From an uncultured Bacilli bacterium (GTDB lineage: Bacteria > Bacillota_I > Bacilli_A > RF39 > UBA660), in the NCBI GenBank assembly GCA_947586655.1, contig CANPXR010000018.1:1-18072 (forward strand): a DNA stretch of 18,072 nt. Direction: 5' to 3'. How positions within the stretch are numbered: position 1 is the first letter of the stretch; the number at the start of each line of letters is the position of its first letter. The position numbers were made by a program, and so were the translations under genes. The notes beneath the pieces were generated by a model, which was not told the origin of the DNA, searched no databases, and saw nothing but the letters and a program-made list of their open reading frames with translations. Shown here piece by piece: positions 1-18,072 of the stretch.

Positions 1-138
1 CTAGAAGAGCAAGCAAAATCATTAGATGACTTAACTATTGGTTATACTGATGTCACTTTTGTTGATGATGGCGACTATGAAATAAGAACGGAGAGTACTA
101 AAACTCCTAAAAACTTAAAAAATAGGTCTAGAAATTAG
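1..138 (+). CDS. 3' end of an unidentified convergent CDS (partial, enters from the left edge)
   Basis: Frame +1 is open from base 1 to TAG at 136-138 (LEEQAKSLDDLTIGYTDVTFVDDGDYEIRTESTKTPKNLKNRSRN*). It ends inside the shared terminator hairpin. Only 45 codons are visible and no family is recognisable. Confidence 0.3.
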   Translation, partial: LEEQAKSLDDLTIGYTDVTFVDDGDYEIRTESTKTPKNLKNRSRN

Positions 139-149
139 ACCTATTTTTT
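117..149. terminator. Bidirectional intrinsic terminator between convergent genes
   Basis: Perfect 9-bp stem ATAGGTCTA (122-130) / TAGACCTAT (136-144) with loop GAAAT. It is flanked by an A6 run (117-122) and a T6 run (144-149), so each strand reads hairpin plus U-tract. The trxB stop (128-130) and the plus-strand ORF stop (136-138) lie in opposite arms. Confidence 0.7.
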
Positions 150-1048
150 ATTGATTTAATTATGCTTGTTGCGGCTAAGGCGCCTTCACTAGTTGCCGTT
201 ACAACTTGATATAAATCTTTACTTACCACATCTCCACAAGCATACACATTACCTATGCTTGTTTTCATATTGCTATCAACTAATATTCCCTTACTATCTG
301 TTTTAAGCATTAATTTTTCGTAGTATGCATCATTTCTTTCTTGTCCTATGCAAACAAACACTGCGTCTATATCTAACGTAGTTCCACTATCTAATTTTAT
401 TTTGGATACCCCATCATCCGTTCCTATTACTTCCAATACTTTACTATTATAAATTATTTGTACGTTCTTTTTTGTAATAACGTCACGTTGTTCTTTTTCA
501 TCCGCCCTTAAAACAGAAGAACGGTTAATAACGTAAACTTTACCTGCTAAATCACTCATGTATAGGGCGGATTCCATGGCTGAATTTCCACCACCAATTA
601 TAGCAACCACCTTATTTTTATATAAAGCCCCATCGCAAACGGTACAATATGAAATCCCCTTGCCTTCATATTTTTGAGCGTTTAATGCATCTAGTTTTCT
701 CGGTATTTTACCACTTGCTATGACTATATATTCCGCGCTATAAATATTACTTTCTGTAATTACACTATAATTTTTATCTTCCCTTTTAATACTCACTACT
801 TTTTCTGTCTTAAAAGGAACGTCAAGTTCCTCTACTTGACTATACATTCTAAAAGCAAGCGTTGGACCATCACCATCAACATACCCTGGATAATTTTCTA
901 TTTTATGAGTTATGTTTAAATTACCACCCGGAGAATTAGATTCTAAAATTAATGGAGTTATGCCAGCCCTTTTTAAATATATAGCCGCCGCAAGTCCCCC
1001 TGGACCTGCTCCTATTATAATAACGTCATAATTAGAATATGATTTCAT
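128..1048 (-). CDS. trxB: Thioredoxin-disulfide reductase (low-Mr TrxR family)
   Basis: FAD motif GAGPGG, redox CxxC (CTVCDG), second dinucleotide motif GGGNSA and C-terminal GDV motif. Start moved to the ATG at 1048 (MKSYSNYDVIIIGAG), which follows GAGGTG. The ORF-track start at 1072 adds MLMRWPKK. Confidence 0.9.
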   Translation of the reverse strand: MKSYSNYDVIIIGAGPGGLAAAIYLKRAGITPLILESNSPGGNLNITHKIENYPGYVDGDGPTLAFRMYSQVEELDVPFKTEKVVSIKREDKNYSVITESNIYSAEYIVIASGKIPRKLDALNAQKYEGKGISYCTVCDGALYKNKVVAIIGGGNSAMESALYMSDLAGKVYVINRSSVLRADEKEQRDVITKKNVQIIYNSKVLEVIGTDDGVSKIKLDSGTTLDIDAVFVCIGQERNDAYYEKLMLKTDSKGILVDSNMKTSIGNVYACGDVVSKDLYQVVTATSEGALAATSIIKSIKNRSNF

Positions 1049-1841
1049 TTTCTTGGGCCACCTCATCAGCATAATTCTTACATTTTATTTTAGTAATTAT
1101 AAACATTATTATTCCTGCTGTAATCATAAATATTGAAAATATTTGTGCCATCTTTAGGCTACCTAACATTAAACTATCGGTCCTCATGGACTCAATGAAA
1201 AATCTAATCACACCGTACCATATTAGATACATGGCGGTAGTATTACCTAACTTTGTATTTTTTAAACCCCTAATACCAATCAAAACAAAGAAACCAATTA
1301 AACATAAAATAGACTCATAAAGAAACGTTGGATGGTAGTAATTGCCACCTATATGCATGCCATTAATGATAAATTTTGGTAAGTGTAACCTTTCTAAAAA
1401 TAATCTTGACACTACCCCACCATGAGCCTCTTTATTAAAGAAGTTTCCCCACCTTCCAATGGCTTGTGCCAAAATAACGCTTGGAGCAACAATATCAAGC
1501 ATTTTTAAAACGTTAACACCATACTTTTTACAATAAACAATTAAGGTTATTAAACCCGCAATTATTCCGCCATGGATAGCAAGACCGCCGTTCCATATTT
1601 TTATTATTTCAACTGGATACAAAGTATAATAATCTAAGTTAAATAATACATAATAAATTCTTGCACCAAGGATTCCAAATATAACGCACCAAAAAATAAG
1701 ATTTGTAACAAAACGGGTAGGAATATTATTTAATTTTGCTTCTTTATTTATTATTACACCCGCTAATATTATTCCTAAAAGAATACAAATAGAATACCAA
1801 GTTATTGAAATTGGACCAATATTAATAGCTATTTTACTCAT
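1032..1841 (-). CDS. lgt: Prolipoprotein diacylglyceryl transferase
   Basis: 269-aa polytopic membrane protein with Lgt hallmarks (ITWYSICI, GARIYYV, WNGGLAIHGG, GRWGNFFNKEAHG). The stop overlaps the trxB start by 17 nt. The start lies 1 nt after the stop of the upstream gene (TAA C ATG). Confidence 0.92.
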   Translation of the reverse strand: MSKIAINIGPISITWYSICILLGIILAGVIINKEAKLNNIPTRFVTNLIFWCVIFGILGARIYYVLFNLDYYTLYPVEIIKIWNGGLAIHGGIIAGLITLIVYCKKYGVNVLKMLDIVAPSVILAQAIGRWGNFFNKEAHGGVVSRLFLERLHLPKFIINGMHIGGNYYHPTFLYESILCLIGFFVLIGIRGLKNTKLGNTTAMYLIWYGVIRFFIESMRTDSLMLGSLKMAQIFSIFMITAGIIMFIITKIKCKNYADEVAQENEIIF

Positions 1842-1842
1842 G

Positions 1843-2280
1843 TTATTTTTTACACCTTTCTATAAGTGGTTTTATTATAAGACTCTCCATCAAAACGTTC
1901 ATTATACTTATGAATATTGATACAATAAAAGGGGATAGAAATCCAGTTAGATAAAAGTGTTTACCAAGAATTAATGATACAATTAAAAGGATAAAAACGT
2001 TTATTACAAAATAAAACAACCCAAGGGACATACCAATAAGAGGTAACGTAAATGTAACTAAAAATGGTTTTATGGTTTTGTTAAGAATATAAATTATAAT
2101 AGCTGCTAAAAAACCATATAAAATATTTTCTACGTACAGTGATCTAAATAAATTAGATGTTATTAGTAAAACTAGTGCATAGCCAAACATATATATAAGC
2201 CATTCTAAAAATACATTTAATCGGTATTCAATCTCTAGGTTTTTATTTTTTTTGTTATCATCTACCACAATTACTTTCAT
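1843..2280 (-). CDS. YvlD-like small membrane protein (phage holin family 4 / PF04020-like)
   Basis: 145 aa with four hydrophobic segments. The pattern LNKTIKPFLVTFTLPLIGMSLGLFYFVINVFILLIV is typical of the PF04020 family. GGTGA lies 4 nt before the ATG. Confidence 0.7.
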   Translation of the reverse strand: MKVIVVDDNKKNKNLEIEYRLNVFLEWLIYMFGYALVLLITSNLFRSLYVENILYGFLAAIIIYILNKTIKPFLVTFTLPLIGMSLGLFYFVINVFILLIVSLILGKHFYLTGFLSPFIVSIFISIMNVLMESLIIKPLIERCKK

Positions 2281-2295
2281 GTTATCACCGATTTA

Positions 2296-2304
2296 ATTAT
2301 ACCA
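2296..2304 (-). promoter_or_regulatory. Candidate extended -10 promoter (TGGTATAAT) for yvlD-like/lgt/trxB
   Basis: The minus strand reads ...GTTATGGTATAATTAAATCGGTGATAACATG. A TGnTATAAT element sits about 16 nt upstream of the ATG at 2280. The -35 region is weak. AT-rich background lowers specificity. Confidence 0.4.
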
Positions 2305-2308
2305 TAAC

Positions 2309-2330
2309 AACATTAATTTATATTAATGTT
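2309..2330. repeat. Perfect 9-bp inverted repeat AACATTAAT-N4-ATTAATGTT
   Basis: It lies 10 nt after the amidohydrolase stop and just upstream of the candidate -10. The stem is almost all A/T and has no U-tract on the minus strand. It could be a weak terminator or an operator. Confidence 0.4.
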
Positions 2331-2340
2331 TTTATTTATT

Positions 2341-3291
2341 TTAAGTAAGTTTGTAGAACTGCTTTGCGTTTTCTGATAATATTTTTTCACAATCACTATA
2401 TGTCCATGTGTTTCTTACTCTATCTAAAGAGTTATAATCAATGTTACCATGGCAGTCTACATTCCAATTATAATCTAAATCAAATAGTAATTTATCTGGA
2501 GATACAAGTTTTTTTAAAATATTAAGATATCCTAAAGAAAAATATTCATTTTTAGGAACACAAACTTTGTATGGATCAAGTGAAATATCAAGATCAGGTC
2601 CTAACCCAATCATTATATTTTCACTATTGTTTACTATTTTTATAGCCTCTTTATCTAAGCATGCACCGTGATTTAAAGTGCCTCTTAAGTTATTATCAAT
2701 TAAAAATTTAACCCATGAATTAGGACAACATTTATTTCTCCAGAACTTAGTTTCCACCCCATACCCGTCATCATAATTATAAACTGATGTATGTAGAATT
2801 ATTGGAACGTTATAAAATTTAAAAATTTCTATTAATTCCGGTTTAACATCTTCTTTAAAAAAACCACTACTAAAGCCATGAAATTTAATCGCCTTAGGTT
2901 TTGTTTCTTTTATTAAATTATCAACGTAATATGGTTCATCTAAGACGCCATGAATCATTGGAACAAAATGTATTTTTGTTTTTGTATTTGTTTTAGATAT
3001 CAAATCAAAGTAATATTTATTTACCTTTTCATACGGATTACATAATATATTTTCTTTTAATATTTTTCCTAAATAATTAACTTGTTTATAATAATATATT
3101 TTTTCGTAATTATCATGCTCCCACATTAAGGCACACGTACTATTATTTTTATCTTTTAAAACAGGCCAAGGCATCGGCATTAAAAGTCCAATATCAATCT
3201 TATTAAGTACGCAAAAGTCATCATAATCAAATAATGCCGATTCCCCAAAATAATAATCTTTCCCAATGTGACTATGTGCATCAATTATCAT
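2341..3291 (-). CDS. Metal-dependent TIM-barrel amidohydrolase (PF04909/Amidohydro_2-like)
   Basis: N-terminal MIIDAHSHIG (HxH metal motif), then later His and Asp residues (IHFVPMIHG, KFHGF, ILHTS, GPDLD). Start set at the ATG at 3291, preceded by GGGGGAATAAT. The ORF-track start at 3507 is an out-of-frame read-through of the peptide gene. Confidence 0.8.
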   Translation of the reverse strand: MIIDAHSHIGKDYYFGESALFDYDDFCVLNKIDIGLLMPMPWPVLKDKNNSTCALMWEHDNYEKIYYYKQVNYLGKILKENILCNPYEKVNKYYFDLISKTNTKTKIHFVPMIHGVLDEPYYVDNLIKETKPKAIKFHGFSSGFFKEDVKPELIEIFKFYNVPIILHTSVYNYDDGYGVETKFWRNKCCPNSWVKFLIDNNLRGTLNHGACLDKEAIKIVNNSENIMIGLGPDLDISLDPYKVCVPKNEYFSLGYLNILKKLVSPDKLLFDLDYNWNVDCHGNIDYNSLDRVRNTWTYSDCEKILSENAKQFYKLT

Positions 3292-3309
3292 ATTATTCCC
3301 CCATATTAG

Positions 3310-3337
3310 ATAAAAATAAGGACAAAACAAGTCCTTA
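3310..3337 (-). terminator. Hairpin plus U-tract directly after the precursor-peptide gene (likely leaky terminator/attenuator)
   Basis: The minus strand reads UAAGGAC-UUGUUUU-GUCCUUA followed by UUUUUAUC. The 7-bp stem (3 GC pairs) includes the peptide TAA stop. The amidohydrolase SD and ATG follow within about 20 nt. Confidence 0.6.
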
Positions 3338-3517
3338 TTTAATATAAATTTTTCTAACTTCTTTAATATTTTCGTTTTTATCTTTACATCCTTTACAAGT
3401 AGTATTGCAAGAGCCGACACCACCACCACATGCACAACTACTACATACTGAGGCATAAGTTTCCATTGAATTACGTAAAATTTTGTTTTTTGCCTCATTC
3501 TTGTCAAAAAATTTCAT
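3335..3517 (-). CDS. 60-aa cysteine-rich RiPP precursor-like peptide (six Cys within 20 residues)
   Basis: MKFFDKNEAKNKILRNSMETYASVCSSCACGGGVGSCNTTCKGCKDKNENIKEVRKIYIK. The SD is AAAGGAGGTGA, 5 nt before the ATG. The ATG overlaps the TGA of the rSAM gene (ATGA). A hairpin follows the stop. Confidence 0.75.
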   Translation of the reverse strand: MKFFDKNEAKNKILRNSMETYASVCSSCACGGGVGSCNTTCKGCKDKNENIKEVRKIYIK

Positions 3518-4860
3518 TGTCTCACCTCCTTTACTTTTTCAACACTATCTTTACTAATTAGATAACCACTTTTTAACAACCACCTTAACGTTTGTTTGGT
3601 GTGAATACAAAAAGGTTTATCTAGTGCCTGTCTACTTCCAAATAATGCCTCAGATTGAATGGCGCATCCACCACCACAAATGAATAAAGCTCCGCACCCT
3701 AAACATTTTTTATTGTTTAAAGTACACCGTTGTTTCCAAAATTTGATTTCATCAGAACATAATATTTTTTGTATTGAATCTTTATTAATGTTTCCTATTA
3801 CATATTTATCAGTTTTCAAGTATCCATGGCAAATACACACGTCTCCATTCGGCTTTATTGCTAATTGATTAGCTCCAATTGCCCCACAATCAGAAAATTT
3901 AAATTCGTTATTATAAAAACTGTCTATTTTTCTAATAATTCTTCCATCATATATATCGTTTTTAATTAAAATATTATGTGACTTAATAAGAAACTTACAA
4001 GCTCTTTTATAATAGTTTTCCCAATTACGATCATAATTGGTATAGTGGTATAAATTATAAAATATACTTTTTACTCCTAATTGTTTTAACCAAATAAGTA
4101 CTTTATCCTGATTGTCTAACAAATCCTCAGAAACCGTTATTGACAAACCATACTTACAGTTTTGAACATCAAGCATTGGAAATTTTTTTATCACCTCATC
4201 ATAAACACTTTTGTTACTAGTCCTATAAATTCTGTTTTTATCATTCAATTCTTTTGGTCCATCTATGGATACTCCTATTTCTACCTTATGCTTAGATAAA
4301 AATCTAATTTTTTCTTCGTCTAGTAAAGTAGCATTGGTAACCATTGAAAAATCAATTGGTGAATTTAATTCTACTGATTTATTTAAAATATATTTGATTA
4401 TTTCCCAATTTACTAAAGGTTCACCACCATAAAAAATAACCGAACCTCTTAATTTATTATCCTTTAAATAATTAGTATATTTAATTAAAGCACTTTGCGC
4501 TGTTTTTTTGGACATATTTACTTCTTTTTTATTGTTGAACTGACAATTTTCTATAAAACAATATTTACAACCTAAGTTACAAGCCGAGCTCAAAATAAAA
4601 TACATGATATTAATTTTCCCAGTTACTTTTTCATATCTATTTTTTACTATTTCTAAAGCTTGTTTATCCTTATGATAATCATCAACATAAATACCAATTT
4701 CTTTTAATTTTAATATTTCCTCTTGCGGTAGGTTAATATTTATTACATCATCATATTTCTTCTTATTTAAATAGACCACATCCATTATCAAAGAATTATA
4801 TATTGCATATAAATCTTTTTCTAATTTTACATGGTGAAAAAATTTAGATAGCATCATCAT
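3514..4860 (-). CDS. Radical SAM / SPASM-domain peptide maturase
   Basis: CNLGCKYC (CxxxCxxC) about 95 residues from the N-terminus, GGEPL motif, and a C-terminal SPASM signature CLGCGALFICGGGC (CX2CX5CX3C, nt 3664-3705) plus upstream Cys pairs. About 90 N-terminal residues precede the cluster motif, consistent with an RRE-like leader-binding domain. The start is ambiguous among GTG 4866 and ATG 4860/4857/4854. The SD AGGTGA (4863-4868) favours one of the ATGs. Confidence 0.9.
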   Translation of the reverse strand: MMMLSKFFHHVKLEKDLYAIYNSLIMDVVYLNKKKYDDVININLPQEEILKLKEIGIYVDDYHKDKQALEIVKNRYEKVTGKINIMYFILSSACNLGCKYCFIENCQFNNKKEVNMSKKTAQSALIKYTNYLKDNKLRGSVIFYGGEPLVNWEIIKYILNKSVELNSPIDFSMVTNATLLDEEKIRFLSKHKVEIGVSIDGPKELNDKNRIYRTSNKSVYDEVIKKFPMLDVQNCKYGLSITVSEDLLDNQDKVLIWLKQLGVKSIFYNLYHYTNYDRNWENYYKRACKFLIKSHNILIKNDIYDGRIIRKIDSFYNNEFKFSDCGAIGANQLAIKPNGDVCICHGYLKTDKYVIGNINKDSIQKILCSDEIKFWKQRCTLNNKKCLGCGALFICGGGCAIQSEALFGSRQALDKPFCIHTKQTLRWLLKSGYLISKDSVEKVKEVRQ

Positions 4861-5320
4861 AATCACCTAATTTATCTTCCATAATGATTTTACTTGTCTT
4901 AAAACCCATTTTTTCATAAAGTTTAATCGCCCGTAAGTTATCTTTACATACCTTTAATTCTAAGTAACTTAACCTATTACCTTTCGCCCACTTTTTAAAG
5001 CCATCTATAAGGGATTGTGCCACACCATTATTTCTAAATTCCTCTTCCACGTATAAAGCATCTAAAACCCCTACTTTTTTTATTTTAGAATCCCCGTTAT
5101 TTTGGATGTATCCATAAATGTAACCCACTATCTTTTTACTTTTTTTTGCGATTAAAAGGCACACGTCTTTATTATCAAAAAAATTTTCGTAAAGAGATTT
5201 TACAACGCAGTTTTCATTTATGTTCTTATCATATTTTTTTTCATCAACTATTAACTTCGTTAATAAATCATTTGCATCTAAAGCTAATTCATGATCTGCC
5301 TTGATTATATCTATGTTCAT
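4844..5320 (-). CDS. GNAT-family N-acetyltransferase
   Basis: About 158 aa with the acetyl-CoA motif A (LYVEEEFRNNGVAQSLI) and C-terminal LYEKMGF. Start set at the ATG at 5320, 5 nt after GGAGG. The ORF-track TTG at 5338 is unlikely. The 3' end overlaps the rSAM start region. Confidence 0.85.
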   Translation of the reverse strand: MNIDIIKADHELALDANDLLTKLIVDEKKYDKNINENCVVKSLYENFFDNKDVCLLIAKKSKKIVGYIYGYIQNNGDSKIKKVGVLDALYVEEEFRNNGVAQSLIDGFKKWAKGNRLSYLELKVCKDNLRAIKLYEKMGFKTSKIIMEDKLGDYDDAI

Positions 5321-5400
5321 ATTTGCCTCCACACTCAAATTATATATTTTAGATAGCGAAATATTTGTCGCTTATTATCTTACAAAATAGGTATATTCAT

Positions 5401-5817
5401 CTACGACTCTTTTATTTCTTCCACACCGAGGCAATAAGCAAATCTTATAAGCGTTTCTTTCTTCTTAATATAGTAATACCCTAAAGAAAAACCAAGGTTG
5501 TTAGCTATAAATCTATCATCATAATTATCTTCTTTATCAAGGTATGTCCAATATATAATTTTTCTTTCCTCAGTTGTTAATCTGTTAAAGGAGGATCTTA
5601 CGAGGTTAATGAAAACAACTCTATTTTTCAATTCATTATCATCCTTTTTCAAATAAATATTGTTATTTTGATAAGTATTTAACTGCTCTAATAAAAAGTT
5701 ATCATTTATCTTTGAATCTGATTTACTATCAACTGAAAGACTATAATAATTATATTTTTCTATTACTTCTTTTACGTTTTTCTTAGTTTTTGGCCAATCA
5801 ACACATGTCGTTTTCAT
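5401..5817 (-). CDS. ArpU-family (phage late-activator-like, sigma region-4-like) transcriptional regulator
   Basis: 138 aa. The N-terminal KTKKNVKEVIEKY and the C-terminal RLTTEERKIIYWTYL...IANNLGFSLGYYYIKKKETLIRFA match my recollection of the ArpU family layout. AAAGGAG lies 10 nt before the ATG. Confidence 0.65.
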   Translation of the reverse strand: MKTTCVDWPKTKKNVKEVIEKYNYYSLSVDSKSDSKINDNFLLEQLNTYQNNNIYLKKDDNELKNRVVFINLVRSSFNRLTTEERKIIYWTYLDKEDNYDDRFIANNLGFSLGYYYIKKKETLIRFAYCLGVEEIKES

Positions 5818-5894
5818 TTTGTAATAACTCCTTTCTTAATATATTTTATCATTTGCAAAGTTTAAAAAGTTAATCTTAAACTAACAAATAATTT

Positions 5895-5934
5895 ATAAAA
5901 AAATAAAGTAAAAGTTACATTAACCTCTACTTTA
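5895..5934 (-). terminator. Intrinsic terminator after uvrA
   Basis: The minus strand reads UAAAGUAGAGGUUA-AUG-UAACUUUUACUUUA (14-bp stem including two G-U pairs) followed by U7. It begins about 30 nt after the uvrA stop. Confidence 0.65.
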
Positions 5935-5963
5935 TTATTATCCGTTATTTTTAAAAACACTTG

Positions 5964-8777
5964 TTAATTTAATATTTTTTTTAAGTACTGACCAGTGTAT
6001 GAGCAAGGACATTTTGATACATCTTCAGGCGTTCCTTCACAAACAACCATTCCGCCACCGTCCCCACCTTCAGGACCCAAATCAATGATATGATCCGCAA
6101 TTTTTATAACATCTAAGTTATGTTCTATTACGATTACGGTGTCACCGTTGTCAACGATTCGGTTTAATATTGAAAGTAATCTTTTTATATCATCACTATG
6201 AAGGCCCGTCGTTGGTTCATCTAGTATGAATACACTTTTTCCAGTTGGTTTTTTCTGCAGTTCTTTCGCAAGTTTAACACGTGATGCCTCACCACCAGAT
6301 AAAGTTGGAGCACTTTGCCCTAGTTTTATATAACCTAAACCAACATCCATTAAGACACCTAGTTTTCTTTTAATTTTAGGATGATTTTCAAAAAAATCAA
6401 AAGCCTCTTCTACCCTCATTTGCAAAACGTCATAAATCGTCTTATTTTTATATTTAACTTCTAATGTTTCTTTGTTAAATCTTGTACCTGCACATACCTC
6501 ACAAGGTACGTATACGTCTGGCAAGAAATTCATGGATATTTTCTTTACCCCATCTCCCCAGCAGGCTTCACATCTTCCACCTTTTACGTTGAACGAAAAT
6601 CTTCCCTTGTCATAACCCCTTATTTTTGCTTCTTTAGTATTAGCAAAAACATCTCTTATATCATCAAATACTCCAACGTAAGTAGCTGGGTTACTACGTG
6701 GAGTGCGACCTATTGGGTCTTGCGTAATATCTATTACTTTATCTACGTTTTCTAAACCTTTTATACTCCTATGATTTCCAGGAATAACCTTAGAACCATA
6801 TATATTTAAAGCTAGAGCTTTATACAAAATTTGATTTATTAAACTACTTTTACCAGAGCCAGATACCCCGGTTACTAAGATAAGTTTTCCAAGTGGAAAC
6901 TTAACGTTAATATTTTTAAGATTATTTTCTTTAGCACCTTTAATTTCAATAAATTTACCATTACCTTTTCTTCGCTTTTTTGGCACTTCAATTTTTTTTC
7001 TACCACTTAAGTAATCCCCGGTTAAACTATTTTCGTTTTTCATTACTTCTTCTGGGGTACCACATGCTACTATTTTTCCTCCATGATCACCCGCACCAGG
7101 GCCTACGTCAACTAAGTAATCAGCTTGAAGCATCGTATCGGTATCATGTTCTACCACGATTAAAGTATTACCTAAATCCCTCATCTTTAATAATGAGTCT
7201 ATTAACCTTTGGTTATCCCTTTGATGAAGTCCAATACTTGGCTCGTCTAAAACGTATAACACACCGGTTAATTGTGAACCTATTTGGGTTGCAAGTCTTA
7301 TTCTCTGTGCTTCTCCACCAGATAAAGTTCCGGCACTACGAGAAAGGGTTAAATATCCTAAACCAACGTTATGTAAAAACTCTAACCTTGATTTTATCTC
7401 CTTAATAAGAAGCCTTGCTATTTCTTCTTTTTCTTTACTTAACTTTAGTTTATCAAAAAACTCATATAACTTATCTATGTTCATATCGGTTAAATCAATT
7501 ATGTTTTTTTTGTTTATTAAAACTGATAAAACACTTGGCTTAAGTCTTTTTCCATGACAAGTTGGGCAAGTAAGTTCTACCATGTACTTTCCAAGCCACT
7601 CCCTTATAAACTCGCTATTTGTTTCAAAGTATCTTCTTTCTAAATTATTTAAAATACCTTCGTATGGCTCATAGCTATTCATTTCGTTGCCACTTCTAGT
7701 TTTAAATTTAAATTCTATTGGTTCTTTTGTTCCATGAAGAATTATATCCAATTCCTTCTTGGTAAAATCCTTCATTTTTTTATTCATATCAATACCATAT
7801 TTTTCACAGACAATCTCCAATTTTTTTATGTAAATGTTTTGTTCGTCCATTCCTGCTAGTGGCTCTATTCCACCTCTTGCAAGTGTTTTTTCTTTATTAG
7901 GTATAATTAAATCCTCACTTATTTTTTGTTTAAAACCCAATCCCTTACAATCAGGACATGATCCATATGGGGCGTTAAAGGAAAAAATTCTAGGTTCTAA
8001 TTCTTCCAATGAAAAATCACAATGAGGACATGCAAATGACTCACTCATAACTATTTCCTCACGTCCAGGAATTTCTACTACAACTTTACCCTTTGATAAT
8101 TTACAAGCAAGTTCAATGGCTTCATATATTCTGCTTTTTGCATCCTGCTTTTTAATAACCCTATCTATAACAACAAGAATATTATGTTTCTTATTTTTAT
8201 CTAGAATAATTTCTTCGTTTAAATCATGGACTTCATCATCTATTTTTACCCTAACATACCCATCTTTTCTTAAAGAGTTTATAAGGTCTTTAAACGTTCC
8301 CTTTTCCCCATAAACAACTGGAGACATAATAATTAATTTAGTTCCATCTTCTTCATTCATAATTTGAGTAGTCATTTCCTCTATTGATTGACTTGATATT
8401 GGAATGTTATGATTAGGACAGTAAGGTACACCAATACGGGCAAATAAAAGTCTAAAATAATCATATATTTCTGTTACCGTTCCAACGGTTGACCTTGGAT
8501 TATTATTAGTTGTTTTTTGATCTATTGAAATGGATGGGGAAAGACCCTCTATTGAATCAACGTCAGGCTTTGTTGTGCCACCTAAAAATTGTCTTGCGTA
8601 TGCTGACAAACTTTCAACATACCTTCTTTGACCTTCTGCGTATATCGTATCAAAAGCAAGACTTGATTTTCCAGAACCAGATACCCCGGTCATAACGGTT
8701 AACTTATTTTTAGGTATTTCTATATTTACGTTTTTTAAATTATTTTCTCTTGCACCTTTTACTATTATTTTATCCAT
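5964..8777 (-). CDS. uvrA: Excinuclease ABC subunit A
   Basis: Two ABC ATPase modules (GVSGSGKSS twice, LSGGE signatures), zinc-finger CxxC pairs, and full-length UvrA architecture. Start set at the ATG at 8777 (MDKIIVKGARENNLKN), 5 nt after GGTGA. Confidence 0.97.
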   Translation of the reverse strand: MDKIIVKGARENNLKNVNIEIPKNKLTVMTGVSGSGKSSLAFDTIYAEGQRRYVESLSAYARQFLGGTTKPDVDSIEGLSPSISIDQKTTNNNPRSTVGTVTEIYDYFRLLFARIGVPYCPNHNIPISSQSIEEMTTQIMNEEDGTKLIIMSPVVYGEKGTFKDLINSLRKDGYVRVKIDDEVHDLNEEIILDKNKKHNILVVIDRVIKKQDAKSRIYEAIELACKLSKGKVVVEIPGREEIVMSESFACPHCDFSLEELEPRIFSFNAPYGSCPDCKGLGFKQKISEDLIIPNKEKTLARGGIEPLAGMDEQNIYIKKLEIVCEKYGIDMNKKMKDFTKKELDIILHGTKEPIEFKFKTRSGNEMNSYEPYEGILNNLERRYFETNSEFIREWLGKYMVELTCPTCHGKRLKPSVLSVLINKKNIIDLTDMNIDKLYEFFDKLKLSKEKEEIARLLIKEIKSRLEFLHNVGLGYLTLSRSAGTLSGGEAQRIRLATQIGSQLTGVLYVLDEPSIGLHQRDNQRLIDSLLKMRDLGNTLIVVEHDTDTMLQADYLVDVGPGAGDHGGKIVACGTPEEVMKNENSLTGDYLSGRKKIEVPKKRRKGNGKFIEIKGAKENNLKNINVKFPLGKLILVTGVSGSGKSSLINQILYKALALNIYGSKVIPGNHRSIKGLENVDKVIDITQDPIGRTPRSNPATYVGVFDDIRDVFANTKEAKIRGYDKGRFSFNVKGGRCEACWGDGVKKISMNFLPDVYVPCEVCAGTRFNKETLEVKYKNKTIYDVLQMRVEEAFDFFENHPKIKRKLGVLMDVGLGYIKLGQSAPTLSGGEASRVKLAKELQKKPTGKSVFILDEPTTGLHSDDIKRLLSILNRIVDNGDTVIVIEHNLDVIKIADHIIDLGPEGGDGGGMVVCEGTPEDVSKCPCSYTGQYLKKILN

Positions 8778-8800
8778 ATACTTCACCTTTTCTAACACTA

Positions 8801-8831
8801 ATTTTAACATAAAAGATTAGTTTTATTTCAA
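8801..8831 (-). promoter_or_regulatory. Candidate uvrA promoter (TTGAAA-N19-TAAAAT with a TGT extended -10)
   Basis: The minus strand reads TTGAAATAAAACTAATCTTTTATGTTAAAAT, about 25 nt upstream of the uvrA SD. The spacer is long (19 nt) and the background is AT-rich. Confidence 0.3.
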
Positions 8832-8883
8832 TATCTATGCTATTATTAGTCCTTTTTTCGATATATATTCTATCATACAAATT

Positions 8884-8913
8884 AAAAAAATGGTTATGTA
8901 AATTATAACCATT
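8884..8913 (-). terminator. Intrinsic terminator between the DUF3419-like gene and uvrA
   Basis: Immediately after the TAA, the minus strand reads AAUGGUUAU-AAUUUAC-AUAACCAUU (perfect 9-bp stem) followed by UUUUU. Confidence 0.7.
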
Positions 8914-9798
8914 TTATTTTTTATAAAAAGTCATTCTCATTGCATGAGACTTTGTTTCAAATAGACAATCTTTATGTTGGTCCACAAACTTAGGAATTAT
9001 ACCATTTTTGCCAATATCTATACGATTTTTATATTTTATAGCACCATAACCAACCTGCGCTAAACCATCACCTGTTAAATTATCATTTAAAGATTTTAAT
9101 AATTTTAAAAAATCATTTAACTCTTGTGCACTAAAATAACTACTTATATTAGAAAATAATATTGCTGAGTAGCATTCGTTACCCAAGTATTTTTTTAAAT
9201 CAAATAGACTACAATCGATAAAATCAATCGATTGTATTTGTTTTAGTTTTTGTTTTAATTCTTCATAATTTTTTCTTGTTAAATAGCCCGATAGTTTAGG
9301 ATTATATTTAATATTTACTAAATTAAACTTTTCACCAGCCGAGGCATTCTTCATAAATTCATAAAGCATTTCAAAAAACCTGGCGCAAGGATAGTTTAAG
9401 TTAGAACACACCCTGTTATATAACTTAACGTCTGGATCGGTCAAAAAACCACCTGCTATAGAATTCGAAAACGATACGTTTACCTTATATAATTTTTCAA
9501 ATTCTTCATACGACAAACAATCAATTGCCACAAATTTAAATATAGCAAAATACTTTGCTAAGTGATTAATATCAAACATCTTAACGTAAGGTGCACCATT
9601 TAATATTGCCATTAAAGCTTGATCACCTGATGCCGTCACGGTTAAAACCCCTTTACTAGAATCGAGACAATTAAATATGTCACTTAAGTGCTCATTTGTA
9701 AACGGATAAATACTATCATAAGTATCAAAACAAGGAGCGAATAGCTCTTTTCCAACTATCGCTAATCCTTGCAATTGCAAAAAGTCTTCATCTACCAT
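8914..9798 (-). CDS. Hypothetical protein, possibly DUF3419/BtaA-like SAM-binding fold
   Basis: Intact 294-aa ORF. The segment VLTVTASGDQALMAILNGAPYVKMFDINHLAKYFAIFKFVAIDCLSYEEFEKLY resembles the DUF3419 pattern as I recall it (ItSaG..aL...L....v.avDlN..q..l.eLK.aa...L.yeeF). The SD is weak, and an in-frame TAG lies immediately upstream of the ATG. Confidence 0.55.
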   Translation of the reverse strand: MVDEDFLQLQGLAIVGKELFAPCFDTYDSIYPFTNEHLSDIFNCLDSSKGVLTVTASGDQALMAILNGAPYVKMFDINHLAKYFAIFKFVAIDCLSYEEFEKLYKVNVSFSNSIAGGFLTDPDVKLYNRVCSNLNYPCARFFEMLYEFMKNASAGEKFNLVNIKYNPKLSGYLTRKNYEELKQKLKQIQSIDFIDCSLFDLKKYLGNECYSAILFSNISSYFSAQELNDFLKLLKSLNDNLTGDGLAQVGYGAIKYKNRIDIGKNGIIPKFVDQHKDCLFETKSHAMRMTFYKK

Positions 9799-9887
9799 CT
9801 ATTTTGTTATTTCCATATTCAAATCACCCATACTGGTTAAATATGATAACACATATTAAACCTAAAAACAACATATGAAAAATATAT

Positions 9888-11837
9888 TTAACTAACTTTC
9901 ATTTCAAATATTATATCGCGTAGTTCCATGGCACGTTCGAAGTCTAACTCTTTAGCGGCCTTATTCATTTCAGCCTCTAACTCCTTAATAAGTTTATCAT
10001 TATGGATGTCATCTTTAGTGCGTTTTTTCTTTTCATTATCACCATCAGAAATACTTACAACATCCATAATCTTCTTCTTAATAGTTCGTGGAATAATTCC
10101 GTTTTTTTCATTGTAATCGATTTGAATATCACGTCTTCTTTTGGTTTCTTCTATTGCCATTTTCATAGCCTCACTAATTATGTCACCATACATAATTACC
10201 CTACCACTTGCATTTCTTGCGCACCTACCTATCGTTTGTATTAAGCTTCTATAACTTCTTAAAAAGCCTTGTTTATCAGCATCTAATATGGCAACTAAGC
10301 TTACTTCTGGGATATCAAGACCTTCCCTTAAAAGATTTATACCAACCAAAACGTCATATTTTCCTTCCCTTAGGTCATGGATTATTTTAAGTCTTTCTAA
10401 AGTTTTTACCTCACTATGAAGGTAGGCTACCTTAATATTTATGTTTTTTAAATACGAAGTGAGTTCTTCTGCCATTCTAATTGTCAAAGTTGTAACAAGC
10501 GTTCTTTCTCCTTTATCTATTTGCTTTTGAATCTCATCTATCAAATCATCAATTTGATTGCTTGAGTTCTTAACTTCTATTAAAGGATCTAAAAGCCCAG
10601 TAGGTCTTATTATTTGCTCGGTTACTTTGTTATTAACTTTTTCTAGTTCTTCATCTCCTGGTGTTGCTGATAAGTATATTACTTGATTTATCTTACTTTC
10701 AAATTCTTCATACTTAAGCGGCCTATTATCTAATGCACTTGGTAACCTAAAACCATAATCAACGAGCATTTGTTTCCTGTTTCTATCACCATTATACATA
10801 GCCTTAACCTGTGGTAATGTTACGTGCGATTCATCTATGACTAATAAAAAGTCCTGCGGAAAAAAATCAATCAAACAAGTTGGGGTTGCTCCCGCCGGTT
10901 TTAAAGCTAAGTGTCTAGAGTAGTTTTCTACTCCTGAGCAAAAACCAGTTTCTTCTAGCATTTCCAAATCATATTTACACCTCTGACCCAGGCGTTCAGC
11001 TTCTAATAGTTTACCATTTTCTTTAAAGTATCTTAATCTATCGTCTAATTCTTCTTTTATGTTAACAATCGCTTTCTTTAATTTTTCTTCTGAGGTAACA
11101 AAATGTGACGCAGGCATTATCGAGATAAATTTTTTATCATTAATCGCTGCTCCGGTTAATACGTCAAATTCTGAAATTCTGTCTATTTCATCACCAAATA
11201 ACTCAATTCTAATGCCATGAGATTTTTCGTATGCTGGTATAACCTCAATAACATCACCTTTAGCCCTAAACGTTCCCCTTACTAAATCAACATCATTTCT
11301 TTCATACAACATATCAACAAGTTTAGTTAATATCTTATTTCTGTTTATTTCTTCACCTACTGATAAAGTAAGCATATGGTTTTCATATTCCTGTTTATCT
11401 CCAATACCATATATACAGGAAACTGATGCAACAACAATTACGTCTTTATAATTAATTAAAGATGATGTTGCAAAGTGTCTTAACTCATCAATCTCATCAT
11501 TTATAGATGAATCTTTTTCGATATAAGTATCAGTAGAAGGTACGTATGCTTCTGGTTGGTAATAATCATAATATGATACAAAATAACACACATGATTATT
11601 AGGGAATAATTCTTTTAATTCTGAATAAAGTTGACCTGCAAGCGTTTTATTATGTGCAAGTACTAGCGTTGGTTTATTAACTTCTTTAATTACGTTTGCA
11701 ATTGTAAAAGTTTTACCAGTTCCTGTTGCACCTAGTAAAACCTGATATTTTTTACCATTTTTAACTCCATCTGAAAGTTCTTTTATTGCCTTCGGCTGAT
11801 CTCCTGATGGTTTAAAATTTGAGACTAAATCAAACAT
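9888..11837 (-). CDS. uvrB: Excinuclease ABC subunit B
   Basis: Walker [13 protein letters not shown] box, helicase motifs and a C-terminal UVR domain (FERAMELRD). AAAGGAGGT SD. Confidence 0.97.
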
Positions 11838-11884
11838 AAGAACCTCCTTTGTAAATATATTCTAGCATTTATTATATTTAAAAA

Positions 11885-11920
11885 CAAGAAACAAAAAAAG
11901 AAAATACCTAGTGGTATCTT
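11885..11920 (-). terminator. Intrinsic terminator closing the prfB-to-M23 block
   Basis: The minus strand reads AAGAUACC-ACUA-GGUAUUUU (8-bp stem with one G-U pair) followed by C-U7-G-UUUCUUGUUUU. It starts 4 nt after the M23 stop. Confidence 0.6.
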
Positions 11921-11924
11921 CTTA

Positions 11925-13121
11925 TTACCTGTTATTGTAACTTTGATTTAGTGGTGGAAATATTATTACGTCTCTTGGATTAAACGTATGTTCTTCTAAA
12001 CTGTCCCCTTTACCAGAAGAATAATATCTAGAATATCCTCTTTCTATATCTTTATACCTTCCAGTCGCAAGTCCTAAATGCAAATGTGCACCATAGCATT
12101 GTCCCGTACATCCAGATTTTGCAATTACAGTATCTGATGTTACAACTTGATATTTTTTAACTAATTGCTTTGATAAGTGGCAATAAATTGAAGAATATTC
12201 CCGCCCATTTATATTATGCCAAACCACCAGTGATATTCCACATATTTCACCCGTATATCCTACTATTCCTGGTGCTACTGCATATACTGAAGTTCCTGTC
12301 GGCATTGCTATATCTATAGCGAAATGTTTATTAAATGAACCATTTAAAGTTCTATTTCCAAATTCACTAGATATCCTACCCGACACAGTTGGTCTTCTAA
12401 ACGTTGTACCTGGTGGCAGGCTGTTACTACCAAATACTCTACTTGTACAAGCGCTTATGGTATCAGAATCCTTACATCCTAAGGATTTGTAATATTTAAG
12501 TTGATCTTGCATTCCTTTAAGAACTTGTTCTTCGGATTCTCCTTCGGCATCAAGTTCACTACGTTTTTTACTAAGTACTATAACCTGAGTATCTTGTTCT
12601 TGTTTAAGTTTAACAAGTTCTTCTTTTTTAACAGCCAAGTCTTTTTTTATTTTTTCATTTTCCGCAATCATATCATTCATTTTTTTAATGGTTTTTTTAT
12701 TGTACGAAGAAATTTGCTCAGTTATTGACAAACGATATATTAAATCAGTTAAACTTTCTGCACCCATTATGTACTCTAACATTGTTGAACCAGATGAAGA
12801 CACCTCATAATATTTCATTAAGTCTCTTATTTCTTCGTTTTTCTTTTGAATATCTTTTTCAAGCTGCTCACTTTCTTTAGTTTTAGCATCTATAGCTTCC
12901 TCAGTTTTTATTATACTTTGCTTTATTTCGGATATCTTCTTTTGAGTTTCGGCTAAATTTTGACTATTTATTGCCTTTTTTGTGTTTGTATCATTTAATT
13001 TTTTTTGCGCCGCATCAATTTCTTTTTGAATATCGCCTATTGTTTTTGCTTGTATCGTTATAATTGGAATGACTAAAGTTATTATAAAAACTAATAAAAC
13101 TCTTAATATTTTTTTCATCAT
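11925..13121 (-). CDS. Secreted coiled-coil M23 (LytM-type) peptidoglycan endopeptidase, likely FtsEX partner
   Basis: Signal/TM segment (MMKKILRVLLVFIITLVIPIITIQA), about 180 aa of Lys/Glu-rich coiled coil, and an M23 domain with HxxxD (HFAID) and HxH (HLH) motifs intact. The start overlaps the ftsX stop (ATGATGA). Confidence 0.88.
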   Translation of the reverse strand: MMKKILRVLLVFIITLVIPIITIQAKTIGDIQKEIDAAQKKLNDTNTKKAINSQNLAETQKKISEIKQSIIKTEEAIDAKTKESEQLEKDIQKKNEEIRDLMKYYEVSSSGSTMLEYIMGAESLTDLIYRLSITEQISSYNKKTIKKMNDMIAENEKIKKDLAVKKEELVKLKQEQDTQVIVLSKKRSELDAEGESEEQVLKGMQDQLKYYKSLGCKDSDTISACTSRVFGSNSLPPGTTFRRPTVSGRISSEFGNRTLNGSFNKHFAIDIAMPTGTSVYAVAPGIVGYTGEICGISLVVWHNINGREYSSIYCHLSKQLVKKYQVVTSDTVIAKSGCTGQCYGAHLHLGLATGRYKDIERGYSRYYSSGKGDSLEEHTFNPRDVIIFPPLNQSYNNR

Positions 13122-14041
13122 ATCTTTAAATACTTTCTTACGGCATTATAACTACCAAACATACCAACAACAACACCTAATACTAACAAAACTAATGATA
13201 CAACATAAACAAATGGTTCTGCAGCAACTAATTTTATAAACGGAGAAAATAACTGACCATTAAAATGACCATATAACGCAGAGTACCCATAAATGGTTAA
13301 ACCCATCGGTATTATAGCCCCTAAAAATCCTAACACAAAACCTTCTATAACAAATGGCTGTTTAATAGAGAAGTTTGATGCTCCAACTAATCTCATGATT
13401 TCTATTTCTCTTTTTCTTGAGAAAATAGTTATTTTTATGGTGTTAGTAATTAAGAATAAAGTTACTAAAACTAATGCCACCATCGTTATTAGTATTCCTT
13501 TTTCTACGGCACTAAAAACCGATAGTAAACTTTCTACCATTCCCTGACCATATTTAACATCTTTAACCAAGTTTAGTTTTCGAATTTCTTTGGCAGTGTT
13601 AGATATTTTTTGAGTATCTTTTACCTTAACTAGTAAAGTATCATATAGAGGATTCGTTTCGTCTGTCCAAGTATCAATTATGGCAGATAAAGAATCAGAA
13701 GTATCTCTCATCTCACTTGCTATTTCTTTTTTAGTTTCATGCGTTATGTTATCAATGTTATCTAATTTTTTAATTCTTTCGGTTAAATTATCTATCTGCT
13801 CTTTACTTGCAGCATTATCAACAAAGGTAACTATGGTAAAGTCTTGTTTAACCCTTTTAGTAACACTTTCCACATTATATGATACAACAAGAGCAATTGC
13901 AACAATCAAAAGGGTTATTGTTATACATGATATTGATGCAATTGATAAGCTTAAGTTTCTTCCTACGCTTTTAAATCCATCACGAATATTTCTCGATATA
14001 ATTCTAAACGCCTTCATAATTACTATAACTTCCCTTCTCAT
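13118..14041 (-). CDS. ftsX: Cell-division ABC transporter permease FtsX
   Basis: N-terminal RNIRDGFKSVGRN, a large extracytoplasmic loop and three C-terminal TM helices. It sits directly downstream of ftsE. The start is uncertain (ATG 14041 or ATG 14017). Confidence 0.9.
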   Translation of the reverse strand: MRREVIVIMKAFRIISRNIRDGFKSVGRNLSLSIASISCITITLLIVAIALVVSYNVESVTKRVKQDFTIVTFVDNAASKEQIDNLTERIKKLDNIDNITHETKKEIASEMRDTSDSLSAIIDTWTDETNPLYDTLLVKVKDTQKISNTAKEIRKLNLVKDVKYGQGMVESLLSVFSAVEKGILITMVALVLVTLFLITNTIKITIFSRKREIEIMRLVGASNFSIKQPFVIEGFVLGFLGAIIPMGLTIYGYSALYGHFNGQLFSPFIKLVAAEPFVYVVSLVLLVLGVVVGMFGSYNAVRKYLKI

Positions 14042-14702
14042 AGTCTTTAACTAATTTCCCATTATCTAATAAAACAACTCTTTTTTTCATCTTATCAACC
14101 ATTTCTCTATCATGTGTTGCCATTACTATAGTTGTACCTAAATCATTTATCTTCTCTATTACCTTCATGACTTCTAAACTAGTATCTGGATCCAAATTAC
14201 CGGTTGGTTCATCGCAAATAAGTAACTTTGGAGAATTTACAATCGCCCTTGCTATTGCAACCCGCTGCTGTTCACCTCCTGATAATTGATCTGGATAACT
14301 TTTAACTTTTGATTTTAATCCTACCAAATCTAAGGCTTTTAAAACCTTTCTTTTTACTTCATCCGTAGGAAGACCATATATTTCAAGCGCAAACGCAACG
14401 TTTTCATAAACCGTAAGTTTAGGAAGTAGTTTATAATCTTGGAAAACAATTCCAATTTTTCTTCTTAACTTATAAACCTTACTGTTTTTTACCCTAGCAA
14501 CGTTAATACCTCCAACATAAATTTCACCATTAGTAGGTTTTTCCTCTCGATACAACATCTTTATTAACGTAGATTTACCGGATCCTGACGCTCCGATTAC
14601 GAACACAAACTCACCTTTTTTTATTTCTAAGTTCATATTATATACTGCATTAACACCATTCTTATATGTTTTATCTACGTTTTTAAATTTAATAAATTCC
14701 AT
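14004..14702 (-). CDS. ftsE: Cell-division ATP-binding protein FtsE
   Basis: Walker A GASGSGKST, signature LSGGEQQRVAIARA, Walker B LLICDEPTG. SD AAGGAAGGGA. Confidence 0.95.
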   Translation of the reverse strand: MEFIKFKNVDKTYKNGVNAVYNMNLEIKKGEFVFVIGASGSGKSTLIKMLYREEKPTNGEIYVGGINVARVKNSKVYKLRRKIGIVFQDYKLLPKLTVYENVAFALEIYGLPTDEVKRKVLKALDLVGLKSKVKSYPDQLSGGEQQRVAIARAIVNSPKLLICDEPTGNLDPDTSLEVMKVIEKINDLGTTIVMATHDREMVDKMKKRVVLLDNGKLVKDYEKGSYSNYEGV

Positions 14703-14725
14703 CTAAATCCCTTCCTTTACTTCTT

Positions 14726-15634
14726 TTAACTAATATTTCTTGTTTCTCCATTATAAGTTCCACTTGTTTGGTAAGCATCGGTAACTAAAACTACGGCCTT
14801 TGAATCAATTCGTTCAATACCCTCACTAACTTTAAAATATTCACTTGTAGGAACTACACACATAATAATTTGATCCTTTTTATTTGTGTAACCGCCTCTT
14901 GTTTCTAGTAAAGTAATACCTAATTTTAGTTCATTTAACAAGTAATCACACACTCTTTCATCCTCATCAGTCGTAATATAAATGGCTTTGTTTTGGGATA
15001 TTCCTAAAACTACCTTATCTACCATTATATTCATTATGTATAGTACTATCATCGCATACAAAACCCTAGTCCATCCAAAGAAAAAACCACCAACTAAAAC
15101 TATTATTCCATCAATAACAAGCATAGACGTACCAATTGATACTTTAAAATACTTAGAGACAATCTGATTTAATATATCGGTGCCGCCCGTCGTAAAACCA
15201 CTTTTAAAAACTATACCAGCAGCAAATCCTACGCAAACACCACCTATTATTGTAATTAAGAGTAAATCTGAATTATCTATTAATATGTATTCACCTATAT
15301 TAGACGTAAGTTTTACAAAAATAGGAAATAAGAGTGAACCAACAATCGAATTCAACGTTTGCTTTTTTCCAAGTAGAAAAAAACTTAAAGTAAGGAAAAA
15401 CACGTTCAAAATTAATATCATTATGGAAGGATCAACAAAATTTTGAGTAATTATCGATATGCCACTAGCACCACCATAGACAATGTTATTCTTAAAAAAG
15501 AATAGATTATATGATACTGCATATATGATTACCGCAATCACTAATAAAAAATATCTTTTTAATAGGTGTGTTTTTTCAACTAATTGAAGAATATTTTGCC
15601 TTCTTTTTTCACTAAGTTTCCTAAACAGTTTCAT
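14726..15634 (-). CDS. YitT-family membrane protein (YitT_membrane + DUF2179)
   Basis: Five to six TM helices with GGASGISII and GFTTGGTDIL motifs, plus a soluble C-terminal DUF2179-like domain. It occupies the same position as yvjA in the Bacillus prfB-yvjA-ftsEX arrangement, as I recall it. Confidence 0.85.
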   Translation of the reverse strand: MKLFRKLSEKRRQNILQLVEKTHLLKRYFLLVIAVIIYAVSYNLFFFKNNIVYGGASGISIITQNFVDPSIMILILNVFFLTLSFFLLGKKQTLNSIVGSLLFPIFVKLTSNIGEYILIDNSDLLLITIIGGVCVGFAAGIVFKSGFTTGGTDILNQIVSKYFKVSIGTSMLVIDGIIVLVGGFFFGWTRVLYAMIVLYIMNIMVDKVVLGISQNKAIYITTDEDERVCDYLLNELKLGITLLETRGGYTNKKDQIIMCVVPTSEYFKVSEGIERIDSKAVVLVTDAYQTSGTYNGETRNIS

Positions 15635-16728
15635 TTTCTTTTTCCTTTCTTAAATAGCTATCAATAAATTCATCTAAGTTCCCATCTAATACCTTACTAA
15701 CATTTGAAGTTTCATATCCGGTTCGATGATCTTTTACCATTGAATAAGGGTGAAGCACATAACTTCTAATTTGAGAACCAAACTCTATACCACTATTATT
15801 ACTTTTTAACATATCAACCTTGCTTTTTTGTTTTTTTAATTCTATTTCATATAGCTTACTCTTTAAAACCTTTAAGGCAATCTCTTTGTTTTTTATTTGG
15901 CTTCGTTCATTTTGACACGTAACTACTATTCCAGTTGGTATATGAGTTACTCTTACCGCACTATCAGTAGTGTTAACTCCTTGACCTCCTGCGCCGCTGC
16001 TTCTATATACATCTATTTTTATGTCCGAATCCTTTAACTCTATATCAACGTTATCATCAAACTCTGGAATAACGTCAACGGCCGCAAAAGAAGTATGTCT
16101 ACGCTTATTTGAGTCAAATGGTGATAACCTTATCAAGCGATGTACCCCTTTTTCAGATTTTAAGTATCCATATGCATAATTACCTTTAACTATGCACGTA
16201 ACACTCTTAATACCAACTTCCTCCCCCGTTTGCTCGAAAGTTATTTCATATTTATAACCTTTTTTATCAAAATATTTTAAATACATTCTAAGAAGCATTT
16301 GCGCCCAGTCTTGACTTTCGGTACCACCAGCACCCGCATGAATTTCAAAAATAGCATTTTTTTCATCAAATTCACCATTTAAAAAGGTTATCATTTCTTG
16401 TTCTTCTAATAATTTATTAGTTTCTATAAATATCTTTTCAAATTCCTGATTAATTTGCTCATCCATTTGATTTTCTTCAAATTCCTTAAATTGTTCAAGT
16501 ACTTCAATATTCCTTTTAATCTTTATTAAAGGACTTATTATTTCCTTTAATTTACTCATTTCTTTTGTTAAATTTTCGGCATTATAGGTATCATTCCAAA
16601 TTCTAGAATCTGATAATTTTTTATTTATTTCATTAATTTTTATTTCTTTTGCCGAAACGTCAAAGACAACTCCATATTTTATTAAACTTTGATTCTAAAA
16701 TTAATATATCTTTATTAGTAATTTCCAT
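15621..16728 (-). CDS. prfB: Peptide chain release factor 2, requiring a programmed +1 frameshift
   Basis: Frame 0 runs from the ATG at 16728 through 22 codons (MEITNKDILILESKFNKIWSCL) to TGA at 16660-16662. The +1 frame continues from GAC at 16661 to TAG at 15621. It contains the SPF tripeptide (RLSPFD) and GGQ (SGAGGQGVNTT). The joined product is about 368 aa. Confidence 0.95.
16659..16674 (-). promoter_or_regulatory. RF2 autoregulatory +1 frameshift site (GGAG-N4-CTT TGA C)
   Basis: The minus strand reads TGGAGTTGT CTT TGA C. The canonical CUU UGA C slippery/stop context has an internal SD-like GGAG 4 nt upstream. Confidence 0.9.
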
Positions 16729-16745
16729 ATAATCACCTATTGTTA

Positions 16746-16754
16746 ATTATAACA
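16746..16754 (-). promoter_or_regulatory. Candidate extended -10 promoter (TGTTATAAT) for prfB
   Basis: The minus strand reads ...TTTTTATGTTATAATTAACAATAGGTGATTATATG. The TGnTATAAT element ends 17 nt before the prfB ATG. No good -35 is present. Confidence 0.4.
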
Positions 16755-16889
16755 TAAAAATATAATTAAATAAATCAAACAATATTAAAAAATACTGGGA
16801 TTATTTTCCATGGCATTTAACTTAAGATATATGCTAATCTTTAGTATAAATATTAATATTACATAATTATGATTAAATATTTTTTTACT

Positions 16890-16939
16890 TAAAAATTGAA
16901 AAAAATAAAAATGAGCTATCACCATTTAATGCTAACTCA
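16890..16939 (-). terminator. Possible terminator after the 104-aa ORF
   Basis: The minus strand reads UGAGUUA-N14-UAGCUCA (7-bp stem with one G-U pair and a large loop) followed by UUUUUAUUUUUUCAAUUUUU. Confidence 0.35.
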
Positions 16940-17012
16940 CTTTTTATCATCTTCTACTTCAAACTACCTCATTTTTTAACGGTAACAAATTATATAAAAT
17001 TCTTAATTTTAA

Positions 17013-17327
17013 TTATTTCGTTTTTTTTGTAAAGGTACATCCAAAACTATCTGATTTATCATCATCACTAAATTTTTTATTTTTTAATTCTAATAATATC
17101 ATTTTAGTAAAACCCGTATTATGATCAATTAAATATTGAACTTCAATAATACTCATTTTATCTAAAAGATTTGGTTCATTCGCTGCGCATAATATTTCTT
17201 TTAATGTTAAATTACCATTACCAAATTCACCATTTCTATACTTTTGCATTATACTGTTATATTTCTCAATATTAACAGTTAACGTTTCTTTTTTATTACC
17301 TTCTAATTCCAAATGACTCATCTCCAT
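17013..17327 (-). CDS. Hypothetical protein (orphan, no recognisable family)
   Basis: 104-aa ORF with a Lys/Asp-rich tail. There is no convincing SD before either ATG (17327 or 17321). Coding status is uncertain. Confidence 0.4.
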   Translation of the reverse strand: MEMSHLELEGNKKETLTVNIEKYNSIMQKYRNGEFGNGNLTLKEILCAANEPNLLDKMSIIEVQYLIDHNTGFTKMILLELKNKKFSDDDKSDSFGCTFTKKTK

Positions 17328-17440
17328 ATATATAAATTCTATTTAATTTAAAATTATTGCACACCTAAATTTACACTTGTTACTTATCCCAATAGTTTTT
17401 ATATTTCTTACCAAACCCACATGCTCCCTACTTTTGAGTA

Positions 17441-17601
17441 TATATAGTATATATAGTATTACCGTTATTATCGGTATTTCAAGGGATTCTAGAGCAGGTA
17501 ACAAATAGTATTTATGTTATTTATAATATTATCAATATTTCTTTAAATACTGGTCTTGGCACATTTTGTATTTATAGTATTATTAGTATTATTGATATTA
17601 T
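17441..17601. repeat. Iteron/operator-like repeats
   Basis: The 14-mer TATTATYRRTATTW occurs three times at 60-61-nt spacing (17466-17479, 17527-17540, 17587-17600). ATAGTAT occurs four times (17444, 17453, 17505, 17574), with a fifth partial TAGTATT copy at 17584. Confidence 0.4.
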
Positions 17602-17612
17602 AAATATTTATT

Positions 17613-17669
17613 AAATGAGGACAATTTGAGGAAAATTTCCTCATTTATACCTCGTTTTCAAAAAACGAG
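17613..17669. other. Cluster of hairpin-forming inverted repeats downstream of the KilA-N-family gene
   Basis: Arm C, TTTCCTCATTT (17636-17646), can pair with either AAATGAGGA (17613-17621) or TGAGGAAA (17627-17634). A separate 8-bp hairpin CTCGTTTT-CAA-AAAACGAG lies at 17651-17669. None has a clean minus-strand U-tract. Confidence 0.35.
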
Positions 17670-17712
17670 AAAATTTTCAACATTCGTTTACCAACTAAAT
17701 TATATAATTTTT

Positions 17713-18072
17713 TTATTGTTCAATTAACTTATTCTCATTAACTTGTTTTTGTAACAATTCTAAATCTTTAATACTTTTGTTATTTTTTAAAGTTTCCATT
17801 TGTCTTCTTGCTGAATTGTTTAATCTAATAAGTCTTTCTCTTTGAGGAACTTTTTCTTCAATTAATTCTGCATTTGTATTTTGTAAATTATTAAGTATTA
17901 CTAAATGTAATAGATCAGCATAGTCCCTTATATTTCCATCTTCTGCAAGTTCTGGATTACTTTCTCTCCATTCTTTTGCAGTCATTCCAAATAAAGCAAC
18001 GTTTAATACATCAGCTTCTTCTGCATACACAAATTGTTTTTGTTTTTCAGTTAAAGTTGGAACTATGCATTT
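17713..18072 (-). CDS. KilA-N-domain family protein, C-terminal part (5' end lies beyond the right edge)
   Basis: The frame is open to base 18072 (KCIVPTLTEKQKQFVYAEEADVLNVALFGMTAKEWRESNPE...GNIRDYADLLHLVILNNLQNTNAELIE...RERLIRLNNSARRQMETL). This matches the conserved C-terminal half of the roughly 270-aa KilA-N-domain proteins as I recall them. The ORF-track start at 18030 is an internal GTG. Confidence 0.75.
   Translation of the reverse strand, partial: KCIVPTLTEKQKQFVYAEEADVLNVALFGMTAKEWRESNPELAEDGNIRDYADLLHLVILNNLQNTNAELIEEKVPQRERLIRLNNSARRQMETLKNNKSIKDLELLQKQVNENKLIEQ

Follow-up and report, generated by a model that had tools for sequence, protein, structure and literature searches.

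We found that the window, an 18,072-nucleotide stretch of DNA from an uncultured Bacilli bacterium, carries a peptide natural-product system of a known kind but of a branch not described before. Our best explanation, to which we assign a probability of roughly 60%, is that it is a chromosomal, horizontally mobile RiPP cassette of the form GNAT-rSAM/SPASM-precursor-amidohydrolase, which makes a thioether-type (ranthipeptide- or sactipeptide-like) product conserved in the manner of SCIFF. The radical SAM (rSAM) enzyme, the acetyltransferase, and the hydrolase probably modify a six-Cys peptide.

A compact islet downstream of uvrA

A sequence-only reading of the window had described five co-directional genes between the uvrA terminator and a promoter-like element. 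We found all five on the minus strand: an ArpU-like regulator, a GNAT, an rSAM/SPASM enzyme, a 60-amino-acid six-Cys peptide, and an amidohydrolase-fold protein. We adjusted the start codons of three of them (the GNAT, the rSAM enzyme, and the amidohydrolase-fold protein). Both boundaries held up. The upstream one is the uvrA intrinsic terminator (about 5897 to 5936, minus strand), whose 16-bp stem is AU-rich, includes G-U pairs, and has a U-run behind it. Its hairpin folds at −14 kcal/mol (z = −4.4 against shuffled sequence), and 0 of 200 shuffles were equally stable. The downstream boundary, read from the sequence, is an extended −10 element, TGgTATAAT (2296 to 2304, minus strand), of the next gene, a yvlD-like gene (1843 to 2280) assigned by its Pfam match to PF04020. 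We did not find the PF04020 gene in the other contexts of the cassette.

The gene junctions are tight, as had been proposed. The GNAT and rSAM genes overlap by approximately 11 to 23 nt, and the rSAM stop codon overlaps the start codon of the peptide by 4 nt (ATGA), which places the precursor downstream of its maturase.

Four of the five genes form the conserved unit

The islet had been read as a five-gene unit. We found that its four-gene core, GNAT-rSAM-peptide-amidohydrolase, recurs and is the conserved unit, whereas the ArpU gene lies outside it. The four genes are adjacent, in identical order, and tightly spaced in five genomic contexts, which are that of the window, L001, L002, and L091 to L093 (uvrA...lgt) and those of L081, L088, L096, and L097; in the last four, the GNAT gene is immediately upstream of the rSAM gene. 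Because L001, L002, and L091 to L093 share the gene order and the other contexts contain the four-gene core, the arrangement is not due to chance. The taxonomic range of the cassette is narrow, comprising uncultured gut Bacilli. At 52% identity or less, relatives of the rSAM enzyme occur without the GNAT and the hydrolase, and these two are thus accessory.

The ArpU-family transcriptional regulator (5401 to 5817, minus strand; AGGAG ribosome-binding site) scored 47.7 bits against TIGR01637 (cutoff, 43.1 bits; residues 6 to 134 aligned) and also matched phrog_248, "transcriptional activator." We found the gene in L001, L002, and L091 to L093 (64 to 67% identity) but not in L081, L088, L096, or L097. 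Confined to one of the five contexts, it is lineage specific.

The rSAM enzyme resembles maturases of Cys-rich peptides

The third gene (3514 to 4866, minus strand) encodes a radical SAM/SPASM peptide maturase that matches PF04055 (E = 2.5e-15) and PF13186 (E = 2e-8). Its true start is probably the ATG at 4854 to 4860, because homologues open with M-x-LS. The radical SAM cluster motif CX3CX2C (C96/C100/C103) is invariant across 18 sequences. Searching for the pattern CX9-15GX4C...CX2CX5CX3C...C, we found the complete seven-Cys SPASM motif (C327-x13-G341-x4-C346, C388-x2-C391-x5-C397-x3-C401, and C420). In an AlphaFold model (pLDDT, 88), residues 10 to 81 form a PqqD-like β3-α3 domain with strands at 10 to 16, 19 to 24, and 31 to 33 and helices at 35 to 42, 48 to 56, and 64 to 81 (pLDDT, 85 to 96). 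The RRE-like extension and the CX2CX5CX3C SPASM domain ascribed to this enzyme are therefore both present, and a Pfam search found no match to PF05402. Foldseek returned CteB (3e-20) and TigE (5e-20), both with full-length structural alignments, and CteB was also the best PDB match by sequence (2.8e-43).

We compared the enzyme with the NCBIfam maturase families. FibroRumin was the best match (248 bits; cutoff, 400), followed by PapB (166 bits), with SCIFF at 123 bits. The enzyme fell below the cutoff of every named maturase family, which agrees with the earlier failure to place the system in one. The anaerobic sulfatase maturase family (TIGR03942) was rejected at 131 bits against a cutoff of 349; the closest homologues are not sulfatase maturases, and none of the contexts examined contained a sulfatase gene. 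One clade further out, with approximately 33% identity, lies the FibroRumin RiPP family; its precursors are matched by TIGR04135. The best relatives of the enzyme are peptide maturases, and the nearest named families mature Cys-rich peptides.

SPASM enzymes of the same fold also yield C-C crosslinks, cyclopropanes (TigE), and formylglycine (anSME). The rSAM enzyme might thus make a RiPP by chemistry other than thioether formation, through C-C or C-O crosslinks, conversion of Cys or Ser to formylglycine, epimerization, or cyclopropanation, with the Cys residues serving as disulfides or metal ligands. TigE and anSME are structurally as close to the enzyme as CteB is, it reaches no cutoff of a thioether family, and the peptide core contains invariant residues that are possible targets (N38-T39-T40, K42, K45, and D46). 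We nevertheless consider such chemistry unlikely, since cysteine richness is the sole feature common to the whole wider clade, FibroRumin precursors included, and maturases of Cys-rich peptides are the nearest named families.

The small ORF encodes a conserved precursor peptide

The peptide gene (3335 to 3517, minus strand) has a strong ribosome-binding site, AAGGAGGTGA, just upstream of its start. The product consists of a variable leader (residues 1 to 21, approximately) with a semiconserved (L/F)(D/N)K motif, an invariant six-Cys core (approximately 22 to 47), and a C-terminal tail with a conserved Tyr58. We found no match to any Pfam or NCBIfam model; the peptide family consists of 37 database clusters. 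Its almost invariant core reads SVC(N/S)SCACGGGxxxCNTTCKGCKDK, in which C25, C28, C30, GGG, and C37-N-T-T-C41-K-G-C44-K-D46 are invariant, and it persists down to approximately 57% rSAM identity while the leader varies. Between distinct lineages, pairs of core sequences gave pN values of 0.02 to 0.11 against pS values of 0.5 to 0.98, with synonymous sites near saturation. The resulting pN/pS of approximately 0.05 to 0.15 indicates strong purifying selection. Since the core is almost invariant even though synonymous sites are nearly saturated, the ORF is, on this comparison of sequences, a real gene.

We also looked for such ORFs at the loci of related enzymes. Of the 14 loci at which the rSAM enzyme is at least 41% identical, 13 carry a small Cys-rich ORF, either a homologue or a similar one, beside or near the rSAM gene. 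Together with the selection on the core, this supports the proposal that the locus is a RiPP system. It is highly improbable that the ORF is spurious, or encodes an unmodified Cys-rich peptide that binds metal or Fe-S clusters while the rSAM enzyme has another target. Such a reading would fit a peptide that belongs to no family. It is contradicted by the low pN/pS, the recurrence of the ORF in the clade, the ATGA coupling to the rSAM stop codon, the strong ribosome-binding site, and the RRE-like peptide-binding domain of the enzyme.

A hairpin with a U-run (3311 to 3340, minus strand; −11.2 kcal/mol) spans the peptide stop codon and forms a terminator- or attenuator-like element between the precursor and hydrolase genes. 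At all nine loci examined, a terminator-like hairpin followed by a T-rich stretch occurs at or just past this stop codon, with stem sequences that differ.

The accessory enzymes and the role of the product

The GNAT N-acetyltransferase (4844 to 5320, minus strand; PF00583, E = 6e-19) has 158 amino acids when started at the ATG at 5320, which follows a GGAGG ribosome-binding site by 6 nt; the ORF itself spans 4844 to 5338, and its end overlaps the rSAM start. The top NCBIfam match, RimI, scored 52 bits, under its cutoff of 86.

The hydrolase gene (2341 to 3291, minus strand; GGGGGA ribosome-binding site) encodes a 316-amino-acid amidohydrolase-superfamily TIM-barrel protein, a putative metalloenzyme. 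The mechanically called ORF extends from 2341 to 3507. Judging from homologues and the ribosome-binding site, translation begins with the ATG at 3291, so that the gene is clear of the peptide gene and does not overlap it. The protein had been called PF04909-like, which is correct at the level of fold but not by score. PF04909 (Amidohydro_2) gave 11.7 bits (E = 0.22) against a gathering threshold of 26.4 bits, and 9 of 21 family members matched it weakly (best E = 3.8e-6). The family comprises 58 clusters, all unnamed, and has no reliable Pfam assignment. In the superfamily, a (β/α)8 barrel carries HxH after β1, His after β5 and β6, and Asp at β8, and a Lys at β4 marks the binuclear subtype. 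In the AlphaFold model (pLDDT, 95), the barrel has this pattern. H6, H8, K136, H167, H208, and D271, which sit at the ends of strands β1, β4, β5, β6, and β8, are invariant, as are H114, D118, H138, and D273. This HxH/K/H/H/D arrangement suggests a binuclear metal site. The top Foldseek matches are amidohydrolase-superfamily proteins throughout, led by 2f6k, ACMSD, dihydroorotase, and TruffO/SfbO (E of approximately 1e-7; TM-score, 0.55 to 0.6). Because decarboxylases (ACMSD) as well as diiron oxygenases (SfbO and TruffO) are among these, hydrolysis is not guaranteed.

Hydrolases with at least 45% identity occur only alongside the GNAT-rSAM-peptide cassette. At 30 to 41% identity, homologues adjoin other pairs of rSAM and small-peptide genes (L089, L098, L107, L112, and L115). 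By analogy with PurAH of the bottromycin pathway, the protein is the best candidate for the peptidase of the cassette, which would act on the leader or the follower. The earlier statement that the locus lacks a protease, an ABC exporter, and an immunity gene was therefore right about the exporter and immunity gene and probably wrong in spirit about the protease. If the hydrolase is a peptidase, it supplies the peptidase that the cassette otherwise lacks.

Some distant homologues point another way. In L090, L101, and L109, they have GNAT, CAT, APH, and extra aaRS genes as neighbors and no rSAM gene, a pattern that points to detoxification or immunity and counts against the peptidase reading. 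The recurrence of this GNAT-amidohydrolase pair would fit a secreted bacteriocin-type sactipeptide or ranthipeptide with an unlinked transporter, for which the pair confers self-immunity, or prodrug control, by acetylation and then deacetylation. Mobile bacteriocin loci are often near recombinases, integrases, or transposases, and we found recombinases (L096 and L003), an integrase (L083), and transposase fragments (L086) near cassettes. We consider a bacteriocin quite unlikely. An almost invariant core with a variable leader is the reverse of the usual bacteriocin pattern, the peptide has no double-glycine leader, and none of the five contexts contains an ABC/C39 transporter or an immunity membrane protein. 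Nor did we find any other conserved exporter across them, although a gene for one may lie in another part of the genome. With so little variation in the core, and with neither an exporter nor an immunity gene accompanying the cassette, a conserved physiological or signaling peptide is likelier than a diversifying bacteriocin, in line with the SCIFF-like character first proposed.

Alternatively, the peptide could be the scaffold of a small cofactor or metabolite, as in mycofactocin, PQQ, and the pearlins, with the rSAM enzyme modifying, for example, the Tyr58 region, the hydrolase excising it, and the GNAT capping it. The strict linkage of a metal-hydrolase and an acyltransferase to the cassette, the absence of an exporter, protease, and immunity gene, the invariant core with its nearly invariant Tyr58, and the aaRS-like genes beside distant hydrolase homologues are compatible with this. 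It is very doubtful, however, since conservation peaks over the 22-residue Cys-rich block and not over a short terminal motif, the tail beyond the Tyr varies in length, and the rSAM enzyme has closer relatives among the maturases of Cys-rich peptides than in MftC and PqqE, neither of which is among its top 25 NCBIfam matches.

A model for the pathway

In the thioether-type RiPP reading that we prefer, the 60-amino-acid precursor would be overproduced through the strongest ribosome-binding site and the leaky terminator behind its gene. The RRE-like domain of the rSAM enzyme would then bind the leader at the (L/F)(D/N)K motif. Using its single SAM cluster and the two auxiliary clusters of the SPASM domain, the enzyme would abstract hydrogen from acceptor residues, and we infer that the core Cys residues, all six or a subset, would be joined to these as thioethers. 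In sactipeptides, the Cys sulfur is linked to Cα, and in ranthipeptides it is linked to Cβ or Cγ; either manner would fit. The binuclear-type amidohydrolase-fold enzyme may trim the leader, the C-terminal tail, or both, as PurAH does with the bottromycin follower. Finally, the RimI-like GNAT may acetylate the exposed N terminus or an invariant lysine.

Comparison with known systems

PurAH is a dinuclear-zinc amidohydrolase that serves as a RiPP follower peptidase (PMC10885120). Like PurAH and BotAH (bottromycin), the window hydrolase belongs to the amidohydrolase superfamily, with its HxH/K/H/H/D pattern, and the window precursor extends beyond its core at the C terminus. The RiPP class differs, sequence similarity to PurAH was undetectable, and PurAH was outside the top 50 fold matches. 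The resemblance suggested by this analogy would be functional only.

TigE (PDB 8VPO), a SPASM rSAM enzyme, is the joint best structural match of the window enzyme and has the highest TM-score (0.72); the alignment is full length, including the N-terminal domain, at approximately 21% identity. TigE is a cyclopropyl synthase whose known substrates are Ile/Val-containing repeat peptides, not Cys-rich ones. PapB makes thioethers from Cys to acceptor side chains. PapB/freyrasin (NF047865) is the second NCBIfam match (165.8 bits; cutoff, 340). That alignment spans residues 88 to 410 and leaves the N-terminal domain unmatched, and the window core, unlike ranthipeptides of the PapB/freyrasin type, has no repeated CX3D motif.

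FibroRumin has, to our knowledge, been described bioinformatically only. Its maturase model, TIGR04136, is the top family for the window enzyme over the full length, N-terminal domain included (248.3 bits), and its substrates are likewise Cys-rich, approximately 50 to 60 amino acids long, with conserved C-terminal tails. The window enzyme is below the cutoff of 400, at approximately 33% identity. When four members of the window peptide family were compared with the precursor model TIGR04135 (cutoff, 45 bits), none matched even at E ≤ 10, whereas control FibroRumin precursors scored 87 to 93 bits. FibroRumin loci have one to four precursors upstream of the rSAM gene and a double ABC-ATPase downstream, without a GNAT or an amidohydrolase; the window cassette, in contrast, has a single precursor downstream.

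SCIFF, a six-Cys-in-forty-five peptide, and its thioether-forming maturase CteB (PDB 5WGG/5WHY) are found across the Clostridia, whereas the window system is found in uncultured gut Bacilli. Compared with TIGR03974, the window enzyme reached 123 bits (cutoff, 425). The SCIFF precursor is upstream and the window precursor downstream, the sequence motifs differ, and the window adds a GNAT and a hydrolase. CteB is nonetheless the best PDB match of the window enzyme in sequence and fold, and the two systems share a short six-Cys peptide with a highly conserved core, an rSAM/SPASM enzyme with an RRE, and a peptide-maturase pair that stands without an exporter or protease.

Gene starts and boundaries of the islet

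The window is AT-rich (GC about 0.22 to 0.36) and is part of a Bacilli chromosome with housekeeping genes. The gene order, all on the minus strand, is a trxB-like gene, lgt, a gene for a PF04020 (YvlD-type) membrane protein, the islet (2341 to 5817), uvrA, a DUF3419-like gene, uvrB, a PcsB-like M23 peptidase gene, ftsX, ftsE, a YitT-family gene, and prfB. We found each of the five islet ORFs named by the sequence-only reading. The ArpU-like gene (5401 to 5817, minus strand) scored 47.7 bits on TIGR01637 (curated cutoff, 43.1), and the GNAT gene, on the same strand, gave an unambiguous match to PF00583 (E = 6e-19).

From the sequence, we refined the GNAT start to the ATG at 5320, with GGAGG 6 nt upstream. 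The start of the rSAM gene (3514 to 4866) is probably among the ATGs at 4854 to 4860, which are preceded by AGGTGA; the N termini of its homologues read M-x-LS. The start of the gene for the amidohydrolase-fold protein (here, the hydrolase; 2341 to 3291) was refined to the ATG at 3291 (MIIDAHSH), which is preceded by GGGGGA and is the start in all homologues. Because of the homologue starts and this ribosome-binding site, we took the long TTG-start ORF (2341 to 3507), which runs into the peptide gene, for an upstream extension and rejected it.

The rSAM stop codon and the start of the peptide gene (3335 to 3517) share ATGA, preceded by a near-perfect ribosome-binding site, AAGGAGGTGA. This overlap had been proposed, as had that of the GNAT 3' end with the rSAM start, and we observed both. 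The boundaries proposed for the islet also held: RNA folding gave a uvrA terminator hairpin at -14 kcal/mol (z = -4.4), and the promoter-like element TGgTATAAT is present at 2296 to 2304. A sigma-70 promoter scan was uninformative in this AT-rich window (26 sites versus 31 expected), and no riboswitch, other RNA element, or tRNA was detected within it.

Outside the islet, the gene between uvrA and uvrB (8914 to 9798, minus strand) encodes 294 amino acids with a partial DUF3419 match. The region from 16560 to 18072 is very AT-rich (GC 0.20 to 0.24) and holds two small ORFs (17013 to 17327 and 17713 to 18030) without a Pfam match. It also holds CTTTGAC at 16659 to 16665 (minus strand), the classical site of the programmed +1 frameshift in prfB. 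The site precedes a truncated RF2 ORF (15621 to 16559) by 34 codons in the same frame, and the PCRF domain of this ORF begins at profile position 32.

A narrow peptide family with an invariant six-Cys core

The peptide ORF encodes 60 amino acids, six of them cysteines. A word-indexed search returned 37 clusters of the peptide. When 1.84 billion representatives were searched exhaustively with a profile, just 13 representative clusters passed E ≤ 1e-3, which makes the family genuine but narrow. All of its members are annotated as hypothetical, one of them from Candidatus Aphodocola excrementigallinarum. In the alignment, the leader (about 20 residues) is variable and rich in Lys, with a semiconserved (L/F)(D/N)K at positions 4 to 6. 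It precedes an almost invariant core, (A)SVC(N/S)SCACGGG-x3-CNTTCKGCKDK, and the C-terminal tail ends in (V/I)Y-x-K with a nearly invariant Tyr. Distant members retain SVC[NS]SC, TCKGCxD, and (V/I)Y. When we compared core codons between loci of distinct lineages, pS was 0.5 to 0.98, which is near saturation, and pN was 0.02 to 0.11. Thus, the peptide ORF is translated, and strong purifying selection acts on it.

An invariant core behind a variable leader reverses what is usual for bacteriocins and resembles the precursors of SCIFF, mycofactocin, and PQQ. This arrangement argues for a conserved cellular role, not antibiotic warfare. We also considered a small-molecule pathway in which the peptide serves as a scaffold, and we regard this as improbable.

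All nine loci that we examined have a hairpin followed by T-rich sequence at the peptide stop codon or just past it, and the stem sequences differ. It is a conserved terminator or attenuator, so the precursor transcript would exceed the transcript of the downstream enzyme. A terminator scan had overlooked both AU-rich hairpins of the window, and RNA folding confirmed both.

One database protein, P0215 (85 amino acids), is a called ORF that joins the C terminus of an rSAM (containing CICHGYLKTNKYVIG) to the peptide core. The fusion occurs in one contig and is probably a frameshift or assembly artifact.

The rSAM is related to FibroRumin maturases

The rSAM, which has roughly 1,100 homologues, carries Radical_SAM and SPASM domains. 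An alignment of 18 homologues showed that the CX3CX2C motif (C96, C100, and C103) and a complete seven-Cys SPASM set (C327-x13-G-x4-C346; C388-x2-C-x5-C-x3-C401; C420) are invariant or nearly so. In the AlphaFold model (pLDDT 88), an N-terminal β3-α3 domain at residues 10 to 81 has the topology of an RRE.

The best NCBIfam match was FibroRumin, at 248 bits over the full length (cutoff, 400). It was followed by PapB (166 bits), nif11, anSME, QhpD, SCIFF (123 bits), HxsB, DynA, and CcpM, and the rSAM was far from every one of these cutoffs. The clade at about 33% identity consists of bona fide FibroRumin enzymes from Ruminococcus, Selenomonas sputigena, [Eubacterium] yurii, Lachnospiraceae, and others. 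Their upstream precursors scored 87 to 93 bits on TIGR04135, whereas peptides of the window family scored nothing. Together with the rSAM score below cutoff, this makes the window system a sister family of FibroRumin rather than a member.

By sequence, the nearest solved structures were CteB (2.8e-43), 8VPO (5.8e-37), and anSME. By fold, Foldseek placed CteB and TigE (8VPO) nearest, both at around E = 1e-20. TigE and anSME are as close in fold as CteB, which would suit a RiPP made by rSAM chemistry other than thioether formation; we consider this unlikely.

Sulfatase maturase was rejected as an assignment, since the rSAM is under that cutoff and sulfatase neighbors are absent. Anti-phage defense was also rejected: PADLOC yielded only generic viperin/rSAM-core matches and no defense system.

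At FibroRumin-type loci (L009 to L026), a large double-ATPase gene directly follows the rSAM gene (for example, L013 7394 to 9487 and L011 7548 to 9617). Over about 640 residues, its product shares 26 to 28% identity with UvrA and is therefore UvrA-like or ABC-F-like rather than a membrane exporter.

GNAT, rSAM, peptide, and hydrolase genes form a conserved module

We ran an rSAM profile against 185,579 species genomes and then used tblastn with all window proteins. Full synteny (uvrA-ArpU-GNAT-rSAM-peptide-hydrolase-yvlD-lgt) was found at two loci, in an uncultured "Mollicutes" MAG (L001) and a "Bacilli" MAG (L002), and metagenomes provided three more fully syntenic loci (L091 to L093). At syntenic loci, uvrA is 91 to 93% identical to that of the window, whereas the islet genes are merely 57 to 72% identical.

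The GNAT-rSAM-peptide-hydrolase genes, with order and spacing kept, also occur in four unrelated neighborhoods. These are L081 (rSAM identity, 65%; neighbors Sua5, AAA-ATPase, and dockerin genes), L088 (57%; neighbors including APH and Ham1), L096 (64%; a large serine recombinase directly downstream), and L097 (58%). All four lack the ArpU and PF04020 genes, which reduces the conserved module to four genes. ArpU is an addition specific to the lineage and plausibly a local regulator of the cassette, and yvlD is a mere neighbor. More distant rSAM relatives, at 41 to 52% identity (L003 to L007 and L083 to L087), retain nothing of the module but the rSAM and a small Cys-rich ORF, except that L003 also retains a GNAT. 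The small ORF is mostly directly downstream and sometimes on the opposite strand, up to about 1 kb away.

Phage or prophage cargo, a reading prompted by ArpU and the PF04020 "holin," was rejected. The search of IMG/VR gave no close rSAM relative (best identity, just 30%), the cassette is flanked by housekeeping genes (trxB, lgt, uvrA, uvrB, ftsEX, and prfB), and the PF04020 gene accompanies lgt, not the cassette.

A large serine recombinase, a tyrosine integrase, or transposase fragments are often present within a few kilobases at cassette-bearing loci (L096 6164 to 7747, L003 1873 to 3526, L083 10397 to 11593, and L086 8660 to 9653), which is consistent with a module moving between genomes. 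Upstream of the cassette copy in L088, positions 1 to 5441 hold a resistance-type run of genes for an MccF-like S66 peptidase, a RimL-type GNAT, an S51 peptidase, a HAD protein, an ABC-F protein, a PNP/UDP phosphorylase, and APH.

The hydrolase is a predicted binuclear metalloenzyme

The hydrolase family comprises only 58 clusters, all unnamed, and a precomputed PF04909 match exists for only 1 of them; the family has no dependable assignment in Pfam or NCBIfam. The window protein scored 11.7 bits on PF04909, and 9 of 21 family members matched weakly. Against solved structures, sequence searches of the PDB (phmmer and profile) returned only noise. The AlphaFold model is confident (pLDDT 95), and Foldseek matched it to amidohydrolase-superfamily barrels (E about 1e-7; TM 0.5 to 0.6), including 2f6k, ACMSD and related decarboxylases, dihydroorotases, and the diiron oxygenases TruffO, SfbO, and AibH. 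The model carries an additional β-sheet insertion at residues 43 to 81.

The invariant residues are D4, H6, H8, H114, D118, K136, H138, H167, H208, D271, and D273. Among these, H6/H8, K136, H167, H208, and D271 lie at the C-terminal ends of model strands 1, 4, 5, 6, and 8, respectively. We take this pattern to be the ligand set of binuclear (carboxylated-Lys) amidohydrolases such as dihydroorotase. Superfamily knowledge and the strand positions in the model thus point to a predicted binuclear-type metal site.

Members at least 45% identical were found only within the cassette. At 30 to 41% identity, some adjoin other rSAM or small-peptide genes (L089, L098, L107, L112, and L115): two rSAMs are present at L098 and three rSAM-like genes at L107, L112 has an rSAM with a downstream 48-aa, four-Cys peptide, and L115 resembles L112. 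Characterizing the hydrolase could therefore help annotate several rSAM peptide clusters.

A distinct RiPP-like cluster at L089 (199 to 6798) holds the hydrolase homologue, a 37-aa precursor (MSNTDLMTSLENLSEEDAKLVSLSIVCDRCM), three SPASM rSAMs, and one B12-binding rSAM, and is followed by ArgRS. At L098 (3894 to 10018, on the contig shared with P0170) and L107 (19 to 7758), the homologues lie between truncated class I aaRS-like genes (a 363-aa CysRS catalytic domain and GluRS-like pieces), with two or three rSAM genes alongside. This association of hydrolase, rSAM, and aaRS-like genes recurs at both loci.

Hydrolase homologues at 33 to 37% identity also occur in a conserved rSAM-free block (L090 4677 to 7273, L101 1099 to 9810, and L109 1083 to 9853). 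The order there is APH-like, a short TrpRS/TyrRS-like gene (PF00579), CAT, 5'-nucleotidase-like, amidohydrolase, a YgjV-type membrane protein, a RimJ/L-type GNAT, and two TyrRS-like genes. The block resembles an island for resistance or detoxification, or a small-molecule pathway.

Proposed pathway

Given the gene content, linkage, motifs, and selection that we observed, a RiPP pathway is the best-supported reading of the cassette, and a peptide that stays unmodified is scarcely credible. We infer the following chemical steps. The RRE-like domain of the rSAM would bind the leader, and the rSAM would install Cys-derived thioether crosslinks. The metallohydrolase may then trim the leader and/or tail, for which PurAH, a dinuclear-zinc amidohydrolase that removes the bottromycin follower, is a precedent (PMC10885120). 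The RimI-like GNAT could acetylate the new N terminus (A22/S23 is the candidate) or a lysine.

The four-gene module is accompanied by no exporter, C39 protease, or immunity gene in the contexts examined. With the invariant core, this makes a physiological or signaling product seem more likely than a bacteriocin. A secreted bacteriocin, for which the GNAT and hydrolase would be immunity or prodrug enzymes, is distinctly unlikely.

Within the RiPP reading, we tentatively propose, at a probability of roughly 0.3, that the hydrolase family is a new class of dedicated RiPP-processing metalloenzymes, recruited time and again by unrelated rSAM peptide pathways (the cassette, L089, L098, L107, L112, and L115). 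With the GNAT, the hydrolase would make an N-acylated, trimmed intracellular or signaling peptide, that is, an invariant six-Cys crosslinked peptide that purifying selection maintains in uncultured gut Bacilli with small genomes. If so, the "SCIFF-like" conserved peptides would gain a second example. The strictly linked amidohydrolase, predicted to be of the binuclear type, would be the "missing" peptidase and a candidate for a new RiPP peptidase family. The hosts are uncultured gut Bacilli, and heterologous expression of the compact cassette (about 3 kb) offers a practical way to obtain one of the products conserved in them.

Comparison with known systems

rSAM/SPASM enzymes with Cys-rich peptides are a known theme, and many uncharacterized Cys-rich rSAM families exist. 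Most rSAM/SPASM families of this kind lack chemical characterization, and, to our knowledge, little is understood of what the comparable SCIFF peptides do. The cassette family is absent from the curated family libraries searched. In the searchable literature, neither the core string CNTTCKGC nor the name "FibroRumin" occurs, and searches for a ranthipeptide with an amidohydrolase or acetyltransferase returned nothing that looked relevant to the cassette. The kind of system, an rSAM/SPASM enzyme with an RRE and a Cys-rich precursor, is already known. What is new is the family, with its single downstream precursor, invariant core, and obligatory pair of GNAT and amidohydrolase. The window system appears to work like the SCIFF, ranthipeptide, and FibroRumin systems, yet it falls under the membership cutoffs of all named families tested.

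Follow-up and report, generated by a model that had tools for sequence, protein, structure and literature searches.

The window analysed here is the whole of an 18,072-nucleotide stretch from an uncultured Bacilli bacterium (RF39; UBA660), contig CANPXR010000018.1 of assembly GCA_947586655.1. On its reverse strand lie genes for an ArpU-family regulator, a GNAT N-acetyltransferase, a radical-SAM (rSAM)/SPASM peptide maturase, a Cys-rich peptide of 60 residues, and a 316-aa protein of the amidohydrolase type, hereafter p316 (Table 1). The peptide has six Cys, at positions 25, 28, 30, 37, 41, and 44 (spacing 2,1,6,3,2). A sequence-only reading of the window had divided it into a charged N-terminal region of 24 residues, a Cys core, and a Lys/Glu-rich tail, and all of these elements, together with the Cys positions and spacing, are present in the sequence.

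Table 1. Genes and other features around the Cys-rich peptide gene (positions of the window)
Feature	Position	Strand	Remarks
ArpU-family transcriptional regulator	5401..5817	(-)	upstream of the cassette; NCBIfam TIGR01637, 47.7 bits (cutoff 43.1)
GNAT N-acetyltransferase	4844..5338	(-)	164 aa from TTG; 158 aa from ATG 5320 (public callers)
rSAM/SPASM peptide maturase (predicted)	3514..4866	(-)	450 aa from GTG 4866; 448 aa from ATG 4860 (public callers)
Shine-Dalgarno site AAAGGAGGTGA	3522..3532	(-)	4 nt 5' of the peptide ATG, within the final rSAM codons
60-aa peptide gene (probable precursor)	3335..3517	(-)	reads MKFFDKNEAKNKILRNSMETYASVCSSCACGGGVGSCNTTCKGCKDKNENIKEVRKIYIK; stop TAA 3335-3337
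Putative leader	residues 1-24, nt 3446-3517	(-)	8 charged residues
Putative Cys-rich core CSSCACGGGVGSCNTTCKGC	residues 25-44, nt 3386-3445	(-)	
Putative follower KDKNENIKEVRKIYIK	residues 45-60, nt 3338-3385	(-)	Lys/Glu-rich, 16 residues, Cys-free
Hairpin	3314..3340	(-)	10-bp stem and 7-nt loop, into a U-rich stretch; overlaps the peptide stop codon
Divergent amidohydrolase-superfamily protein, 316 aa (predicted TIM barrel, HxH)	2341..3291	(-)	start ATG 3291, not TTG 3507; own GGGGGA SD-like site

The start codon of the peptide gene overlaps the TGA stop codon of the rSAM gene in an ATGA at positions 3514-3517. The perfect AGGAGGTGA occurs in two copies in the window, and only the copy at the peptide gene stands before a start codon, in agreement with the earlier claim that this gene combines the best Shine-Dalgarno (SD) site with an ATGA overlap. 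The GGAGGTGA SD site before the peptide start is kept in the orthologous loci L011, L012, and L013, and in subfamilies B and D of the peptide family the peptide start overlaps the 3' end of the rSAM gene by 14-17 nt. In other words, the peptide gene is, judging from the ATGA overlap and the strong SD site, translationally coupled to the rSAM gene. Genetic code 4, under which TGA would encode Trp and the rSAM stop codon would be read through, was considered and rejected: prfB carries the canonical CTT TGA C +1 frameshift site, and the rSAM orthologue of L013 ends with TAA upstream of the peptide start.

The hairpin that had been noticed downstream of the peptide stop codon exists in the window (-11.2 kcal/mol), and because its z-score is -1.83, it is weak when taken alone. 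A hairpin with a U-run lies at the equivalent place in L011-L013, built from different stem sequences (-9.8 to -14.3 kcal/mol). A simple terminator scan of the window did not list the structure, because its stem, when folded, runs into the U-run; an Rfam search of the window found no RNA family, and the hairpin is therefore no known RNA element. Lying between the peptide gene and its downstream neighbour, it is likely to be a partial terminator or an element that stabilises the RNA.

In a listing of longest ORFs, the peptide gene is crossed by a 388-aa ORF from TTG 3507, which translates as YVVVVHVVVV over this region and continues into p316. This ORF is uninterrupted in the window, and if it were the real gene, the 60-aa ORF would be a chance open frame. 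However, upstream of the MIIDxHSH ATG the longer frame is open for just 15, 11, and 4 codons in L011, L012, and L013, respectively. Because three orthologues thus close this frame 4-15 codons 5' of the conserved ATG, the N-terminal extension is spurious, as had been suspected from the window itself. The homology of the neighbour was also found to begin where the earlier reading had placed it, at MIIDAHSH (ATG 3291), with an SD-like site of its own: MIIDxHSH is the start in 34/34 aligned homologues. In addition, dN/dS of the 60-aa frame is ~0.03-0.08 in the core and follower, for the pairs with computable dS. The starts of the neighbour, the selection on the 60-aa frame, and the closure of the overlapping frame together refute the chance-ORF reading, to which we give a vanishingly small probability. 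The description of the 60-aa gene as "masked" holds for the longest-ORF listing and fails for the public gene calls (13 public contigs), in which both it and its 316-aa neighbour are already present; GenBank carries an orthologue of the peptide as a hypothetical protein. Longest-ORF listings are thus able to conceal genuine small genes, although standard gene callers had this one.

The peptide family comprises about 88 full-length clusters (19 representatives at 50% identity), all of which encode 51-64 aa; one of the searches gave 85 homologous clusters. Among four species-level orthologues, pN is 0.05-0.10 against a pS of 0.62-0.85 in the core and follower, with saturated synonymous sites, and pN between the same orthologues is 0.31-0.44 in the leader. 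Over 40 clusters, the leader has a mean pairwise identity of 0.41, and the core and follower reach 0.77. This pattern, in which the leader drifts and the rest is constrained, supports the proposed division into leader, core, and follower. Because there are 88 full-length clusters, and because the amino acids are conserved against saturated synonymous sites, the ORF lies far beyond chance, and by these measures it is a real gene that encodes a conserved protein and is subject to purifying selection. None of the weaknesses foreseen by the sequence-only reading (stop codons or frameshifts in orthologues, conservation of the overlapping frame only, or loss of Cys) was found: the 60-aa frame stays open in the orthologous loci, the overlapping frame is closed in L011-L013, and every Cys is retained.

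The six Cys are invariant in the 40 clusters that have the 2,1,6,3,2 spacing. The NTTC motif, which the earlier reading took for an NxxC unit and which would be a candidate crosslink site of the NxxC ranthipeptide type, is nearly fixed in the subfamily of the window (N in 39/40, the first T in 38/40, and the second in 40/40) and missing from subfamilies B-F, and KDK is missing in subfamilies E and F. A dense Cys cluster is the trait common to all subfamilies. The near-C-terminal Tyr (Tyr58) is one of just three residues that are invariant over a representative set of all subfamilies. The last Tyr is followed by two residues in 45/88 clusters, the Y-x-K form being read from the sequences, and by one residue in subfamily E.

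The peptide gene lies within ~1.3 kb of the rSAM gene in 9/10 genome loci with an rSAM at least 41% identical, and in the tenth locus the contig ends at the expected position of the peptide. The peptide may be placed downstream of the rSAM gene, divergently upstream, or convergently, and metagenome contigs from subfamilies B, D, E, and F show the same pairing. The pairing proposed from one window is thus upheld, the peptide staying adjacent to a homologous rSAM/SPASM gene in varied orientations and positions. The genome matches come from uncultured low-GC gut Bacilli/"Mollicutes" and some Clostridia MAGs. In the loci and metagenome contigs examined, no exporter, protease, or immunity gene accompanies the peptide-rSAM pair.

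The GNAT gene (Pfam Acetyltransf_1 at 6e-19), whose 3' end overlaps the rSAM start, adjoins the rSAM gene in L011-L013 and does so in another orientation in L016. In four species, the cassette of GNAT, rSAM, peptide, and amidohydrolase-fold genes occupies the same position among housekeeping genes, and the whole cassette, GNAT included, is found again in L100, at a chromosomal site unrelated to the first. The ArpU-family gene is kept in the three syntenic orthologues and shows 27-29% identity to phage ArpU proteins; the L100 cassette has none. Its product is possibly a local regulator, and it does not belong to the core of the system. A prophage origin of the locus was rejected: identity to even the nearest phage rSAMs, which are generic, does not exceed 28%, and the gene annotated "Phage_holin_4_2" keeps its position in the syntenic orthologues. 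The latter is presumably the gene for the YvlD-type membrane protein found in Bacilli in the common uvrA-yvlD-lgt gene order.

The maturase consists of an N-terminal RRE-like domain (approximately residues 10-79), an rSAM core with the CxxxCxxC motif (C96, C100, and C103), and a SPASM domain with seven conserved Cys (C327, C346, C388, C391, C397, C401, and C420). Pfam recognises Radical_SAM, Fer4_12, and SPASM in it, and Pfam PqqD gives no match. In the AF2 model (pLDDT 89.6), the N-terminus has the order strand-strand-strand-helix-helix-helix, a predicted unit that would be typical of an RRE. The best NCBIfam model is TIGR04136 (FibroRumin), which matches over the full length with 248.3 bits (cutoff 400). 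PapB (166 bits), QhpD (130 bits), and SCIFF (123.2 bits) match at 1e-35 to 1e-48, and the cyclophane maturase models YhhB, AmcB, and FxsB score 81-91 bits; no NxxcB-specific model is among the best 25 NCBIfam matches. The closest solved structure by sequence is CteB (5WGG, E = 4e-29), and the top Foldseek matches include CteB (first), TigE (fourth), and anSME. TigE makes cyclopropylglycine, not thioethers, and anSME oxidises Cys or Ser. Traits of the ranthipeptide/sactipeptide class are therefore seen at the locus: an rSAM/SPASM enzyme related to thioether synthases, with an RRE-like domain, and an adjoining Cys-rich candidate precursor.

The sequence-only reading had called the downstream neighbour an amidohydrolase, which stands at the level of the predicted fold and fails by Pfam, as p316 scores 11.7 bits against the PF04909 gathering score of 26.4. 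Its AF2 model (pLDDT 94.8) finds Amidohydro_2-type TIM barrels in Foldseek (E 4e-8 to 1e-5, TM 0.5-0.6, 10-14% identity), including ACMSD, 2,3-DHBD, and dihydroorotase; no PDB sequence matches at E<=1. The invariant residues are D4, H6, H8, H114, K136, H138, H167, H208, D271, and D273. Thus p316 shares with the Amidohydro_2/ACMSD-type enzymes the predicted fold, the HxH of the first strand, and invariant His and Asp residues, but it differs in its low identity and sub-cutoff Pfam score and in an extra beta-hairpin (residues 43-81). Its family consists of 58 clusters, and its members in the contigs examined adjoin rSAM clusters, either of the present peptide system or of others. Its gene accompanies those of the rSAM and the peptide in L011-L013 and L100, distant homologues stand beside other rSAM clusters, and it is missing from subfamilies B, E, and F.

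How does the pair relate to known systems? FibroRumin, defined bioinformatically by TIGR04136 for the enzyme and TIGR04135 for the peptide, is alike in enzyme length and rSAM/SPASM domains, and in a substrate of ~50-60 aa that combines a dense cluster of Cys with a conserved aromatic residue near its C-terminus (Trp in FibroRumin, Tyr here). However, the rSAM of the window is ~33% identical to the FibroRumin enzymes and falls below the 400-bit cutoff. FibroRumin peptides are encoded upstream of the maturase, often in 2-4 tandem copies, whereas here a single copy lies downstream and is coupled. ABC-ATPase-like (ABC-transporter-type) genes follow in most FibroRumin loci examined, whereas the present cassette lacks a transporter and includes genes for a GNAT and an amidohydrolase-fold protein. 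The FibroRumin tail is acidic (D/E-W-E), and that of the present family is basic (V/I-Y-x-K). TIGR04135 (cutoff 45 bits) matches neither the peptide of the window nor four other subfamily peptides, and the FibroRumin peptides of L026, used as positive controls, score 64-70 bits.

SCIFF peptides are ~45 residues long, carry their six Cys in the C-terminal portion, and are widely conserved, not hypervariable (PMC8326336). The present pair resembles SCIFF and the other ranthipeptides (CteA-CteB, Tte1186a, freyrasin PapA-PapB, and NxxcA-NxxcB) in that CteB is its nearest structure and PapB its second-best model, and further in the six Cys, the minimal two-gene core, the lack of a dedicated exporter or protease, the wide conservation of the peptide, and Asn, Thr, and Asp next to Cys as possible acceptors. 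It differs in the length of the peptide (60 aa), the 16-residue follower, the Cys spacing, and the position of the peptide gene downstream of the maturase; its host range is uncultured low-GC Bacilli/"Mollicutes" and some Clostridia MAGs, and its crosslinks are putative. Neither SCIFF model recognises the pair, and the earlier view that the peptide is not a SCIFF is borne out: it has no NCBIfam match at E<=10 and no Pfam match.

Nevertheless, the peptide has six Cys as in SCIFF, the top-scoring rSAM model is FibroRumin, and an HMM built from the present family gives weak matches to a few FibroRumin peptides (E 4e-4 to 0.5, against a small database), all of which an unrecognised SCIFF or FibroRumin-family precursor might explain. 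We consider such membership extremely unlikely, because neither TIGR03973 nor TIGR04135 matches the peptide even at E<=10, and the rSAM reaches 248 bits on TIGR04136 against 774-781 for true FibroRumin members, and 123 bits on the SCIFF model TIGR03974 against a cutoff of 425. The partner maturases of subfamilies B, E, and F likewise score 190-232 bits on TIGR04136, and the systems differ in gene order, in the motif of the follower, and in their accessory genes. Homology to the FibroRumin peptides was rejected, as hhalign gave a probability of 30% over 16 Cys-rich columns only. A literature search on FibroRumin, TIGR04136, or Cys-rich plus radical SAM plus RF39 found no paper. The rSAM-RiPP compendium PMC10288494 contains none of the words "Fibrobacter", "acetyltransferase", and "SCIFF", and the passages of it that were examined do not concern the peptide family. 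By these comparisons, the peptide-rSAM pair is a separate, undescribed sister family to the FibroRumin system, and a member of neither FibroRumin nor SCIFF.

We therefore hold it to be probable, with good confidence, that the peptide is the precursor of an rSAM-modified Cys-rich RiPP of its own family. Its relation to the upstream rSAM is almost certainly that of substrate to enzyme. We infer that the leader, variable and charged, would be bound by the RRE-like domain, and that the rSAM/SPASM enzyme would abstract a hydrogen from carbons of side chains (or from alpha carbons) of the invariant core SVCxSCACGGGxxSCNTTCKGCKDK. The Cys thiols would then be joined to those carbons, giving a compact thioether-crosslinked product like a ranthipeptide or sactipeptide; thioether crosslinks are probably the chemistry. 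The follower with its invariant Tyr58 may be a second recognition element or a part of the product. In the clade of the window, the GNAT and the amidohydrolase-fold enzyme may tailor or trim the product, and in other clades methyltransferases would take their place. Because there is no exporter or leader protease and the precursor appears to be made in step with the enzyme, the product may act inside the cell or leave it by general routes. Candidate acceptors in the peptide of the window are N38, T39, T40, D46, and N48; it should be mentioned that acceptor residues vary across the subfamilies.

The same substrate might undergo another reaction, such as a carbon-carbon (cyclophane) link at Tyr58 (Y-x-K), epimerisation, Cys oxidation, or other radical chemistry, with the Cys serving as metal or cluster ligands. 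The invariance of the Tyr across subfamilies, the two residues that follow it in about half of the clusters, the matches to the three cyclophane models, and the rank of the non-thioether enzyme TigE among the structures are all in line with this idea. We regard it as unlikely, since the thioether-type models (FibroRumin, PapB, QhpD, and SCIFF) score clearly higher, CteB is the top structural match, and the dense Cys cluster is what all subfamilies have in common. Because the subfamily E Tyr has one residue after it, a three-residue cyclophane motif does not apply throughout the family; both a PQQ-like Glu-Tyr pair and a three-residue cyclophane at Y-x-K were rejected, as neither spacing is kept across subfamilies. 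A further alternative is that the peptide stays unmodified, as a small metallothionein-like or Fe-S-handling protein whose gene only happens to lie next to that of the rSAM; it might, for instance, help in cluster loading. Its Cys/Gly-rich composition recalls metallothionein, neither protease nor exporter was found, and the coupling suggests a peptide output in step with the enzyme. However, the pairing outlasts rearrangements and changes of accessory genes, as expected for an enzyme and its substrate, the enzyme belongs to peptide-maturase families and has an RRE-like peptide-binding domain, and the selection pattern of leader, core, and follower suits a precursor. To our knowledge, other rSAM/SPASM enzymes do without such a helper. 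These points make the metal-binding reading very unlikely.

Another idea, for which we see only a small chance, is that the crosslinked peptide stays in the cell as a stoichiometric partner of p316, either as a peptide-derived cofactor or as a small crosslinked subunit, comparable to QhpC or mycofactocin. The order rSAM-peptide-p316 resembles that of the qhpADCB operon, in which an rSAM gene is directly followed by a gene for a small Cys-rich polypeptide, crosslinked by the rSAM, and then by one for its partner protein. The product of QhpC is not secreted as a natural product but remains with the enzyme. The likeness is architectural only, even with the QhpD model at 130 bits on the maturase: heme, dehydrogenase, and protease genes are all missing here, and the peptide lacks the QhpC Trp/CTQ context. 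Such a partnership would fit the coupling of the precursor to its maturase, the near-invariant core and follower beside a drifting leader, the absence of exporter, immunity, and protease genes, the housekeeping position in four species, and the recurrence of the p316 family by other rSAM peptide clusters; the absence of a p316 gene from subfamilies B, E, and F speaks against it.

Cys-rich peptides modified by rSAM enzymes, such as SCIFF, are widespread, and their functions are largely unknown. The present family, with its near-invariant core, coupled maturase, and a four-gene cassette that moves as a unit, is a small and defined target for co-expression, which could reveal a new crosslink pattern and a first function for the amidohydrolase-fold family beside rSAM clusters. 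The core of the peptide is much more conserved than the leader, the reverse of many RiPP families, and a core conserved in this way could have a role other than that of a diversifying natural product.

Directly behind the radical-SAM/SPASM (rSAM) gene lies a 60-aa ORF with six cysteines (positions 25, 28, 30, 37, 41 and 44; spacing 2,1,6,3,2), a putative RiPP precursor; its ATG and the TGA stop of the 450-aa gene upstream overlap as ATGA. AAAGGAGGTGA lies 4 nt ahead of the start, and of the two perfect copies of AGGAGGTGA in the 18 kb, only that of the peptide gene stands before a start codon. The stop codon falls within a 10-bp hairpin that continues into a U-stretch (-11.2 kcal/mol, z = -1.83 by folding); the hairpin is weak by its own fold score, and since its stem reaches into the U-run, a simple terminator scan of the window did not list it. 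Thus far, the sequence-only reading described the gene correctly: the six-Cys ORF, ribosome-binding site, ATGA overlap and hairpin are all present. The GC content of the cassette (26-29%) is slightly below that of its flanks (30-35%), and an Rfam search of the window gave zero matches.

Coordinates of features in the window and in related loci
Feature	Location	Strand	Remarks
316-aa protein gene	2341-3291	-	
Peptide ORF	3335-3517	-	encodes MKFFDKNEAKNKILRNSMETYASVCSSCACGGGVGSCNTTCKGCKDKNENIKEVRKIYIK
rSAM gene	3514-4866	-	Radical_SAM, Fer4_12, SPASM domains
GNAT (N-acetyltransferase) gene	4844-5338	-	
ArpU-family regulator gene	5401-5817	-	phage late-gene type
prfB (release factor 2)	15621-16728	-	22-codon ORF (MEITNKDILILESKFNKIWSCL, 16660-16728) plus main ORF
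prfB frameshift site	~16660-16666		CTT TGA C
Window end	16800-18072		only short ORFs, 104-105 aa
Cluster with 316-aa homologue, L102	199-6218		
RlmA-like methyltransferase pairing, L091	4079-4912		subfamily E/F
RlmA-like methyltransferase pairing, L095	2069-3656		subfamily E/F
RlmA-like methyltransferase pairing, L020	5165-6004		subfamily E/F
Interrupted rSAM-peptide pair, L094	3562-4848		subfamily F

The longest-ORF reading of this region is a 388-aa ORF from TTG 3507, which crosses the peptide gene in a different frame and reads ...YVVVVHVVVV.... We compared orthologous loci from three species, Candidatus Aphodocola excrementigallinarum (L011), a 'Mollicutes' MAG (L012) and a Bacilli MAG (L013), in all of which the gene order uvrA - ArpU-like - GNAT - rSAM - peptide - 316-aa protein - YvlD-like - lgt - trxB is complete. 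Upstream of the ATG of the 316-aa protein, its frame stays open for just 15, 11 and 4 codons, respectively, and 34 of 34 aligned homologues start with MIIDxHSH; therefore, the extension to 388 aa is spurious, as had been proposed. The 60-aa frame is kept open in the same three loci, with the same GGAGGTGA site 5' of its start and, after its stop, a hairpin and U-run with differing stem sequences. Between the four orthologues (the window gene and these three), synonymous sites have reached saturation (pS 0.58-0.82 for the peptide gene as a whole), and pN is 0.16-0.23 over the whole gene, 0.05-0.10 in the core plus follower and 0.31-0.44 in the leader. The claim that the small gene is masked holds only for the longest-ORF listing, since public gene calls on 13 contigs already give exactly the 60-aa gene and its 316-aa neighbour; the Aphodocola orthologue is a 'hypothetical protein' in GenBank.

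Searching 5.8 billion proteins with a profile recovered 85 peptide-family clusters, none named or carrying a Pfam domain, and of 1.84 billion representatives scanned exhaustively with HMMER, only 19 matched at E<=0.001. The window peptide has zero matches among NCBIfam and Pfam models, and none of the curated family models covers it. This is a real family, though a narrow one. With nine extra representatives added, the full-length clusters number 88, and their members have 51-64 aa and 4-7 Cys.

Core and follower motifs of the peptide subfamilies
Subfamily	Motif
A (window)	ASVCxSCACGGGxxSCNTTCKGCKDKxxN..V+..Y.K
B	ASTCACGICSGGSGNCKGCQDKN..
C	ASTCRCASLCQGGGVNCKGCQDQN..
D	..CACTGGACVTCKGCKDKG..
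E	SSSCNCGSCNCNCGGGGSPTTKCSKQAK..IYK
F	ANQCTCSNCNCNCKFSLNNN..Y
G (L017)	KCNCGNCSCNCGAGC...RNAY

Across all subfamilies, three residues are invariant in a 43-sequence representative alignment (Cys25, Cys41 and Tyr58), the Tyr usually following Ile or Val, 1-5 residues from the C-terminus. In the forty clusters whose spacing is exactly 2,1,6,3,2, all six cysteines are conserved in 40/40, as are S23, V24, S27, A29, G31, G33, T40, K42, G43, K45 and D46; the cysteine pattern first noticed in a single gene has stood up. The leader has a mean pairwise identity of 0.41 in these clusters, against 0.77 in the core plus follower.

Among ten genome loci with an rSAM at least 41% identical to that of the window, nine have a family peptide within ~1.3 kb of it: directly downstream in six (L011-L015 and L019), upstream and divergent in two (L016 and L020), and downstream and convergent in L017. 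In the tenth, L018, the contig stops at the expected peptide position. Contigs from metagenomes show the pairing for subfamilies B, D, E and F as well. The peptide gene is conserved, coding and translationally coupled to the neighbouring rSAM gene, and its obligate neighbour is a peptide maturase of the RRE-like, rSAM/SPASM kind. In L094, the insertion of an IS element (DDE transposase) separates the two genes, which lie 20 nt apart in the otherwise similar L095.

The rSAM contains the CxxxCxxC motif and, in its SPASM domain, seven conserved cysteines. Its highest-scoring NCBIfam models all describe peptide maturases: FibroRumin TIGR04136 (248 bits, cutoff 400), PapB (166, 340), nif11-like (139, 518.7), anSME (131, 349.45), QhpD (130, 453) and SCIFF (123, 425). 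Among solved structures, the SCIFF maturase CteB (5WGG, E = 4e-29) is the nearest by sequence. The AF2 model (pLDDT 89.6) best matches the folds of CteB, TigE, anSME, ChlB and SuiB, and its N-terminal three-strand, three-helix unit (residues 10-79) has a predicted topology typical of a RiPP recognition element (RRE). A search of a phage collection found no close homologue of the rSAM.

SCIFF membership, already doubted in the sequence-only reading, is ruled out by the score below cutoff and the lack of any NCBIfam match for the peptide. FibroRumin, the best-scoring model, must also be rejected: rSAMs located behind true TIGR04135 peptides attain 774-781 bits, whereas the partner rSAMs of the other subfamilies here reach 190-232 bits, below the cutoff; homology between the two peptide families is undetectable (hhalign 30% probability over 16 Cys-rich columns); and in most of the examined FibroRumin loci the maturase gene is followed immediately by ABC-ATPase-like (ABC-transporter-type) genes, whereas the window pair has no exporter. 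Together, the enzyme scores and the peptide comparisons argue for a sister system, by sequence outside both families. A literature search on the FibroRumin system found no paper mentioning it. Although rSAM/SPASM-modified Cys-rich RiPPs are a well-known kind, the peptide family, gene order, follower and accessory enzymes are new here.

In subfamilies A and D, the GNAT gene lies 5' of the rSAM gene and a gene for a 316-322-aa protein lies 3' of the peptide gene; the four-gene block is found again in L100 in a different chromosomal setting, and in L016 a GNAT (44% identical) adjoins the pair in the other orientation. The 316-aa protein, whose family comprises 58 clusters, had been called an amidohydrolase. 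Its predicted fold bears this out: the AF2 model (pLDDT 94.8) shows a TIM barrel of the amidohydrolase superfamily that is nearest to Amidohydro_2 enzymes of the ACMSD type (TM 0.5-0.6, 10-14% identity), and the protein has an invariant HxH and other invariant His, Lys and Asp residues. Its sequence does not, with no significant match in Pfam or among PDB sequences. Distant homologues (41% and 35% identity) adjoin other, unrelated rSAM clusters (L102, L103 and the contig of protein P0255). Downstream of the homologue in L102 come a 31-37 aa peptide (MSNTDLMTSLENLSEEDAKLVSLSIVCDRCM), three rSAM/SPASM genes and a B12-binding rSAM, and two rSAM genes follow P0255. These neighbourhoods suggest that the family may be tailoring enzymes or peptidases tied to rSAM peptide pathways, perhaps general ones. 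Subfamilies E and F have RlmA-like and other methyltransferases instead of the GNAT and amidohydrolase-fold genes, the RlmA-like enzymes being of the Zn-ribbon type; in F, a second methyltransferase also adjoins the rSAM gene. Subfamily B loci have no recognisable accessory gene, and no exporter, C39 peptidase or immunity gene accompanies the pair. Just upstream of the GNAT-rSAM-peptide block, the ArpU-family regulator (27-29% identical to ArpU of Geobacillus/Bacillus phages) is kept at the same place in three other species (65-71% identity) with no other phage genes nearby, and it may control the cassette.

By analogy with the characterised relatives CteB, PapB, QhpD and NxxcB (PMC8326336), the leader would dock onto the RRE-like domain, 5'-deoxyadenosyl radical chemistry would generate a carbon radical on a core residue, and a Cys thiolate, possibly on auxiliary cluster I, would close a thioether ring. 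The candidate acceptors close to Cys (N38, T39, T40, D46 and N48) are conserved in subfamilies A-D, though not in E or F; the subfamilies may therefore differ in ring topology. The GNAT may acetylate an amine, and trimming or other tailoring of the product may fall to the amidohydrolase-fold enzyme. The putative thioether chemistry is the weakest step; TigE, a near structural match, makes cyclopropylglycine. In its logic, the system appears closer to SCIFF, QhpC or mycofactocin than to a bacteriocin: expression of precursor and enzyme is predicted to be coupled one-to-one, the core is invariant while the leader drifts, export and immunity genes are absent, and in four species the cassette keeps a fixed place amid housekeeping genes. 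It seems to us improbable that the adjoining amidohydrolase-fold enzyme uses the crosslinked peptide as its cofactor or subunit. The peptide-rSAM pair offers a clean target open to testing.

As for the genetic code, prfB carries between its two ORFs the programmed +1 frameshift site, a classical feature of this gene, with GGAG just upstream; this site shows that the organism uses TGA as a stop codon. Beyond prfB, the window ends in its region of lowest GC (24-25%).
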